In this document: one piece after another, positions 1 through 64,000 of the stretch | How the letters are laid out: every line of letters begins with the position of its first letter | Position numbering within the stretch: the stretch's first letter is position 1 | From: a virus | DNA length: 64,000 bases | Strand: one strand, 5' to 3' | Virus record (IMG/VR): IMGVR_UViG_3300022839_000007 | Span: 64,001 to 128,000 of that record | Notes under the pieces: generated by a model | Seen by the model: only the letters and a program-made list of their open reading frames with translations | The model's database searches: none | Told to the model about the DNA's origin: nothing | Translations under genes and position numbers: made by a program

Positions 1-1
1 G

Positions 2-193
2 TTAACATTCAGTATTTCTAAATACAACGATTTACACCAACTTGAACAATTTATTAGCTTACCGATAGAGAAATTAATCAGCGATTGCGTTGTAACTGTT
101 CCGTATGAATCCAGTATTCCTGTTGGATTAACTAAGATGAGTATATATACTACAAAGAGACTAAACACATATTATCACAAGGTATTATTATGA
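2..193 (+). CDS. 3' end of a hypothetical protein (truncated by window edge)
   Basis: Frame open from base 2 (LTFSISKYND...YYHKVLL*); TGA overlaps the next ATG (ATGA coupling). Confidence 0.7.
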   Translation, partial: LTFSISKYNDLHQLEQFISLPIEKLISDCVVTVPYESSIPVGLTKMSIYTTKRLNTYYHKVLL

Positions 194-1110
194 ATAATAA
201 ATTTCGAGTAGCAGATTGCGACATAGTGTATTTAAGTTACGACGAGCCGAATGCCGAAAAAAACTATGCTGATTTATGTAAAAAGATACCGTGGGTAAAA
301 CGAGTACACGGAGTTAAAGGCAGCGATGCAGCACATAAAGCCTGTGCTAAAATAAGCGAAACACCGCGATTTATTACAATCGATGGTGACAATATTATTG
401 ATGCTAGCTTTGTAAACAAGGAATTTGATTTAGATGCAAATAAAGATTTAGCATCGTGTGTTATTAGTTGGACAGCTCGCAATACCATTAATGGATTGAT
501 GTACGGAAATGGCGGAATCAAATGCTGGCCTACGCAGTATGTTCTAGATATGAAAACGCATGAGAACGCGCCTGCGGATAACGTACATGCGCAGGTAGAT
601 TTTTGCTGGGATGTTGAATACATTCAAATGAATAGTTGCTACAGCGAAGTTATGAACAATGCTACACCTCAACAAGCATGGCGTGCCGGATTCCGAGAAG
701 GGTGTAAAATGGCATTAGACCGCGGAGTGCGTGTTAGTCTGGAGGATTTTAAAAAGAACCATTGGAAAAATTTACATCGATTGTATATTTGGTTAATGGT
801 AGGCGCTGATGTAAAAAACGGATCATGGGCTATATACGGAGCACGTCACGGATTGTATCAAACAATGTGCACCGACTGGGACTTTGTAAATGTGCGAGAC
901 TTTGAGTATCTTAACCAAATGTGGAATACCATTGATATTACCGAAGAATCGTTACTTAAGTCAATTGACAATTTAGGAACTGATTTAAAATTACATTTAG
1001 GATTGCCTATAGGAATTAATCCCTTAACAGCTGACCAAAGTACATTTTTTAAAACAGTATATCAAAACCCGTCAAGAGTAGCTAATCAACAGTTTATAGA
1101 TCGAGAATAA
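190..1110 (+). CDS. Glycosyltransferase-like protein (GT-A, DxD), phage family
   Basis: DIVYLSYDEPNAE start, IDGDN DxD motif, YGNGGIK; paralog of 2510..3202. Confidence 0.65.
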   Translation: MNNKFRVADCDIVYLSYDEPNAEKNYADLCKKIPWVKRVHGVKGSDAAHKACAKISETPRFITIDGDNIIDASFVNKEFDLDANKDLASCVISWTARNTINGLMYGNGGIKCWPTQYVLDMKTHENAPADNVHAQVDFCWDVEYIQMNSCYSEVMNNATPQQAWRAGFREGCKMALDRGVRVSLEDFKKNHWKNLHRLYIWLMVGADVKNGSWAIYGARHGLYQTMCTDWDFVNVRDFEYLNQMWNTIDITEESLLKSIDNLGTDLKLHLGLPIGINPLTADQSTFFKTVYQNPSRVANQQFIDRE

Positions 1111-1111
1111 C

Positions 1112-2509
1112 TTGAAAGATTTAAAAAAATGGAAAAAGGATAATCTTGATACAGTAAGTTGTACGTTTTGTGTTGCAAAATGGAAACAAGTTACTTTGCA
1201 TCTTCAAAACGGATTTACCCATAGCTGTCATCACCCTACGTCTCATAAAATTCCGTTAGATGAACTAGTAAATAACCCTAGCGCATTACATAACACAAAA
1301 TTTAAAAAATTACAGCGTAAGTCTATGCTGGAAGGAATCCGTCCAGACGAATGCGATTACTGTTGGCGAGTAGAAGATGCTCCTAATAATCCAATCAGTG
1401 ATAGAACATATAAATCTGCAGAGTCATGGGCAGAAGAATACATTGAAGAAATAATTGCTAAACCGTGGGACGACGATGTAACTCCTAGCTACTTAGAAGT
1501 ATCGTTTAGTAGTGTATGCAACTTCAAATGCAGCTATTGCTCTCCTCAGGTTAGTAGTAAATGGATGGAGGAAATACAACAGCACGGAGCATATCCTACC
1601 TCTAATAAATTTAACGATATAACGTATCTAGACTCTCAAGGAATGATGCCTATACCGCACCGAGTAAAAAATCCGTATGTTGACGCATTTTGGAAATGGT
1701 GGCCAGATGTTTCTCGAGATCTAAGGCATTTTAGAATTACAGGAGGCGAACCGCTGTTATCTAAGGATACGTTTAAGATACTAGACGACCTAATAGCAAA
1801 TCCGCGCCCTAATATGGAGTTTTCTATTAACAGTAATATGTGTATTCCTGATGCAGTTTTTAATAAATTTATAGAAAAAATCAAAATTATTTGCAACGAA
1901 AATAAAGTAAAAAAGTTTAAGATATTTACTAGTGCAGAGGCATATGGTGCTCAGGCAGAGTATATTCGACACGGGCTGGATTATAATCAATGGTTAGACA
2001 ATATACGTCGAGTTTTGAGAGAAATACCAAACTGTACATTTACTTGCACAAGCACTTATAATCTATTGAGTCTCTTTAGCTTCGATAAGCTGTTGGTTGA
2101 TATACTAGAAATTAAAAAAGAGTTTGGCGGTCCTAACAAAAATATTCCAATTATATTAGATACTCCTTATCTAAGATATCCTGCTCACCAGGCTGTATTT
2201 ATAGCAGATAATAGTTGGAATACTCGGTATTTAATACCTCAAGCAGAATTTATTAAATATCATCTTGAAGATAAAACCGTCGCCAACAAGACAAATAATG
2301 GATTTTACAGTTGGGAATTAGATAAGTTTAAGAGAATTTCAAGCATACTATTAGAAGAAAATTTGTCAACTTCTGAACTGTGTATACGTAGATCGGACTT
2401 TGTTAAATTTGTAGACGAGCATGACAAAAGACGTGGAACAACCTTTTTAAAAACATTTCCAGAGATGGCAGAATTTTACAAAAAAATATCCAATGGTGAA
2501 ACATTTTAA
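1112..2509 (+). CDS. Radical SAM protein with N-terminal Cys-rich (SPASM/twitch-like) region
   Basis: CNFKCSYC (CxxxCxxC), ITGGEP, N-terminal C..SCHH..CDYC; TTG start. Confidence 0.85.
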   Translation: MKDLKKWKKDNLDTVSCTFCVAKWKQVTLHLQNGFTHSCHHPTSHKIPLDELVNNPSALHNTKFKKLQRKSMLEGIRPDECDYCWRVEDAPNNPISDRTYKSAESWAEEYIEEIIAKPWDDDVTPSYLEVSFSSVCNFKCSYCSPQVSSKWMEEIQQHGAYPTSNKFNDITYLDSQGMMPIPHRVKNPYVDAFWKWWPDVSRDLRHFRITGGEPLLSKDTFKILDDLIANPRPNMEFSINSNMCIPDAVFNKFIEKIKIICNENKVKKFKIFTSAEAYGAQAEYIRHGLDYNQWLDNIRRVLREIPNCTFTCTSTYNLLSLFSFDKLLVDILEIKKEFGGPNKNIPIILDTPYLRYPAHQAVFIADNSWNTRYLIPQAEFIKYHLEDKTVANKTNNGFYSWELDKFKRISSILLEENLSTSELCIRRSDFVKFVDEHDKRRGTTFLKTFPEMAEFYKKISNGETF

Positions 2510-3202
2510 ATGTATGACATAGTATTTATTAGTTATCAAGAACCCAATGCAGATGAAAATTACGCTGCATTAAAGGAAAAGTTTCCAACGGCTAAACGCA
2601 TACACGGTGTTGCAGGAATTCATCAAGCCCATATTACAGCAGCAGCAAAATGTTTTACAAAAATGATATGGGTTGTAGACGGCGATGCAATCATATTACC
2701 TACTTTTGATTTTACATATAGCGTAGATTTATATAATTTAGAAACAGTACATGTATGGCGGAGTCAAAATCCTATCAACGATCTTGTATACGGATACGGA
2801 GGAATAAAGTTGCTTCCGAGGAATCTCACAATAAACATGGATGTTAGCAAGCCAGATATGACTACTAGTATCAGTTGCAATTTTCGAGCAATGTCTGAAA
2901 TTTCAAACATCACATCTTTTAACACCGACCCGTTTAGTACCTGGCGTAGTGCATTTAGAGAATGTACCAAGCTTGCATCTAAAGTAATTGACCGACAGAA
3001 CGACAACGAAACACAACAAAGATTACATACATGGTGTACAGTAGGAGTAGATAGGCCGTATGGCAACTATGCACTTGCTGGAGCAAAAGCAGGAGCAGTA
3101 TACGGTTTTCAAAATCAAACTAATATCGTTGCTCTTAAAATGATCAACAACTTTAGTTGGCTAAAGGAGAAGTTTGATGATACATTCAAGCAAGTTTTTT
3201 GA
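2510..3202 (+). CDS. Glycosyltransferase-like protein (GT-A, DxD)
   Basis: DIVFISYQEPNADEN, VVDGD, YGYGGIK, WRSAFREC; paralog of 190..1110. Confidence 0.65.
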   Translation: MYDIVFISYQEPNADENYAALKEKFPTAKRIHGVAGIHQAHITAAAKCFTKMIWVVDGDAIILPTFDFTYSVDLYNLETVHVWRSQNPINDLVYGYGGIKLLPRNLTINMDVSKPDMTTSISCNFRAMSEISNITSFNTDPFSTWRSAFRECTKLASKVIDRQNDNETQQRLHTWCTVGVDRPYGNYALAGAKAGAVYGFQNQTNIVALKMINNFSWLKEKFDDTFKQVF

Positions 3203-3821
3203 TAATTTTGGACAATTTATTTCTCGATACCCTGATACAGATTTAATTGATCTGTTTTCAAAGGGACAAATAGAATCTAAGCGTTGGTTAGTAAATACGG
3301 TAATAAATTTAAACTTAGATTTAGGATCTGTCTTTTTATGTGCAGGGTGGTATGGAACTCTGGCAACGTTTATATTTGAATCTGGCATACCACTAACACA
3401 AATTAGAAGCTTTGATATAGACCCAATTTGTGCTGGTCGTGCTGATTCATTTAATCGTTGTTGGGTAATAGATGGGTGGAAATTTAAAGCTAGTACACTT
3501 AATATACACGATATGACTTATCCATTAACATACACAACAATTAGAGCTAACGGTACGGAGGCAGGCTTATGTGAAACTCCAAATTCAGTCATTAATACAA
3601 GTTGCGAACATATTGATAATTTTTCTAAATGGTATAAAAAAATTCCCAACGGAACACTGCTAATACTACAAAGTAACAATTTCTTTGAAATATCAGATCA
3701 TATTAATTGTGTCAAAAATAATGACGAATTTGCATTGCAGACCCCTATGTCTGTTGAATTATTTAATGACGAACTAGAATTACCAGCGTATAAAAGATTT
3801 ATGCGAATTGGATATAAATGA
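3174..3821 (+). CDS. Class I SAM-dependent methyltransferase-like protein
   Basis: LCAGWYG motif I-like, RSFDID, INTSCEH. Confidence 0.6.
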   Translation: MMIHSSKFFDNFGQFISRYPDTDLIDLFSKGQIESKRWLVNTVINLNLDLGSVFLCAGWYGTLATFIFESGIPLTQIRSFDIDPICAGRADSFNRCWVIDGWKFKASTLNIHDMTYPLTYTTIRANGTEAGLCETPNSVINTSCEHIDNFSKWYKKIPNGTLLILQSNNFFEISDHINCVKNNDEFALQTPMSVELFNDELELPAYKRFMRIGYK

Positions 3822-4534
3822 AAATACAAATTTTATCAATGCCGCGTACCGGTAGTTCTTATTTAAAAACAATGTTGAATTTTCAAATGACAAAATATGT
3901 AAATTATTTTACTATTTCGGAACCGTTTAATGATAGCAAACAATCCCTTATTAAATATCAGAATAGAAATACTATAATTAATAGTATTAAATCATCCGAC
4001 AACGCATTGGTTAAGAGTCACATACACGAACTAATTAATATACAACATACTGACGTTTTTAAAGAATATTCTGCCATAGACTGGTACACGATTTGTCTTT
4101 TGCGCAGAAATATATTTACATTAACATTAAGCAGAGTAATTGCAATTAGCACCGGCGTATGGGACAATCAAAATTTTAAAAATTTAATTATGCATATTGA
4201 TTTTGAAATTTTTAAAAATTATTTAATCCAAACATTAAACTGGATAAGATTTATTAAACTTAATTCGTTTAATTTTATATTTCATAAAGTAGTTTTTTAC
4301 GAAGATCTATTATTTAAATCGGAATCCGATTTAAATAATATAGGTATACCGGTAACTCATACTACTTATTATGCACCATCTCGACTATATTTAAAAAGAG
4401 ATATAATTAGCAACTATAACGAACTCTATCAGAACACTATTGAGTTTACTAGAGGAATTCAAGACTTATCGTTTGACGGTGTATATTTACAGGATAACAT
4501 AATTTTTAACAATAATTCAACTTTGAATATATAA
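3818..4534 (+). CDS. Sulfotransferase-like protein (P-loop, Stf0-like)
   Basis: MPRTGSSYL 5'-PAPS loop, EPF, LxRRN...S, FYEDL. Confidence 0.7.
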   Translation: MKIQILSMPRTGSSYLKTMLNFQMTKYVNYFTISEPFNDSKQSLIKYQNRNTIINSIKSSDNALVKSHIHELINIQHTDVFKEYSAIDWYTICLLRRNIFTLTLSRVIAISTGVWDNQNFKNLIMHIDFEIFKNYLIQTLNWIRFIKLNSFNFIFHKVVFYEDLLFKSESDLNNIGIPVTHTTYYAPSRLYLKRDIISNYNELYQNTIEFTRGIQDLSFDGVYLQDNIIFNNNSTLNI

Positions 4535-4578
4535 GGGTTTTGTGGTCATAAGTACTATGTAATTAATTGGAGACTAGG

Positions 4579-5727
4579 TTGTCACTTATCAAATGTTTAC
4601 ACATTACAAAAGGTATGCGTATCTCTTTTAGAGAAATTTGCAATCAAGTATATTTTTTTAGAAAACCATGCTGTGAAATGCACACGTCGGATATGCCAGC
4701 TGATATATCTAAATTTGTCCCCTATGTGGATGTTACTAGTATTTTTTCTCACCCTACGATAAAATACTTTAATAGCTGGGTAAATACAGAAGAAATAATG
4801 CATCCTAGTTGCCAACCCTGCAAAATTAAAGAATCATTAGGTATACACAGTGCAAGGATGCAATCAAATCTACATACAGATGCACCGTATGACATATTAC
4901 TATTAGATGTTGTAATTGGAAATGCTTGTAATCTTGCTTGTCCATTTTGTGATAGTACTTCTAGTTCATTGATAAACAAAATTTCAAAAAAACAAAATAT
5001 TGCCGAGCTTCCTACAAATTGGAAGACAGCAACGCACAAGCTTGCTTCGTCTAACAGTATTTCTAAAATAATATCCGAGTTGTTAACAACATATAAAGTT
5101 AAACAGCTTAAATTAATAGGCGGCGAACCATTTTTAAAAGAAAATTGGGAATCAATTGGCAATATTTTAGATCAAGATTATTGTAAAGATCTTGAAATAT
5201 CAATTACCTCTAACGGAACGGTATTGAACAAAAGAATTCTACAGAGTCTAAAAAATACAAAAACTACCGAATTAAGAATTAGCGTAGACAGTATAGGAAG
5301 CAACTACGAATTTATTAGATGGCCGCATTCGTGGAAAAAGATGGAAGACAACTTAAATTTTTTAAAAAACAACACAGCTAATAATATTCAAATATCAGTA
5401 GCAAATTTAATTTCTGTTTTAAATTTTGAATTTCTTCCAGAGATCGAAGAATATTTTTCAAATTTGCCATTTTTTTGTGGATACAATTTTGACATTAAGC
5501 CAAAAACATCATTATTACATTATTCCAATATTCCAAATAATATAAAAATACAAGTTAGAGATCGAATTAAAAACAAAGATTTAAAAAAAATGATCGAACT
5601 CTATGAAACGGATGTAGACTCGGTACTAATTCAAAAACAATTTGAATTTTTTTTAAAACATAGAAAATTATCCACGGCTGCAAATGCAGTCGGTCCTATG
5701 ACTGCTAAATGGTTATCATTAACATGA
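4579..5727 (+). CDS. Radical SAM protein with N-terminal twitch/SPASM-like Cys cluster
   Basis: CNLACPFC, IGGEP, TSNGT, FIRWP; N-terminal KPCC..CQPC; TTG at 4579 follows GGAG (track start 4567). Confidence 0.85.
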   Translation: MSLIKCLHITKGMRISFREICNQVYFFRKPCCEMHTSDMPADISKFVPYVDVTSIFSHPTIKYFNSWVNTEEIMHPSCQPCKIKESLGIHSARMQSNLHTDAPYDILLLDVVIGNACNLACPFCDSTSSSLINKISKKQNIAELPTNWKTATHKLASSNSISKIISELLTTYKVKQLKLIGGEPFLKENWESIGNILDQDYCKDLEISITSNGTVLNKRILQSLKNTKTTELRISVDSIGSNYEFIRWPHSWKKMEDNLNFLKNNTANNIQISVANLISVLNFEFLPEIEEYFSNLPFFCGYNFDIKPKTSLLHYSNIPNNIKIQVRDRIKNKDLKKMIELYETDVDSVLIQKQFEFFLKHRKLSTAANAVGPMTAKWLSLT

Positions 5728-6692
5728 TATTATTAAACACTCGCACTGGTATAAAAAAAGCAAACATCGGTACCGTAAAAACTTCTTTAAATAAATTTAA
5801 AGGATGGTATTGCGGTGCAGGCATGGACTTCTTGTGGATAAATGATAAAGGATATATATTTGGAAATGTATGCAGGCATAGCGGATGCTATGGAAATCTT
5901 TATACAGAATTTACACTTCCGACAGAGCCTATGATTTGTCCAGCTAGTTCGTGTTATTGCGCAGCAGATATTGATATATTAAAAGCTAAAACCCAAAGTG
6001 ATTTTACTGAGTTTGCAGCCAACATTACTAACAGCGACCTATTTTATATAGATGATTACAACAACCAAGAAGTAATTAGTTTATGCGGAGTAAGTAAAAC
6101 TAATCAAAATAAGTTTTTTAGTATTAACTGGAATATTGGAAAAAGATGTAACTATTCATGTACGTATTGTCCGCCAGCAGTGCATGACAACTTTAGTCCG
6201 CATATGCCGTTTGATACGTTTAAAAAAGCTATTAACAAGATACAGGAATCAATATCTCATAAAAAAATACAAATAACATTTACTGGAGGAGAACCTACTA
6301 TAAATCCTAATTTTTTTAAAATTGTAGATTATTGCGTTAATTTGGGCATCAAGGTATTTACAAATACTAACGGCACTTGTACTGTAAAAAAAATGTATAA
6401 ACTAATACAGGCCGGCGGCGCAATGGTAAGTGTACATGCAGAATTTGCACAACAAAAAAAGCTTGTAGGAAAAATTCAAGAAGTGTTACTATACAATCTA
6501 TCCGGTAATCTTAATGTAAAATATATGTTAGCACCGGGCAAATTAGAAGAATGTAAGCAATTTATCAGTATTTTGCCTCCAAGAACTTCAAAATTCAAAT
6601 TCAGTATAGAGCCGCTAGTTGATAAGATAAATGACAGAACTATGCTTATATATAGTTTAGAAGAAATTAAAATTATACAGGAAACGCAATGA
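5724..6692 (+). CDS. Radical SAM protein with N-terminal SPASM-like domain
   Basis: N-terminal GWYCGAG..GNVC..CPASSCYCAAD; CNYSCTYC, FTGGEPT; ATGA-coupled start. Confidence 0.85.
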   Translation: MILLNTRTGIKKANIGTVKTSLNKFKGWYCGAGMDFLWINDKGYIFGNVCRHSGCYGNLYTEFTLPTEPMICPASSCYCAADIDILKAKTQSDFTEFAANITNSDLFYIDDYNNQEVISLCGVSKTNQNKFFSINWNIGKRCNYSCTYCPPAVHDNFSPHMPFDTFKKAINKIQESISHKKIQITFTGGEPTINPNFFKIVDYCVNLGIKVFTNTNGTCTVKKMYKLIQAGGAMVSVHAEFAQQKKLVGKIQEVLLYNLSGNLNVKYMLAPGKLEECKQFISILPPRTSKFKFSIEPLVDKINDRTMLIYSLEEIKIIQETQ

Positions 6693-7363
6693 CACAGATT
6701 GTATCAATACAAAGTAATCGCCCTCAGAATATATTTTACGTTCATTGGAATTTAGGAAAACGCTGCAATTTTGATTGTTCGTATTGTGCCGACAGTTTAC
6801 ATGACTTTATTAGCCCTCATCGTTCGTTGGAAAATTTAATTACAATAGCAGATAATATGAAGAAAAACATTCTACACGATAAAATTAGGATATGGTTTAC
6901 AGGTGGAGAGCCTACGGTTAACCCTAATTTTTTAAAATTTTGCAAGTATTTGTACGCAGATGGCAGGTTTTTGTTAGGATTAAACACTAATGGAAGTAGA
7001 ACCACTCGATATTATTTAAATTTATTAGAGTGCGTGGATACAATACAATTTAGTAGTCATTTTGAATTTTTAAAAGATGACAAATTTAAAGAAACATTGA
7101 CTACACTAGTTAAAGAAACGTACGGTTCAGGGAAGGCAGTTAATATAAACTTAATGATGGAGCCTGAATATTGGGATAGGGCGGTATCTCTCATTAAACA
7201 TTGCAAACAGTTTTCTATTGAATATCATATTAAACGAATACGTAATAAGGACAACTTTACTTCCATTAACAGACAATATTCTCCAATATACACCGATGAC
7301 CAGTTAAGATTTATCACAGATGCCGAGTATAGACATACTTATTTAGAGGATTACAATGAGTGA
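6689..7363 (+). CDS. Radical SAM protein (core only)
   Basis: WNLGKRCNFDCSYC, FTGGEPT, TNGSR. Confidence 0.9.
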   Translation: MTQIVSIQSNRPQNIFYVHWNLGKRCNFDCSYCADSLHDFISPHRSLENLITIADNMKKNILHDKIRIWFTGGEPTVNPNFLKFCKYLYADGRFLLGLNTNGSRTTRYYLNLLECVDTIQFSSHFEFLKDDKFKETLTTLVKETYGSGKAVNINLMMEPEYWDRAVSLIKHCKQFSIEYHIKRIRNKDNFTSINRQYSPIYTDDQLRFITDAEYRHTYLEDYNE

Positions 7364-7721
7364 TATTGTGTGCTATACCTCCGACGGAATTGCATCTGAA
7401 TTGTGGGCCAATGACTTAGTAAAATCCGAAATGGTCAATTTTGAAGGGTGGCAATGCGGTATCGGAACCGAAAGTATTGAGATTCGTAGCGATGGGTCGA
7501 TATACAGAGGAGTATGCAAAGTAGGAGGAAAAATTGGACATGTCGACGACGAAGTGTGGAATTTTCCTAAAACGTTTATTGTTTGTAATAAAACTTCGTG
7601 TACATGTGTTGCCGATATTAAGTCTACACGTTATAAAAATGCACAATACAGATCCGAGTTATCTCAACAAGTTACTGAAAGGATTTTGCAAAATGGCGGA
7701 CATAATCCAATTAATGTTTGA
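7356..7721 (+). CDS. Stand-alone SPASM-like Fe-S domain protein
   Basis: FEGWQCGIG..DGSIYRGVC..CNKTSCTCVAD, homologous to the N-terminus of 5724..6692. Confidence 0.7.
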   Translation: MSDIVCYTSDGIASELWANDLVKSEMVNFEGWQCGIGTESIEIRSDGSIYRGVCKVGGKIGHVDDEVWNFPKTFIVCNKTSCTCVADIKSTRYKNAQYRSELSQQVTERILQNGGHNPINV

Positions 7722-8541
7722 CAACTCAACTAGTCTATCTATTTTAATGAATCAAAACAAATTTGTAAATAAGTGGTTAGAGTTGTTATCAACATATAAT
7801 AATCAGATTCCTGGGCAGTACGAATACGATATACAAATATCTGGAATTGGCAGAGATTATGTAATTGATGAATTGTTAGAAGTAATGACAGAAATTAATA
7901 ATCATCATCCGCATACAATTCCTATTAATTATTTTCATCGGCATTTATCACATGTTGAATTAAGCGACATACACTTTATATATGAAAAAATTGAATCAGA
8001 TAATGTTTGGTTGTCAACTGGTAGACTTTCTTATAACTGCATCTGTTTTTACAAGTCCAAGTTGAATGATTTAATACACGAAATGGAAGCAATGTTAGGC
8101 AAGCGTACTACGCCGAGGGTGAGATTTAGGATTGTTGATCCTGTAACCAAAGTGCCTAACACATATAAACCAGAGTTAGATATTAGTGATTACAAATTAT
8201 TTGAACCAATTATACGCCCCTATGTTGTATATTTAAATTATAACGCAGTAGGTGAGGACTTTATAAAAACATTTAAATCTAACAGAGATCCAAGCACAGC
8301 GGTTCCGCTAACTAAATATAGTCCTAGTTTTTTCTTTGTAACACACGCGATTGATATACATTTGCAACAACATACCGTACTACAATGTAGAAAGTGGATG
8401 TTAAATGCAGGGTACAACAGCGAGGATTATAAAAACAGTTTTGGATATATTCCGTTAGGCGTAGTATTTAAAAATAGTTCCGATAACGATATTTCTACCA
8501 CTATCAAAACCTCTAAGCTAATCGGAGTTAACATTACATGA
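7693..8541 (+). CDS. Hypothetical protein
   Basis: Long ORF in coupled operon; ATG 7693 preferred over track start 7534. Confidence 0.65.
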   Translation: MADIIQLMFDNSTSLSILMNQNKFVNKWLELLSTYNNQIPGQYEYDIQISGIGRDYVIDELLEVMTEINNHHPHTIPINYFHRHLSHVELSDIHFIYEKIESDNVWLSTGRLSYNCICFYKSKLNDLIHEMEAMLGKRTTPRVRFRIVDPVTKVPNTYKPELDISDYKLFEPIIRPYVVYLNYNAVGEDFIKTFKSNRDPSTAVPLTKYSPSFFFVTHAIDIHLQQHTVLQCRKWMLNAGYNSEDYKNSFGYIPLGVVFKNSSDNDISTTIKTSKLIGVNIT

Positions 8542-9554
8542 AAATATTTCCAAAGTGCTTAACTGGAAAATTGCCACAAGTGACATATAATGGATATGTA
8601 ATGCCATGTTGCTGGGTTCCGTATACTAAAACAATATCTTACACTGATAATACAAATAAGGCAAATCCTTTTTTACATGACGATTTTAATCTATACAATA
8701 ATGATTTTAATAGTATTGTTGGAAGTGAAAAGTGGGTAAACATGTTGAACGATACATTTTATAAGGATGTAATTCCGTATAAATGTTCAGTGGCATGTAA
8801 GTCCTTTATTTTAGAAAATGGAAAAGTATCGTCGGCAAACTCACGTCAGCCAAAATTCTTTTTAGAAGAATCTAACATAACGTCGTATTGGAAAAAGCAA
8901 AGTGCGGACCGAGAAATTTTTAATAATAGTACAACACACCCAGCAGATATTGTTGAAGTAAATCTTGAAACTACTAGTAGATGTACACTACAATGTCCGT
9001 ACTGTTCGAGGACTATTGAAAAACATACTTATCAAAAAGGGGACTTAGATTTTGAGGTAGTTAAAAAGTTACTTTATGCACGAGATTGGAAAACAGTAGT
9101 AGATTGTCCTAGATACGGCGATCCAATATTTTACAAACACTTTTCGGATATGATGGATTTACTAAAGGATGCTCCGGTTAAAACTTATCGAATACACGTT
9201 TCTGCAACAGGACGCGGAACTTCCTGGTGGGATAATACTGTGAAACAATTCTTACAGTTAAAATCCTGTGGAACTAGAGTTGTTATTACATTCGGAATAG
9301 ACGGGCTTGCAGATACTTCTAAAATTCATAGAATTGGGCAAAACTGGGAAGAAATTATATATGCTTTAAAAAAATGTGCTGCGGCAGGAATTGAAACTAT
9401 ATGGCAATTTATACCGTTTAGTCATAACGAGCACCAGATTCAAGAAGCAAAGGAATTATCAAAACTGTTTAATGCAAAGTTTAAAATAGTAATAAGCAAC
9501 CGATTTAGTACAGTTGATAAGTTTAGACCACTTGACCCAGCGTTAAGTGTATAA
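8538..9554 (+). CDS. Radical SAM protein with N-terminal SPASM-like domain
   Basis: N-terminal C..GYVMPCC..CSVAC; CTLQCPYC; YGDP; FGIDG. Confidence 0.85.
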   Translation: MKIFPKCLTGKLPQVTYNGYVMPCCWVPYTKTISYTDNTNKANPFLHDDFNLYNNDFNSIVGSEKWVNMLNDTFYKDVIPYKCSVACKSFILENGKVSSANSRQPKFFLEESNITSYWKKQSADREIFNNSTTHPADIVEVNLETTSRCTLQCPYCSRTIEKHTYQKGDLDFEVVKKLLYARDWKTVVDCPRYGDPIFYKHFSDMMDLLKDAPVKTYRIHVSATGRGTSWWDNTVKQFLQLKSCGTRVVITFGIDGLADTSKIHRIGQNWEEIIYALKKCAAAGIETIWQFIPFSHNEHQIQEAKELSKLFNAKFKIVISNRFSTVDKFRPLDPALSV

Positions 9555-9635
9555 CAAATATTATTCTATTTTTAATCCAATATAAAAATAATATCATAAA
9601 TATAAGAAAATATCAATAATTTTAAAATAACAAAC

Positions 9636-10274
9636 ATGATAACACATAATATTAACAATATTAATACCTTTAATGTATATCCCGGAACTACCGGAGTATG
9701 TGTAAGCGGCGGCGCCGATAGTGCGTTGCTCTTGTATTTTAATTTAAAGTACGCAATTTCTAAAATACATATATTTTCTTTGGCTAATCAAAAAAAATTA
9801 AGAAATTCTCGATTAGCAATTAATGTTATTAGTAAATGCGCAGAATTAACTAACAATTTCAACTTTGAGCATCATATCATGTATGCCAACGCACAAACCA
9901 AAGAAAATTTATTTATATTACCGGATTTATATATTACAGAAAATAAAATTAACACGATTTGCACCGGTATAACTAAGAATCCTCCTAAAACTGTAACTGA
10001 CAATTTTTTATTGCCAACTAAGGAAACCCTTGAAAGAAATCCCGAGGTAGTTAGACCGACATTATATAATAACACATTATATCTACCATGGACTAATATC
10101 GACAAACGCGAAGTGTGTAACATTTATCAACAATACAATTTGTTAGAAACTTTGTTTACAGAAACACGAAGTTGTGAATGGGATCATACAGTTCCTACCT
10201 CCGATCCTGGCGATTTTCATTGCGGAAAATGTTGGTGGTGCGAAGAGAGATTGTGGGGGTTTGGTAAATTATGA
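9636..10274 (+). CDS. QueC-like PP-loop ATPase
   Basis: VSGGADS PP-loop; TRSCE..HCGKCWWCEER Zn motif as in QueC. Confidence 0.7.
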   Translation: MITHNINNINTFNVYPGTTGVCVSGGADSALLLYFNLKYAISKIHIFSLANQKKLRNSRLAINVISKCAELTNNFNFEHHIMYANAQTKENLFILPDLYITENKINTICTGITKNPPKTVTDNFLLPTKETLERNPEVVRPTLYNNTLYLPWTNIDKREVCNIYQQYNLLETLFTETRSCEWDHTVPTSDPGDFHCGKCWWCEERLWGFGKL

Positions 10275-10795
10275 AATATGCGATTACCGGGCATACTAGC
10301 GGTATCGGGCATGAATTATTTAAACAATTGTCGCCTGATATTATAGGATTTAGTAAAACAACAGGATATGATATTTGCCAAACTAAAGATAGGCAACAAA
10401 TCATTGACGAATCTTACGAATGCGACATATTTATTAATAACGCACATAACGGCTATTGCCAAACAGAGATGTTATACGAAGTGTTTAATACATGGAAAGA
10501 TATGGATAAATTAATAATTAATATAGGAAGCGATACAACTTGTGGAATAAAAAACAAAGCTTGGCAATATAGTGCCGAAAAAGCAGCATTAGATAAGGCA
10601 AATGAGCAACTTGGATTTTTAAAGAAAGCTTGCAAAGTATCTATGGTACGATTTGGATTTGTAGGAACACCAAGAATTATAGAATATTTTAATCCAAAAA
10701 CATTTATAACACTTGAAGACTCGGCTAAAATTATAATATGTCAACTGCCTTGGATGAAAAAATATAGATTATTAGACTTTACAATAACATCTTAA
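10271..10795 (+). CDS. Short-chain dehydrogenase/reductase
   Basis: TGHTSGIG, FINNA, NIGS, YSAEK. Confidence 0.85.
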   Translation: MKYAITGHTSGIGHELFKQLSPDIIGFSKTTGYDICQTKDRQQIIDESYECDIFINNAHNGYCQTEMLYEVFNTWKDMDKLIINIGSDTTCGIKNKAWQYSAEKAALDKANEQLGFLKKACKVSMVRFGFVGTPRIIEYFNPKTFITLEDSAKIIICQLPWMKKYRLLDFTITS

Positions 10796-10805
10796 TGGAA
10801 TATTA

Positions 10806-11420
10806 ATGAATATATCAAATAATTTTAACACAACAAATTTTAATCAACTCTTATCTTTGCCTATATTGGACTTACAAGACGAACTGGTCAAATTAAAAGA
10901 TGCAGGACTAGTTAATTGGTTTCAAAAATCTAATGGCGAATATATAGCAGATCAAATATGCATCACCTCGATAAACGGTCAGGAGGATAATATATTTTAC
11001 GGGCGAGGCAGTTTATATCTTGATTGGGATAATTCGTATAATGATAGCAAAGGTAATTTACAAGCTCCTTTACGAGATACTCCGTTGCAAGAGATAGATT
11101 TTTGTAAATTATGCACGCCATTTATTGGTACATTATTTGAAACAGCATTTATTGCACTAACTGAAAAATATCACATTGGACGGATGCGGGTAATGAATAG
11201 TAAACCAAAGACATGTCTCACTTGGCATATCGATGACACTTACCGCATACATTATCCTATGAAAACACAAGAAGGATGCTTTATGGTAATCGAAGACGAA
11301 ATACGCCATTTACCTAAATACACTTGGTGGGAAACAGATACGCTTAAATCTCACACTGCATTTAATGCAAGCACACAAATTCGAACGCACTTGGTTGTTA
11401 ATGTAATTGGCACAAAATAA
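10806..11420 (+). CDS. 2OG-Fe(II) oxygenase (AspH-like)
   Basis: WHIDD (HxD), HTAFN, RTHLV. Confidence 0.8.
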   Translation: MNISNNFNTTNFNQLLSLPILDLQDELVKLKDAGLVNWFQKSNGEYIADQICITSINGQEDNIFYGRGSLYLDWDNSYNDSKGNLQAPLRDTPLQEIDFCKLCTPFIGTLFETAFIALTEKYHIGRMRVMNSKPKTCLTWHIDDTYRIHYPMKTQEGCFMVIEDEIRHLPKYTWWETDTLKSHTAFNASTQIRTHLVVNVIGTK

Positions 11421-11917
11421 TGAATTTTGATATTATTAAGTTAACACAGTATTACGATATAGAAAAATTAACAGTTGACGTTTTAAAATTAGTTCAGGAC
11501 AATACAACTTCGGTGACTCTCTCAAGTACTATGACAGACTTTGATATGTATACTTCTCATACTACTCCGTTGCAAGGCACGGCAGTTTTAGAATCCGATT
11601 TTACACATTTACATCCGTCATTGCGTAATACGGTATTTGAAGAAATTTGGAAGAATAATATAGACACAATTGGACGATTTAGAATTATGATATTACAACC
11701 AAATACGTCGTATTTGCCCCATTTTGATGCCGATTACAGACACCATTTGGCTGTAATCACCAACCCGGATGCGGTGCTTCAAATTAATAACTGTAACTAT
11801 CACCTTCCTTCAGATGGATCTGTGTATCTCTGTAATACTAGAAAATTACATACTGCAATAAACAACGGAGTAACTAGAAGAATACATTTAGTTTGGAATG
11901 ATAGGAATTGTGAATGA
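11420..11917 (+). CDS. 2OG-Fe(II) oxygenase (AspH-like)
   Basis: PHFD, HTAIN, RIHLV. Confidence 0.8.
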   Translation: MNFDIIKLTQYYDIEKLTVDVLKLVQDNTTSVTLSSTMTDFDMYTSHTTPLQGTAVLESDFTHLHPSLRNTVFEEIWKNNIDTIGRFRIMILQPNTSYLPHFDADYRHHLAVITNPDAVLQINNCNYHLPSDGSVYLCNTRKLHTAINNGVTRRIHLVWNDRNCE

Positions 11918-12723
11918 TAACGGTATACGAAGATGGAACTCGATGCGTTACATACTGTGATTCAACTTACTACGATCTAGCAGAGTTTTCTAGTAATAAA
12001 AACATTATACTACTTAGCGGCGGCATAGATTCGCAATCGTTGATATCTTACTTTACAATAAATAATATTTCGTTTATTGCATATTTCTTTGATTATGGAA
12101 TTAATAAGTACGATAAGGATTATGCAATTAAATTTAAAACCAATGTACTTAAATTTAATTTAGATGATTTATATTTTAACAAAGAAATACATAAATATTA
12201 TTCTAAATTTTGCGAATGCACTAGTCCTCAACTAGCTGTACATATTTACGGCATAGACTGCTTATTTAAAAAATATCCAGATTATAACATTATAATGCCA
12301 GGAATGCCTTTATTTTTTAATTTAAACGATGATAATAGTATAGCAAATTCGTTACCCGACTTTACTCAATTATCGTATCTGCGATACAAAGAAAAAACAA
12401 ATAGTAAATTATATCCATATTTTTGGGCAGAAAGTAAGCAAGGCCAAGAAATGCTTAACTCGGCAACACAGTTAAATTTTTCTATCACCGACTATCAAAA
12501 AAAAATATTATTATATCGAGAATTAAATCTTGACATTTCTCCTCAAGAAATCAAAAAAACTGGATTTGAGGAATACAAAGACTACTTAAAAAAAGAAAAA
12601 TTAATAGACTATAATAAAGAGTTTAGACGACCGATATCAAAAGAAAAAAAATGCATTGGAGTATTTGAAGATTCGCTAATGTCGGCCAAATTAAAAAACT
12701 ATATTAATGACTGGAAAGCTTAA
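11914..12723 (+). CDS. PP-loop ATPase, asparagine-synthetase C-domain-like
   Basis: LLSGGIDS; C-terminal KKTGFE; paralog of 13361..14317. Confidence 0.65.
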   Translation: MITVYEDGTRCVTYCDSTYYDLAEFSSNKNIILLSGGIDSQSLISYFTINNISFIAYFFDYGINKYDKDYAIKFKTNVLKFNLDDLYFNKEIHKYYSKFCECTSPQLAVHIYGIDCLFKKYPDYNIIMPGMPLFFNLNDDNSIANSLPDFTQLSYLRYKEKTNSKLYPYFWAESKQGQEMLNSATQLNFSITDYQKKILLYRELNLDISPQEIKKTGFEEYKDYLKKEKLIDYNKEFRRPISKEKKCIGVFEDSLMSAKLKNYINDWKA

Positions 12724-13388
12724 TGATAGAAAATATTGCATCAGTTCCACTACTAGTAAAAAGTCAATTTAAGTCTATTGTACTCGAGAATATGATAGAC
12801 TCTCTCGAGTATGCTCAAGGGTGTATAATAGACGATACCGGCAAACTATTTAAGTGGAATCGAGCCGAATATTGTTTGTATTATAACAATATTGATAATA
12901 CTATTCCTGCCAATTGGAGCACAAATATAGAACAGGTTAAATTGCATACTGCATTTGTAACTAGTGAAGTTACCCGTTTGCGTAAATATATAGTTAACAA
13001 CCTGCCTATTGATGTGTCGTATATTTCAATTCAAAAATCAAAAGGAAATCTATATCCGCATTTTGATATCACTGACCAGTCAACAGTAACTACATTACCA
13101 ACAGATTTGTCTTTAATAAAAATAATGCTAGATGCAAATACTTCAATTGATAAATTATATTTTACAAATGGCATAAGTAACTTTTATTTTACAAAAAATC
13201 ATTTGCCACTCGATACAAATATATTTGCATGGAGTTCTAAACGATATAAACACGGAGTAACTGATCTGACTCTAGATGCTAATCGAATACTTATTAACAT
13301 ATATGGTACATTTAATCATAATAACTATTATAACCTAATACAGGAGAGTATTAAACAATATCAACATGTAGCATTAAGAGTAGTATGA
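12723..13388 (+). CDS. 2OG-Fe(II) oxygenase-like protein
   Basis: PHFD..KHGV..RILINIYG. Confidence 0.6.
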   Translation: MIENIASVPLLVKSQFKSIVLENMIDSLEYAQGCIIDDTGKLFKWNRAEYCLYYNNIDNTIPANWSTNIEQVKLHTAFVTSEVTRLRKYIVNNLPIDVSYISIQKSKGNLYPHFDITDQSTVTTLPTDLSLIKIMLDANTSIDKLYFTNGISNFYFTKNHLPLDTNIFAWSSKRYKHGVTDLTLDANRILINIYGTFNHNNYYNLIQESIKQYQHVALRVV

Positions 13389-14317
13389 TACTCATCTAGA
13401 AACTCTATTATAATTTTAGTTTCGTAACCTATTTTAAAATCTTCAATTATTTTTGAAAAATTCCATATATTATATGTTTTTCTTAATTCTTCTAGCCCGG
13501 TTAATTTTAGCCTTCTAAGGGGTATATTACAATATCCGAGTTCTTGGTAAAGAGTTTTCTTGTCGGCATATAAAAAACAATTATAATTTAAAAGTGCAGA
13601 ATGTACTAGGTCCGACTGTAAATTGTTAGCTAATAAAAACGAGGATGTTATCGAAATCTTTTGAACTTTACTCCACCGATCTAACGCACATATATTATCC
13701 GATGGATACGAAAATTTAAGTTCATTATTAACTATTGCAGGCTCAGGAATATCGCCGGAAATAACTAAATGACAGTCGTTGCTAAGTTTAAGACAGTCTA
13801 ACGAATACAGAAACAACATAACTTCAGGAAATGACGTGCGGTACCTAAGCCCGTACCAAAGGTGATGATTACTATTAAAAAAGTTAGTAGCATCGATTTT
13901 TATGTAATTTATTTTAAAATTAGCCGGTAACGTTCTCTGTAAATCTAAGTAATCCTCTTTATTACAAGTATAGTCAAAAAAGACCAACTGAACAATTGAT
14001 GCAACTGGGAGGAATGATCTAATAAGCATTTCGCTATCAATTCCTCCGGATACTAATAATATGATAGTTTTTTTAGTTTCTGTAAGATTGCGGGCATAAT
14101 TGTATGCATGATGTAAAAATGACGAATGCTGATCAGAAAACGAAGTACTAACGTTCCAAGCAAAAGCTGTATTAAATTTAAAATCTACCAACCCGATCTC
14201 ATCTATATATCCGTATGATAGTGGGTTATTGTTAATATTAAAGTTTTCGTTAAATCCATAATACATGTTATTATAGCAAATTGATCCCGTTCTAGGAGTT
14301 TTACTTACAGAAAACAT
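13361..14317 (-). CDS. PP-loop ATPase, asparagine-synthetase C-domain-like
   Basis: LVSGGIDSE; KLTGLE. Confidence 0.65.
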   Translation of the reverse strand: MFSVSKTPRTGSICYNNMYYGFNENFNINNNPLSYGYIDEIGLVDFKFNTAFAWNVSTSFSDQHSSFLHHAYNYARNLTETKKTIILLVSGGIDSEMLIRSFLPVASIVQLVFFDYTCNKEDYLDLQRTLPANFKINYIKIDATNFFNSNHHLWYGLRYRTSFPEVMLFLYSLDCLKLSNDCHLVISGDIPEPAIVNNELKFSYPSDNICALDRWSKVQKISITSSFLLANNLQSDLVHSALLNYNCFLYADKKTLYQELGYCNIPLRRLKLTGLEELRKTYNIWNFSKIIEDFKIGYETKIIIEFLDEYHTTLNATC

Positions 14318-15126
14318 TAAAACTTTTTTGATAATATGGAGAATTCATAGTTATTTTTTTTAATTGGATTAATAGTAAATGTCTGGGTTTCGGATCCAGC
14401 TGTAATACAAATATCCACTATCTTGTTAGTGTGTCCTAATAAAAATCCATCTCGAAAAGTAATTCCCTGAGGTAAATTTTCTGCAACTGCATTAGGGGCT
14501 GATGTAATTAAGAATCCAAACAATTCGTTACTCTTTACTTCAAATTCGTGTAGATTATTAAAGTTCCATATTGGCATAGTTATCTCCTTCTGTATATTTA
14601 TCTTACTAGCATAGCCGAATGCATAAAAGTCGCCCAATATAAAGCTGTTATCCTTTAACAATTGACTAATTATTTTAATTGGAGACACTAGGCGGTACCA
14701 TTGCATGTCGACATCGCAATATTTAAAATAACATTTTCCAGTTAAATCCATAGAAGATATTGGAGTAACGTTAGGATGTATTCCTGGAAAATTACAATGA
14801 TCGGAAATATTATTAAACGAGCAGTACAGTTGATCTTTAGAAAAATTGTACATAAGTTGGTCTATTCTAGTTGACACCGCACTACTTCCAAACGGCATAA
14901 ACACTGGATTTTTGATGTCCGACTTTAATATGTTTAACAAAATAGAATGCACCGAATCTTCAGTAAAGTTAGTAGGAATTACATGTACGTTAATATCAAA
15001 TTTTGTAAAGGAGAGTGCAGTGAAATATAGATGCGAATTGTGAATAACGGATTGCGTTTCAAAACTTACATTAGAATTATTAATTCTAATAGGATAATAC
15101 CCATCAATTAGTATTGGAGAAAGCAA
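14317..15126 (-). CDS. Hypothetical protein, weak resemblance to degenerate subtilase (S8) fold
   Basis: LIDG..HNSH..FMPFG..FPGIHPNVTPISSMD spacing; no GTSMA motif. Confidence 0.4.
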   Translation of the reverse strand: MLSPILIDGYYPIRINNSNVSFETQSVIHNSHLYFTALSFTKFDINVHVIPTNFTEDSVHSILLNILKSDIKNPVFMPFGSSAVSTRIDQLMYNFSKDQLYCSFNNISDHCNFPGIHPNVTPISSMDLTGKCYFKYCDVDMQWYRLVSPIKIISQLLKDNSFILGDFYAFGYASKINIQKEITMPIWNFNNLHEFEVKSNELFGFLITSAPNAVAENLPQGITFRDGFLLGHTNKIVDICITAGSETQTFTINPIKKNNYEFSILSKKF

Positions 15127-15598
15127 TATAACAGTCTGTCATCTGATTGTTAATTTTAAAATAGCTAGGAATAGGTCCTACTATTTTAAAATTAAGCTTT
15201 GTTAATAATGCAATACTAGCCAAGTTATCAATATCAATTGTGCATTTAACTCGATTAATATTTGCATCGGCTAAGAATCTATCAAGATTAGCTTTTAAAA
15301 TACTGGTAGTAATTCCTTGCGAAGCATATTCTTCATCGATGCAATATGACAGCGATCCTGATTTATAAAATGTGCGATTAATTTCTTCAATATAGTACAT
15401 GCCTATTATTATATTGTTATATTTTAAACAATATACTAGCATTTTTTTTTTATTAATCATCTCGTAAATTAATGAAAAAAAGTTTTCGTCTTTATAAGAT
15501 GGCAAGTTATCAAATTTTTTAAAATACGATATATTTTTATCATAAAATTTAATTATATTAAAATTATCAAACTGTGTAATAGGCTCTAACAAATACAT
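15104..15598 (-). CDS. GNAT N-acetyltransferase (RimJ/RimL-like)
   Basis: SYCIDEEYASQGIT; NLASIALLTKLNF. Confidence 0.8.
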   Translation of the reverse strand: MYLLEPITQFDNFNIIKFYDKNISYFKKFDNLPSYKDENFFSLIYEMINKKKMLVYCLKYNNIIIGMYYIEEINRTFYKSGSLSYCIDEEYASQGITTSILKANLDRFLADANINRVKCTIDIDNLASIALLTKLNFKIVGPIPSYFKINNQMTDCYIAFSNTN

Positions 15599-16051
15599 TT
15601 ATAACTCCATAATAGCATAACAATTTGGACCAAATTCGACATTTTTATTAAAAAATTTTCCTATCTTTTTAAATCCAAATTTTTCATAACTATACAACGA
15701 AGTCTTGCGCGGAATTGTCCATAATATTTTACATTTTTCATTAGTTGCTTGAATTTTTATTTGGTTAAGTAACATTTTACTTAATCCTCTACCACGAAAT
15801 GATTCGTCGATCCACAATCCACGAGTCCGATATTCAGACTCCTGAGTTCGATGACCAGATATTACTCCAACAATAGTATTGTTAAATTTAATGCAAAAAA
15901 AACTAGGAATATACTTACGATATATTTCCATGTCGTACCCGCTACTCAACATCATACTGCTCATACTATTAATAGGAGAAATACGCCCCGGCCACAAAAT
16001 TTTCCAAAAAGGAAGAGTAGCATCAAACGTAGATGTATGACAGTTAACCAA
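15599..16051 (-). CDS. GNAT N-acetyltransferase
   Basis: LWIDESFRGRGL acetyl-CoA motif; YEKFGF. Confidence 0.85.
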   Translation of the reverse strand: MVNCHTSTFDATLPFWKILWPGRISPINSMSSMMLSSGYDMEIYRKYIPSFFCIKFNNTIVGVISGHRTQESEYRTRGLWIDESFRGRGLSKMLLNQIKIQATNEKCKILWTIPRKTSLYSYEKFGFKKIGKFFNKNVEFGPNCYAIMEL

Positions 16052-16934
16052 CAGTTCCGTCGTCGAGGTTAATCCATGTATTATTTTGATATCCTTGAAA
16101 TCGATTATCAGTAGAGTTGTAAACTACCATTCCGTTTTGTCCAACCGGACGAGTAGCAGTAGTATATAATCCAAATTGCATATATCCCACTGACATTGCT
16201 TCGGAGACTTGCCCAGTACCGCTAACAATTAAGTTGCCACGAACATCTAGAGCGGAACTAGGAGTTAACGTACCGATTCCAAAATATTCCCCGGTCCATG
16301 TTGCATATGAACTACTATTTGCAAATGAACCAGATTGATCAACTCCTAGAGCAATCCATGCATCGCCTCCTGATATACTAGATTTTATTAACTTACCGTT
16401 GATGTCATTTTTTTCAAACATGATTCTACCGTAAACTAACGAGTTGTTTGTTAATGTACCAGCGGATGTTGCAGTAAATGTTACACTACTCGCATTATCC
16501 TGTGATTCAATTGCTAAGTTAGTACTATCTGCATTATTAGTTGTAATAACTACTCCGGCTGCCGGCACATTAATAATACTAGTATTAATAGTACCAGTGA
16601 TTACTCCTGTAGATGTATCTACTAATATAGTGCTATCATCGCCTATTATGTTAAATCTATAAGAGCTACCTTCGATTATTTCATTATTTCCTGGAACAAA
16701 CTGTGTACCGTTCCATTCTAATACATCTCCAACTAGCAAAGGAGTACTTGATATATCAACATCCGTTAGCTGATCAATACCAAATAGTGCAATATTGTTA
16801 ATAAGATTACCGCCTACTGTTGCACCGTCACCTGCATAAAGTCCTTTAGTGTCAGTGACGTAGATTAACTCGCCTTCTTGCGGAATAATTGTTAATCTTT
16901 CAGCATCAACGCCGCGTCTTAGTCTTAAAGCCAT
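16044..16934 (-). CDS. Tail fibre/virion protein with Mtd_N-like N-terminus
   Basis: LRLRRG..PQEGELIYVTDTKGLYAGDG; GIGTLTPSSALDV; GMVVYNS; late promoter upstream. Confidence 0.7.
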   Translation of the reverse strand: MALRLRRGVDAERLTIIPQEGELIYVTDTKGLYAGDGATVGGNLINNIALFGIDQLTDVDISSTPLLVGDVLEWNGTQFVPGNNEIIEGSSYRFNIIGDDSTILVDTSTGVITGTINTSIINVPAAGVVITTNNADSTNLAIESQDNASSVTFTATSAGTLTNNSLVYGRIMFEKNDINGKLIKSSISGGDAWIALGVDQSGSFANSSSYATWTGEYFGIGTLTPSSALDVRGNLIVSGTGQVSEAMSVGYMQFGLYTTATRPVGQNGMVVYNSTDNRFQGYQNNTWINLDDGTVG

Positions 16935-16940
16935 TAGAAT

Positions 16941-16981
16941 CTCCTAAAGTGATTGCTTTAATATATTTATCACTTTAGGAG
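16941..16981 (-). promoter_or_regulatory. Late promoter (GATAAATA, 16964-16971) inside a 13-bp hairpin that sequesters the SD of the tail-fibre-like gene
   Basis: Minus strand CTCCTAAAGTGAT-aaatatattaaagca-ATCACTTTAGGAG-attcta-ATG. Confidence 0.75.
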
Positions 16982-16986
16982 GTTTG

Positions 16987-17298
16987 TCATTTATTTAATT
17001 TAAGAAATTTGTAGACACGTTTGCTAAGATCTTTTTTGACTCGTTCTATATCTAATCTAAAATCTAAAGATTCGATAGTATCGTCAAACTCGTCAAATAC
17101 GTCGTCAAGGCTATCTTCAATTTCTTCAACAGTTTGATTTTTGCGACTATCGTCTATGTCGATATCCCATGTGGTTCCGTCAACAAAGGTAATAACAATT
17201 TGACTAACGTATTCGATAGGAAGATGCTGGATATCAATTTCGTCTAGTATCTTTTCCCAGTCGTTGTCTTCAACCGGTAAACTATTAGGCTTTGGCAC
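16987..17298 (-). CDS. Conserved acidic hypothetical phage protein
   Basis: WEKILDEID..PIEYV..LDIERVK; GTG 17298 preferred over track start 17391. Confidence 0.65.
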   Translation of the reverse strand: MPKPNSLPVEDNDWEKILDEIDIQHLPIEYVSQIVITFVDGTTWDIDIDDSRKNQTVEEIEDSLDDVFDEFDDTIESLDFRLDIERVKKDLSKRVYKFLKLNK

Positions 17299-17884
17299 TA
17301 GCAGGTTTCTTTGCAGCAGTTGGTTTTTTTTCAGTTGTAGACATAGCTTCTGCTTGCTTACGTAATGCCTGCGCTTCTTTAAACATTGCATCTGCAGTTG
17401 ACCTTAACTTGACAGCCATTTCTGCGGATGTAAGCGCAACTTCTGCTACAGGAGCAGCAACACTAGTATCACTTGCAACCACCGCCTTTACACCGTTGCC
17501 TTTGACAGCAAGATCGTCGATAGACACGCCTTTTTGTTGTGCAATTATCTCGTTAAGTTCGTTTAACATAATCGAAGAGTGATTATTTGGAATCATCTCA
17601 ACCTCGTTGGTTGCAACTTTTTTAAGTTGTCCCGTCCGATGAAATCCTGCTAGCATATTTCTTCCATCCGGTAGGTATGCTCTGCTCATTGCATCTGCTA
17701 GTTCGTCAGATTGTTGTCCGGCAGGGGACTCAACTATTTTAATAAGAGCATCGTGCTCGTCTGCCGGTAATGATTCAGTAAGTACAACGAGCGCACTGTA
17801 TGGATCATTCGGAATAGTACGATATGCAACAATTGCACGTCTCTTATTATTCTTAAGTCTGCCTACATGTTTAATATTAGCCAT
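17285..17884 (-). CDS. Hypothetical phage protein
   Basis: 199-aa ORF with GGAG SD. Confidence 0.8.
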   Translation of the reverse strand: MANIKHVGRLKNNKRRAIVAYRTIPNDPYSALVVLTESLPADEHDALIKIVESPAGQQSDELADAMSRAYLPDGRNMLAGFHRTGQLKKVATNEVEMIPNNHSSIMLNELNEIIAQQKGVSIDDLAVKGNGVKAVVASDTSVAAPVAEVALTSAEMAVKLRSTADAMFKEAQALRKQAEAMSTTEKKPTAAKKPASAKA

Positions 17885-18131
17885 TTGTTTCTCCGATAGG
17901 TGTTACTGCATTAACAGCAGGCACTGGTGCAGATTCCTGTGCTACGTTAGCAGCTTTTTGTTGTTCTTCAACTGCTTTTAAAAACAGCTCAAGTTTGTTA
18001 TAGATAATACCAACGGCTGCCATTTCCCCCGGTTTAAACGTACTACGTTCGCTGGCAATTTCAATAATGCCTTTCATTGTAGCAAGGTCTTGTATGGTAA
18101 GGTCGTTTGGATTATTTTCAGTAGTAGGCAT
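17877..18131 (-). CDS. Hypothetical phage protein
   Basis: AAGGAG SD before ATG 18131; DLTIQDL..FKPGEM. Confidence 0.75.
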   Translation of the reverse strand: MPTTENNPNDLTIQDLATMKGIIEIASERSTFKPGEMAAVGIIYNKLELFLKAVEEQQKAANVAQESAPVPAVNAVTPIGETNG

Positions 18132-18169
18132 AGTTTTCTCCTTGTAAAGTATATACCGCGATAATAGTT

Positions 18170-18448
18170 TTAATATTTCAAATGTGGACAAGCTAACATA
18201 AAGTAACTCATTTCTTTGGGATTCTCAAACGCAATATTCATCTTTTGTTTTAATCCAGATGTAGTACTAGTATCTACAATTAGTCCAATATAATACTTTC
18301 CTGATAAGTTAGAATAAATCCACTCGTCGATTGCAGAATTTAAATTGTAACTCGGAATAATAGTAGTACTTTCAAAGTACGGAGGACAAAATTCTACCCG
18401 TCGTAATCCTAGCACATTAAGGGGATTTACTTTTCCCTTCTCTAACAT
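18170..18448 (-). CDS. Hypothetical phage protein
   Basis: AAGGAG SD; ORF 92 aa. Confidence 0.75.
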   Translation of the reverse strand: MLEKGKVNPLNVLGLRRVEFCPPYFESTTIIPSYNLNSAIDEWIYSNLSGKYYIGLIVDTSTTSGLKQKMNIAFENPKEMSYFMLACPHLKY

Positions 18449-18561
18449 TGAGGCTCCTTACTTGATATGTATTATAATCTATATTAACATTTAATAGATA
18501 GCGTTGTTACTAAAGTATTTATTTCTTGAACTAACACCCTACTATGTTTTTGAGATTAGAG

Positions 18562-18596
18562 ATAACTCAAGGGCTCTACTAGAGCCCTTGAGTTAT
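18562..18596. terminator. Perfect 16-bp hairpin downstream of the vWA gene
   Basis: ATAACTCAAGGGCTCT-ACT-AGAGCCCTTGAGTTAT; no clear U tract. Confidence 0.55.
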
Positions 18597-18613
18597 TATA
18601 TATTGCACCGTAT

Positions 18614-19891
18614 TTAGGCAGCGTCGTAATGCGCAGTAACTCCAAACGGCCCTTCGAGATTTTTATCACTGTTACTATGAATGATAAAGATAGTATCACA
18701 ATAATCTGGATCACCCCAAGAATTCCAAGCATATCCATCAGTAAACATAATGAACTTTTTAGGTACAATATCTTGATTCTTCATGTAAGTCCAGTTTGCC
18801 ATGAAGTCAGTGCCGCCACCGCCCATAATATGATATTCAGTAAGATCCGACCCGTTATCAGAACTAAAATCTTGTTCGTTATACACTTTGGTATCAAAGC
18901 ACCATAGTTTAATTTTATAGTCTTGATACTCGTCCATAATACCTTTAATTTCACCAAGGAAGTCGGCTGCCTGTTCGTTACCAATACTACCGCTCATATC
19001 CAAGCAGATACACAAGTCAATTGTATCCTGGAATGACATTCCAGGCAAAATTGCTCCGCTCATTTGTCCTCTACGGCTAGGGCGAGAAAATGTATAATCA
19101 CTTTTGATAGTGCTCTGAATTTGTTGACGAAGTAGCTCACGCCAGTTCATCTTTGACTCGGACATTTCTTTAATCATACGCTGAATACCAGCAGGTACAT
19201 TACCAGCGCCTGCTGCACTAGCTGCTTGAATCATAGCTTCTTTGATCTCGTCTCTAATTTGATCAAGTTCTGCCTTACTATAAGTAGGACGTCCGGACCC
19301 GTCGCTATTTTTAACTTCGCCGTCTTCGCCCTCGAGGTCAAGATGCTCGTCAAGCATTTCGCCAAGTGCATCAATTGCACTTTGACCATTTTTGTCTTTC
19401 TCTTTTTTTAGGTCGTCGTATACTTCTTCGCTTGCCCAGCCACGGTACTTAAAATCTTGATAGCAATCAACGATGCGAGGCTTACGTCCAATACGGTCAT
19501 CTACTAGTAAATTGTTTACAATATAGTCAGCTGCAATGTTATACAATCGAGGGTCTCGAGAGTCGCGACGCCCAAGATGATTGTAAACCATATGTAAAAT
19601 TTCGTGTGCAACTACAAATTCAACTTCTTTGTTATCCATTGCATTAAAAAATTGCGTATTGTAGAACAAATGGCGACCGTCGACTGCCGCAGTAGGAAGC
19701 CAATCGTCTGCGGCCCGAATCTTCAAACGAGTTGCCATGTTTCCAAAAAACGGATGCCGTAGTAGCAATCCTACTCGGGCAGTAATAATACGCTCCTGAA
19801 CCTCAACTTGCATCTTTGCAAGTTGTTCAGGAGTAATGTTAGGATCGGGCTTCCAGCCACGTGTGGTGCTTGCAGTCTTTTTACTAGACAT
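18614..19891 (-). CDS. Metallopeptidase-like + vWA domain protein (MoxR partner)
   Basis: AHEILH (HExxH); DMSGS MIDAS, GGGGTDF, FTDG. Confidence 0.9.
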   Translation of the reverse strand: MSSKKTASTTRGWKPDPNITPEQLAKMQVEVQERIITARVGLLLRHPFFGNMATRLKIRAADDWLPTAAVDGRHLFYNTQFFNAMDNKEVEFVVAHEILHMVYNHLGRRDSRDPRLYNIAADYIVNNLLVDDRIGRKPRIVDCYQDFKYRGWASEEVYDDLKKEKDKNGQSAIDALGEMLDEHLDLEGEDGEVKNSDGSGRPTYSKAELDQIRDEIKEAMIQAASAAGAGNVPAGIQRMIKEMSESKMNWRELLRQQIQSTIKSDYTFSRPSRRGQMSGAILPGMSFQDTIDLCICLDMSGSIGNEQAADFLGEIKGIMDEYQDYKIKLWCFDTKVYNEQDFSSDNGSDLTEYHIMGGGGTDFMANWTYMKNQDIVPKKFIMFTDGYAWNSWGDPDYCDTIFIIHSNSDKNLEGPFGVTAHYDAA

Positions 19892-19923
19892 TGTATAACC
19901 TCATTGTTTGTTGCTAATATAGT

Positions 19924-19952
19924 AATGTAACATCATTTACTTAATAAGTCAA
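19924..19952 (-). promoter_or_regulatory. sigma70-type promoter
   Basis: TTGACT-N17-TACATT upstream of the vWA gene. Confidence 0.55.
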
Positions 19953-19965
19953 CTTGTATATAGGA

Positions 19966-19994
19966 TAGCGGGCATTTTTTAAAAATGCCCGCTA
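19966..19994. terminator. Palindromic hairpin downstream of the MoxR gene
   Basis: TAGCGGGCATTTTT-T-AAAAATGCCCGCTA. Confidence 0.55.
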
Positions 19995-19999
19995 ACATC

Positions 20000-21082
20000 T
20001 TATGCCGACTGTGCGGCTTTGATATACTTGCCGAACCGCTCGTGGAATTCGTCAAAACATTCAACTGCATCCGGATCAATTGGCAAGCTATATTGAGTAA
20101 GAGCCAACTTAATGCCCATCACAACCAACTCAGTGTCAAAGTTATCCATTGCAAACCGCAAAAAGTTATTCACCTTAGAATCAAACTTCTTGTCGTTTGC
20201 ATCACTTGCTGCCTTAAGCTCGTAACACAACGAAACAGTCAAGGAGTACATAGCACTGATCTCTTTGCTCTTCATCTCCTTAACACGCCCTGCTAGGATC
20301 TCACTCGGATCGGGCATCATCGAAGCAATTTTGCGGTGTGCCATAAACTTAACAGCTAGCCCTTCGCCCACTGCACCTGCAACCAAGTCGGTAGTAGTTG
20401 TCGAATCTACATTATCGTCTAGGAGATCGCTAACAAAACTCCAGCTACGAGGAGTAGCAAAGCTACGGCTCGAACTCTTTGGATCAAAATCATAAAGATC
20501 TTGTTTTGCAAATTGCAAGTAGCCTACTACGTCTTGGTGTACCTTGTTGTTAACAGCCCAGCCAAACCAGTCGTCAAAGTTAACAGCTAACTCCAAGTGG
20601 ATAAATCGGTTTGCAAGCGGCGCTGGCATGCGGTACGTTACGCCCTTATCTGCTTCTCTGTTACCAGCAGCAACAATCATTACATTGTCCGGCAGCTTGT
20701 ATGTACCAACACGCCGGTTCAATGTAAGCTGATAAGCCGCAGCTTGTACAGCGGGTGCTGCCGAGTTCATCTCGTCTAGAAACAATACAATGTGGTCGTA
20801 TTTTGCTGCCATTTCAGCGTTTGGCAATTCGCTAGGCGCACCCCAAACCATAGTGCCCTGGCTAGGATCGTAATACGGAATACCTTTGATGTCAGTAGGT
20901 TCCCAGAGGCTCAGTCGGATATCAATCAAATGACTATTGCTAAAGCTATCGCAAATTTGTGCAACAATGTCGGATTTACCAACGCCTGGAGGGCCCCATA
21001 GGAATACAGGACGTTTCTTTTTCATAGCAACCCGAAGGCTGTTCTTTGCTTTGCTAGGGCTAAGGGTACGTGCATCAGACAT
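20000..21082 (-). CDS. MoxR-like AAA+ ATPase
   Basis: GPPGVGKS Walker A, LFLDEMN Walker B, AAGN, PLANRF, TPRSW. Confidence 0.9.
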   Translation of the reverse strand: MSDARTLSPSKAKNSLRVAMKKKRPVFLWGPPGVGKSDIVAQICDSFSNSHLIDIRLSLWEPTDIKGIPYYDPSQGTMVWGAPSELPNAEMAAKYDHIVLFLDEMNSAAPAVQAAAYQLTLNRRVGTYKLPDNVMIVAAGNREADKGVTYRMPAPLANRFIHLELAVNFDDWFGWAVNNKVHQDVVGYLQFAKQDLYDFDPKSSSRSFATPRSWSFVSDLLDDNVDSTTTTDLVAGAVGEGLAVKFMAHRKIASMMPDPSEILAGRVKEMKSKEISAMYSLTVSLCYELKAASDANDKKFDSKVNNFLRFAMDNFDTELVVMGIKLALTQYSLPIDPDAVECFDEFHERFGKYIKAAQSA

Positions 21083-21131
21083 GATATTTTCCTTTGTCAG
21101 TGTCTATATTTCAGTTTGTTTCTACTTGTTA

Positions 21132-21160
21132 GTTATAGCATTAGTTGCTAGGTGTGTCAA
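21132..21160 (-). promoter_or_regulatory. sigma70-type promoter
   Basis: TTGACA-N17-TATAAC with extended TG. Confidence 0.65.
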
Positions 21161-21374
21161 CCAAGTTTTTAATAAACTTGTCAACACACTCGTGGAATGT
21201 GTCAAGAATTTCGTCTGACGTGTAATTGTCGTCAAACCGTGCCTTTGCAGACATGTATACATCGCCTTCTACATACGACATATTAATTTGGTCATCGGAC
21301 CAATTCTTTGGATCTTCCATAGATGCTGTAAATACATCTTCAATAAACTGTGATAGCGAAGTGTCATTTAACAT
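21141..21374 (-). CDS. Hypothetical protein
   Basis: 77-aa ORF, AAGGA SD. Confidence 0.6.
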   Translation of the reverse strand: MLNDTSLSQFIEDVFTASMEDPKNWSDDQINMSYVEGDVYMSAKARFDDNYTSDEILDTFHECVDKFIKNLVDTPSN

Positions 21375-21432
21375 TAGATTTCCTTTATACAGCGTTACAT
21401 TGTACGTAACTATAACACAGTAACAATTAAAG

Positions 21433-21828
21433 TCAATCAGTTTTGTTTAAACTTCGTCCTCTGGACAGCGCCTTTGCAATTCCATACTTTCGCATATCCC
21501 CACTAAATAACGCAAGTTCAACCGCTTTACGTTCACTAGTAACTACTATTTTTTTTGTATTAATGTAATATGGACAATCGATAAAATGGTCTAGATACAG
21601 TATTACTTGTGTAGTAAGGGGCATGTCGGCAGGAAACGGAATGTCATATGTTGTCATTTCTATTGTAGATAGCATATCTAATCCTGCTTCGGTAAGTCGA
21701 AGTCCGCCTGTTTTTTTTACTCGGGTGTTTTGCCACCATAAAGGAAAATATTCAATTACAGTAGCATCACTAACTGTTTTTCCTAATTGTTTTAAAAACA
21801 CTTTGGTGTAGACGGACTTATTCAGCAA
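21433..21828 (-). CDS. Conserved hypothetical phage protein
   Basis: WWQN..GGLRLT..CPYY; overlaps upstream gene end. Confidence 0.7.
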   Translation of the reverse strand: MLNKSVYTKVFLKQLGKTVSDATVIEYFPLWWQNTRVKKTGGLRLTEAGLDMLSTIEMTTYDIPFPADMPLTTQVILYLDHFIDCPYYINTKKIVVTSERKAVELALFSGDMRKYGIAKALSRGRSLNKTD

Positions 21829-22105
21829 CTTCTTCGCCGTCGGTTAATTTAAATACTGTAAATTCATCAGTTTTAAACATGATGTTCAATTTTTTTGCAA
21901 GGTTGTAAGCATGGCCGCTATTGCTAAAACTAGTCTTCTTATACTTAGCAGCAGACATTCCATTAAGTTCATTAAAACTTTTTAAATTGAAAGGAAGCTG
22001 TTGATAGAATACTGCCCAAATTGCATCTGCTTGCAGAATTTGCTCGCTTCGATAAGTTCTACCATTTGTAAATTCCATTAAAACAACCGGTGCCGGACGA
22101 CTCAT
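21818..22105 (-). CDS. Conserved hypothetical phage protein
   Basis: MSRP..KYKKTSFSNSGHA; GGAG SD and GATAAATA (22133-22140) upstream. Confidence 0.75.
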   Translation of the reverse strand: MSRPAPVVLMEFTNGRTYRSEQILQADAIWAVFYQQLPFNLKSFNELNGMSAAKYKKTSFSNSGHAYNLAKKLNIMFKTDEFTVFKLTDGEEVAE

Positions 22106-22135
22106 ACACGTACTCCATATTATATACGTATATAT

Positions 22136-22384
22136 TTATCTATTATTCCAGTTTCCAGCTTCTCCAATTCTAACTTCGATAATTTCGTTTGATGCGTTTG
22201 CATGTTCCTTTACAAATTGTTCTAACTCTCCGTTAAGACGTGCCATAACAATTCCTAGGGTAAAAGCAAGATTCTTTGCAGCAACAATGTCCATACGAAG
22301 TTCCTTTGACTTACTAATGTCAGCGCCATGTACTTGCTTGATAAATTGCTGAATAGCAACAGTATTAATTGGTTCAATTGGCAT
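22136..22384 (-). CDS. Hypothetical protein
   Basis: ORF in coupled operon. Confidence 0.7.
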   Translation of the reverse strand: MPIEPINTVAIQQFIKQVHGADISKSKELRMDIVAAKNLAFTLGIVMARLNGELEQFVKEHANASNEIIEVRIGEAGNWNNR

Positions 22385-22838
22385 GTCGTAATGCTGCCTT
22401 CATTTCAAACTCTGTCTTAAAGGGGCCTATATAAGTATTACGTTCGATTGTAATTAACTTTGGACAAAAGCTTTTAAGCCACGTTATGTCAAACTTGATT
22501 AAATAAAATCCTGCACAATAAGTACTACTTGACGTTTTGCTTTTAGTAAACAGCGGAAGTCCACGTGAAATATCGTACATACTGTTATAAGGAGTAACTC
22601 TTGTTGGATATCCATGTACATCGCTAGTTAATGTATTTTTTGGAATAGTAATTTTTGCTACTAGAAAATGACTTCCAAACTTTTTTCTTAGTTGAACTTC
22701 GTCTTTATAAAAGTCAACTTTGCCTTTGCTGGATAACATAAAGTTATCATTTTCTCTGGTAAGAGTTCCTACACGGACTCCTTCGTCTTCGAGTATCCAA
22801 AATTTGTTATCTAAAATTGGTTTAGCTGTTACTGTCAT
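22374..22838 (-). CDS. Conserved hypothetical phage protein
   Basis: PLFTKS..CAGFY..FCPKLIT..YIGPF. Confidence 0.75.
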   Translation of the reverse strand: MTVTAKPILDNKFWILEDEGVRVGTLTRENDNFMLSSKGKVDFYKDEVQLRKKFGSHFLVAKITIPKNTLTSDVHGYPTRVTPYNSMYDISRGLPLFTKSKTSSSTYCAGFYLIKFDITWLKSFCPKLITIERNTYIGPFKTEFEMKAALRHAN

Positions 22839-23818
22839 TTAATATACTTTGCTTGTAATGGAGTGGCATAACTAGATGCCTGATCTGCGATCCGTTGTAA
22901 ATCCCACTTGGCACAGAATTTCATAAGACGCATGCCTACTTGTGAAATATCCTTAGGCTCAACGCCGGCAACTGCATTATTAATAATTTCTCGTATTTCA
23001 GCAGGCTGCGCAGTTAAATCGCAAAGAATTACATTACGATTATAATCATCAAGCACTCGATGTTCTTGTTTTTTGTGATCGGTCCAGCGCTGTAGCATTA
23101 GGTTGTTCCAATTAAAGCCCTTGGTCTGCTTGTCTTCGAATGCTTCAATTAATCCTACTTTATTTTTAGTACCCTTTTTACGTACTCCTGGATATGCACT
23201 AAAAACGTTGTCACTAACATCTCCACGCATACACTTTTCAAATAACATAAAAGATGGATCTGGTGCAACTTTTGGATTGTTAGTCTTAGGATCGATTACA
23301 CGCTTTCCTTTATCAGTGAAATACCCTTCGTGAGTAATTGTAGTATTTGATACTCCGTTGTATTGCCTTACTGTAGGACTAATTAATTGTGCATAGTCGC
23401 CATCGGTGCTGATAATTATATGAGAATCATTTGGATGATTCTGCACCCACCCTGCAATTAAATCATCAGCCTCTAGCTGCGGATGTTGAACAACTGAACA
23501 ATTGGTTTTATCTACAATGAAGTTTTTAAACTCATCAAATATTTCAAAAAATATTCGATCCTCTTCTACTTGTGCAGTAGTAAGTGCAGCACGAAGTTCT
23601 TGTCTATTACGCTTATAAGGGGCGTAGAAGTCTTTTCGCCAACTACGCCCCTCGAGCATAAAGATGACATGATCAGCATCAAAGTCTTGCCACGCTTTTT
23701 TAATACTACTAAAAGTAACATGTAGTGCCATGCCTACTTTGGTATCAATATCGCCTCTCACAGCAAATTTTGCTCTAAAAAATAGATTCATGGTATCGAC
23801 AAGTATGTAAGTGGTCAT
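22835..23818 (-). CDS. 5'-3' exonuclease / T4 RNase H-like flap nuclease
   Basis: LVDTMN, SWRK..YK.NR, EADD, STDGD, GDVSDNV. Confidence 0.9.
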   Translation of the reverse strand: MTTYILVDTMNLFFRAKFAVRGDIDTKVGMALHVTFSSIKKAWQDFDADHVIFMLEGRSWRKDFYAPYKRNRQELRAALTTAQVEEDRIFFEIFDEFKNFIVDKTNCSVVQHPQLEADDLIAGWVQNHPNDSHIIISTDGDYAQLISPTVRQYNGVSNTTITHEGYFTDKGKRVIDPKTNNPKVAPDPSFMLFEKCMRGDVSDNVFSAYPGVRKKGTKNKVGLIEAFEDKQTKGFNWNNLMLQRWTDHKKQEHRVLDDYNRNVILCDLTAQPAEIREIINNAVAGVEPKDISQVGMRLMKFCAKWDLQRIADQASSYATPLQAKYIK

Positions 23819-24240
23819 GATACTTCGCTTTTATCTTTAGAAATAGGTGTTACGTTAATATACCCTGATCCTCGACTAGTGTCAAGTCCTTCTTGTTCCA
23901 ACATACTGTACACAATATCTCTAAACCATCTGTCTACAATCTCGTGCTCGGGGTCCATTTCTTCTCCATATCCGCCACGCCGCAGTTGTAAAATAAACAA
24001 GTCATTCCAATCTAGTTCAAAGAACCCGTTGCGAAGATTTTCTTCGTTAACTTGTACATTTAACACACTAACCCATGGCTCGCCTTTTTTGGTAGCATAC
24101 GCCTTAGGATCTTTTTTTTCTAGTAATGCTAGTTCCGCTGCTTCAACGTCTTTTACATCACTTTCTATTTTTGCTAGTCTTGCAGCAAGTTCTTTTTCTT
24201 TTGCTGTAATTCCGGTTATCTGTTTAAACCAATTTTTCAT
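23815..24240 (-). CDS. Conserved hypothetical phage protein
   Basis: GEPWV..GFFELDWN..IVDRWF. Confidence 0.75.
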   Translation of the reverse strand: MKNWFKQITGITAKEKELAARLAKIESDVKDVEAAELALLEKKDPKAYATKKGEPWVSVLNVQVNEENLRNGFFELDWNDLFILQLRRGGYGEEMDPEHEIVDRWFRDIVYSMLEQEGLDTSRGSGYINVTPISKDKSEVS

Positions 24241-24578
24241 TCGTTGGTGTACTTAATTGTTTTTTCAACTTTAAATCCTGCAAGTGCTTGCATGGTGCCG
24301 ATGTCGTTATTTTTGTCTGCAAATTCACTATACTTGATTATATTGCCTGGATCGAGCATATAAGCTATCTCTTCTGTTGATAAACAATCATTTTTATTTT
24401 TTTCTAAAATTTTATTACAGTAATCGATCTTAATTTGTTGAGAAGCAGAATACTCCGAAGGCACTACCACAGAATCGTCGATTATTGTAGTAGTGTTATC
24501 ATCTAACTTTTGAATAATTGACAATCTCTGTATAAATGTTGTCTCATCAAAATGGTTATAATAAATAATTTTTCTCAT
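24237..24578 (-). CDS. Hypothetical protein
   Basis: ATGA-coupled ORF. Confidence 0.6.
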   Translation of the reverse strand: MRKIIYYNHFDETTFIQRLSIIQKLDDNTTTIIDDSVVVPSEYSASQQIKIDYCNKILEKNKNDCLSTEEIAYMLDPGNIIKYSEFADKNNDIGTMQALAGFKVEKTIKYTNE

Positions 24579-24757
24579 AACTTTTTCCTTATTATGTTGT
24601 ACTGTTCCTCGGTAAGTTGGTTATCTTTTAATATTTCAACACCGGGACTAATTGAAATATAAGTCGACGTATATTCGTCTACTTCTTCGTTAATACTAGA
24701 TTTTTTAAACTTGTTTCTAATAATTGTTACTAGATTAAATATATTGTTTAGGTACAT
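24575..24757 (-). CDS. Hypothetical protein
   Basis: Small ORF filling the gap after queE. Confidence 0.5.
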   Translation of the reverse strand: MYLNNIFNLVTIIRNKFKKSSINEEVDEYTSTYISISPGVEILKDNQLTEEQYNIIRKKL

Positions 24758-24758
24758 A

Positions 24759-25655
24759 TTATGTCCCCCATGCATTACCATAAAGTTGTAAATGAAGTCT
24801 TGGAGAAAATCTCCAACCTTTTTCTAAACAAAGATCAGACACTTGCTTTTCGTTGAGATTATATTCGTCGCTATGCCCTCCAAGCGGCATAAGATATACC
24901 GGTGCTTCGATGCCAGCAGCACGATATTCTTGTACTGCCTTATTAGCTTCTTCGATGTCGACTCGATCTGCTACTACAAACTTAAAATAGAGGTGACTAT
25001 CATTAACACTAGCATATTCAGCCGCAACTCTAGGACATATAGCATCTTCCCACGATTCCCCACTAATGGACAGCTTTGGGCTACAACTCCATGTAAGATT
25101 AAATCTTGTTTGGGTATTAAGATAATTTTTAAAATCAGCTTGTAGGAATTGAGAAGTATTTGTCTCAAATGTAACATTTTTTAGATCAGCCATTTTTGGA
25201 TGTTCAAACAATTCAATGTACAACCGTTGCCACCCTAGTAGTGGCTCTCCTCCGGTTAAAATTAAATGAATGTCCTGCCCGTTGTCCATAGTCCATTTAC
25301 CGGCCGGAGTAAGTGCCAATAGTTTTTCAACAACTTCGTCAACTGAATCGCTATTTGTCATTTTCTTAAATTCAGGGTAGATGCTTGCATATGTATCGCA
25401 GCCAGTGTGTATAATAGGTAAGTCGGACAGTTTGGTAGCAGATGCAAGAATACCGCTGTCTAATAGTGCCTGAACTTCGCTATTGTGTTTGATTCCGTTT
25501 GCAGCTTTTTTGGCGCGACTAGGCTCGCCTCTGGGCAAACCAAAGTTCATACATCTAAAATTACACGAATATGTTCGTAAAAACACACTCGGGACTCCTA
25601 CAAACCGACCTTCGCCTTGTAGTGAAAAAAACATCTCTGTGTATTTTAATTTCAT
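24759..25655 (-). CDS. queE: 7-carboxy-7-deazaguanine synthase (radical SAM)
   Basis: EMFFSLQGEG..PSVFLR..CNFRC..GCDT, LTGGEP, FETN, SPK, FSPRLH. Confidence 0.9.
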   Translation of the reverse strand: MKLKYTEMFFSLQGEGRFVGVPSVFLRTYSCNFRCMNFGLPRGEPSRAKKAANGIKHNSEVQALLDSGILASATKLSDLPIIHTGCDTYASIYPEFKKMTNSDSVDEVVEKLLALTPAGKWTMDNGQDIHLILTGGEPLLGWQRLYIELFEHPKMADLKNVTFETNTSQFLQADFKNYLNTQTRFNLTWSCSPKLSISGESWEDAICPRVAAEYASVNDSHLYFKFVVADRVDIEEANKAVQEYRAAGIEAPVYLMPLGGHSDEYNLNEKQVSDLCLEKGWRFSPRLHLQLYGNAWGT

Positions 25656-26338
25656 CTTGATATAAACCCCTGTTGTAATTTAATATTGTCAAAGAATTCT
25701 TGTTTGGTACTAGCATCTGTTTTAAACGCACCCTTTAAAACAGTAGTTTGCGTAAGACTTGAATTTGCCATAATACCCCTATGCAAACAGCACCCGTGTT
25801 CGGCTTGTATATATACCCCGATATCGTTACTACCAGTTACTAGCATAATTTCACGCGCAATGTCTACAGCAAGTTCTTCTTGTAATGTGCCTCGTCTTGC
25901 ACACCATTGTGCGATACGAGTATACTTACTAAGTCCAATTAACTTGTCAGCAGCAAGAATTCCAATAAACGCAACTCCAGTAACCGGCTGGTGATGGTGA
26001 CTACACATACTGGTTACTTCGGCTCGTACCACCAGCATACCGTCGTAACCATGAACAGGATCGTTAGGAAATGCAGTTACATTAGGCATTGGTTGATATC
26101 TGCCGGACATTAATTCATTTATGTACATTTTAGCCAATCGTCTTCCGGTATCCATGCTATTAGGATCACGATGTCGATCAATTACCAGACTGTCTAATAC
26201 ATTTTCAAACTTGATAGTAAGTTCGTCTACTAGTTCGGGTAGATCTCCAGGTTGGATGTGTTTGGAAATATTATCACCTGCCCAGTATCTATCACCGGCA
26301 GTTTCAATCCGTTGTTTAATTCTTTCACTTGTCTTCAA
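25652..26338 (-). CDS. folE: GTP cyclohydrolase I
   Basis: SMCSHH, IGLSKYTR, LQEE, AEHGC..RG. Confidence 0.95.
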   Translation of the reverse strand: MKTSERIKQRIETAGDRYWAGDNISKHIQPGDLPELVDELTIKFENVLDSLVIDRHRDPNSMDTGRRLAKMYINELMSGRYQPMPNVTAFPNDPVHGYDGMLVVRAEVTSMCSHHHQPVTGVAFIGILAADKLIGLSKYTRIAQWCARRGTLQEELAVDIAREIMLVTGSNDIGVYIQAEHGCCLHRGIMANSSLTQTTVLKGAFKTDASTKQEFFDNIKLQQGFISR

Positions 26339-26401
26339 TTTATTTCTCCGAGTTTTGATCGAGGATGATCTTATAAAATATGGTACAACATATATACATA
26401 C

Positions 26402-26430
26402 ATTATACCGTATATTTAGGTCTTTGTCAA
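26402..26430 (-). promoter_or_regulatory. Consensus sigma70 promoter for folE-queE, with nested CTAAATA late-type box
   Basis: TTGACA-aagacctaaatatacgg-TATAAT. Confidence 0.75.
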
Positions 26431-26433
26431 CAT

Positions 26434-26634
26434 TTATTTAAAATATTTGTTTAACATTTCAATACGGTCGTTTGCCGAAGCCATTTTATCTAGTTCTAGT
26501 TGAATTGCTTCTACTATATCGCTATGTTCGCCAATTCCTACACTGTTATTCAAATATACCATTATGTTGGTTTTTGCTCTTTCTAGTTCGCCCTTGGCAT
26601 GCATTCTCGAAGCTTTAATTAGTTGTTGTTTCAT
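26434..26634 (-). CDS. Conserved small phage protein
   Basis: VGIGEHSDIVEAI motif. Confidence 0.75.
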   Translation of the reverse strand: MKQQLIKASRMHAKGELERAKTNIMVYLNNSVGIGEHSDIVEAIQLELDKMASANDRIEMLNKYFK

Positions 26635-27185
26635 TTTGTTCCTTTGTATTCGTATGGATATGTGTATTGGGTATGTGTTAGACTGTTATCAACTAGTTGA
26701 TAAGAGTAATCTACGTTGTCGTATGCGCTACTGAGATATTCTGTCATTACTGCAAATTTTACATTACGATGCCATACTGTATCCCAACTAGGATTGTTAG
26801 GAAAGCAACTGCTTTGCCAATCTTTTTTAATCCAGTTAAACGTAGCACCAGTATCACTAAAGTCGTCTACAATAAGTATATTCTTTCGTTGTTTGATATC
26901 CCAGCGGGCACCTGTAATTCCTGATGTAGGCAGATTATAACCAAATGCATCCTCGCTCATCCAGGTGTTACTTTCGTTATTCTCATTGTCGGCTGCATTA
27001 GTCAATTTAACTTTAAGAGTCTCCATCCGGATAGAAAGCTTATGACTGAGAATAGTAGCTAAAATTAATCCGCCTCGAGTAATTCCTACAATATAATCTG
27101 GACGCCACATGTCGGCATACATTTGTATGATAATATTATCCGCAGCGTCTTCTATATCGCTCCAAGTGTTCTTAACTAGTTTCAT
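26631..27185 (-). CDS. Type I phosphoribosyltransferase (purine PRT-like)
   Basis: IVGITRGGL; ILIVDDFSDTGAT PRPP-binding motif. Confidence 0.85.
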   Translation of the reverse strand: MKLVKNTWSDIEDAADNIIIQMYADMWRPDYIVGITRGGLILATILSHKLSIRMETLKVKLTNAADNENNESNTWMSEDAFGYNLPTSGITGARWDIKQRKNILIVDDFSDTGATFNWIKKDWQSSCFPNNPSWDTVWHRNVKFAVMTEYLSSAYDNVDYSYQLVDNSLTHTQYTYPYEYKGTK

Positions 27186-27463
27186 TTTAGTGATTCCAAA
27201 CTTAAACATTTAGCAACGTACTCGCCAATTTCTTGATCTTTATTTATAATATACATACTATTATTATTACGATCGGTTTTTGAATCGTAACGAGTAAACT
27301 CAAGTATTTGCCCGTTATTTGCATGATAAATACGAAAATTTAGAATAGCGTTTGTGTCTGGTCGATTTGATATACCAGACACACTCGCTGTTTTTGCAAA
27401 AACATTATCATAACTGTCTGCATCTTGTATCCACTTTAGTAATTTTCTTTTAAACCACTTCAT
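27182..27463 (-). CDS. Hypothetical phage protein
   Basis: Coupled ORF. Confidence 0.7.
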   Translation of the reverse strand: MKWFKRKLLKWIQDADSYDNVFAKTASVSGISNRPDTNAILNFRIYHANNGQILEFTRYDSKTDRNNNSMYIINKDQEIGEYVAKCLSLESLK

Positions 27464-27845
27464 TTTTGACAATATCCTTTATCATTTCAAATTGATCCTT
27501 TGCTTTTTGTAGCGCTGGATAGGTTTGAAGAAGAATTGTCAATTCTTCTTCTTCGCGCATTTTCTTAGTAACCCATCTTAACGTGTTTGTTATTTCAACT
27601 AGGTTAGCCTGAACCCATTCTACAGTATTCTCAACTTGATACGAAACTGCAATACCAGCCGATTCGCCTAAGTTAGGCTGCCATGTATTGGAGGTAGCGT
27701 TCCAATACTCAATAATAGTTCCGTTGATACGAAGGCTCCCGTCTACTACTGAAGTATTTTCTTCAACCTGTGCAGGGTAATAGCCATTAGGCAAGGTGTG
27801 TTGAATAGTAATGTGCTTACTGTTACTGTATAAATAAATTGACAT
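27450..27845 (-). CDS. Hypothetical protein
   Basis: 131-aa ORF; C-terminal YPAL..A helix similar to the next ORF. Confidence 0.65.
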   Translation of the reverse strand: MSIYLYSNSKHITIQHTLPNGYYPAQVEENTSVVDGSLRINGTIIEYWNATSNTWQPNLGESAGIAVSYQVENTVEWVQANLVEITNTLRWVTKKMREEEELTILLQTYPALQKAKDQFEMIKDIVKNEVV

Positions 27846-27881
27846 ATTAATACTTAATACCTTTGTTAAAATAAGATAGCA

Positions 27882-28193
27882 TTATGTTGACTCTTTTATT
27901 AGGATAAATGTGTTATAAGTTTCTAATGCTTGTTCATAATCATTTTTTAATTGTTTTAGTCGAGGGAACATTTCTTCCATTTTTACATTATGCTTCAATA
28001 AACGCAGCTCATTGCGTAGCTCGTCGAGCTCTGCTAATATATTTCTATTTGAAACTATTAACGAATCTGCTTTTATTACACTATTGTTTGTTGCCGTATC
28101 AATGAAGTATGACGGTACGTTTACCGAGGAGGATATACTATTAGTATTACCACTTATATTGGTAATTGATGAAACTATACCGGTATTATTCAT
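27882..28193 (-). CDS. Hypothetical protein
   Basis: 103-aa ORF adjoining the epimerase. Confidence 0.65.
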   Translation of the reverse strand: MNNTGIVSSITNISGNTNSISSSVNVPSYFIDTATNNSVIKADSLIVSNRNILAELDELRNELRLLKHNVKMEEMFPRLKQLKNDYEQALETYNTFILIKEST

Positions 28194-29057
28194 TTAATTA
28201 ATTTCTAATTTATATTGATCTAAACACATGTCTTCTAGTGTCTTAGATAGTATAACATATTTTGATAATATGTCAACTACACTATTAACTGCATCGCCTT
28301 GTCGCCGAGGTCCTACAACTTTATTTAATTTTGTATCAGTAACTTTTTCCATAGTATTAATTACGTCGAGTACACTATATCCAGTATTACTGCCTAGACA
28401 TTCGTAAGCAGTATTAGCCGGACCTGTTTCTACCGCGTTAAGAATAGCATTGCTAATATCTTCAACATGGATGTAATCACGTATGCAAGTACCGTCTTTG
28501 GTATTATAATCATTGCCGTATATATAAATTTTGTCTCTTTTACCTGCGGCATGTTCTGCAGCAATCTTAATTAAATGTGTAGCTGTACCGAGTTGCTTGT
28601 TAATTCCGTCTGTTCCGCTTACATTAAAGAAACGAAAGATAGTATAGCCACTTGCCTTTTCTTTAATGATGTCTTCGGCAGCTACTTTACTTCTTGCATA
28701 CGGTGATGCCATCTCCCACGCACTACTTGTACTTGCAAACAACACATGAGGAGTGGTTACATTGTCAAGTAAGTTAGAAGTACCAGTAACGTTTACACGG
28801 TAGTATTCGGTAGGAAATATCAAACTATCGGGTACAACACTTCTTCCTGCTAAATGTATTACGGCATCAAACGTTCCGCTTGCATATTGCTTGGTTATAT
28901 CAGTGTTATCATAATAGTCACAGTACCTAGATACATCGTTTGCACAACCGTGTATTTCCGTATCCCAGCCAATAACAGTATGACTTCTTTCTTTTAAAAG
29001 CTTACATACATGACTACCGATGTAACCACTTGCGCCTGTAACCAATACTTTCATCAA
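28194..29057 (-). CDS. galE: NAD-dependent sugar epimerase (GalE-like)
   Basis: TGASGYIG, YARSK, RFFNV, DGTCIRDYIHVED, RRQGD. Confidence 0.85.
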   Translation of the reverse strand: MMKVLVTGASGYIGSHVCKLLKERSHTVIGWDTEIHGCANDVSRYCDYYDNTDITKQYASGTFDAVIHLAGRSVVPDSLIFPTEYYRVNVTGTSNLLDNVTTPHVLFASTSSAWEMASPYARSKVAAEDIIKEKASGYTIFRFFNVSGTDGINKQLGTATHLIKIAAEHAAGKRDKIYIYGNDYNTKDGTCIRDYIHVEDISNAILNAVETGPANTAYECLGSNTGYSVLDVINTMEKVTDTKLNKVVGPRRQGDAVNSVVDILSKYVILSKTLEDMCLDQYKLEIN

Positions 29058-29101
29058 ATGCTTTCTCTTTGCTAGTTGCTTTATAATATACTATTTTTAT
29101 A

Positions 29102-30847
29102 TCATTGTCGACTATTTTTTTGGTATATAAATGTAAGATTTCCTGAATCCCATATCCTATACAGTCCGTTGTTGTTCATATTTTGGGATTCGGTCAACTT
29201 TGCATCAAAAAATTGTAGTTGTTGCTGCAATTTATGTTTTTGGTATTGAATTCTATTTTGCATCCTACCATTGACTATGTACCAATAGTTTGGAGAAGTG
29301 GTGTGCAGAAATTTTAAATTGGTTTTGTGATATACTCCTCCGACTGAATACCTGCGATTAGCATAGGTTACGAAAGAGTCGTGCGGCTGGTGCTTGAATA
29401 TTTTGCTTGCACCTCCGGTTATTTGCATTCCTTTTTTGCTGCATAATCGTAACAGTTCAGTATTTACATTTTTAGAAAATCTTGATTTGCCGTAAGTTGC
29501 CAACAATACCAACTTATCTTGATAAAACAGTCCGTATTGATCCGATGATCCAATAGTACCACTTAGGTGATTTTGATCTAGAAACACTGTTGCTGTACTT
29601 TTTTGTACTGACCTAAATGTCGTATTTCGAGCACCGATTACTTCTTGATAAATTCCTAATCTAGACAGTATCATGCTTTTCCAAATAGAGTTTTTAATCA
29701 AGTCGTTCCATTCAGTGTCCCAAACATGCAGTAACTGAATGCCTTTTTCTTCGCATAGAACTGTTTTGTTCAAGTGGTAGTTTTTATTCTTTCCATGCTG
29801 CTCAGTGTGCCAATATACTCCATTAAATTCAATAGCCAAGTTATGATGTGGCATATAAAGATCTAGTTCTACGCCATTGAGTACACATCGATCACGATGT
29901 ATTGTTTCGATGCCGTTGTCCTCTAAAAACTGTTTGATCTCTAGTTCGCCTACTGACGTTCCGATCTTAACTTCTTTAAACGGCAGCTGATAGCGATCAG
30001 TGATATTAGTTATCACAGCCAACGAAACATTAGTCTCTTTGGCTAATGCTGTTCTCAACGCCGGGGTTTCTTTATTCTTGATATGATCAATTACATATTG
30101 ATATTGAGCTTGGTAATTTTTGTCTTTGCTGTTCTGTATTTTTTCAATCACACTTGCTAGTTGAGTCGAATGTTCAACTCCGTACTTGCTAAGTGTGCGT
30201 TGTCTTTTCTTTTGTTTGACCGATTGCGTTTTTTGTGGATGGCATCCGTATTTTTCGTCAAATGTCTTATGACGTGCGCTCTTCAGTTCTTCTGACTTTG
30301 ATTTTAACGTACTACTAATTTTTTGCTTTGTTTCTTCGAGGTGGACTGCATTGTCCACTCCGTATTTGTATAAGCAAGTTTCTTTAGCAAGACTTCTATT
30401 ATTATATACAGCATCGCCGTATTTTTTTAATTTAGTCTCGGCTCTTTTGGTCTTGCTAGTGTTGTCATTCCTTGAACACTGTATACTACAATGCTCTGAA
30501 AAAGTCTTGGTTGAGGAGTTAAAATACCTCACAGGATTGCCACAAATTTTACAACAAGGTACTACTATGTTATTTATTATGCAATGTATTGCAACTGACG
30601 TTTTTAAATTTGGAAATTCGATTGCAATACTATCTTTTATTTCTTGCGAAAGTATCTTTGTGATATTAGGATTGAGCTTTTTATTGTTAGTAAAAAGATT
30701 AGGGATACGAGTTAACGCATCCCTAATTTGCTTAATACTTGTTTTTTGATACGTGGTCTCTATATCGAGCGTCGTTTCGGTTCCATTGTTCGCCGGTGCC
30801 TTGCATGATGTCGATGCATCTATCAATGGTTTTACTGGTCCAGTCAC
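29102..30847 (-). mobile_element. Free-standing homing endonuclease, Hef-like (Zn finger + KYG repeats + PD-(D/E)xK-like nuclease)
   Basis: CKICG..CSIQC, repeated KYG units, ELDLY..LAIEFNGVYWH, ARN..FLDQNHL.G, RIWDSG; GTG start with AGGAG SD inside the upstream gene. Confidence 0.75.
30692..30727 (-). terminator. Intrinsic terminator after the glycosyltransferase gene
   Basis: ATTAGGGATGCG-ttaact-CGTATCCCTAAT-CTTTTT, 4 nt after the GT stop. Confidence 0.75.
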
Positions 30848-31898
30848 TGATTTCTCCTATTCGTGTATGCGGATTGTCCAGTAAGTTATCTAGTTTATTT
30901 GCAGCGTCTTCTACGCTCCACGGAACAAACAACCGTGTGTGGTCGTTGTTGAAAATTTCCGGAAAGCTTCGATATGCTGGATACAACACGTTACACCCAA
31001 GAGCGTCTGCTTCACTAACTGTATTACTAGTCCAATCCTGTAATGCATTATTTATCATTACACGACTATCATTGAGAATGTTATAGTAGTCATTCTTTTG
31101 TAGATTTTCGTATACTTTCAATACACCTCTACGGGCCAACTCGTTTGCACGTTTGATATACTTAGGATTATTTGAACGTAGCGGTCCGCCCTGCAATACA
31201 GCAAACTCTACATCTGTTTCTGCATATTGTTCGGCAAGATCCATATAAAAATCTGGTTGTTTCTCCTGATCCCACCGAGAAGAAAATACAACACGCATTT
31301 TACGTTCGTTAAACGGTATAATTCTGCTTACTCGTTCTTGCACTTCTGTTTTGTCAAATGCAAGCCCTGAAATGTTGTAAAGAGGAGCAGTCCAGTTTGC
31401 AATTTTCATGTTAGCAACCATTTCTTCATTGCTTGCTAATACCCCAGTAACAAACTCATTACACATTTGTTCATACAAGCTCATCCATTTACTCATGCCC
31501 CAAACATGAACAAAATCGTCAGGGTCAATACTTTGTGCTAAACAACGTACCCAGACCTTAGGACGCTGCTCGGCAGGAATCTGATTCATTATGTATGGCA
31601 ACGATTCCATTCCTGGTGCAAACATATCTTCAAAGAATACAACATCTTCTCCAGTACATTCACCGTTACGCATCATTTGCACAAGATTCATTATTTGACT
31701 CATACTAAAATAGCTGCGTCCGTGTGCATCTAACACTTGTCCAACACTAATGGTCTTGGTGTCATCAATTGTAGTACCGGGCACTATAACATAGTCGATT
31801 CCGCGTCGTTTAAAGGCGCGTTCGCTCCAGTCTTGTAATTGGTAAGTATACCTGGAGATATAACTCTCCAGGCCCATATAAAATAGTTTACGCATCAA
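30732..31898 (-). CDS. GT-B glycosyltransferase (GT4-like)
   Basis: FSSRWDQEKQP; LQDWTSNTVSEADALGC..YP..SFPE. Confidence 0.8.
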   Translation of the reverse strand: MMRKLFYMGLESYISRYTYQLQDWSERAFKRRGIDYVIVPGTTIDDTKTISVGQVLDAHGRSYFSMSQIMNLVQMMRNGECTGEDVVFFEDMFAPGMESLPYIMNQIPAEQRPKVWVRCLAQSIDPDDFVHVWGMSKWMSLYEQMCNEFVTGVLASNEEMVANMKIANWTAPLYNISGLAFDKTEVQERVSRIIPFNERKMRVVFSSRWDQEKQPDFYMDLAEQYAETDVEFAVLQGGPLRSNNPKYIKRANELARRGVLKVYENLQKNDYYNILNDSRVMINNALQDWTSNTVSEADALGCNVLYPAYRSFPEIFNNDHTRLFVPWSVEDAANKLDNLLDNPHTRIGEISDWTSKTIDRCIDIMQGTGEQWNRNDARYRDHVSKNKY

Positions 31899-32128
31899 CG
31901 CTTCCGATTGTTAATAACCGGACGTCCTTCGCGTTTTGCGCGAGCAACTGCCCGTTTCCATCCACGCCATTTTTTAAATGCGCCCCAAAGTCTCGACTTT
32001 TCGTCATACAACTCTGCCTCGTTAAATGGCAGTAAATTGCCAAATCGGTCTAGTTCAGTTGTACAATAATCGCGAAATTCTTCAAGATCGTCAAAAATAC
32101 GATTAACTACAGTATTGGTAATAGTCAT
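31895..32128 (-). CDS. Conserved small phage protein
   Basis: IFDDLEEFRDYC..FNEAELY; AAGGA SD. Confidence 0.7.
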   Translation of the reverse strand: MTITNTVVNRIFDDLEEFRDYCTTELDRFGNLLPFNEAELYDEKSRLWGAFKKWRGWKRAVARAKREGRPVINNRKR

Positions 32129-32163
32129 AGTAGCAGTCCTTGTGTTATGTGAAAGTATAATTA

Positions 32164-32192
32164 AGTATACAACAGATATTAGTATGCGTCAA
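32164..32192 (-). promoter_or_regulatory. sigma70-type promoter
   Basis: TTGACG-N17-TATACT. Confidence 0.6.
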
Positions 32193-32196
32193 CGAA

Positions 32197-32556
32197 TTAT
32201 GCCGGCGTATACTCAATAATACCGTCGCTTTCGCCATCTTCGGATATTACAATTTCGTAATATCGATCAGATCCATAGGAGGGAATAAGATGTTGTTTTA
32301 AAATATCATCGCCGATCATCTCGCAGCTTTTGTGATTCATGTTACCGGACTTAATAAACTCTTGCAATCGCCATTTAGTAAGAAAAAACTCTAGTTCTCT
32401 GTCCAAATGAGTAACTGAAATTTTAACCTCTACTTTGAACATATGTCTATGTTCAACTTCAAGAAACTTGATGCGAGAATCAATTTTTCCTGCGCCTGGA
32501 TAATAGTGAAAGCCTTCAAATTCTGTTCTAATTTTAATAAATGTCTTAGTTGTCAA
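32197..32556 (-). CDS. QueD-paralog T-fold protein, DpdL-like (putative CDG decarboxylase)
   Basis: EGFH..LEVEHRHMF (LxxxHRHxF instead of QueD CxxxHGH), SCEM, ISEDGE. Confidence 0.7.
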   Translation of the reverse strand: MTTKTFIKIRTEFEGFHYYPGAGKIDSRIKFLEVEHRHMFKVEVKISVTHLDRELEFFLTKWRLQEFIKSGNMNHKSCEMIGDDILKQHLIPSYGSDRYYEIVISEDGESDGIIEYTPA

Positions 32557-32573
32557 ACTATAATATCCTTGTG

Positions 32574-33098
32574 TTAAGTAATAATTTCGTCTGCAGTATA
32601 CTTACTCCAGTCGGTAAATGCAGTACGCGATGTTAGCTCGTTTAGTTTATGTACCCACACTCCTGGGTTTGTAGCATCAAACCCCTTGTCGTCAATTTTG
32701 AGACATGCATTATATCCAAGTTGCGCAATGTAAGGAATCTTAGCAGAAATCATTGGAATAAATCTATTGTGTTCAGTAAATCCAGTTTCGAGTAATCCCT
32801 CAACTTGACTAATGTCCACGTCTAGTGTAACCCAGAGTTTTTTCTCTAACAGTGGAAATATCATAGCTTCCCAAGGTGCCCACTGTTCAGAACTATTTTC
32901 TGTAACATCGAAGCTCATATTAGCACCGCAATACACGTGACTGCATCCATTAAAATTTGCAATGATTGCTACCTCGGCGGCATTTTTAATACCTACTACA
33001 AATAATGTTTTTTTACCATACCCTGGAGTATGTTCTACTTCGTTACCTACAAAATATTGCACATCTTCTTTTGTGCCTTGGTCGTAAACTCTTTTCAT
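32574..33098 (-). CDS. Conserved hypothetical protein in deazaguanine locus
   Basis: GNEVEHTP..KTLFVVG..KIDD..F.ATNPGVW. Confidence 0.75.
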   Translation of the reverse strand: MKRVYDQGTKEDVQYFVGNEVEHTPGYGKKTLFVVGIKNAAEVAIIANFNGCSHVYCGANMSFDVTENSSEQWAPWEAMIFPLLEKKLWVTLDVDISQVEGLLETGFTEHNRFIPMISAKIPYIAQLGYNACLKIDDKGFDATNPGVWVHKLNELTSRTAFTDWSKYTADEIIT

Positions 33099-33174
33099 AT
33101 ATCTACCTTGTGCTTGTGTACTACTATAATACATGCTAGTTGTAAATATTACAACCGCTAATACCTAAAAGTTG

Positions 33175-34725
33175 TTAATCAAACAATTCGTTAAATTTAG
33201 TACTAGCATTTACAGTTTTTTTGCCAATATTAAGACGAGTACCAATTACCTGCATCCAAAATCGATCATATTTTTCAACTACTTCCAACGCGGATTCTCT
33301 TGTTGTCTTAGAAAAGATTTCGTCTATTGCGTCTCTAAATTTCAGTCCTGACATTCCCCATTTATCATCAATAAGCATATAAGGGAATTTGCCTGCATCG
33401 TATTCTCTATTAGCGCGTTGTGTACTTTCTACATGCATCCAAACATTGTGTCCCATTTGCAATGCATAGCTGAAACTATCCCAGCTGGTTGAATCCTTAG
33501 TTCGTATGATCTGGTCTCCGTACTTGTCTAGCAATGGAATTCCGGTCTTGTCTAATTCAGGATCTCCTTTGTTAACTTTGATACTACCTACTTTATTAGT
33601 GTCCCCCGGTGCATAGATACAGACGTCGTTCATTTTAAGTATATTGCTAATTGGTGAATTTTCAAAAGATTTAAGTATATTGTCTTGCACAACTGCATCG
33701 CTAAACTTTCGAATATCGGAAGAGTACTTTAATGCATCGGCGCCCGGAGCCATCATATAACTCCATTTTCCGCGATCCTCGATACGAATACTGTGATAAA
33801 TTTGTCCATTTGCAGTAGCAAGGAATGGACTTGCACAATCATATGTAATCATAAAGTTTTTATTATGATATTTACGGATAGCACGTTGAATATCAGTAAG
33901 CAGAATTGCCCACTCTAATTTACTAGTACCAAGAAAATGCATTACATCGTGCAATCCTTCTTCTAATAGCCCGTCGTATATCATATGAACTAACCTACGA
34001 AGAATCAAATGAACATCGCACATATTCTGCCCACCCATTGCCCATCCATTAAAGTAAGTGCCGGGGTATTTTGTAGGATCGCAATAGTCTTTAAATTCAT
34101 TATACCAGCCATCGGCATCGGCATGGTTACTACCTTGCAATACATTGAGTACTTTAAAATTACCACGACGATTTGCCATGTAATATCTTGCATTAATATG
34201 CGTAGCATCAACTGCATCTTGATAACTGTGAATTCCGGCAGCAGCGGCAGCCTTTGGATCCTGAAAGGTCCATGTTGGAATATCCAACATCATTCCGTAA
34301 TCCATATATTCTTCCATCCAGTCTACAACTAATTTGCGTTTTTTAGCAGCAAGCGGACAATTGGGGTCCGCCCACTTTCCTGGCCATAATCCTTTAGCTA
34401 TCTGGAATCCTCCAGAGTCACCTAACAGCCACGAACTGTCTCTATCTCGGTTACGCACCATATCTTCTTTTTCGCTAAATTTGTTAATATCAAGTTCGGC
34501 ATGACCTGCAGAATACAGTGCCCATTTATATTGAAACGCACCTTTCGAGGGATTTAAAAAATTTAATCCCTCAACTCCGCCTAGCCCTATAGGGATTCTT
34601 GCAGTATCTACATATTCTCCGTATCTCTGCTTACCTATAAAAGTTCCGTAAAATCCACTAATGCTCGGTAAGAAGTAAGCATAATCATTTTGTGTCGATG
34701 TTAAATCGGTATTAATTTTTGTCAT
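33175..34725 (-). CDS. dpdA: TGT-fold DNA 7-deazaguanine transglycosylase (DpdA-like)
   Basis: GDSGGFQ, LDIP, VLQG, GWAMGG, HFLG, YDCASPF; context with folE/queE. Confidence 0.75.
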   Translation of the reverse strand: MTKINTDLTSTQNDYAYFLPSISGFYGTFIGKQRYGEYVDTARIPIGLGGVEGLNFLNPSKGAFQYKWALYSAGHAELDINKFSEKEDMVRNRDRDSSWLLGDSGGFQIAKGLWPGKWADPNCPLAAKKRKLVVDWMEEYMDYGMMLDIPTWTFQDPKAAAAAGIHSYQDAVDATHINARYYMANRRGNFKVLNVLQGSNHADADGWYNEFKDYCDPTKYPGTYFNGWAMGGQNMCDVHLILRRLVHMIYDGLLEEGLHDVMHFLGTSKLEWAILLTDIQRAIRKYHNKNFMITYDCASPFLATANGQIYHSIRIEDRGKWSYMMAPGADALKYSSDIRKFSDAVVQDNILKSFENSPISNILKMNDVCIYAPGDTNKVGSIKVNKGDPELDKTGIPLLDKYGDQIIRTKDSTSWDSFSYALQMGHNVWMHVESTQRANREYDAGKFPYMLIDDKWGMSGLKFRDAIDEIFSKTTRESALEVVEKYDRFWMQVIGTRLNIGKKTVNASTKFNELFD

Positions 34726-34757
34726 ATATCTGCGTTCTTCCTAGTGGAATCTTTAAT

Positions 34758-35156
34758 TTATACAGTTTTTATATTTTTTAGAACCGCGGTTATTTCGTTA
34801 ATTGAGTCAATCGTGGACGTAGTAGTGTACGAACTGGGAGGCGCGCCTGTAATTCCGCCGCCCAAAGTATACGTATTCGAATTGTATGCAGGATACGGGT
34901 ACGGACTAGCTGCAGGATACGTGTATACACTAGATTTAGAATTACTAGCATGTTGCAAGTCTTTTACCCTGCGTTCTAATAGATCAACTTTAATAATAAG
35001 CCCCTCTAGCGGTCCTGTAGTAGCATTATCTTTGCAAGGATGAACCATAGCTGCTATTATCATGAAATTACGTAATGCAGCTTTTACTGCAGGGTTGTCT
35101 GATGCAAGTGCTGCATCAAACATTTTAGCAAATTCTTCAAAACTAAAATCTGTCAT
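34758..35156 (-). CDS. Hypothetical protein
   Basis: FAKMFDAALASDNPAV; low-complexity C-terminus. Confidence 0.65.
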   Translation of the reverse strand: MTDFSFEEFAKMFDAALASDNPAVKAALRNFMIIAAMVHPCKDNATTGPLEGLIIKVDLLERRVKDLQHASNSKSSVYTYPAASPYPYPAYNSNTYTLGGGITGAPPSSYTTTSTIDSINEITAVLKNIKTV

Positions 35157-35158
35157 TT

Positions 35159-35887
35159 TTATTTTACCTGAGCAGGAAGAATATAATCGTATGTCGCCAT
35201 GCCTGAATTTACACTAATTTTCATAGCACCTTGACCGGTAATACTCATTACTTTGTCGCCGTTTAATTCAAGAATGGCAATTGTTTGCGCAACTGGCCAC
35301 GAATGGACATGCGATAGCTTTCCTGAAATACCACGATGAAAAGTAAACTTACCAGCATGTGTACTCGAGTCGCCAAAGTAAAAATTAAGATCTCCATTTT
35401 CTATTTTAACTCGAAATACAGATTCTTCACTGTGTGCTCCTGCCATTAATTTCATTCGAGCAATATTAGCAAGAGATGGTTCAATTTCTACTTCCCAACT
35501 TTTGCCGTTATATGTTGCACTTTTTAACTTTTCTTCAATTGTAGCAGTATTCATAAAACAATAGTCGTTTTGAAAATCACCGCTGCTATTTTTAAAATGC
35601 ATGTGAGTAGGAAGAACTACCCCATTGCGTTCGTCTTGGACTACTTCAATTGTTGCATTATCTTTGTATTCTGGATTTTTGAGATGATACGCAAGCTTTC
35701 CTAAGTCGGGCATACCAAAAGTACCAATAAACTCACCGACTGGAGTTTTTGTAACAGCCTTCATAATAACGCTGCGGTCTTCGGTCATTGCTTCGATAAC
35801 TGTAGTATCTTCAGCAGTGACTTTGAGTATAGTAATAAAGCCCAACGAATGTGTATGGCTTACAATGTCTTTTAAAATATCTTTCAT
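35159..35887 (-). CDS. DNA sliding clamp (putative)
   Basis: 242 aa, beta-rich, MKDILKDIVSHT..YDYILPA; near polB; clamp loader also in window. Confidence 0.65.
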   Translation of the reverse strand: MKDILKDIVSHTHSLGFITILKVTAEDTTVIEAMTEDRSVIMKAVTKTPVGEFIGTFGMPDLGKLAYHLKNPEYKDNATIEVVQDERNGVVLPTHMHFKNSSGDFQNDYCFMNTATIEEKLKSATYNGKSWEVEIEPSLANIARMKLMAGAHSEESVFRVKIENGDLNFYFGDSSTHAGKFTFHRGISGKLSHVHSWPVAQTIAILELNGDKVMSITGQGAMKISVNSGMATYDYILPAQVK

Positions 35888-35906
35888 GTGTTCTCCTGTT
35901 AATTTA

Positions 35907-35935
35907 ATTTTATATTAATTATCATAGTTTGTCAA
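35907..35935 (-). promoter_or_regulatory. sigma70-type promoter
   Basis: TTGACA-N17-TAAAAT, AGGAG SD downstream. Confidence 0.6.
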
Positions 35936-36678
35936 GTAATTTTTTTAATTATTTTATTATAATCTACTGCTGCTTCAATCGTATTTAGGTTAATATTGTT
36001 ATCTGCTGCCATTTTTAAAAGAGCAGCAGTGTCTTTAGGAAAGCACATTCCGTTCCATCCGCGCTGTTCTACATATGTATGGCTATGCCCAATCCGTACA
36101 TCCTCGGCAATGCCAGCTCTAACTTGATCAAAATCAATACCAGTTGCTGCACACATATCGTATACGTGATTAAAGAAGCTAACTTTTGTAGCAAGAAATG
36201 CATTTCTAAAGTATTTGATCATAATTGCTTCCTCGGGCAATATAATATGCTGTTTTATATGAGGTGCCATTGTACGGTATTGGTCTGCCCAATAGTTACA
36301 ATTTCCACTAAGTATAACAGTGTCGGTATTTTTGATATCATTCAGATAATTACCGGCACGTAAAAACTCTGGACTAAAGCATAACTCTTTTTGTGGAAAT
36401 GTTTCTTTTAATATATTCCATCCGTCTAAGCTAATGGTGCTTTTGATTAATATTCTAGCGTGATCCGGTACTGCTTGTACAACCTCCATAACATCACTAA
36501 TATCGCAGGCACCGTCGATGCCTTGAGGAGTAGGAACACATACAATAAGTTGAGTAGTGTCCTGCCCAATGGTATTTTGATTATATTTTGGATCGACAAT
36601 TTTAATCTGGTCACCCCATCCTTTAAAAAATATTTCGTATGCCTTGCCTACAAATCCGTATCCTGCAATAATCATCAT
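35932..36678 (-). CDS. UDP-glucose/GDP-mannose dehydrogenase family (short form lacking C-terminal domain)
   Basis: GYGFVG, CVPTP, KST, PEFL, KYFRN, GMCFPKD. Confidence 0.85.
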   Translation of the reverse strand: MMIIAGYGFVGKAYEIFFKGWGDQIKIVDPKYNQNTIGQDTTQLIVCVPTPQGIDGACDISDVMEVVQAVPDHARILIKSTISLDGWNILKETFPQKELCFSPEFLRAGNYLNDIKNTDTVILSGNCNYWADQYRTMAPHIKQHIILPEEAIMIKYFRNAFLATKVSFFNHVYDMCAATGIDFDQVRAGIAEDVRIGHSHTYVEQRGWNGMCFPKDTAALLKMAADNNINLNTIEAAVDYNKIIKKIT

Positions 36679-37385
36679 TGTGCTATTTTTTCCTCTTGTA
36701 AATATATAAGATGTTTGTATGTATCTCTCCAACTCTTTACTTGATAGGAGTTTTGTACTAGTATTGCCAGCGGCGCGTCGTTGCCGCCGGGCATTGTTTT
36801 GTCACCAAAGAAATAAATATTATCCACACTTGTATCAAAGTCCTTAATAATTTGACTTTTGTCATATCCAGTTGGGTATATATCTATGCCTGTGTCGCCA
36901 CCAATAACAGCAGTAAGGTCCTTATAAGCCATGTTAAATTGTAAAGCAATACTTTCTCGTTCTTGTTGCTTAATATCCCATGCTATATACTCGTTACGTT
37001 GCGCGATTGTTGCTCCTCTTCCTATAATACTAAAGTTTACAGTGCCAGGACGTTCTTCGATGTGTGTACCTGTACGTATAGGAAACTTGCTAATTTCTAA
37101 ACAATATTCTAAGGTTCTGCGACATTTATTTGGTAACGTCCAATTGTTTCTTTTTATATTTTTACCATGTTGCCACACATCATTTCCTGAGCAGTTGTAT
37201 ACTGTAGTTACATTGTTTACAATATAATCTCCAAGTTGGTCTATAGTTTTTTGATGGTCGCTTCCGGTAACAATATACACATCGTTGTCTGTGCAGAAAC
37301 TATGAAAAAAATTCTTGAATACAGGATTAATTAGTTGTCTGCTAGGAGTAAGGGTTCCGTCTACATCAAATATAAACTTATTCAT
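36675..37385 (-). CDS. HAD-IIB phosphomannomutase-like
   Basis: FDVDGTLT, VTGSD, IEER..NFS..GR, FFGDK..GGND. Confidence 0.85.
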   Translation of the reverse strand: MNKFIFDVDGTLTPSRQLINPVFKNFFHSFCTDNDVYIVTGSDHQKTIDQLGDYIVNNVTTVYNCSGNDVWQHGKNIKRNNWTLPNKCRRTLEYCLEISKFPIRTGTHIEERPGTVNFSIIGRGATIAQRNEYIAWDIKQQERESIALQFNMAYKDLTAVIGGDTGIDIYPTGYDKSQIIKDFDTSVDNIYFFGDKTMPGGNDAPLAILVQNSYQVKSWRDTYKHLIYLQEEKIAQ

Positions 37386-37800
37386 TTTTTTCACATTTTG
37401 CAACTCGTCTGCGTAGGTCACTAGTACTAAATCTGTGATCACGCTTGTTAAAATGTAAGTCTATGCCTCGTTTGCGACAAATATCTTTGCCGCTAAACTC
37501 CTTCTCTCGATATTCCTCTCCAAGGAATCGAACATCAATTTGAAACAATTCTAATATGTCAACTAGATCCTGCTCTGTTTGATAAGGTACTATTTCGTCA
37601 ACAAACTTAAGAGCATTTAATTGTGCATATCTCTCTACTAATGTTTGCACAGGTTTATTTTTTTCTGTTGGGCGATCTATTGTAGGATCAGTTTGTAATC
37701 CTACAATAAGATAATCGCAATTTGATCTTGCTTCACGCAACATCCCAATGTGTCCTGCATGAAGCAAATCAAATGAACTAAACGTAATACCTACTTTCAT
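37378..37800 (-). CDS. Cytidylyltransferase (TagD-like)
   Basis: FDLLHAGH, ERYAQL, FSTSDLR. Confidence 0.85.
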   Translation of the reverse strand: MKVGITFSSFDLLHAGHIGMLREARSNCDYLIVGLQTDPTIDRPTEKNKPVQTLVERYAQLNALKFVDEIVPYQTEQDLVDILELFQIDVRFLGEEYREKEFSGKDICRKRGIDLHFNKRDHRFSTSDLRRRVAKCEKNE

Positions 37801-37805
37801 ATTTA

Positions 37806-38882
37806 TTACCAACTAAACAAATTGCTAAATGTATTATGACGTTTAGTACTTTCTAAGTCGTAGTTTAGCACACCAATTAAGTTGTCTAATTTATTATCAA
37901 TAATTACTTCTTCCATTGCACTGTCGTCAAATGGCAATTCCTTAAACCATGCCGGCATACGCATTTCGTCAGTAGGATATGCAACGCTAGTAAATCCCAA
38001 CGGATTAGCTTTAACTTTACAAACGATTACTTTCATTCCGTCGACAATTTCTTGAGAATAACGATCGCCGTTCATTCTTTTAAGTGTGTTCCAGTTAATG
38101 CTTGCTCTAACATGTCCTGGCATGTTTGCCTTGCCTTGTTTTTCTTCCAGTCGCTGATAGTGCAAAATATTGTTTGCACGTTTAGGAGATCCCTTTTCGT
38201 ATCCAGGCCGATCTTTAAATTCTTTACGAAATTCAGTGATTGCATCTAGAATATCACTCTCGTTGGCTTTTTGTAAAACCATCATCAATAAAGTGCTAAG
38301 GAAAGTTTGCATAAACAAAGGAGTGTCCGATCTCTTGAGATCTAACCCCATAGCTTTAACTTTACCGGGTTTTCCGTCGACGTCTTTTCTATGTCCTTCA
38401 ACATCAATAACCAGTGCAGCATATCGTTTTTTAGTAATGAACAACCCGGTTTCTGCAACAATTTCTCGTCCAGCTGCAATAACGTCGGACCTAGACTTAG
38501 GGCAATGAAATGCTTGTGCCATAAATTTTTCAAACGTTGTATTTGCTTGATCAGCAACTTGATCATATAGTTTAATGGCGTTTTCTTTATTCCACGGAAC
38601 TTTTCCTGCTGCTACATCGTCTTTTATCATCGGCCATGCACTGAAATATACCGAGTTATGTATTAGGATGTTGTTAGCAAAGAACCAGGGCTGGTCGCTA
38701 TTTTTCATTCCTATATCATATACATATTCGTCGTTGGCTTTTCGAACTTTAGTAACTCTTTTAACTTTGCTTCGAGATAGACTTAGTTTTTTAGATCCAA
38801 CCTCATTGAGAAATTCCTTTACTGCAAAAGCAACTTCCTCTTTAGTTGTTGCTGATAATATCTTGATTAAGTTATCTTTCAT
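37806..38882 (-). CDS. DNA polymerase B C-terminal segment preceded by C-intein
   Basis: VYDIG..FFANNILIHN|SVYF, then KKRYA, KAMGLDLKRSD. Confidence 0.9.
   Translation of the reverse strand: MKDNLIKILSATTKEEVAFAVKEFLNEVGSKKLSLSRSKVKRVTKVRKANDEYVYDIGMKNSDQPWFFANNILIHNSVYFSAWPMIKDDVAAGKVPWNKENAIKLYDQVADQANTTFEKFMAQAFHCPKSRSDVIAAGREIVAETGLFITKKRYAALVIDVEGHRKDVDGKPGKVKAMGLDLKRSDTPLFMQTFLSTLLMMVLQKANESDILDAITEFRKEFKDRPGYEKGSPKRANNILHYQRLEEKQGKANMPGHVRASINWNTLKRMNGDRYSQEIVDGMKVIVCKVKANPLGFTSVAYPTDEMRMPAWFKELPFDDSAMEEVIIDNKLDNLIGVLNYDLESTKRHNTFSNLFSW
38655..38882 (-). other. Split intein, C-fragment (76 aa)
   Basis: Block F VYDI, block G HN, +1 Ser; basic. Confidence 0.9.
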
Positions 38883-38991
38883 TCATTCTACCATTTTAAT
38901 ATCTGTTGTTCTACTAGGTTAGTATTTGCTGTGTAGTGGACTAACCCGCTTTTTTGCCGTTACGTTTGATTGTTTAATAATAAAATTTAAA

Positions 38992-39521
38992 TCATACCTG
39001 ATAAATGTTAAGTGTTATTATAATGTCGTCTTCATTAATTTCCAGAGGCTTAACTTCTATTAATTCGCCATTGCGTTCGATCATTACTGAATGATCTTCG
39101 GTTACGATAACTATATTGCCTTCTGAATCCTCGATTTCGTATAAGTCTTTGGAGACTTTGTGGCGATACACATAATTAATATGTCCCATATATGGTTCGT
39201 CTCTTTCTTTATCGTATGACATTACCATTACATCGTCGTCGTGTGCGTATTCCTTATCTCCGTTGTTGGTTTTAATTTCCAGTCTATTGAATAAGCTTTC
39301 GATAGTCATATTTCCTATTGAGGTCTCGATTAGTGAATTTGCTTCACAAGAATCTGTATCTCCGTAGATTACAGCTTTTCCTACATGATCGTATTCGCCT
39401 GTAATAATTTTATTAACTTCGGCACTCATATGCTTAACAATCTGCCTACCACTAAGAGTAGTACTCTGTCCAATTCTTTTATCAAAGAATCTGCATCCTG
39501 GGTTTAAGATAGCACCATACA
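38992..39521 (-). CDS. DNA polymerase B middle subunit, exon 2 (motif B-C) fused to N-intein
   Basis: (L)YGAILNPG..TTLSGR..YGDTD|SCEANSLI; joins 39963..39774 after intron removal. Confidence 0.9.
38995..39351 (-). other. Split intein, N-fragment (119 aa, Ser1)
   Basis: Block A SCEANSLI, block B VTEDHS, acidic tail, then stop. Confidence 0.9.
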
Positions 39522-39773
39522 CATTGATGTTCAGTTAGAATCGTTAATTCCAACCCGCCTTGCGGCTGCTGCATGTTACCATGCAGATCAGACTATATCA
39601 CCATCTGTGTTAACACAGATGTTCCCCGTTTCCACTCACTTGAGTGTACGTCTTTCGACTAGTCGTTGAACCTTCCTAACGCATTAGGCTTGGCTGCTGA
39701 TTGTCCTTATTGGAGTTTCCAGCAATTAGAGGAATTATTCGACCATTGTTGCCAATGGAAGTCGCAGTACTTT
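39522..39773 (-). ncRNA. Group I self-splicing intron (IA2-like), 252 nt, no ORF
   Basis: P AATTGCTGGAAA, Q AATCAGCAGCC, R TTCAACGACTA, S GATATAGTCT; U.G 5' site, omega-G; P7.1/P7.2; splicing restores NSLYG. Confidence 0.95.
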
Positions 39774-39963
39774 ACGAGTTTAGGTTAATCTTCTTGACTA
39801 GTTGGCGTTTATCCCAAAACGTTATTTGATCTAGTATGTAGTCCTTGTCATTAGAAACGACCTTGTTATCCTTGATTTTTAAATTATGATTATCAAGGTA
39901 CAGCGCAATCTTTTTTGGATCAGCGTCGCTAATTAGTTGTTTAAGTTTTTTAATATCTATCAT
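39774..39963 (-). CDS. DNA polymerase B middle subunit, exon 1 (fingers, motif B)
   Basis: AAGGAG SD; FWDKRQLVKKINLNS; apparent TAA spans the splice site. Confidence 0.9.
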
Positions 39964-40022
39964 TGGTATTCTCCTTTAAATATCTAAAAAGATACGGTTC
40001 ATTTTTTCTCTCCGGAGATAGT

Positions 40023-41861
40023 TCATTTATCATTTATTGTATACTTTTTAATATCTTCAGCTAACGTAGGATCAATATTAATGCCAGAATTAAGTTCTGT
40101 CCATAGCTCTAGCATACCCTGAAGCTCTTTACGCTCGCTGTACCATCTCTTAAGAAGTCCGGGAATTACTGCTTCAAATTCGTGTGTGAATATAGTTCCG
40201 TTCGCACTAAGCATCCACGGAGTATTACTATCAAAAATCATATTATAAATTTCAGCAGCACTAAGCACGTCTTGACGCCCGTCTTCCCAATTGACGTGTA
40301 ATGCAATGTCTTTACGTTGTTCCATTACAGCTTCGTATTCTTCAGTAGCAAATCTTCCTTCCCAACTTGCAGCAAAACTCATTTTCTTAAGAGTTATATC
40401 GTCGTGTACTCGTGCTTCGCTAATATGTGGAACAATTTGTCCTATGATACTTTCTGGTGCCATATTCATGCTACGAATCACACTAGGATACAATGAGTTA
40501 AGATCCATACTACCTATCCATTCGTGTAATCCCTTTTTAGGAACCGCGACATATGCACCAGCAGCTTGTGTACTATCGCCGTTATTTTTTCTATTAGGAA
40601 CTTGCATACCTCTTCGATGTGCTTCGTTGATAATTGCTTGTTCAGTTAGTGCTACTGCACCTGCAGTAGTTTGTAGTAATACTGTATTTTCGTGAGCAAG
40701 GACGTTTGCTAAATCAATAAATTTTAGTTTTTTATCTAATTTATCTAGTAACGCAACGTCTTGTCTATTATATTCAATAAATTTTTCAAAATCATTATTG
40801 TATAACTGATCCAATGTACCTTCGTATATTGTTTTGTTCTCGCCTACTTCCATCTCTCCAATTGCATCAAGTCGATAGCTATGACGTTCCTCGTAAGTGT
40901 ATTTGCGATATAAGTTAAGATAATCAAGATGTACTCTTCCGATAGTATCGTAGGTTATGCTAGTTTTTCCGTATTTTTCAAACTCGCGTTTTTTAGGCAA
41001 TTGCCCCCATAAACAGAAGCGTCTAGTATCGTCATTGCTCAATACACGTTTGATACGATTAACAGTATAAGGAACGTCGTACCCTTCGGAATTCCATCCA
41101 CTATGTACATCGGCATCTTCAATTAAGTCTAGAAACATCTGTAACATAGCACGTTCGCCATTACCTTCTGAATCGTTAGGAAACAATATACATTCTTCGC
41201 CCCATCGTTCCTTACATATTGCTTGTGCTTTTTCAAACGGTAATCCTTTAGGAGGCATAGCAACTGTAACTAATAAATCTAACCATTGCAAGTATACAGT
41301 AATAGCAGTAATTGGCATAAATGGATCGTCAGTTGGTGCAAAGCCTCTGCCGGCTTTTAAGTAATCACACCCTGAAATTTGCTTCCACTTTTTTTCTTTG
41401 TGGTTCCATACTTCGTATAGATGCGCATCGGTAATACGCGAAAGTGCATCGACATTTGTATCAATATCTATAACTGTTGACTTTTTTCTAATTTTTACCT
41501 TGTAATCCCTAGGGTACTCAAACGGATCAAAGTCAGTTTCGATATCCCAAAATGCTACATTAAGTTTAGGAGCATCCTGATTAAGATAGTGTTCGCTTAG
41601 GCATTGAAATATTGGATTTACATCAGACTCAAATAATACGTTGCCTTTGTTAATAGCAACTTCTTTTCTATAATCTTTTGTATTTTTACACACAATACGG
41701 CTTAGAGTGTCTCCAAAAATACTCTTGTACTTTCCTCTAGCGTCTTTGTAATAAAATGTATATTTTGCTTGGTATTCTTGATAAATTCGTTTACCTTCCT
41801 TGCGTTCGACTATGTTAATAGTATCGCTGTCCCGGTTAAAGAAGCTGTCAATGTAGGGCAT
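40023..41861 (-). CDS. DNA polymerase B N-terminal subunit (3'-5' exonuclease + motif A)
   Basis: ExoI DIET, ExoII WNSEGYD, ExoIII YNRQD, motif A DLNSLYPS, ends after WYSERK; AAGGAG SD before 41861. Confidence 0.92.
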   Translation of the reverse strand: MPYIDSFFNRDSDTINIVERKEGKRIYQEYQAKYTFYYKDARGKYKSIFGDTLSRIVCKNTKDYRKEVAINKGNVLFESDVNPIFQCLSEHYLNQDAPKLNVAFWDIETDFDPFEYPRDYKVKIRKKSTVIDIDTNVDALSRITDAHLYEVWNHKEKKWKQISGCDYLKAGRGFAPTDDPFMPITAITVYLQWLDLLVTVAMPPKGLPFEKAQAICKERWGEECILFPNDSEGNGERAMLQMFLDLIEDADVHSGWNSEGYDVPYTVNRIKRVLSNDDTRRFCLWGQLPKKREFEKYGKTSITYDTIGRVHLDYLNLYRKYTYEERHSYRLDAIGEMEVGENKTIYEGTLDQLYNNDFEKFIEYNRQDVALLDKLDKKLKFIDLANVLAHENTVLLQTTAGAVALTEQAIINEAHRRGMQVPNRKNNGDSTQAAGAYVAVPKKGLHEWIGSMDLNSLYPSVIRSMNMAPESIIGQIVPHISEARVHDDITLKKMSFAASWEGRFATEEYEAVMEQRKDIALHVNWEDGRQDVLSAAEIYNMIFDSNTPWMLSANGTIFTHEFEAVIPGLLKRWYSERKELQGMLELWTELNSGINIDPTLAEDIKKYTINDK

Positions 41862-41924
41862 CGGGGTCTCTCCTTGCAACTTGTGGCTTGCTTACCGTGG
41901 TATTGCTCGTAAAGTGAGCAAGTC

Positions 41925-42140
41925 TTATAACAACAACCCTGCTATATAGATAAGAGTTAGTCCTGAATTAAGAACTATTAAACTTTTTTCTTTCCATAGT
42001 ATTCCTATTAGTATCCACAAACTGTTTGATCCTATGAATGCAAATATATAATACGGATAGATATTAAATGCTGCAAGACTAGCAGCAATTAGTAATGCTG
42101 CGGTGCTAATCCATGCTAGCCATTGATAAGGTTTATTCAT
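41925..42140 (-). CDS. Small membrane protein
   Basis: Three hydrophobic segments in 71 aa. Confidence 0.7.
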   Translation of the reverse strand: MNKPYQWLAWISTAALLIAASLAAFNIYPYYIFAFIGSNSLWILIGILWKEKSLIVLNSGLTLIYIAGLLL

Positions 42141-42430
42141 TTGTTTTTCTTTAACATGTATATTGTAATTTTAGGATCGGTTATAACTAGTAAATCTTGT
42201 GGATACTTTTTATCTACGTGTTGCCTGCCTACTTCGATTACATTAATCATTTTATTGTTTATTTTTTTAACAATGCCAATAATCATATTATTGTGTTTAG
42301 GATAGGCAACTATATCACCTAGCTTAATTATTTTATTTAAAATGTCACAATGTTCAGTAATAACAATATTAGTCATCGTTATCATACCCAATAGTAGCAA
42401 TAATAGTTTCGAGGTCTTCAAATTCGTCAT
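42137..42430 (-). CDS. Hypothetical protein (start uncertain)
   Basis: DILNKIIKLGDIVAYP, YopX/SH3-like pattern. Confidence 0.55.
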   Translation of the reverse strand: MTNLKTSKLLLLLLGMITMTNIVITEHCDILNKIIKLGDIVAYPKHNNMIIGIVKKINNKMINVIEVGRQHVDKKYPQDLLVITDPKITIYMLKKNK

Positions 42431-42635
42431 TCAAACGACTCCAGTCGCGATTTTTTGCAACTTTAATAGCTTTATTAATAATACTAGGTTTTACGTTTAG
42501 TTCTTCTGCAACTGCTTTCACGGTTTCTTTTAATCCGCCCTGCAAATCTTCAATTTCTTGTAGTACAGTTACGCCTTCTTTAACAAGCCTCTCTAGTTTG
42601 GCTTTTTCTTCTTGGCCATAGGTACGGTCGCTCAT
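42369..42635 (-). CDS. Small dsDNA-binding protein (T4 DsbA/GapR-like)
   Basis: Coiled coil QEIEDLQ..LKETVKAVAEE..KAIK. Confidence 0.6.
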   Translation of the reverse strand: MSDRTYGQEEKAKLERLVKEGVTVLQEIEDLQGGLKETVKAVAEELNVKPSIINKAIKVAKNRDWSRLNDEFEDLETIIATIGYDNDD

Positions 42636-42665
42636 GTATTATCCCTTTTTGTTATTGTTAATTAT

Positions 42666-42694
42666 ATTATATTGTATTATTTAATTTTTGTCAA
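42666..42694 (-). promoter_or_regulatory. Consensus sigma70 promoter heading the polB operon
   Basis: TTGACA-N17-TATAAT. Confidence 0.75.
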
Positions 42695-42698
42695 CGTA

Positions 42699-43298
42699 TT
42701 ATTTGACAAACGCACCAATTCTACCATGTACATCAGGGTATTCTCGGTATCTATATCCAGTTGGCGGAATAGTTGCTTCGCCTTCCCATACTGGAATAAA
42801 ATGGTTTATATTACCGTCAAAATCCTCGTTGCGACGTAGATGTATCTCAATGAGATTGTCTCCAATAAATTCGCAATTAATCCACTGATGACGTTGATTA
42901 AAATTTCTTAATATTTTTGGAAACGGTTTGCAAATATCATTTCTACGCCAATCTGTCCATTTTGTAAAGGTTGTAGAAGGCTTGTGTCCTTCTACACATA
43001 ACATTTGACGTGAATTATAATAGTCAATGCTTAAATGTCTGCCTTCGAACCATTCACACCAAAAGTATCCTATTGGTAAATGCATAGTGCTACAGTCTAT
43101 CCACACCTTTGTTGTACCAAGCCCAAGGCCTATCATATTTACACACGGACGAACAATATAGTAATTTGGTGCTGGCACATCTAGCCCAACTGGACCCGAA
43201 ATATACCCTAGCTTACGAGATAAAATAAGTTTATCCAGTACCCAAATGTTATCTGGGTCAATTGTTTCCCAAATTAAATCCTCAGCGCACTTCTTCAT
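42699..43298 (-). CDS. ATP-grasp-like conserved phage protein
   Basis: DKL..YIVRP..WCEWFEG.HLSID..INCEFI..IEIHLR. Confidence 0.55.
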   Translation of the reverse strand: MKKCAEDLIWETIDPDNIWVLDKLILSRKLGYISGPVGLDVPAPNYYIVRPCVNMIGLGLGTTKVWIDCSTMHLPIGYFWCEWFEGRHLSIDYYNSRQMLCVEGHKPSTTFTKWTDWRRNDICKPFPKILRNFNQRHQWINCEFIGDNLIEIHLRRNEDFDGNINHFIPVWEGEATIPPTGYRYREYPDVHGRIGAFVK

Positions 43299-43313
43299 AT
43301 TACAGAAAATAAA

Positions 43314-43649
43314 TTATTTAATTCGTTTATTAACCATACGCTCGGCCAATGAATGTTTATAAATAGTTGCTGCTTCTGATGTCATTGCAATGTTTACTTC
43401 TGATTGACCGACTTGTTCGTATTCTAGTGCATGATACACACTGCTAATGTAATCTGCTGCTTTTGTAATTTTAGCTTGTTGCCATCCTTCGATGCCTTCA
43501 GATTCGCTTACATTCTTCAGTATATTATGTAATTTAATAGAATATTTTGCAATTTTGTATAATTCTGCACGAGCCATTTGTACTTCGTGATCTTGTTCAG
43601 CTAGGTGAGCCATGTCGCCTAACCCTTCGTTTATCTTCTTTCTAGTCAT
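43314..43649 (-). CDS. Hypothetical late protein
   Basis: GGAG SD, GATAAATA at 43678-43685; WQQAKITKAADY. Confidence 0.7.
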   Translation of the reverse strand: MTRKKINEGLGDMAHLAEQDHEVQMARAELYKIAKYSIKLHNILKNVSESEGIEGWQQAKITKAADYISSVYHALEYEQVGQSEVNIAMTSEAATIYKHSLAERMVNKRIK

Positions 43650-43680
43650 CGGATTCTCCAAGATATGCTAATAAGTATAT

Positions 43681-43872
43681 TTATCGTTTTTTCTGGTGCC
43701 CAAATATATTATCGGGCATATCAAGAGCATTAACGATAGTACCGTCTTTATTTTTCTTTTGAGCAGCTTCTGGTGCTCCGTATTTTCCACGACGTTGGGT
43801 TCCGCCCATCGGGGTTGCAATACTTGCTACTGACCCCGATGATGTCATTTCAGTAATTTCACGAATTTTCAT
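43681..43872 (-). CDS. MKxxEI-leader small protein
   Basis: MKIREITE. Confidence 0.7.
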   Translation of the reverse strand: MKIREITEMTSSGSVASIATPMGGTQRRGKYGAPEAAQKKNKDGTIVNALDMPDNIFGHQKKR

Positions 43873-43873
43873 G

Positions 43874-44410
43874 TTATCCTACTAGCTTTCCGCCCAACGG
43901 ATGTGGACCTCTTCGTTTTTTTGCAGGAGTAGGCTCGTTGCCGCGCGCATAGTCGCCATCCTTTTGTTTATACGACTCGTCTTGCATTTCCTTAGGAGAC
44001 TTACTCATTAACGCCTTTGCAACCTGAGTACCGCCGTACAATATTGCCACAACTACAATTAACGGTAAACTGTATTTTCCGGCAAACATTGCAATCTTCT
44101 GTGCAGCAGAAGATCCTAATACGTTCTTAATTAACGGAATAAGATTATCTTCGGTCATGTTTACCACGTCATTTATTGCCAATCCAGTAGCACCTATACC
44201 CACACCTGTTCCGAGACGTCCTGCGGCTGTAGCCCCGGTTGCAACGCCTCTGCCTACCATAGGCACAGCTTTTACACTTCCTATAAGTACTCTAGCCCCA
44301 GCTTTGGCAGCCCAGGGTAATGCAACTCTTGCTCCTGCAACAACTAATGGAATAAACCAAACAACTTCGGTTATTGGATTTTTTAACTCTGTGACTTCGC
44401 TAACCTTCAT
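43874..44410 (-). CDS. MKxxEI-leader protein, hydrophobic Gly/Ala-rich
   Basis: MKVSEVTE; hydrophobic helices. Confidence 0.7.
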   Translation of the reverse strand: MKVSEVTELKNPITEVVWFIPLVVAGARVALPWAAKAGARVLIGSVKAVPMVGRGVATGATAAGRLGTGVGIGATGLAINDVVNMTEDNLIPLIKNVLGSSAAQKIAMFAGKYSLPLIVVVAILYGGTQVAKALMSKSPKEMQDESYKQKDGDYARGNEPTPAKKRRGPHPLGGKLVG

Positions 44411-44595
44411 TATAGTTTCCTTAATCCTGTTATTTTAGCATCGGATCCGTATTGTGCATGTATCATCAATTTTGCAGATTGCGCGCTCTTTGCACTAACT
44501 TGAATAGAAATCCATTGAGAATAATACGGTTGGCGTACTTGTACCATTGCATCAAATAAATAAAAATTGCTGTGCTTTATTTCTCGTAGTAACAT
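44410..44595 (-). CDS. Leader-family small protein
   Basis: MLLREI; VSAKSAQSAKLMIHAQYG. Confidence 0.65.
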   Translation of the reverse strand: MLLREIKHSNFYLFDAMVQVRQPYYSQWISIQVSAKSAQSAKLMIHAQYGSDAKITGLRKL

Positions 44596-44596
44596 A

Positions 44597-45160
44597 TCAA
44601 TATTTATCGAAGTTAAAAAGTTTAGTAAGTTCTCTATACAACGGATCTTCCAAAGTATGTCCGCCTTCCATTATAGCCCATTCTATATCAGTGTATCGAG
44701 GAGCAGCTTCCGAGGTTACTGTCTTAATTGCAAGCGGACCGTGTGGATGGTGAGGGTTGAGTACTACATCTTCGCCGTTCATAAGATCGCTAATATTAGC
44801 AGCTTTTCCTAATCTGTCTAATACCTGATGTAGTCTATCGGTTGGATCGTATCCATATGAATCGTATCCCTTTTTTCCGCGAACCTCTACTCTATTCATG
44901 CCTCTTTTATTTATATGTAGGATATCGTACAGCAGTCCGCGCTCTAGTTTAATCATTACGCTTTCGGTTATTCCAAGATTAGTTAATATATTAGAACTTG
45001 TTACTTTAGATTTTTTACCCATGATAGGCGGTCTACCGTCTTTATCTACTATATTACCAAACTTAGCAGCTTGTTTTTTGATTTCGTTTGGTCCTACATC
45101 AACCGTGGTATTAACACCCTTGACTATTCTTCCATCCTCTGCTAAATCGCTAATCTTCAT
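44597..45160 (-). CDS. Leader-family protein
   Basis: MKISDLAE; AGGA SD. Confidence 0.7.
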   Translation of the reverse strand: MKISDLAEDGRIVKGVNTTVDVGPNEIKKQAAKFGNIVDKDGRPPIMGKKSKVTSSNILTNLGITESVMIKLERGLLYDILHINKRGMNRVEVRGKKGYDSYGYDPTDRLHQVLDRLGKAANISDLMNGEDVVLNPHHPHGPLAIKTVTSEAAPRYTDIEWAIMEGGHTLEDPLYRELTKLFNFDKY

Positions 45161-45193
45161 TTTTTTCCTATCTGTTTTTAGTATTAGTTAATA

Positions 45194-45679
45194 CTACTTT
45201 GAGAATCTTCCTGCTGGACTAAATGCTTTATTTTGATCTTTAGAAAACATCCGTCTATCTTCGGAAGTCATTACTCTGCATGGACCTTGATCCGGAACCA
45301 TGAATAATTTTTGAGTACTATACGGAAATAAGTTAGGACCAATTGTTGTAATCTTGTAAACTGTAAAGTTAGTTTCTGTAATTTTACTTTTTCTAATATC
45401 TTTTACAAATGAAATGCCTATATTTTTTTCATTAAATATTGCAAACGAATCATTCTCGTTCAATGATGTAATCATGTTATTTATTGGATCTTGTGTTATT
45501 TTTTTTAACATAAACATCACAGACGCTTTATTTTCTTGGGCAATTCTCATTAACCTATCATCGACGTGATCGCCAAATATAATCATTCCATCAGGAAACT
45601 TGTACGGTAGCCGTCGTTCAGCTTCCCAGAGCTCGTTGTTGCTAGTAACATACTGTGTAATTATCTCAAATATCTTCAT
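45194..45679 (-). CDS. Leader-family protein
   Basis: MKIFEII at 45679, 1 nt after the upstream stop. Confidence 0.65.
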   Translation of the reverse strand: MKIFEIITQYVTSNNELWEAERRLPYKFPDGMIIFGDHVDDRLMRIAQENKASVMFMLKKITQDPINNMITSLNENDSFAIFNEKNIGISFVKDIRKSKITETNFTVYKITTIGPNLFPYSTQKLFMVPDQGPCRVMTSEDRRMFSKDQNKAFSPAGRFSK

Positions 45680-45680
45680 A

Positions 45681-46100
45681 TTACCAATTTCTGCAACTCC
45701 AATATCTTGCAGATGTACGAGGTCCAGGATTGTCACAATTATGACGTGCCCTAAAACTTTTTCTTCTTGCAGGATTTGATTTCTTAATACGCATATTTGG
45801 ATCTCCGAAGTTTACTTTTTTAACATTTCCGGTACTCGGATCTTTTACAAAAACCTTAAACTTTTTTACATCGCCTCGCATAGGTTTGCCTAGGCTAACT
45901 TTGCGTCCTTGATACTCGGCTTCGTCGAGTATATCGTCTTCGTTGAACCACATTTCTCCATATGCTTCAAAGAATTCATTGCCATGATAGGTTTCCTCTT
46001 TAACGCAATTATTTACACGCTTGCCTTTGTTCTTACCGGTACCGGGCTTTGTGCCGTCTTTTTTGTATCCGTCCCAGCAAGAAATTTCGTTAACTTTCAT
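45681..46100 (-). CDS. Leader-family protein with conserved basic C-terminal domain
   Basis: MKVNEI; CWDGY..NCV; EAEYQGRKV..SFRARHNC..ARYWSC. Confidence 0.75.
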   Translation of the reverse strand: MKVNEISCWDGYKKDGTKPGTGKNKGKRVNNCVKEETYHGNEFFEAYGEMWFNEDDILDEAEYQGRKVSLGKPMRGDVKKFKVFVKDPSTGNVKKVNFGDPNMRIKKSNPARRKSFRARHNCDNPGPRTSARYWSCRNW

Positions 46101-46306
46101 TTTCTTCCCCTAAATGTTCCGCCCGTGAGATGCGGCAAAGTAAACCAGAGTTCAAACCATTTTGGATCACCAGGTTGTATATTCTGTTCACGTTCTTTTT
46201 GACGATTACTGTTAGCAGCATCGCTGATATTGCCCAATGAGTATTCGGTATACCCTTTAAATTCGTTTACACCAGCAAGCTTTATAAGTCTGTCTAAATC
46301 GTCCAT
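46097..46306 (-). CDS. Small conserved phage protein
   Basis: DRLIKLAGVNE; IQPGDPKWFELWF. Confidence 0.7.
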   Translation of the reverse strand: MDDLDRLIKLAGVNEFKGYTEYSLGNISDAANSNRQKEREQNIQPGDPKWFELWFTLPHLTGGTFRGRK

Positions 46307-46788
46307 TATAAATCTCTATTAGCAGAACTAGTTGCTGGTTGTTTTTTACGTATTATAAATTCGGTCATTCTACCAATATCGCTCCACGCAAATTCAAATC
46401 CGTTCTTATCAGCAAACTTTTGTATCATTTTTTTATACAACGAAGATCTGCTGTCCTTGATTTTAGGATCTTCTGCGGCAGCGCCTTCGCGCTTGGCAAC
46501 AAATGTAATACTCTCGGCTGTTAAATTTAACTTAAAAAATGAAGAAATAATATTAATTACAGTAGCAAATATAGCAAATTCATTACCTTCTCCGGTACGT
46601 TTAATGTTATTATCTTTTTTAAATCCTACTTCAAAATTACGACTATTGTGAGAAAGAGATTCAAAGTATACTACAACATTGCCGCCTGCTGATGCAAAAT
46701 GAGCGCGAAAACTATTAACTTCTTGTTGAGTCCATTGCCAGTTATACGGACGATCAAACACTTCAACAATAATCTCGCAGACTTTCAT
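46306..46788 (-). CDS. Leader-family protein
   Basis: MKVCEIIVE; IFATV..RSSLYKKM. Confidence 0.7.
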   Translation of the reverse strand: MKVCEIIVEVFDRPYNWQWTQQEVNSFRAHFASAGGNVVVYFESLSHNSRNFEVGFKKDNNIKRTGEGNEFAIFATVINIISSFFKLNLTAESITFVAKREGAAAEDPKIKDSRSSLYKKMIQKFADKNGFEFAWSDIGRMTEFIIRKKQPATSSANRDL

Positions 46789-46789
46789 A

Positions 46790-47029
46790 TTATCGATTTC
46801 TATCTATTTTTTTTAGCAACTTTTCATCGGGCATTGCGTTGCCTAACTTTTGTGCAATTTTGTATTCAGCTGCACCGCCTGCAACTCCGCCTGCATACTT
46901 TCCTGCTCGTTTAGCTGCTGCCTGTCCGGCAGTTCTTGCTCCTAGTTTTGCTGCTCCGGCTTTTGCCAATTGTCCACCTATATTTGCTCCTACACCAACT
47001 AGGGCACCAACCACTTCGTTTACTTTCAA
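46790..47029 (-). CDS. Leader-family Gly/Ala/Lys-rich small protein
   Basis: TTG start with AAGGA SD; MKVNEV. Confidence 0.65.
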   Translation of the reverse strand: MKVNEVVGALVGVGANIGGQLAKAGAAKLGARTAGQAAAKRAGKYAGGVAGGAAEYKIAQKLGNAMPDEKLLKKIDRNR

Positions 47030-47598
47030 GATATTTCCTTTGTTTGTTCCATACCGTTACGAACTGCATTATAAATTTGTATTGCATATTTTTTATTAGA
47101 AATACCTTGCTTAAATAATTCAAAGTTGCCAGCAAACGCTGCCTCTCGTAACTTACTTGCACTTATACCGTTAACTCCGGCAGCATCAGGATCTCGATCG
47201 CCGGCGCTAACTACAGTTATGTTATCAAAATGATATTCTTTACCATTGTATTTGTTAATTAGCTTAGTAAACTCGTCAATACGATCGCTGCCTGCAACAT
47301 ATACAATATTTTGATATCCAAGTGATTCGATGCGTTGCAATACTTGTATAATATTCTTAATATGTTTGTTACCAACAATGACATCAGGAAATAGCAGTTG
47401 AACAATTTCTAGCTTGTTGTCAAACTCTAGCGGGTCTGTTTTAGGATGATGACTGTGGCTTAAAAATAAGTAATAGTCGCCTTTTAGACTAGTAATTTTA
47501 TTTACTAGTTTTTTGTGTCCTAGAGTTGGAGGATTCATTCGTGCAAATGCAACAATTGCAGTATTACCAATTACTTTACACTTTTGGTTAATTATCAT
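47026..47598 (-). CDS. Nucleotidyltransferase (cytidylyltransferase-like)
   Basis: FARMNPPTLGH, AGSDR, ISASKLR. Confidence 0.8.
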   Translation of the reverse strand: MIINQKCKVIGNTAIVAFARMNPPTLGHKKLVNKITSLKGDYYLFLSHSHHPKTDPLEFDNKLEIVQLLFPDVIVGNKHIKNIIQVLQRIESLGYQNIVYVAGSDRIDEFTKLINKYNGKEYHFDNITVVSAGDRDPDAAGVNGISASKLREAAFAGNFELFKQGISNKKYAIQIYNAVRNGMEQTKEIS

Positions 47599-48182
47599 TA
47601 GTATTCGCCTTTACGAAGACTTTCTACTTCATTTGTTAATAATTTAGTAATGCATTGCATTTTTTCGCTGTCGGTTAACAATTCAGCTGGGCGTTTTTTA
47701 ATATTGAATTTCTTAATATATTGAATTATAGCTGTTTCAATAACAGGGAGCATACTTTTCTTATTATATTTTCCGCCCTTTTTAACAGACGCTTGTACAT
47801 CAATTAGTGCCGGATAAAGAGTTTTTCTATAAAATCCTGGATCTTGTTTCATAAAGATGCACAAGTCTTCAACTATATCGTATGGTAGTTGACTACCAAT
47901 TTTTAATTCCTGAACTTGATCTTGATCAAAAAATTCGTTTATTTTAGTAGTATTTCCAGAAATTTCAATTTCAAAATTATCGTACCCTTGCTCCATCATA
48001 TAATCTGCAAGACGAGATGAATACTCATCTGCTTCGTGATCTAATAAATTTCGCGGTAACGCAATTTCAACAACTAGCCGTCCGTTGCTGGTTTCTAGTA
48101 GCGTCTGATTAGGAAAAATTGATTCGTTTAGAAATGATACCGCTTTATGTTCATCTAATATTACTCTTGCAAAATGCTTCAT
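47598..48182 (-). CDS. Hypothetical protein
   Basis: 194-aa ORF with AAGGA SD. Confidence 0.7.
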   Translation of the reverse strand: MKHFARVILDEHKAVSFLNESIFPNQTLLETSNGRLVVEIALPRNLLDHEADEYSSRLADYMMEQGYDNFEIEISGNTTKINEFFDQDQVQELKIGSQLPYDIVEDLCIFMKQDPGFYRKTLYPALIDVQASVKKGGKYNKKSMLPVIETAIIQYIKKFNIKKRPAELLTDSEKMQCITKLLTNEVESLRKGEY

Positions 48183-48190
48183 ATAATTCC

Positions 48191-48553
48191 TTAATGATTT
48201 AACATTATACTATCAATGGATCCAGCAGTGTATAATACCATTGCTCTTATCCATACATAGTTACCTGTAAAGTTTTTTAAATGAGATCCACCGCTATTAT
48301 CAGTATCTGTTGCATCACTTATATGATTAGATACAGCTAAAGTAAACCAATCTTGTTCAGTTGGCACTGTTGCTAGAGATGCTTGTATCGAGGCAGTTCC
48401 TATAAAATTAGTTACGGTATATTGTACTGTGTGAAATCCGTCGCTTCTGCTATAAAACCCGTCGCCTTTGAACATGTTACCTATTACAGTAATTAATACA
48501 CCGTCTCCGGTATGTACATGATTTGATAAAATTATTTTACTTGTGCTTGACAT
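48191..48553 (-). CDS. Putative virion protein
   Basis: GDGFY..HTVQY..IQASL..NFTGNYVWIRA; late box upstream. Confidence 0.6.
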   Translation of the reverse strand: MSSTSKIILSNHVHTGDGVLITVIGNMFKGDGFYSRSDGFHTVQYTVTNFIGTASIQASLATVPTEQDWFTLAVSNHISDATDTDNSGGSHLKNFTGNYVWIRAMVLYTAGSIDSIMLNH

Positions 48554-48557
48554 ACAA

Positions 48558-49265
48558 CTATTTATCAATATCTTCTTTGTATACTAACTTGTCAATACGA
48601 CATATGTTACCGCCTATTATTAGTTGTAGTAACATAATGATATTCTCGTCTCTCACATACACATATTGTCCGTTAATCCATTTTGCACCTTCTTGCAAAT
48701 TTCTCATTAGGACATCGCCAACTTTAATTTTATCTCGGTTGTGTTTGATCCATTCTGCAAAAGAAGGACTAGCTGGCTTATTTCCAAATGATACTTTATA
48801 TGGATAATCAGTTGGACTGTTGACAACAATAACGTTCTTATTATTACTAAGAAAGTCAATGGTTCTTAGGTCAGGTTTCCATAACTCAATTATCTTGGTA
48901 TTTATTTTATTAATAATGTTTTCTAATGTAAAGAGATTATTTCCGTATATTGTTAATGAATCACGTTCGCATCGTAGCGAGAACTCGCTACGATTTACTA
49001 GGATTAATTCTTGATATATAGTAGTTGCATCCGAGAGGTCCTCGAGAGGTACAGTAACGTTGGCCCGGCTTCTTCTTATTACCGGTAATATCTTACGTTC
49101 AAGATTTTCGTTATAATATTCTAATCTCTCATTAACATAATCAAGGGTTGTTACTTTGCTTGATGTATTTCTAAAAATTATTGCTAGCTGATTCTTTAGC
49201 TTTAGTTTATACAAATATTTTCCGTAATGTAGAAACTTAGTTTCTCGCAGTTTTAATTTTGTCAT
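48558..49265 (-). CDS. Hypothetical phage protein
   Basis: 235-aa ORF following clpA. Confidence 0.7.
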   Translation of the reverse strand: MTKLKLRETKFLHYGKYLYKLKLKNQLAIIFRNTSSKVTTLDYVNERLEYYNENLERKILPVIRRSRANVTVPLEDLSDATTIYQELILVNRSEFSLRCERDSLTIYGNNLFTLENIINKINTKIIELWKPDLRTIDFLSNNKNVIVVNSPTDYPYKVSFGNKPASPSFAEWIKHNRDKIKVGDVLMRNLQEGAKWINGQYVYVRDENIIMLLQLIIGGNICRIDKLVYKEDIDK

Positions 49266-51486
49266 GTGTTACTTCTAATACAATTTCATTTTCTGATACG
49301 TTAATAACTACAGTACCTCCTAGCTTCAAGTCGCCAAACAGCATTGCTCTTGATAACGGACGTTTAATGTCGTTATCAATTACACGCTGCAATGGTCTAG
49401 CACCCATTTTATTATCAAACCCCTTTTCTACTAAATAGTCAAGTGCTTCGTCTGCAATGGAAATCTTAATTCCTTTGTCCTTAACTTGATCACGTAGTTC
49501 TGCAAGAAAGCTTCCTACAATTTTTAGCATTACTGGTTTGCTAAGTTTAGAAAACGTAACAATAGCATCTAATCTATTACGAAATTCCGGAGCAAAGAAC
49601 TTTTTAAGTTCTGTATCTGCGTAATCCTTGCTTGCACTTTCACCAAACCCAATTGTGTTCTTTTCAGAATCTCTTGCACCTAGATTTGTAGTAAGAATTA
49701 GTACACAGTTACGAGCATCTGCTTCTTTACCGTTTGATCCAGTTACCTTGCCGTTGTCCATTAATTGTAATAATATTGAACTTACATCAGGGTGTGCCTT
49801 TTCAATCTCGTCGAGCAGTAGTACACAATTAGGATTTTCTTGTAATTTGACTATTAGTTGTCCAGCATTGTCATCGAACCCGACATAGCCCGGAGGCGAC
49901 CCAATTAGCTTGGCTACAGAATGTTTTTCCATGTATTCAGACATATCAAATCGTACAAGCGGTACGCCCAGATGCTTTGCTAATTGCTTTGCTGCATGAG
50001 TCTTACCAACTCCGGTAGGCCCCATAAACACAAAACTTCCAATAGGCTTATTTGCACTTTTAAGTCCGGCTTGTGCAACTAGAACCTTATCTACAATTGC
50101 GTCAATTGCAGTGTCCTGTCCGTATACACTACCTTTAAGATTTTTCTCAAGACTAGCAAGATTTTCAGTTTCTTGTTCTGCAACTTGCTCTTGGGGGATC
50201 TTAATCATTCGAGATAATTCATACTGAATATTTTTTTCAGTAATAATCTTATCAGTTTCTTGATCGCGTACTTTAAATCGGCTACATGCAACATCAATAA
50301 GATCAATTGCTTTATCAGGAAGCTTTTTATCTGTCTGATACTTGATGCTAAGTTTTACCGCAGCCTCAATTGCAGAATCTTTTATCTCGACTGTGTGAAA
50401 GTCTTCGTAGTACTTTCGTATTCCGTACAGAATTTCTACAGTCATTGCAGCAGACGGTTCGTCGATAGTTACACGCTGGAATCTGCGCATCAGCGCTCGG
50501 TCTTTTTCAAAGAACTTACGGTACTCGTCCCACGTAGTAGCAGCTATTACTTTAATATTGCCTTTTGCAAGCGCAGGTTTAAGCATATTTGCAAGGTCAT
50601 TTGAACTATTTTGTCCGCCTGCTCCTGCACCGCTAATCATATGAGCTTCGTCGATGAACAGAATAGTCTTACCTTTGTTCTGTAACGCTTGCAATACCAG
50701 TTTGAATCTTTCTTCAAAGTCTCCACGGTATTTTGAACCAGCTAACATACTTCCGATATCCAACGAGTATACGGTATAGTCCTTAAGAAATGTAGGCACG
50801 TCGCCGTGTACAATTTTATAAGCAAGCCCTTCAACTACTGCGGTTTTGCCTACTCCTGGATCTCCTACCATCAGCGCATTACTTTTGCTACGTCTTCCTA
50901 ATGCAAGAGCCACCTGTTCAATCTCGTCATGGCGTCCAATTACTGGATCAATTTTGTTAAGAGAGGCGAGGTGATTGAGATCTTCGGTAAATGCGCGAAG
51001 TGCTTTATTTGCAGCACCGCCGTTCTCGGCTTCCTCTGGTTCTTGATTTAAATCCATTTCTGGGTGATGATATCGTGTGTATGTATCTTTATCAATTCCA
51101 GACTGCTGTGTTACAAAATAAGCATAACTACGTTTTTCATTGAGGATGCTTATTAGCACATCGCTTGTAGTAATTTGCTCTCTTCCTTGAAATAACACCT
51201 GTGCAAAAGCACGGTTAAGTACTCGTTCTACAGTTTGCGTTTTTTTAGGCTTATATTTTTCAAGATCTGTTTTAATATCATCACACTTGGTTTTAAGATA
51301 ATTATCAAGGGCGGATGTCATTAGTACAGGATCAATGCCGTAATCTGTGATATCTTTTACAAAGGTGTCTTCAAAAAGCATTGCATATAGCAAATGTTCA
51401 AGTGTTACATATTCGTGTTGTAATTTTTTGGCATTATTAACTGCTTTATCAAAGACTGATTGCAGTTCTGTACTAGGTTCTACCAT
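49237..51486 (-). CDS. clpA: ATP-dependent Clp protease ATP-binding subunit ClpA
   Basis: HEYVTLEHLL N-domain; two AAA modules (GDPGVGKT, GPTGVGKT); IGF loop; MGARPL. Confidence 0.92.
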   Translation of the reverse strand: MVEPSTELQSVFDKAVNNAKKLQHEYVTLEHLLYAMLFEDTFVKDITDYGIDPVLMTSALDNYLKTKCDDIKTDLEKYKPKKTQTVERVLNRAFAQVLFQGREQITTSDVLISILNEKRSYAYFVTQQSGIDKDTYTRYHHPEMDLNQEPEEAENGGAANKALRAFTEDLNHLASLNKIDPVIGRHDEIEQVALALGRRSKSNALMVGDPGVGKTAVVEGLAYKIVHGDVPTFLKDYTVYSLDIGSMLAGSKYRGDFEERFKLVLQALQNKGKTILFIDEAHMISGAGAGGQNSSNDLANMLKPALAKGNIKVIAATTWDEYRKFFEKDRALMRRFQRVTIDEPSAAMTVEILYGIRKYYEDFHTVEIKDSAIEAAVKLSIKYQTDKKLPDKAIDLIDVACSRFKVRDQETDKIITEKNIQYELSRMIKIPQEQVAEQETENLASLEKNLKGSVYGQDTAIDAIVDKVLVAQAGLKSANKPIGSFVFMGPTGVGKTHAAKQLAKHLGVPLVRFDMSEYMEKHSVAKLIGSPPGYVGFDDNAGQLIVKLQENPNCVLLLDEIEKAHPDVSSILLQLMDNGKVTGSNGKEADARNCVLILTTNLGARDSEKNTIGFGESASKDYADTELKKFFAPEFRNRLDAIVTFSKLSKPVMLKIVGSFLAELRDQVKDKGIKISIADEALDYLVEKGFDNKMGARPLQRVIDNDIKRPLSRAMLFGDLKLGGTVVINVSENEIVLEVTHDKIKTARN

Positions 51487-52006
51487 ATTTAATCCTTTTT
51501 GTTCGGGCTGTTTGTGCTGTTTGTGCTATTTTTAACTTTAGTTTACTGACTCGATCAACAAATTGTATGCCCTGAAGGTGATCGTATTCATGTAAAAAGC
51601 AACGAGCGTCGATGTCGTCATACGTTGCATCTACACTTATAACACTATTATAGTCACTTGTCAACGTATCAAATTCCACATTGATGCTATTTGGACGTTT
51701 TATACTTAGAAATAAATCAGTATGACTAAGGCACCCCTCAGGGCCTAATTCTATTTGTTTGCTAACACTTTTAACAACAGGATTTATTACAACTGTGACA
51801 TTTCCGTACTGTTTGTTTAATACGGTTCTCATAACAAATATCTGATACGGAAGCCCTACTTGATTTGCGCTTAATCCTAGACCGCCTAATTCATGCATTA
51901 AGTTTGTCATCTGTAGGGCAATACTTGCTATGTCAACTTGAGTAGTGTCTACACGCGGCAGAGCAGTTGCAAGTAATATATTAGGCGATTTTATTAATGT
52001 CATCAT
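51473..52006 (-). CDS. def: Peptide deformylase
   Basis: GLGLSANQVG, EGCLS, HEYDHLQG. Confidence 0.95.
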   Translation of the reverse strand: MMTLIKSPNILLATALPRVDTTQVDIASIALQMTNLMHELGGLGLSANQVGLPYQIFVMRTVLNKQYGNVTVVINPVVKSVSKQIELGPEGCLSHTDLFLSIKRPNSINVEFDTLTSDYNSVISVDATYDDIDARCFLHEYDHLQGIQFVDRVSKLKLKIAQTAQTARTKRIKYGRT

Positions 52007-52772
52007 TAATAGATTGTATCCTTGTTAACAAGTCGTTATCGGTAATAATAGGAGTGATACATTTAATTTTTACATACAAGTTACCAAATTTACCAGACCT
52101 CGGATCTAAAAGACCGTACCCGGCAATATTTAATATTGTATCGGCTTGCGTACTCTTAGGTATGTTAACACGAAGGACGCCGGATGTCAACTGGTCTATG
52201 TTAACTACAGTTCCTAAAATTAAATCAAACATTTTTAAATTAATAGTAGTTACTAAATGAATACCGTCTCGTTTAAATATAGGATGATCAACAACTTTTA
52301 CATGTACTAACAAATTACCCGGTGTTTGCTGGGCATAGTGGTTGTCTCCAAGCCCTCTAAACTTTAAAACTTCGCCGTGTAATACTCCGGCATGTATTTT
52401 TATATTTGCAGTAGCTATATTGTTACTTCTCATAGCATACGAAACTGTAATATCTTTTCCGTTGGCAACATCCTCTAGAGTTATTACAACTTGCAATCTA
52501 ACATCTGCGTTACGCTGTCGCGGATCGCTTCCAAAGAATTGGGAAAATATGTCTTCAAATTGTGTATCTGAAGAAATTGGTTTGCTAACCTGATCGTATT
52601 TGGCCCGTGTTTCTGGATTTTTTAATATCTGATAAGCTTCGTTAATACTTGAAAATACATTCTTCTCGCCCCCTTTATCGGGGTGATGCATCTTAGCTAA
52701 AGACTTGTAGGCTTGTCTAATTTCGTGCTGAGTTGCAGTGCTTGATATTCCTAAAGTCGTATAATGTTTCAT
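51981..52772 (-). CDS. DnaJ-class chaperone without zinc finger
   Basis: J domain HHPDKGG; C-terminal DnaJ domain. Confidence 0.9.
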   Translation of the reverse strand: MKHYTTLGISSTATQHEIRQAYKSLAKMHHPDKGGEKNVFSSINEAYQILKNPETRAKYDQVSKPISSDTQFEDIFSQFFGSDPRQRNADVRLQVVITLEDVANGKDITVSYAMRSNNIATANIKIHAGVLHGEVLKFRGLGDNHYAQQTPGNLLVHVKVVDHPIFKRDGIHLVTTINLKMFDLILGTVVNIDQLTSGVLRVNIPKSTQADTILNIAGYGLLDPRSGKFGNLYVKIKCITPIITDNDLLTRIQSINDDINKIA

Positions 52773-52805
52773 ACAACTATTTATTTTTTCAACTAGTGCA
52801 ATTTC

Positions 52806-53114
52806 TTATTCGTGATTGTCTTTATTTTCATATGCAGTTTTTCCGTAGAACCCTATCACTATTGCAGCAACTGATACAAAATATGTAGGAGCCATATCTC
52901 CTAGTATAATTGCAGCCTGGTCGAGTTTGACCAAAAATGCCAATACAATAGCAGCTGGGTATAATAACATACCAAACAACGCAAACCATGCCATTCTTCG
53001 TTGGGCATCTTCCCGTTTATCTTGATTTTCAATACGAAGCATAATTTCTTTTGTTGATAACTCTTCTCCTGTTATTATATTTTCCTGAATTTCTGTTGAT
53101 TTGTATTTGGCCAC
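52806..53114 (-). CDS. Putative holin / 2-TM membrane protein
   Basis: Two hydrophobic helices, directly downstream of the spanins. Confidence 0.5.
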   Translation of the reverse strand: MAKYKSTEIQENIITGEELSTKEIMLRIENQDKREDAQRRMAWFALFGMLLYPAAIVLAFLVKLDQAAIILGDMAPTYFVSVAAIVIGFYGKTAYENKDNHE

Positions 53115-53195
53115 TTCTAATCTCCCTCTAGGTTGGCGTTACATATATTATTAGAATATTTTCTCCTTATTAACAGTAGCCCTTACTGTTTTATT

Positions 53196-53546
53196 TTAGT
53201 TAGTTAATGTTACTGCGTCTTCGTAATATACAATGATGTTGCCCTGTTGGTTAATATATCGTCGAAGTTCGGCAATATTAAGACTTAGGGTTTCGTAATC
53301 TTTTACACTAATAGCAATATACACTAATTCACCATTTTTACTAGCAAACTCTTTGGCAAATTCTTCAAAGTTGTCAACTGTAACTACATAAACTTTTATA
53401 TCATTTAATTGCACTGGTTTAGGTAACGCTACTCTAGGAACTTCGATCTTTACTGTATTTGTTACAGTTTTAATTTCCGGAGGATTACCGCAACTTACCA
53501 GGAATAGTGTCGTTAGTAATATCGTTCCAAACTTTGTTAGTCGCAT
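53196..53546 (-). CDS. o-spanin (lipoprotein)
   Basis: Signal peptide with lipobox LVSC; overlaps the i-spanin 3' end. Confidence 0.75.
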   Translation of the reverse strand: MRLTKFGTILLTTLFLVSCGNPPEIKTVTNTVKIEVPRVALPKPVQLNDIKVYVVTVDNFEEFAKEFASKNGELVYIAISVKDYETLSLNIAELRRYINQQGNIIVYYEDAVTLTN

Positions 53547-53874
53547 CTTGAATCCTTTTCTGAATTAATCCGGGTTTTTCACGAGACAATTTTGTTAAAT
53601 TGTGTTTTTGCAATACTGATCTCAGTTCGTCGCCGTATAACTCTGCTTTTTGCAAGTCAGTTTGCAGTTTTAAGTTAAGTTTGGCATTGCGTATTGCATC
53701 TTGTCTCAGCAACTTAACGCTAGCCTCTGACGTTTGTACTGCTACCTTTAAAACTGCATTATTAGTTTGCAACAATTCTATTCTATTCTGGCTGTGATTA
53801 TAGTACCAATATCCTACGCCGCTAACTGCCAGTAATATCACTAAAAAAATTCCACTTAGCTTTAAACTAGTCAT
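53485..53874 (-). CDS. i-spanin
   Basis: N-terminal TM helix plus coiled coil; follows the endolysin. Confidence 0.75.
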   Translation of the reverse strand: MTSLKLSGIFLVILLAVSGVGYWYYNHSQNRIELLQTNNAVLKVAVQTSEASVKLLRQDAIRNAKLNLKLQTDLQKAELYGDELRSVLQKHNLTKLSREKPGLIQKRIQDATNKVWNDITNDTIPGKLR

Positions 53875-54742
53875 CTAATAACTTTCCAAGAGTATTTGGA
53901 CCAGCGATTCCGTCGGCTACTAACTTATTAGCAGTTTGCCACTCTATTAATTTACGTTCAGTTCCTGGACCAAATACTCCGTCGGCGGTAATTTTTAATG
54001 CAGTTTGCATTATTTTAACTCCGTTACCACGCGATCCACGTCGTAATACACTAATTTCAGTTAAATCAACTTCGTCGTCGATATCAGTAACATCGGGTAA
54101 TATTACAGTGGTTCCTAAAATTTTCATAGCATCGGTGTAACGATTCTGTCGATCTCTAAGCCCAATGTTACCGCCGTTAATGCGTTTGGTTATTCTTGCA
54201 ACATCGTCGTTATCAGAAATTGCATTCAAATTATTTTTGCTCCAAAACCAACATGCACTTTCCACAGCGCCCTTTTCCGTAGATACATAGTTTGCAGCCT
54301 GTTCTGCACTCATTCCAATAGTTTTTCCAAAAGCAGTGTAATTATCGCGACCGGTTAACTGTTTTAATCCACGTCCTCGAAATAACCAGCCATCGCCTGT
54401 TTGTACATTGCCCATCTTGTTTATTCGAAATTTATCCATATATACATAGTTTGCAATTTTCTCAGGTTTGCGAGCATAAGTTTTTGCATTTCGCTTTGGA
54501 GGAGATCCAAAATAACGTCCAAATACTGCATCTAATGATTTACTACTATAATTAAGATTTTCTACTAGACTACGAAAATTGTTTGATTCATGGGCGCATT
54601 GACTAAGAAAATGAGCTACACGTCTTTGGGTTGTAATGCCGTATTTTGGCAATACATCTACTAGCGCAGTATGCCATGCTTCAACTGCAAGATTTCCTGG
54701 AATAATTGCAGCAAGTTGAGACTTTGTTAATTTAAAACTCAT
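53867..54742 (-). CDS. Endolysin, GH19 domain + peptidoglycan-binding domain
   Basis: QCAHES..ENLNYS, FRGRGLKQLTG, INGG; C-terminal ADGVFGPGT/ADGIAGP. Confidence 0.9.
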   Translation of the reverse strand: MSFKLTKSQLAAIIPGNLAVEAWHTALVDVLPKYGITTQRRVAHFLSQCAHESNNFRSLVENLNYSSKSLDAVFGRYFGSPPKRNAKTYARKPEKIANYVYMDKFRINKMGNVQTGDGWLFRGRGLKQLTGRDNYTAFGKTIGMSAEQAANYVSTEKGAVESACWFWSKNNLNAISDNDDVARITKRINGGNIGLRDRQNRYTDAMKILGTTVILPDVTDIDDEVDLTEISVLRRGSRGNGVKIMQTALKITADGVFGPGTERKLIEWQTANKLVADGIAGPNTLGKLLDD

Positions 54743-54751
54743 AATGTTCAC

Positions 54752-55474
54752 CTATCTTAGTCGCTCTAATACAAGCATATGCCCGGCATTTTCAAATGTT
54801 AATGTATTTTTTCCAAATTTAGTAACATTATAATCGCCGATATATTTAGTTAAAAATATTATTTCCGCAAAATCGTTCATGTTAATCTTGTCGGTAATAC
54901 TTTCTAACATACTTTCAGTGGTTCCGAAGTCTTTAACTTTAAATCCTACCGGATCTCCCCATATACGTTTAATAGTTAGTTCTTGATTTTCTTCTAACTC
55001 GATCTCTTCTAAGAAACTTCGATTAAAAAAGTTCTTAAAGTTATTCATGTTAGATTCGGTAACAGTAATATTATACGAATTGTTATCCAACGGAATTGAT
55101 ACAGTTAGTGTTTCTTTATTAACTGGATAGCTTTTAAATCCTTTATAATATCGAAATCTAAAATTATTGCGACTTGTTAATTTTTCAACACCGTTGATAA
55201 TTTCCATAATTTGATCAGGGACATTGTTGTCTCGTTCGAGTTCAACAAACACTCGATACATTCCGTCTTCCTGCTCGCCGCTACTAATGTCAGCATCTAG
55301 AACAAAATGATATCCACGTTCAATGAACTCCACAAGATCAGTAGCTGCGGCCTTTTCACTAACAGTAAAACTTAAAACAACAATGTCGCTGTCGTTTCCC
55401 ATCTTACTTTTAAAGCTATCTATCTCAAATACCTTGTTAACTAGGTTAATTAAATCGCCTGCTTTTAGTCCCAT
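54752..55474 (-). CDS. Conserved hypothetical phage protein
   Basis: IDSFKSKMG..DLVEFIERGY..VFVELER. Confidence 0.75.
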   Translation of the reverse strand: MGLKAGDLINLVNKVFEIDSFKSKMGNDSDIVVLSFTVSEKAAATDLVEFIERGYHFVLDADISSGEQEDGMYRVFVELERDNNVPDQIMEIINGVEKLTSRNNFRFRYYKGFKSYPVNKETLTVSIPLDNNSYNITVTESNMNNFKNFFNRSFLEEIELEENQELTIKRIWGDPVGFKVKDFGTTESMLESITDKINMNDFAEIIFLTKYIGDYNVTKFGKNTLTFENAGHMLVLERLR

Positions 55475-56001
55475 TATACTTGTCCTCCGTCTTGGATCGA
55501 CTGGTCCGGTGCAGCCCCGTCGGTGATAGTATCTTGTACGTCTATTGCACTTGCAGTTTCGTCTACTTCCAACTCTGCGAGTTCAGATTGATAAAGATCT
55601 GCAAGTAATTTTTTTGGTAATTGAATTTCGACTATCCATATTGGTTTGCGATCTAGTTTTCCTTTTTTTGTACCAGTTCGCATATCATCTGGATTCATAA
55701 TCTTTCTTGGTTTTACTACATAACTTTTTTTATAACTTACTTTACAGTCATAATCAAGTAACCGTTTACCTCCCATAGGGTCTGGCATTTTGCTATATGG
55801 CCAAAATAGCTTAATACTAACCCAATGTCTGCTAATGTTTGGTCCGGATGCTAGCTCTCCGTCTTCCCAATTCTTATAAACGTATAAGTCGAGCTCGTCT
55901 AATACTCGTTCTACATCTTTTAATACGTTAAACGCAGTATTACTATCGTACATATTTTCGATATTTTTGATAACATCGATCTCGTCGAGAATGTTGGCCA
56001 T
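55474..56001 (-). CDS. Conserved hypothetical phage protein
   Basis: ERVLDELDLYVYKNW..MPDP.GG.RL; GATAAATA at 56027-56034. Confidence 0.75.
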   Translation of the reverse strand: MANILDEIDVIKNIENMYDSNTAFNVLKDVERVLDELDLYVYKNWEDGELASGPNISRHWVSIKLFWPYSKMPDPMGGKRLLDYDCKVSYKKSYVVKPRKIMNPDDMRTGTKKGKLDRKPIWIVEIQLPKKLLADLYQSELAELEVDETASAIDVQDTITDGAAPDQSIQDGGQV

Positions 56002-56026
56002 AATGTTTCCTATTAGTTTACACACT

Positions 56027-56084
56027 TATTTATCGTATTATACCATCAGTATAAAAGTTTTAACAACTAGTATGATGATAAATA
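56027..56084. promoter_or_regulatory. Divergent late-type promoters
   Basis: GATAAATA on minus (56027-56034) and plus (56077-56084). Confidence 0.6.
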
Positions 56085-56147
56085 CTTTGCAGGTTAAAGT
56101 TTCCTGTAAAGAAACACTAATCTGTCATCCATTCATAGGAGGACTTA

Positions 56148-56879
56148 ATGGGTAAAGCTAGAGCCGCAAAACGGCAAGCATATGTTAAATCGAGTAACAA
56201 CAATACAAATGTTGTTAAACTAACTACATTCCTTCCAAAGAAGGCTAGAACAGTCGACTTACTTCCAAGAAATAAAAGTCAAGAAACTTACGTATTAGCA
56301 CTGACTGCACCGGAGAAAGACATTGTCTTTGGCATAGGTCCAGCAGGAACTGGTAAAACCATGTTGGCATGCCAGGCAGCAGTAAAGGCATTCTTAGCAG
56401 GCGAAGTTGATAAAATTATAGTTACACGTCCGGCAGTTAGCACCGACGAGGATTTAGGATTCTTACCAGGCACACTAGAAGAAAAAATGGCACCGTGGTG
56501 TCGTCCACTTTTTGATGTATTTCAAGAATACTTTTATGCTAGTGAACTTAAAACAATGATGGAAGAAAAGGTACTTGAAATTTCGCCATTAGGTTATATG
56601 AGAGGAAGAACTTTTAAAAATGCATTTATAATTGCAGATGAATGTCAGTTAACTACTCCGGGACAAATGAAGATGTTGCTTACTCGATTAGGAGTAGGTA
56701 GTAAAATGATTATTACTGGGGATTTGAAACAAGCTGATCGAGGAAGTGATAACGGATTGCTAGAATTTCTAGACAAGTTTGATCACAGTAATCGTATTCA
56801 GATTGTAAAGTTTAACACCAAGGATGTAGAAAGACATCCGGTAGTTAAAGAGATACTTCGAATTTACGGAGACGAATAG
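56148..56879 (+). CDS. phoH: PhoH-like ATPase
   Basis: GPAGTGKT, LGFLPG, YMRGRT, DECQ, TGD..QAD, RHP. Confidence 0.95.
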   Translation: MGKARAAKRQAYVKSSNNNTNVVKLTTFLPKKARTVDLLPRNKSQETYVLALTAPEKDIVFGIGPAGTGKTMLACQAAVKAFLAGEVDKIIVTRPAVSTDEDLGFLPGTLEEKMAPWCRPLFDVFQEYFYASELKTMMEEKVLEISPLGYMRGRTFKNAFIIADECQLTTPGQMKMLLTRLGVGSKMIITGDLKQADRGSDNGLLEFLDKFDHSNRIQIVKFNTKDVERHPVVKEILRIYGDE

Positions 56880-56899
56880 TTACTATCTGTGTTAGTAAT

Positions 56900-56926
56900 G
56901 GTTGATGGAGCATTGCTCCATCAACC
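56900..56926. terminator. Hairpin between convergent genes
   Basis: GGTTGATGGAGCA-T-TGCTCCATCAACC. Confidence 0.7.
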
Positions 56927-56957
56927 GCGTATTACTTATATAAAGAGGATGCCATTA

Positions 56958-57188
56958 TCATGTTTTCCTCATTAAATAAAGTAGATACTCGTTATTAGAT
57001 AATAAAACAGTCCAACTTGTTTTATTAATTGGCGGCTTTCCTGATTCGTCATAAAAAATTTGTATAACATGATAGCTAGTTGCCCATATTAATTTATTAT
57101 TAATAGTGCTACGTACTGGCCACCACGCAAAATGCCGTTTATGACATTCTTGGTTGCGTAATTTATTTCCAACAGAATAGCTAGGCAA
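56958..57188 (-). CDS. Hypothetical protein
   Basis: FAWWPV..IW motif. Confidence 0.6.
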   Translation of the reverse strand: MPSYSVGNKLRNQECHKRHFAWWPVRSTINNKLIWATSYHVIQIFYDESGKPPINKTSWTVLLSNNEYLLYLMRKT

Positions 57189-57191
57189 TTA

Positions 57192-57869
57192 TTATAACTT
57201 TTTTGCTAGTGGAAAGATTTCGGCTATTACTGTTGCACACGCCTTAGCAACTTCCATATGCTCTTTTTGTGTACCGTTTTCTTTACGTAGATCGATATAA
57301 TGAATCCAACTACGTAGTGTACCATTCATATATAGCCGTGTTTTAGTAAGCCCTTCGGGAAGAACTTTTCGTGCTTGTTCTTTTGCAATTCCGTTTTCAA
57401 TTGCCCAGTTATAAGCAACACTTGCTGTATCAATTACGTTTTGCTGTAACTGTTCCCATTTAATTATTAATTCAGAAACTCCTTCTTGATCAAGGTCAAG
57501 CTCTATTGAGTTCTGTCTGTTTTTTGGATCTTGTAGTCTAGCTTCGCAAATAACAAACGAGTTTTCAATTTCGCTTACATTTGCATATCTTTGGCTAAAT
57601 TCTTGAAATGCAAAACTTCTGTGTCTTATAATTTGATGAGCAATATCGCGAGTTGTTTCAATTTCAATAACTGCATTAGCCATTTCAAGCGGAGACCAAT
57701 GCTGATGTTTAATTAAATATGAAATTAATCGTTCACTAGTTTCGGTATTAATTTGTGCAGACGGGTTACTTACTTTTGCACAAAATGCAATTAGTTCTTG
57801 TACGTCGGTTAACCCTTCGTCTTCAAATTCTTTAGTTGCTCGACTATATGATATTAATTTAGCGTACAT
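57192..57869 (-). CDS. thyX: Flavin-dependent thymidylate synthase
   Basis: HWSPLE, RHRSFAFQEFSQRY, EQAR.VLP, TQKEH. Confidence 0.95.
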   Translation of the reverse strand: MYAKLISYSRATKEFEDEGLTDVQELIAFCAKVSNPSAQINTETSERLISYLIKHQHWSPLEMANAVIEIETTRDIAHQIIRHRSFAFQEFSQRYANVSEIENSFVICEARLQDPKNRQNSIELDLDQEGVSELIIKWEQLQQNVIDTASVAYNWAIENGIAKEQARKVLPEGLTKTRLYMNGTLRSWIHYIDLRKENGTQKEHMEVAKACATVIAEIFPLAKKL

Positions 57870-57893
57870 TAGTATTCCTTTTAAAATATGAAA

Positions 57894-58808
57894 TTAAATT
57901 CGCGCAAGGCAAATTAGAACTGCGGCAAGATTAATCTCTGGATCGACAACTAGTGCATGATCCACTAGTCCTTGTTTGATAATTAAAACTGCTTGATCTT
58001 GTTGGTCGTCGGTTCCAAAAATTGTAATGTTTGTATATAACCATACATATACTTCTTCAATCTCTTCGGACCGAAGTTGTCCGCATAATAACTTTCTTGC
58101 ATCTTGTATTTTACCAGCACGGAATAACTCTACCATGTTGACTCTCCATTCAGGAACTCCTGTGTCGGCTTTTTCAGCAGAGTTAAGCGTTCCGCTTTGT
58201 GAGTTTTCCTGTACAAGTTGAATACATTTTCTAAGATCAGGATAAGTAATCTTAACATACGTATCTAACGTATCGATGTCAAACTGGATAGTTTCTTCAA
58301 TAAGAATTTGTGCTACTCTTGCAGTGAATTCAACTTGATCAATTTTAGCAAAATGAAATTGATAACACCGGCTATGCAATGCTGGTATAATTCTGTTTGG
58401 TGCGTTTGTGGTTAAAATAAATCTAGCAAACTGAGAGTATTGTTCAATGATTCCTTTTAGCGAGTCCTGTCCTTGTGGCGAAATTCGGTCGCCTTCGTCT
58501 AGCAAAATTACCTTAAAGCTTCCCCAGGGAATCATACTAATAAACGGAACTATTCTGTCTCTAATGAAATCAATTCCAGTTTCTCTACTAGCATTTACTT
58601 CAAGTACGTCTAGCTCATGAACTCCTAGCTCGTTTATCAGCATCTTTGCCATACTAGTTTTTCCAGTTCCAGGCAACCCAGACAAAATCAAAGACGGAAT
58701 CGATTTGTCTTTGATCCATTGTTCTACTTGAGAACGCTGAGTTTTGTCTCGAAACACATATTCGTTAATAGTTTTTGGACGGTACTTATCAGTCCATAAT
58801 TGTTTCAT
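57894..58808 (-). CDS. Clamp loader AAA+ subunit (RFC/gp44-like)
   Basis: WTDKYRP, GLPGTGKT, NAS, LDEGD, SRC, PDLR. Confidence 0.9.
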   Translation of the reverse strand: MKQLWTDKYRPKTINEYVFRDKTQRSQVEQWIKDKSIPSLILSGLPGTGKTSMAKMLINELGVHELDVLEVNASRETGIDFIRDRIVPFISMIPWGSFKVILLDEGDRISPQGQDSLKGIIEQYSQFARFILTTNAPNRIIPALHSRCYQFHFAKIDQVEFTARVAQILIEETIQFDIDTLDTYVKITYPDLRKCIQLVQENSQSGTLNSAEKADTGVPEWRVNMVELFRAGKIQDARKLLCGQLRSEEIEEVYVWLYTNITIFGTDDQQDQAVLIIKQGLVDHALVVDPEINLAAVLICLARI

Positions 58809-58981
58809 CTGTTTTCCATTTTATAAAGTTCATGTATGCCGTAAAATGTTAACGCTGCAAATCCTAATTGCCACGTAACTAGTCCTTCGTTCACTAACTT
58901 GCAATATTCACGGTACCATCGTTTGTGATTCCCACCGTGTCTTGCTAATAGCAGTAATCTTTTTTTACGCAGAGAAGTCAT
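58805..58981 (-). CDS. Small hypothetical protein (58 aa, not in ORF track)
   Basis: MTSLRKKRLL...MENR*, ATGA-coupled on both sides. Confidence 0.6.
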   Translation of the reverse strand: MTSLRKKRLLLLARHGGNHKRWYREYCKLVNEGLVTWQLGFAALTFYGIHELYKMENR

Positions 58982-59166
58982 TTGTTTTGCTGCCGTCTTA
59001 GTCTAAAAGTACAATAACTATTAGTCCATAAGTCTAAAACAAAATAAGCACCCACGACACCCAACATCTGTATATACCAAATTGGTCCAGATACTGCTAT
59101 TACTACATTAGCAACAAAAAAATCTGCGGCTAGAAATGCCACTGCCCAATCATACCATTTAATCAT
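58978..59166 (-). CDS. Small membrane protein
   Basis: Two hydrophobic helices. Confidence 0.6.
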   Translation of the reverse strand: MIKWYDWAVAFLAADFFVANVVIAVSGPIWYIQMLGVVGAYFVLDLWTNSYCTFRLRRQQNK

Positions 59167-59348
59167 TGTTTGCTCCATTTAAGTAAAAATAAAATTGCTA
59201 TTCTAGGGTTGTTAAATTGTACATACCGCAATCTGTCAATGCTCCATAATTTTTTATCAGCAGGTCCATAACAGGAACACAACCATTTTATTGCATTGAG
59301 CCGATGCGATACTGACTGAGAAAGGGTTTCAAGATCGATAGTTGTCAC
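59163..59348 (-). CDS. Hypothetical protein
   Basis: KWL..YG..W..F.LKW small phage family. Confidence 0.6.
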   Translation of the reverse strand: MTTIDLETLSQSVSHRLNAIKWLCSCYGPADKKLWSIDRLRYVQFNNPRIAILFLLKWSKQ

Positions 59349-59527
59349 TCATCTGCACCTTCAGTAGGCTCAGTTTTCTTAGGACGTCTACCATAAAATC
59401 CCCCGGTGATAATTAAATTTTCACTGACTGCACCCGGAGGTGACACTGTAACTTTTCCTCCAGCAGAAAGATAGTTAAGTATAAGATCGCTATCATCTTT
59501 TTGTAATTTACGCGGAATTGGATTCAT
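59345..59527 (-). CDS. Hypothetical protein
   Basis: YLSAGGKVT motif. Confidence 0.6.
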   Translation of the reverse strand: MNPIPRKLQKDDSDLILNYLSAGGKVTVSPPGAVSENLIITGGFYGRRPKKTEPTEGADE

Positions 59528-59534
59528 ATATTAT

Positions 59535-60071
59535 CTACTTTTTAAAACCAAAATGACTAAAGATTTGCTGTACTGACTTTGCCTGAAAATACGCATCAGC
59601 TAACGCATTATGCAAATCAGTTTGCATAGCCTTACGCGGATCTACAGGCATACGTTTAGTAAGAGTTCTACTGTCAGAAATCTTCCAAAATTGCCACGGA
59701 ATAGGTTTTCCTGTCATTTTATACATATTTTCAAGAATTGTATAATCAAACCCGTAACCATGTCCCCATAGCTCGTCAACTCCGACTACCCATTTATTAA
59801 GTTGAGAAAGAGCGTCATCAACTGATACTGCTCCAGTTTGATCAAATGCTTCCTCCATCACTTTAGGATCTTGCTGACCCCACCATTGTAAAGTACTGTC
59901 GCTTGTTGTTCTTCCAAGCAAATCTTGATTGTCGACACATATTTTAATATAAAACTCTGAATGTGGTTCATCAGTAGTTAATGGATTAAATTTTACTGCA
60001 CCTAAGCTAAGAACTGTAGCAGTAGGACGAACATCCAGTGTCTCGACGTCGATCATTCCTGATGTAGACAA
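59535..60071 (-). CDS. DEDDh 3'-5' exonuclease
   Basis: IDVETL, FD..IL, DSRT, HNALADA. Confidence 0.9.
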   Translation of the reverse strand: MSTSGMIDVETLDVRPTATVLSLGAVKFNPLTTDEPHSEFYIKICVDNQDLLGRTTSDSTLQWWGQQDPKVMEEAFDQTGAVSVDDALSQLNKWVVGVDELWGHGYGFDYTILENMYKMTGKPIPWQFWKISDSRTLTKRMPVDPRKAMQTDLHNALADAYFQAKSVQQIFSHFGFKK

Positions 60072-60137
60072 GATAACCCTCCTTGGTTATGTTATACTGT
60101 ATTTTATTGTAACATGATTTTACAAGTAGTCAAATGA

Positions 60138-60506
60138 CTATTTTATAAATTGTGATAAGTTTGGATCTTTCCAACCTTCGGGTTTGAGAATTTTTCCGTC
60201 AGCTCGCCTACGAACTTTTCCAGATTCTACATTAATTTTAGCAAAATTAGTATCCATTACTTCTTTCCATGCAGCTTCTCCTACAGGACCGAATCCACTG
60301 AGAATTGCACCCGACGTAACGACCATGATATCAATTAATCCATCTAATTGCTTCACTCTATCTTCTTCTTGGCAAGCTACTACCAATTCGTTATATTCTT
60401 CGTCAATTAATCCTAAATACATTTCATATTGATCTTTGTTAGTGCCGTCGGTTGTTTGGTCACATGCTGTCATAAAAACATATGAGTCGTTAAAAATGTT
60501 TGTCAT
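60138..60506 (-). CDS. MazG-like nucleoside triphosphate pyrophosphohydrolase
   Basis: EEYNEL..DGLID; DGKILKP. Confidence 0.85.
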   Translation of the reverse strand: MTNIFNDSYVFMTACDQTTDGTNKDQYEMYLGLIDEEYNELVVACQEEDRVKQLDGLIDIMVVTSGAILSGFGPVGEAAWKEVMDTNFAKINVESGKVRRRADGKILKPEGWKDPNLSQFIK

Positions 60507-60515
60507 ATTTGTACC

Positions 60516-60920
60516 TTATTGATTAATAAACGTTCCGGGGTCAACTGTAAACCCTTCGCCGTCTGAATATTCTTTTCCTATAGTAATTCCAATTGGCGGC
60601 GTGTTGCTCCATAGCAATATACTAGAATTTTCTACCATGCGCAGTTCGCGTTGGTCATTTCCAGTTCCTACATTAATTCCACGTGTCCATCTGCCGTGTT
60701 CTATAAGAATCCAGTCGCCTATATTATAAGGATCGATATTATCTGGTCCTTTATCATATACTTTACCCCAGCGCGGGTAGATGCCTCTTCCGCTACCGTT
60801 GTCGTCTCGCACGATAAGTCCTGACAAGGTCTTTTGTTCACCAAAATACATATCGCTTACAATAACTTTATCACCAATGGCTCTTAATGTACCGTTGGAT
60901 GTGTTTGATGTTAATGTCAT
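60516..60920 (-). CDS. GroES-like co-chaperonin
   Basis: LRAIGDKVIV..SGLIV..GKV..GP..GDWIL. Confidence 0.8.
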   Translation of the reverse strand: MTLTSNTSNGTLRAIGDKVIVSDMYFGEQKTLSGLIVRDDNGSGRGIYPRWGKVYDKGPDNIDPYNIGDWILIEHGRWTRGINVGTGNDQRELRMVENSSILLWSNTPPIGITIGKEYSDGEGFTVDPGTFINQ

Positions 60921-61273
60921 GATTTACCTTTTTTAATAAAATTTCCCAATTCGTCTTCTTCCCACTGTGTAGCTATTGGTTTTTTAGCAACTGTACGTTC
61001 TTTTTTTACAACTGCTACGTCATCGTTAATTCTGCTGACTTCCCTAATTACCGGTTCGTCGAGAACTGCGTTAGTTTGATTGTAATAATCTTTAAGTACA
61101 TCTTCTCTTTTGCGAACTATTTTACCACCAGGTCCTAACTCGTCGCCTCGGGCATTGACTCTTGCGTTTCCAACTGCAGGAGTTAACTCATTTCTTGAAA
61201 TTAGTAAATCTAAGTCAACGCTTTTTCCGTTTGCAGTTTTATAGATTTTTCGACCTTTTCCTTTTGTTGTCAT
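60917..61273 (-). CDS. Conserved hypothetical phage protein
   Basis: AVGNARVNARGDELGPGG; AAGGAG SD. Confidence 0.75.
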   Translation of the reverse strand: MTTKGKGRKIYKTANGKSVDLDLLISRNELTPAVGNARVNARGDELGPGGKIVRKREDVLKDYYNQTNAVLDEPVIREVSRINDDVAVVKKERTVAKKPIATQWEEDELGNFIKKGKS

Positions 61274-61300
61274 AGGAGTCTCCTTATAATATACGTATAT

Positions 61301-61861
61301 TTAGTCTCTTAGAAACTCTCGCCAGTCAAGATTATACTTTACAGAGTCTATACGATGCACTCCAATCAAATATAGCACATATGAACTAACGCTGCTTCCT
61401 CGACCTACTCCCCAAATAATTTTATTTTCACGCATAAAGTCTACTAAGTACACCATATACCGTAACAAGTCCAACATGTTGCGATCTTTATATGCAGCTA
61501 GTTCTTCGCATACAACTTTCCATTCTCGTGTAGCATGGACTTCATACGGTTCAAACAATGGTAGTTTGGTCATTAATTCTGCCATGATATACGGTCCGAT
61601 ATCTAATATTTTATATTCATCAGGCATAAACCATTCGGATTGTAAAGCATGATCAAACTCTTCTTGCTGGACATCGAGTGCAATATATTTGGTAAGAGAA
61701 GGCATTCCTTGTTCTTGCATTGCAATATTAAACATATCTACTTCGTCACTTGGATCACATAATACCACATGGCATTTATCTGATTGTCCAGAATAAATTA
61801 AATTAATTAAATCACGGTTAGAAAATCTTGGAATTCCTAACGAGTCTGTTTTTATTAGCAT
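61301..61861 (-). CDS. DNA polymerase III alpha (DnaE)-like fragment
   Basis: WGVGRGSSVSSYVLYLIGVHRID; ends before the catalytic PDID motif. Confidence 0.8.
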   Translation of the reverse strand: MLIKTDSLGIPRFSNRDLINLIYSGQSDKCHVVLCDPSDEVDMFNIAMQEQGMPSLTKYIALDVQQEEFDHALQSEWFMPDEYKILDIGPYIMAELMTKLPLFEPYEVHATREWKVVCEELAAYKDRNMLDLLRYMVYLVDFMRENKIIWGVGRGSSVSSYVLYLIGVHRIDSVKYNLDWREFLRD

Positions 61862-61867
61862 ACATTA

Positions 61868-61896
61868 AGTTTAACGTACTTTAATTAACTTGTCAA
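61868..61896 (-). promoter_or_regulatory. sigma70-type promoter, -10 box only 6 nt from ATG
   Basis: TTGACA-N17-TAAACT-taatgt-ATG. Confidence 0.6.
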
Positions 61897-62101
61897 GAGT
61901 GTTGTTACCATTTTGTTGATCCTTTAGTCTGGAATTTGCTTTGCGTTCTTCTAATTCGAGCTTGTAAGTATCAATTAGTAATACAACTTGCTGTCTAACA
62001 GCTTCATTTTGTGTTGAAAAATATACACTAGTCAACTGTTGCAACTTTTGTTCAATTATAGGATCGCTTAGTGTATGTAAATCATTTACACCGGGATGCA
62101 T
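61871..62101 (-). CDS. Hypothetical phage protein
   Basis: 76-aa coupled ORF. Confidence 0.7.
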   Translation of the reverse strand: MHPGVNDLHTLSDPIIEQKLQQLTSVYFSTQNEAVRQQVVLLIDTYKLELEERKANSRLKDQQNGNNTLDKLIKVR

Positions 62102-62670
62102 TATACAAACGTTCCTAGATATCTTAAAAATACAGTTATGCCGTTATCATATGTAAATGCTTCAATTACAGTAGGAGTTGTGCTACTAGTTACGGTTAAT
62201 TTACTCGCGTTCCACGCTACATTACCATCAGTTCTAGTTGTGCCACCCGCACTTCTAATAGTAACTTCTCTTGAAGAACCGTCGGCAGTTATTATTAGTT
62301 GCATTGACGCAAAATTACCATCAGTTGCCCAGCTACCTAATGTTAAATCAAGATTCTGTTCAACTCTGACAACATAAACGTGTCCGCCTGTTATTGGTAA
62401 TATCTGGTTTGAAGATATTCCAGTTGCATATGTAGTATTTAATTTTAATGTATTATCTAATAATACTGCACCACTAATAATATTTCTATTAAAATTAGTA
62501 GTCTCGTCACTACGTACAGAGTTATCCTGCATATCAGTTATTTCTTCTTTGGCAAATGCAAAGTTTTCTTTAATCTGATTAAAGTTATCACGAAATCCTT
62601 GACTATCGTTGTCGCGACCTGCTACTGGAAAAGTGTCATCTATGTTTGTTATGCTAATATTGCTCGTCAT
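62101..62670 (-). CDS. Putative virion protein
   Basis: FPVAGRDNDSQGFRDNF; perfect TATAAATA at 62690-62697. Confidence 0.7.
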   Translation of the reverse strand: MTSNISITNIDDTFPVAGRDNDSQGFRDNFNQIKENFAFAKEEITDMQDNSVRSDETTNFNRNIISGAVLLDNTLKLNTTYATGISSNQILPITGGHVYVVRVEQNLDLTLGSWATDGNFASMQLIITADGSSREVTIRSAGGTTRTDGNVAWNASKLTVTSSTTPTVIEAFTYDNGITVFLRYLGTFV

Positions 62671-62701
62671 TTGATTTCCTTGTTTGTATTATTTATAATT
62701 A

Positions 62702-64000
62702 TTAAACATTGAATTGATAATTTGCGAACAATATGTACTGTTCGTTATTATTGCCAGTAGTAGCATCAACAATATATCTATCTATATCATAATTGATTGA
62801 ATTAAAATTAAACTTGCTATTTGCAATATTATCTTTAACTATTTTACCAAATCCGGGAAGTGTATATACTATAGGAATAGCTAACACATATCCTAAATTT
62901 ATTTGTCCAGACTCTTGTGGAGTTCTCATCCACAACGGAAGAAAGTCTCTACTGGTTGCTGCAATATTGTTACTGCTGGTTTTTATATTCTCAATCCTGC
63001 TTCGCATGTTATCTATATTACTTATATATCGTTTATTATCAGAATTTTGATCAAGCTGTATTGCATCGCTATCTGCAGTGATAGTATTTCCGTTTGGACG
63101 CTGTCGCCATGGCGACACGTAATTACTAGAAAATTGATCAGTAGACAAGTCGTACTTTACACTATCTGTAGTAATTCGAGTACTTCTGTTAATGATTTGA
63201 TATGATGTTTCGGTGTTGCCAGATTGCGGCGATGACGGATCATTTAATTCTAGATATACTATTTCGTATAATATATCAAGTGTGCCTTCGGCTTTTGCAA
63301 CGGCTGTTTGAAGAGATCCGATGTTATATTGTTTTCTTTTATGATTCTTTGCTGCCACACTAACAAAAGCAGAGATGTCCTGAGTTTCAATTCCGGCATA
63401 CACAAGACTTTTAAGTTCTCGTTGAATTCCAAAGTTTATATCACTTGGTCTATAAACCACAGATGGATCAATTAGTTTTGAATCGTTGCAAATTTGTAAA
63501 TACGATTGTTTTTTTTCTTTAGTAAGAAACGGTTTCATGTAGATATTACTATACACTTTGTTATCTATGTCTGTAATAGTTAATGTAAACGTTCTACTAA
63601 TTGCACTATACCCAAATCTGTCTTTTGCGAGTACAGTAAATGTAAACACCCTATCTATAGTAGTTAATGTTCCGTCAAACGTGGTAGTATTATTATCAAA
63701 AAAGGTTAGTCCTAACAAGTTGTTGATTGTAAAGATAGGAACTTTGCCAGTTATTTCACCGTTATCTTTGAATTCTAATCCCGGGGGCAAACTTCCTTGA
63801 GTTATATAATATTTAATTACAGCATCTGATAACGTAGAAGTTGCCCTTACGTTTAATGTACTTAATCGATTTGCTGCCAATGATCCTAAATTAACAGAAG
63901 TGTCCCATTTTATTGTGCTATCGACTTCTCCTAATAGAGATAAAGTAAAAGTACGAGATGTTTCTAATATGTCAACTTCGGCAACTGAAAATGTCTTATT
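62702..64000 (-). CDS. Large virion/baseplate protein with Ig-like repeat (5' truncated)
   Basis: Frame open to the window edge; GSLPPGL..GEITG..FTFTV. Confidence 0.7.
   Translation of the reverse strand, partial: NKTFSVAEVDILETSRTFTLSLLGEVDSTIKWDTSVNLGSLAANRLSTLNVRATSTLSDAVIKYYITQGSLPPGLEFKDNGEITGKVPIFTINNLLGLTFFDNNTTTFDGTLTTIDRVFTFTVLAKDRFGYSAISRTFTLTITDIDNKVYSNIYMKPFLTKEKKQSYLQICNDSKLIDPSVVYRPSDINFGIQRELKSLVYAGIETQDISAFVSVAAKNHKRKQYNIGSLQTAVAKAEGTLDILYEIVYLELNDPSSPQSGNTETSYQIINRSTRITTDSVKYDLSTDQFSSNYVSPWRQRPNGNTITADSDAIQLDQNSDNKRYISNIDNMRSRIENIKTSSNNIAATSRDFLPLWMRTPQESGQINLGYVLAIPIVYTLPGFGKIVKDNIANSKFNFNSINYDIDRYIVDATTGNNNEQYILFANYQFNV

Follow-up and report, generated by a model that had tools for sequence, protein, structure and literature searches.

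The window analysed here is a stretch of 64,000 nucleotides (positions 64,001 to 128,000 of IMG/VR record IMGVR_UViG_3300022839_000007) from an uncultured jumbo phage. Its polB is the only DNA polymerase gene detected in the record, which is ~45% complete. The gene occupies 41861–37806 on the minus strand and is divided into four parts on three genes, referred to below as cistrons A, B, and C, with the following features:

40023–41861, minus strand: cistron A, 612 aa plus stop, with the N-terminal and exonuclease domains, palm motif A, and the first fingers helix.
40109–40026, minus strand: "fingertip tail" of A (residues 585–612), missing from the nearest relatives.
39964–40022, minus strand: A/B intercistronic gap, 59 nt.
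40015–39974, minus strand: remnant of an HNH free-standing homing endonuclease gene (HEG) within the 59-nt gap.
39976–39971, minus strand: Shine-Dalgarno sequence of B, AAGGAG, preceding ATG 39963.
39774–39963, minus strand: cistron B exon 1, 63 codons plus T, with the fingertip "head" and the second fingers helix up to KINLNS.
39522–39773, minus strand: predicted group I intron, 252 nt, ORF-less, within the Leu codon of motif B.
39352–39521, minus strand: extein portion of the second exon of cistron B, TG and 56 codons, reading LYGAIL... to ...VIYGDTD (first half of motif C).
38992–39351, minus strand: predicted N-intein (IntN), 119 aa plus stop, from Ser1.
38883–38991, minus strand: gap between the intein halves, 109 nt.
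38655–38882, minus strand: predicted C-intein (IntC), 76 aa, starting with the ATG at 38882 and ending in HN.
37806–38654, minus strand: C-extein, 282 aa plus stop, with Ser+1, VYF (the rest of motif C), KKRY, the thumb, and the C-terminal tail.

The start of cistron A at 41861 agrees with that of relatives (MSYVD... in the related locus L031). DIETD and DLNSLYPS lie at residues 106 and 453 of its product, which stops in the fingers. Pfam matches above the cut-offs were obtained for A (PF03104, 48 bits; PF00136, 49.4 bits) and for C (PF00136, 23.6 bits); a clear Shine-Dalgarno sequence was not found for cistron C. The pieces are free of frameshifts and internal stops and sum to 1014 aa, compared with 1012 aa in an intact relative. 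After assembly, the catalytic motifs of a family B (T4 gp43-like) polymerase are intact, namely DIETD, DLNSLYPS, KINLNS+LYG, YGDTD+SVYF, and KKRY. Uninterrupted relatives continue in one frame through ...KKINLNSLYGA... and ...YGDTDSVYF..., indicating that both excisions are exact. These data bear out the anatomy given in a preliminary description of the locus: a first piece (41861–40023) with the exonuclease and motif A that ends in the fingers; a second with its own Shine-Dalgarno sequence (39963), a group I intron in motif B, YGDTD, and then IntN; and a third leading from the C-intein and SVYF through the thumb, with KINLNSLYG and YGDTDSVYF exactly restored.

The intron matched RF00028 over the full-length model (positions 1–253) with 95.4 bits against a gathering cut-off of 50. 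The last base of exon 1 is T 39774, the terminal intron G is at 39522, and P1 at the 5' splice site has a U.G pair, with UCGU pairing with GCGA. Unspliced RNA would meet a TAA at once; joining of the exons (T+TG) gives Leu and the KINLNSLYG of the uninterrupted relatives. The fold has a z-score of −3.6, and compensatory changes affect 27 of the 76 intron pairs when compared with the homologue at the same site in L195, effectively one independent comparison. The score, the combination of P1, terminal G, and reading frame, and the compensatory pairs all support the group I class, and self-splicing is predicted. A second intron was not found elsewhere in 158 kb of the record, and only the intron core was matched by megablast against cultured phages.

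The two intein halves lie on separate ORFs. IntN ends at a stop at 38994–38992, the 109-nt gap follows, and IntC starts at ATG 38882; their excision gives the relatives' YGDTDSVYF. The first intein residue, Ser1, is invariant in relatives, which have Val at position 2, and Cys1 was ruled out as the intein start on these grounds. IntN contains the NX motif NYVYRH (as defined by Pasch et al. 2023, PMC10189870), block B (VTEDHS), and an acidic tail (net charge −17). In IntC we found a linker segment of ~40 aa, which runs on from IntN in the contiguous mini-intein of L087, followed by a basic strand, block F (YVYDIG), and block G (ILIHN). S1, RH, TEDH, YVYDIG, and HN/S are invariant in six relatives, among which identity is 43–88%. 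The PDB intein chains matched were 9hth (E 4e-11) and PI-PkoII (E 1e-4), and Pfam Intein_splicing scored 33.8 bits, just under its 35.8-bit cut-off, on the half-domain alone. With blocks A, B, F, and G and the +1 nucleophile present, we predict a naturally split class 1 intein of the Ser1/Ser+1 type at YGDTD/S.

The A/B break sits between the two fingers helices, so that A has the first helix and the tail and B starts ahead of the second helix with the fingertip head, a helix-helix-hairpin module. In contiguous homologues the fingertip module is confidently predicted to fold (pLDDT about 81–95), and the split point corresponds to a loop of the model. Foldseek searches with this model yielded only weak hits to RB69/T4 gp43, and nothing was found to resemble the inserted mini-domain. 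Activity is documented for fingertip-split gp43 and for split Pfu (PMC2988022, PMC3061061), and A and B–C may form an active complex by analogy with phage 25/44RR and split Pfu.

Both gaps contain what is left of endonuclease genes. The A/B gap can be aligned with ~45 nt at the start and ~20 nt at the end of a 397-aa HEG ORF in L031, where an intact HNH HEG lies between A and B (phrog_655, E 9e-35). A tblastn search with this HEG reaches the A/B gap of the window (81% over 16 aa), and L195 retains a C-terminal remnant of the same HNH HEG family (E 9e-5). The 59-nt gap is the deletion product of an L031-type HEG. An "8-codon minigene" in this gap was rejected as an out-of-frame reading of the HEG remnant codons. 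The 109-nt gap aligns to the L031 gap, which has the last 63 codons of a Vsr-like HEG; these codons match the HEG of L097 with E 6e-12, and the full Vsr-like HEG has PDB matches to Vsr only. This gap is a twice-deleted remnant of a free-standing Vsr-like HEG. Paralogues of either HEG were not found elsewhere in 158 kb of the record. The earlier remark that no endonuclease ORF is left inside polB is correct in that none was found, but it passed over the remnants of two endonuclease genes. A full HEG lies between the split-intein ORFs of PA5oct, L088, and L097, and the window has only the 109-nt remnant; it is not a fractured gene sensu Dassa 2009 but represents the stage after HEG loss.

We compared roughly 260 related loci drawn from >580 IMG/VR relatives. 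About 240 have an uninterrupted polB, including the nearest neighbours of the window; in one comparison, 147 of 163 loci read through both sites in one frame, and the uninterrupted polB of L007 encodes 893 aa. All three interruptions also occur in two other lineages, L030–32 and L192/L195 (five separate metagenome assemblies). At this one site the intein takes several forms. It is a contiguous mini-intein in L087; a large HEG separates its halves in PA5oct and L088, and a Vsr-like HEG does so in L097; in the window and L031 it is split with remnants only. The intein is present in all three intron-bearing lineages and in ~5% of the other loci.

The interrupting elements and the host gene differ markedly in divergence. 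Between the window and L031, the elements are 85–99% identical and the host gene about 70%; for the intron the identity is 97–99%, compared with about 70% for the exteins. Counted in 30-nt windows, identity is 87–100% from about 40117 to 39522, a block comprising the HEG remnant, exon 1, and the intron; it is mostly 82–93% over 39351–38655, falls sharply after HN/S, and is 60–80% elsewhere. Values of dS are 0.13–0.38 for the elements, whereas the exteins are saturated and have a low dN; IntN, IntC, and the B head show dN/dS values of about 0.2. In the extein tree, the window groups with uninterrupted L098 and L031 with uninterrupted L075, and an AU test on a window+L031 clade, a group picked after the first tree was seen, rejected it (delta lnL 260, p 5e-5). 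Judged by these divergences, the host gene has a much longer history in this genome than the elements do. With closely similar elements, a diverged host gene, and the window and L031 rejected as sisters, our results point to recent lateral spread followed by HEG decay and not to domestication.

In L031, the intact HEG lies 190 nt upstream of the intron. A free-standing HEG adjoins the intron-bearing cistron and is co-inherited with it, which is the arrangement of a cassette for collaborative or trans homing. The split and the intron do not count as two separate devices; they travel with the HEG in a single cassette. Between intron and intein, 168 nt of extein were not co-converted (78% identity to L031), which allows both joint and separate arrival of the two elements.

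Together, these data make it likely that this family B DNA polymerase gene is the one the jumbo phage uses and that two mobile elements of the homing type have settled in it, both of which have lost their endonuclease genes. Element 1 would be the cassette, in which a free-standing HNH HEG within the long "fingertip" module splits the gene into A and B and an ORF-less group I intron follows 190 nt downstream in motif B. Element 2 would be a Ser1/Ser+1 intein at YGDTD/S, fractured by a Vsr-like HEG onto adjacent ORFs. Both HEGs would then have been deleted in the window, down to the 59-nt and 109-nt gaps. From a presumably shared transcript, the intron would self-splice and restore the Leu codon of KINLNSLYG, and three polypeptides would be translated, A (612 aa), B-IntN (239 aa), and IntC-C (358 aa). 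The acidic IntN and the basic IntC would pair and trans-splice via oxyester intermediates, yielding a 402-aa B–C chain with YGDTDSVYF and the expected junction peptide ...IYGDTDSVYFSAW.... Finally, the fingertip module and both fingers helices would let A and B–C associate non-covalently into the equivalent of a 1014-aa enzyme.

Other readings of the locus were weighed against this model. Intein halves that no longer splice could hold B and C together non-covalently in a three-chain enzyme, as split-intein halves bind tightly and charge complementarity is strong here. However, Ser1, the NX His, the block B His, the block F Asp, His-Asn, and Ser+1 are invariant in relatives that are 43–88% identical, and an intein of roughly 195 aa left in the hairpin of motif C would be likely to block the active site, making a non-splicing intein very unlikely.

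It is similarly improbable that the interruptions form a domesticated regulatory device, whose three steps are kept because ordered assembly gates the timing of replication. Three lineages do share the triple layout, of which two lack an intact HEG, and the elements are under purifying selection; such selection, however, is expected for any element in an essential gene, since its imprecise loss would be lethal. The nearest relatives do well without interruptions, the host gene of this lineage is much older than the elements, and the HEG of L031 still looks live. Moreover, promoter- and terminator-like sites occurred at chance level, and regulatory features were not found. The preliminary description had spoken of domesticated parasites. 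Parasites stripped of their endonucleases is what the HNH and Vsr-like remnants indicate, but domestication finds no support, given the youth of the elements and, once the interruptions are mapped on the tree of relatives, the uninterrupted polB of the window's nearest neighbours. To invade, to lose the HEG, and to persist is the ordinary cycle of homing elements.

We give little credence to a decaying polB copy with the working polymerase encoded in the missing half of the genome. A record about 45% complete leaves room for one, but the pieces have no frameshifts or internal stops, all motifs are intact, and the exteins combine low dN with saturated dS. The intact polB elsewhere that this reading implies was not detected in the ~45%-complete record, nor was a second polB found in the L031 record, which is 71% complete and has the same layout. 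An assembly chimera of an uninterrupted L007-like and an L031-like phage from the same sample would give the same mosaic of identities, and the two HEG-less deletion junctions specific to the window occur on one contig only in exact-match scans of viral and metagenome contigs, but it is hardly credible given a cassette that is 85–99% and not 100% identical to that of L031, carries its own deletions in register with functional starts and stops, and has its layout repeated in five other assemblies.

Genes that combine an intron and an intein, and so depend on RNA- and protein-level splicing for a single product, are known from SPbeta bnrdE and from the RNR and dnaE genes of Trichodesmium. They differ from the locus described here in being other genes with mostly contiguous inteins and no extra non-covalent cistron split. 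The preliminary description had each of the three devices occurring separately in phage polymerases, but pairs of them are already known together in polB. In Aeromonas phage 25 (Petrov, Ratnayaka and Karam 2010, via PMC2988022; NC_008208), gene 43 comprises 43A, a free-standing HEG, and 43B with a group IA2 intron, and the proteins from 43A and 43B purify together and show activity. The two systems share the order of their parts, with a fingertip split into two cistrons, an HEG in the gap (intact in L031, a remnant in the window), and then, some 60 codons into the second cistron and within motif B, a group I intron that has no ORF. The phage 25 HEG is of the GIY-YIG type, whereas here it is HNH and deleted in the window, and the phage 25 intron is longer and lies about 5 codons further downstream, after NSLYGAL; phage 25 has no intein. 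Phage 25 also belongs to the Straboviridae, whereas the phages studied here are uncultured jumbo phages with 43% identity or less to PA5oct.

The second pair is found in the PolB of the Pseudomonas jumbo phages PA5oct and MIJ3, where an HEG separates the two parts of a split intein (Imam et al. 2019, PMC6892783). Their intein is homologous to ours (53% and 48% identity), with the same Ser1/Ser+1 type, YGDTD/S site, split position, and long IntC linker. Unlike the window, PA5oct has a 560-aa HEG between the halves, no intron, no A/B split, and a contiguous long fingertip. The fractured-gene decay model predicts HEG loss as a later step, and the gp41-7 locus is without an HEG (Dassa et al. 2009, PMC2677866). 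The window resembles those fractured genes in its split-intein halves on adjacent ORFs and in the Vsr-like HEG family; it differs in its host gene, polB, in an HEG that survives as a sequence remnant, and in having another mobile cassette within this gene, 170 nt upstream. PolB16 OarG (cysteine-less; Pasch et al. 2023, PMC10189870) is likewise a natural split Ser1/Ser+1 intein in PolB with the NX His after Arg, but it is atypically split, with a 15-aa IntN, whereas the halves described here (119 and 76 aa) meet at the canonical HEG site; similarity between the two is marginal (E 0.2).

We found no published report of all three interruptions together in one polymerase gene. As far as we found, this would be the first case of a polymerase gene dependent at once on RNA splicing, protein trans-splicing, and non-covalent subunit pairing. 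For annotators, it means that a jumbo-phage polB may span three ORFs. It also provides a family of natural Ser1/Ser+1 inteins that are canonically split and contain no more than one non-catalytic Cys; according to Pasch et al. 2023 (PMC10189870), mesophilic representatives of the class are rare and in demand for ligating proteins under oxidising conditions.

The relatives form a near-complete decay series for both elements, from intact HEG through remnant to almost nothing for element 1, and from contiguous through fractured to HEG-less split for the intein. The homing life cycle and the mobilisation in trans of HEG-less elements thereby become directly testable in one gene family. It is plausible that occupied sites, being neither cut nor invaded, block homing by competitors. 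More tentatively, and with the odds against it, the split/HEG/intron cassette and the split intein may be a linked "super-element" that still spreads among marine jumbo phages with dead endonucleases, mobilised in trans by the HEGs of co-infecting relatives and kept since occupied motif B and C sites confer immunity. Two observations fit this idea, namely the presence of the intein in every intron lineage and a truncation of the intein's HEG that predates the split between the window and L031 elements. If true, HEG-less elements would be mobilised in trans, and the polymerase gene would be immune to those HEGs.

The window covers bases 64001-128000 of an IMG/VR virus record of 157.8 kb (~45% complete) whose closest cultured relatives are jumbo phages, first PA5oct/MIJ3 (43% identity in polB piece A) and then Phosso, Atu_ph07, and Vibrio phage 2.275.O. 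Its DNA polymerase gene comprises four coding pieces on the minus strand, exactly as first described:

41861-40023, minus strand: cistron A, 612 aa, with Pfam exonuclease and DNA_pol_B domains
39963, minus strand: ATG start of cistron B, preceded by AAGGAG and separated from A by a 59-nt gap
39774, minus strand: last base (T) of exon 1 of B, which ends ...KINLNS + T
38994-38992, minus strand: stop codon of the N-intein (IntN), 119 aa
Following the IntN stop, minus strand: gap of 109 nt between the intein halves
38882-37806, minus strand: cistron C, a 76-aa C-intein (IntC) ending ILIHN, then SVYF, KKRY, and the thumb

Cistron A carries both Exo I (DIETD) and motif A (DLNSLYPS). In the unspliced gene, the final T of exon 1 and the two bases after it create a TAA stop, and exon 2 runs to VIYGDTD before entering IntN. 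The polymerase pieces total 612 + 120 + 282 = 1014 aa, compared with 1012 aa for the intact Phosso polymerase. The proposal that excision is exact at both sites was borne out by comparison, as ...KKINLNSLYGA... and ...YGDTDSVYF... occur in one open frame in 147 of the first 163 related IMG/VR loci, among them L007 with its uninterrupted 893-aa ORF. An intact polB elsewhere would have suggested a decaying copy; no second polB was found in the window's incomplete record or in that of L031, a relative on a 251-kb contig (~71% complete) with the same three interruptions.

Several further features of the locus were observed. A 58-aa in-frame insertion in cistron A (41349-41522, minus strand, residues 114-171) lies directly behind the Exo I motif (...DIETDFDP|...|RGFAP); it is missing in all ~160 related loci compared, including the nearest (85% protein identity), has the GC content of the gene, and has no match elsewhere in the window. 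Cistron C has no obvious Shine-Dalgarno sequence (38882-38896), and a 3-codon mini-ORF abuts its ATG (ATG GTA GAA TGA ATG); L031 has CGA in place of this TGA, and its ORF starts four codons earlier. Cistron C may be translated by termination-reinitiation. Its stop overlaps the TTG start of a cytidylyltransferase-like gene (37812-37378; overlap 37806-37812), so that the polymerase appears to be co-transcribed with nucleotide-sugar genes.

The interruption of motif B matched the full Rfam group I intron model (95.4 bits; gathering score 50); no other group I intron was found in the window or the rest of the record. In P1, exon UCGU pairs with GCGA to place a U.G at the splice site, the terminal base is G at 39522, and joining T to TG restores Leu, so that motif B reads KINLNSLYGAIL. 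The fold is better than that of its own shuffles (z -3.6). Introns homologous to it interrupt exactly the same position in L031 (92.9 bits) and in L195, a very distant relative (105.8 bits). When the window/L031 pair was compared with L195, 27 of 76 predicted pairs had changed on both sides yet still paired, and three were broken or gapped; this single independent comparison provides strong evidence that selection maintains the predicted RNA structure. In its core the intron is of the phage type, as in Staphylococcus and Vibrio phage introns. The closest cultured-phage match to this core (80% over 164 nt) is in Vibrio phage D181 (OZ196140.1, 141117-142009), where an annotated free-standing homing endonuclease gene (HEG) lies immediately upstream. 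Because this region is annotated solely as hypothetical proteins, the match is probably an intron that escaped annotation, in a further pairing of HEG and intron.

Both gaps retain traces of endonucleases. Between A and B, L031 has a 397-aa ORF matching PHROG homing-endonuclease (E 9e-35) and HNH (2.5e-13) families. The first ~45 nt and last ~20 nt of this ORF can be aligned with the 59-nt gap of the window, indicating a deletion of ~1.1 kb; in L195 a C-terminal remnant of this HEG family persists (E 9e-5). An apparent 8-codon minigene in the gap was rejected, as it consists of HEG codons read out of frame. Between the intein halves, L031 has the final 63 codons of a free-standing HEG (E 6e-12, 7e-10), complete copies of which are present in L091 and L094-L097. 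In the PDB the complete protein matches Vsr and nothing else (E ~0.03), in keeping with the Vsr-like HEGs of "fractured genes" (Dassa 2009, PMC2677866). The window has two deletions beyond those of L031, leaving ~27 recognizable HEG codons, and the IntN/HEG deletion joint is common to both, so this HEG had died by the time the two copies diverged.

Invariant among the intein and its relatives are NYVYRH, VTEDHS in block B, YVYDIG in block F, and the HN that precedes Ser+1. Cys at position 2 was ruled out as the first intein residue, since PA5oct and L097 have Val there and Ser1 is invariant. NYVYRH contains the Arg-His "NX" motif, described as the signature of Ser1 inteins (Pasch et al. 2023, PMC10189870). 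IntN matched the solved intein chains 9hth (E 4e-11) and PI-PkoII (E 1e-4); Pfam Intein_splicing gave 33.8 bits against a cut-off of 35.8, the half-domain alone being scored. The net charge of IntN is -17 and IntC contains a basic strand, and such complementarity is typical of natural split inteins (PMC2677866). L087 carries this intein in one piece (191 aa; 70% and 63% identity), with the segment that corresponds to the first ~40 residues of IntC joining the two halves; these "extra" residues are the linker that the ancestral mini-intein had. Two residues upstream, at YGD|TDSVYF, L089-L096 (e.g. L094:5163-6600, L093:5163-5690) have a second and different intein allele (Ser1, Thr+1), so motif C of this polymerase family has been hit at two adjacent sites. 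A Vsr-like HEG of ~320 aa usually fractures this allele, and L093 has a split version without HEG.

The A/B break falls in the fingers. Where the nearest relatives have a short tip (...ERKDLQKMLKKAKDAKNEAEIEYWDKRQ...), the window has ~72 extra residues, 27 ending A and 45 starting B. They are homologous to a long fingertip found in one piece in Phosso, PA5oct, L168-L171, L173-L178, and L200; Atu_ph07 has it too, with its break in the same position. In an AlphaFold model of the unbroken form, the insert has a block-mean pLDDT of ~81-95 and leads from the first fingers helix through an extended segment and a loop, then two short helices and a beta-hairpin, to the second fingers helix; the break maps to the loop, with A providing the extended segment and B the helix-helix-hairpin unit. 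Fingertip-split gp43 of phages 25 and 44RR and an engineered fingertip-split Pfu polymerase are fully active (PMC2988022, PMC3061061), and by analogy A would pair with B-C. L172 is split at the same position by ~1 kb (L172:2565-3529) that holds a 78-aa ORF and, on the opposite strand, a Cys-rich ORF of 232 aa with no relation to the L031 HEG; its polB has no intron and no intein.

Of ~260 related IMG/VR loci examined, those with the split-plus-intron cassette fall into three lineages: the window itself, L030-32, and L192/L195, whose identity in A is only 43%. Each of these lineages also has the Ser+1 intein. About a dozen loci are intein-only, and L172 and Atu_ph07 are split-only. A tree from exteins alone placed the window with uninterrupted L098, L008, and L009 (support 96) and uninterrupted L075 as sister to L031 (support 100). 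A window+L031 clade, a group named after the first tree was seen, was rejected by the AU test (delta lnL 260, p 5e-5). Nucleotide identity between the two is 60-76% in the bodies of A and C, 87-100% in 30-nt windows from ~40117 to 39522 (fingertip tail, gap, head, exon 1, and intron), ~78% in the 168 nt of extein that separate the intron from the intein, and mostly 82-93% over the stretch that starts with IntN and finishes with IntC, dropping sharply past HN|S. Synonymous divergence is saturated in exteins and 0.13-0.38 in the elements. Taken together, the tree, AU test, identity mosaic, and synonymous divergence point to lateral entry of the elements into both polymerase lineages, an event recent by comparison with the age of the host genes. 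No other assembly was found to contain the window-specific junctions.

The preliminary description counted three mechanisms. All three interruptions are present, but they represent only two mobile systems; the split, the intron, and the HNH HEG make up a single cassette. Gene 43 of Aeromonas phage 25 has the same design (43A, a GIY-YIG HEG, and 43B with a group IA2 intron; PMC2988022, NC_008208), although its parts are unrelated: the HEG is of a different family and the intron lies ~5 codons from the window's site. The window's intein is the post-HEG-loss stage of the published fractured polB of PA5oct/MIJ3 (PMC6892783), a stage predicted by the model of Dassa 2009 (PMC2677866). The view that each device occurs separately needs correction: each pairing is already in the literature. 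No report of split, intron, and split intein in one gene was found in the literature searched, which lay outside subscription journals.

The suggestion that these are domesticated parasites fares less well, as the evidence favors ordinary homing-element dynamics. The elements in the window and L031 remain under purifying selection (dN/dS ~0.2), and keeping HEG-less elements may shield their sites against the HEGs of co-infecting relatives.
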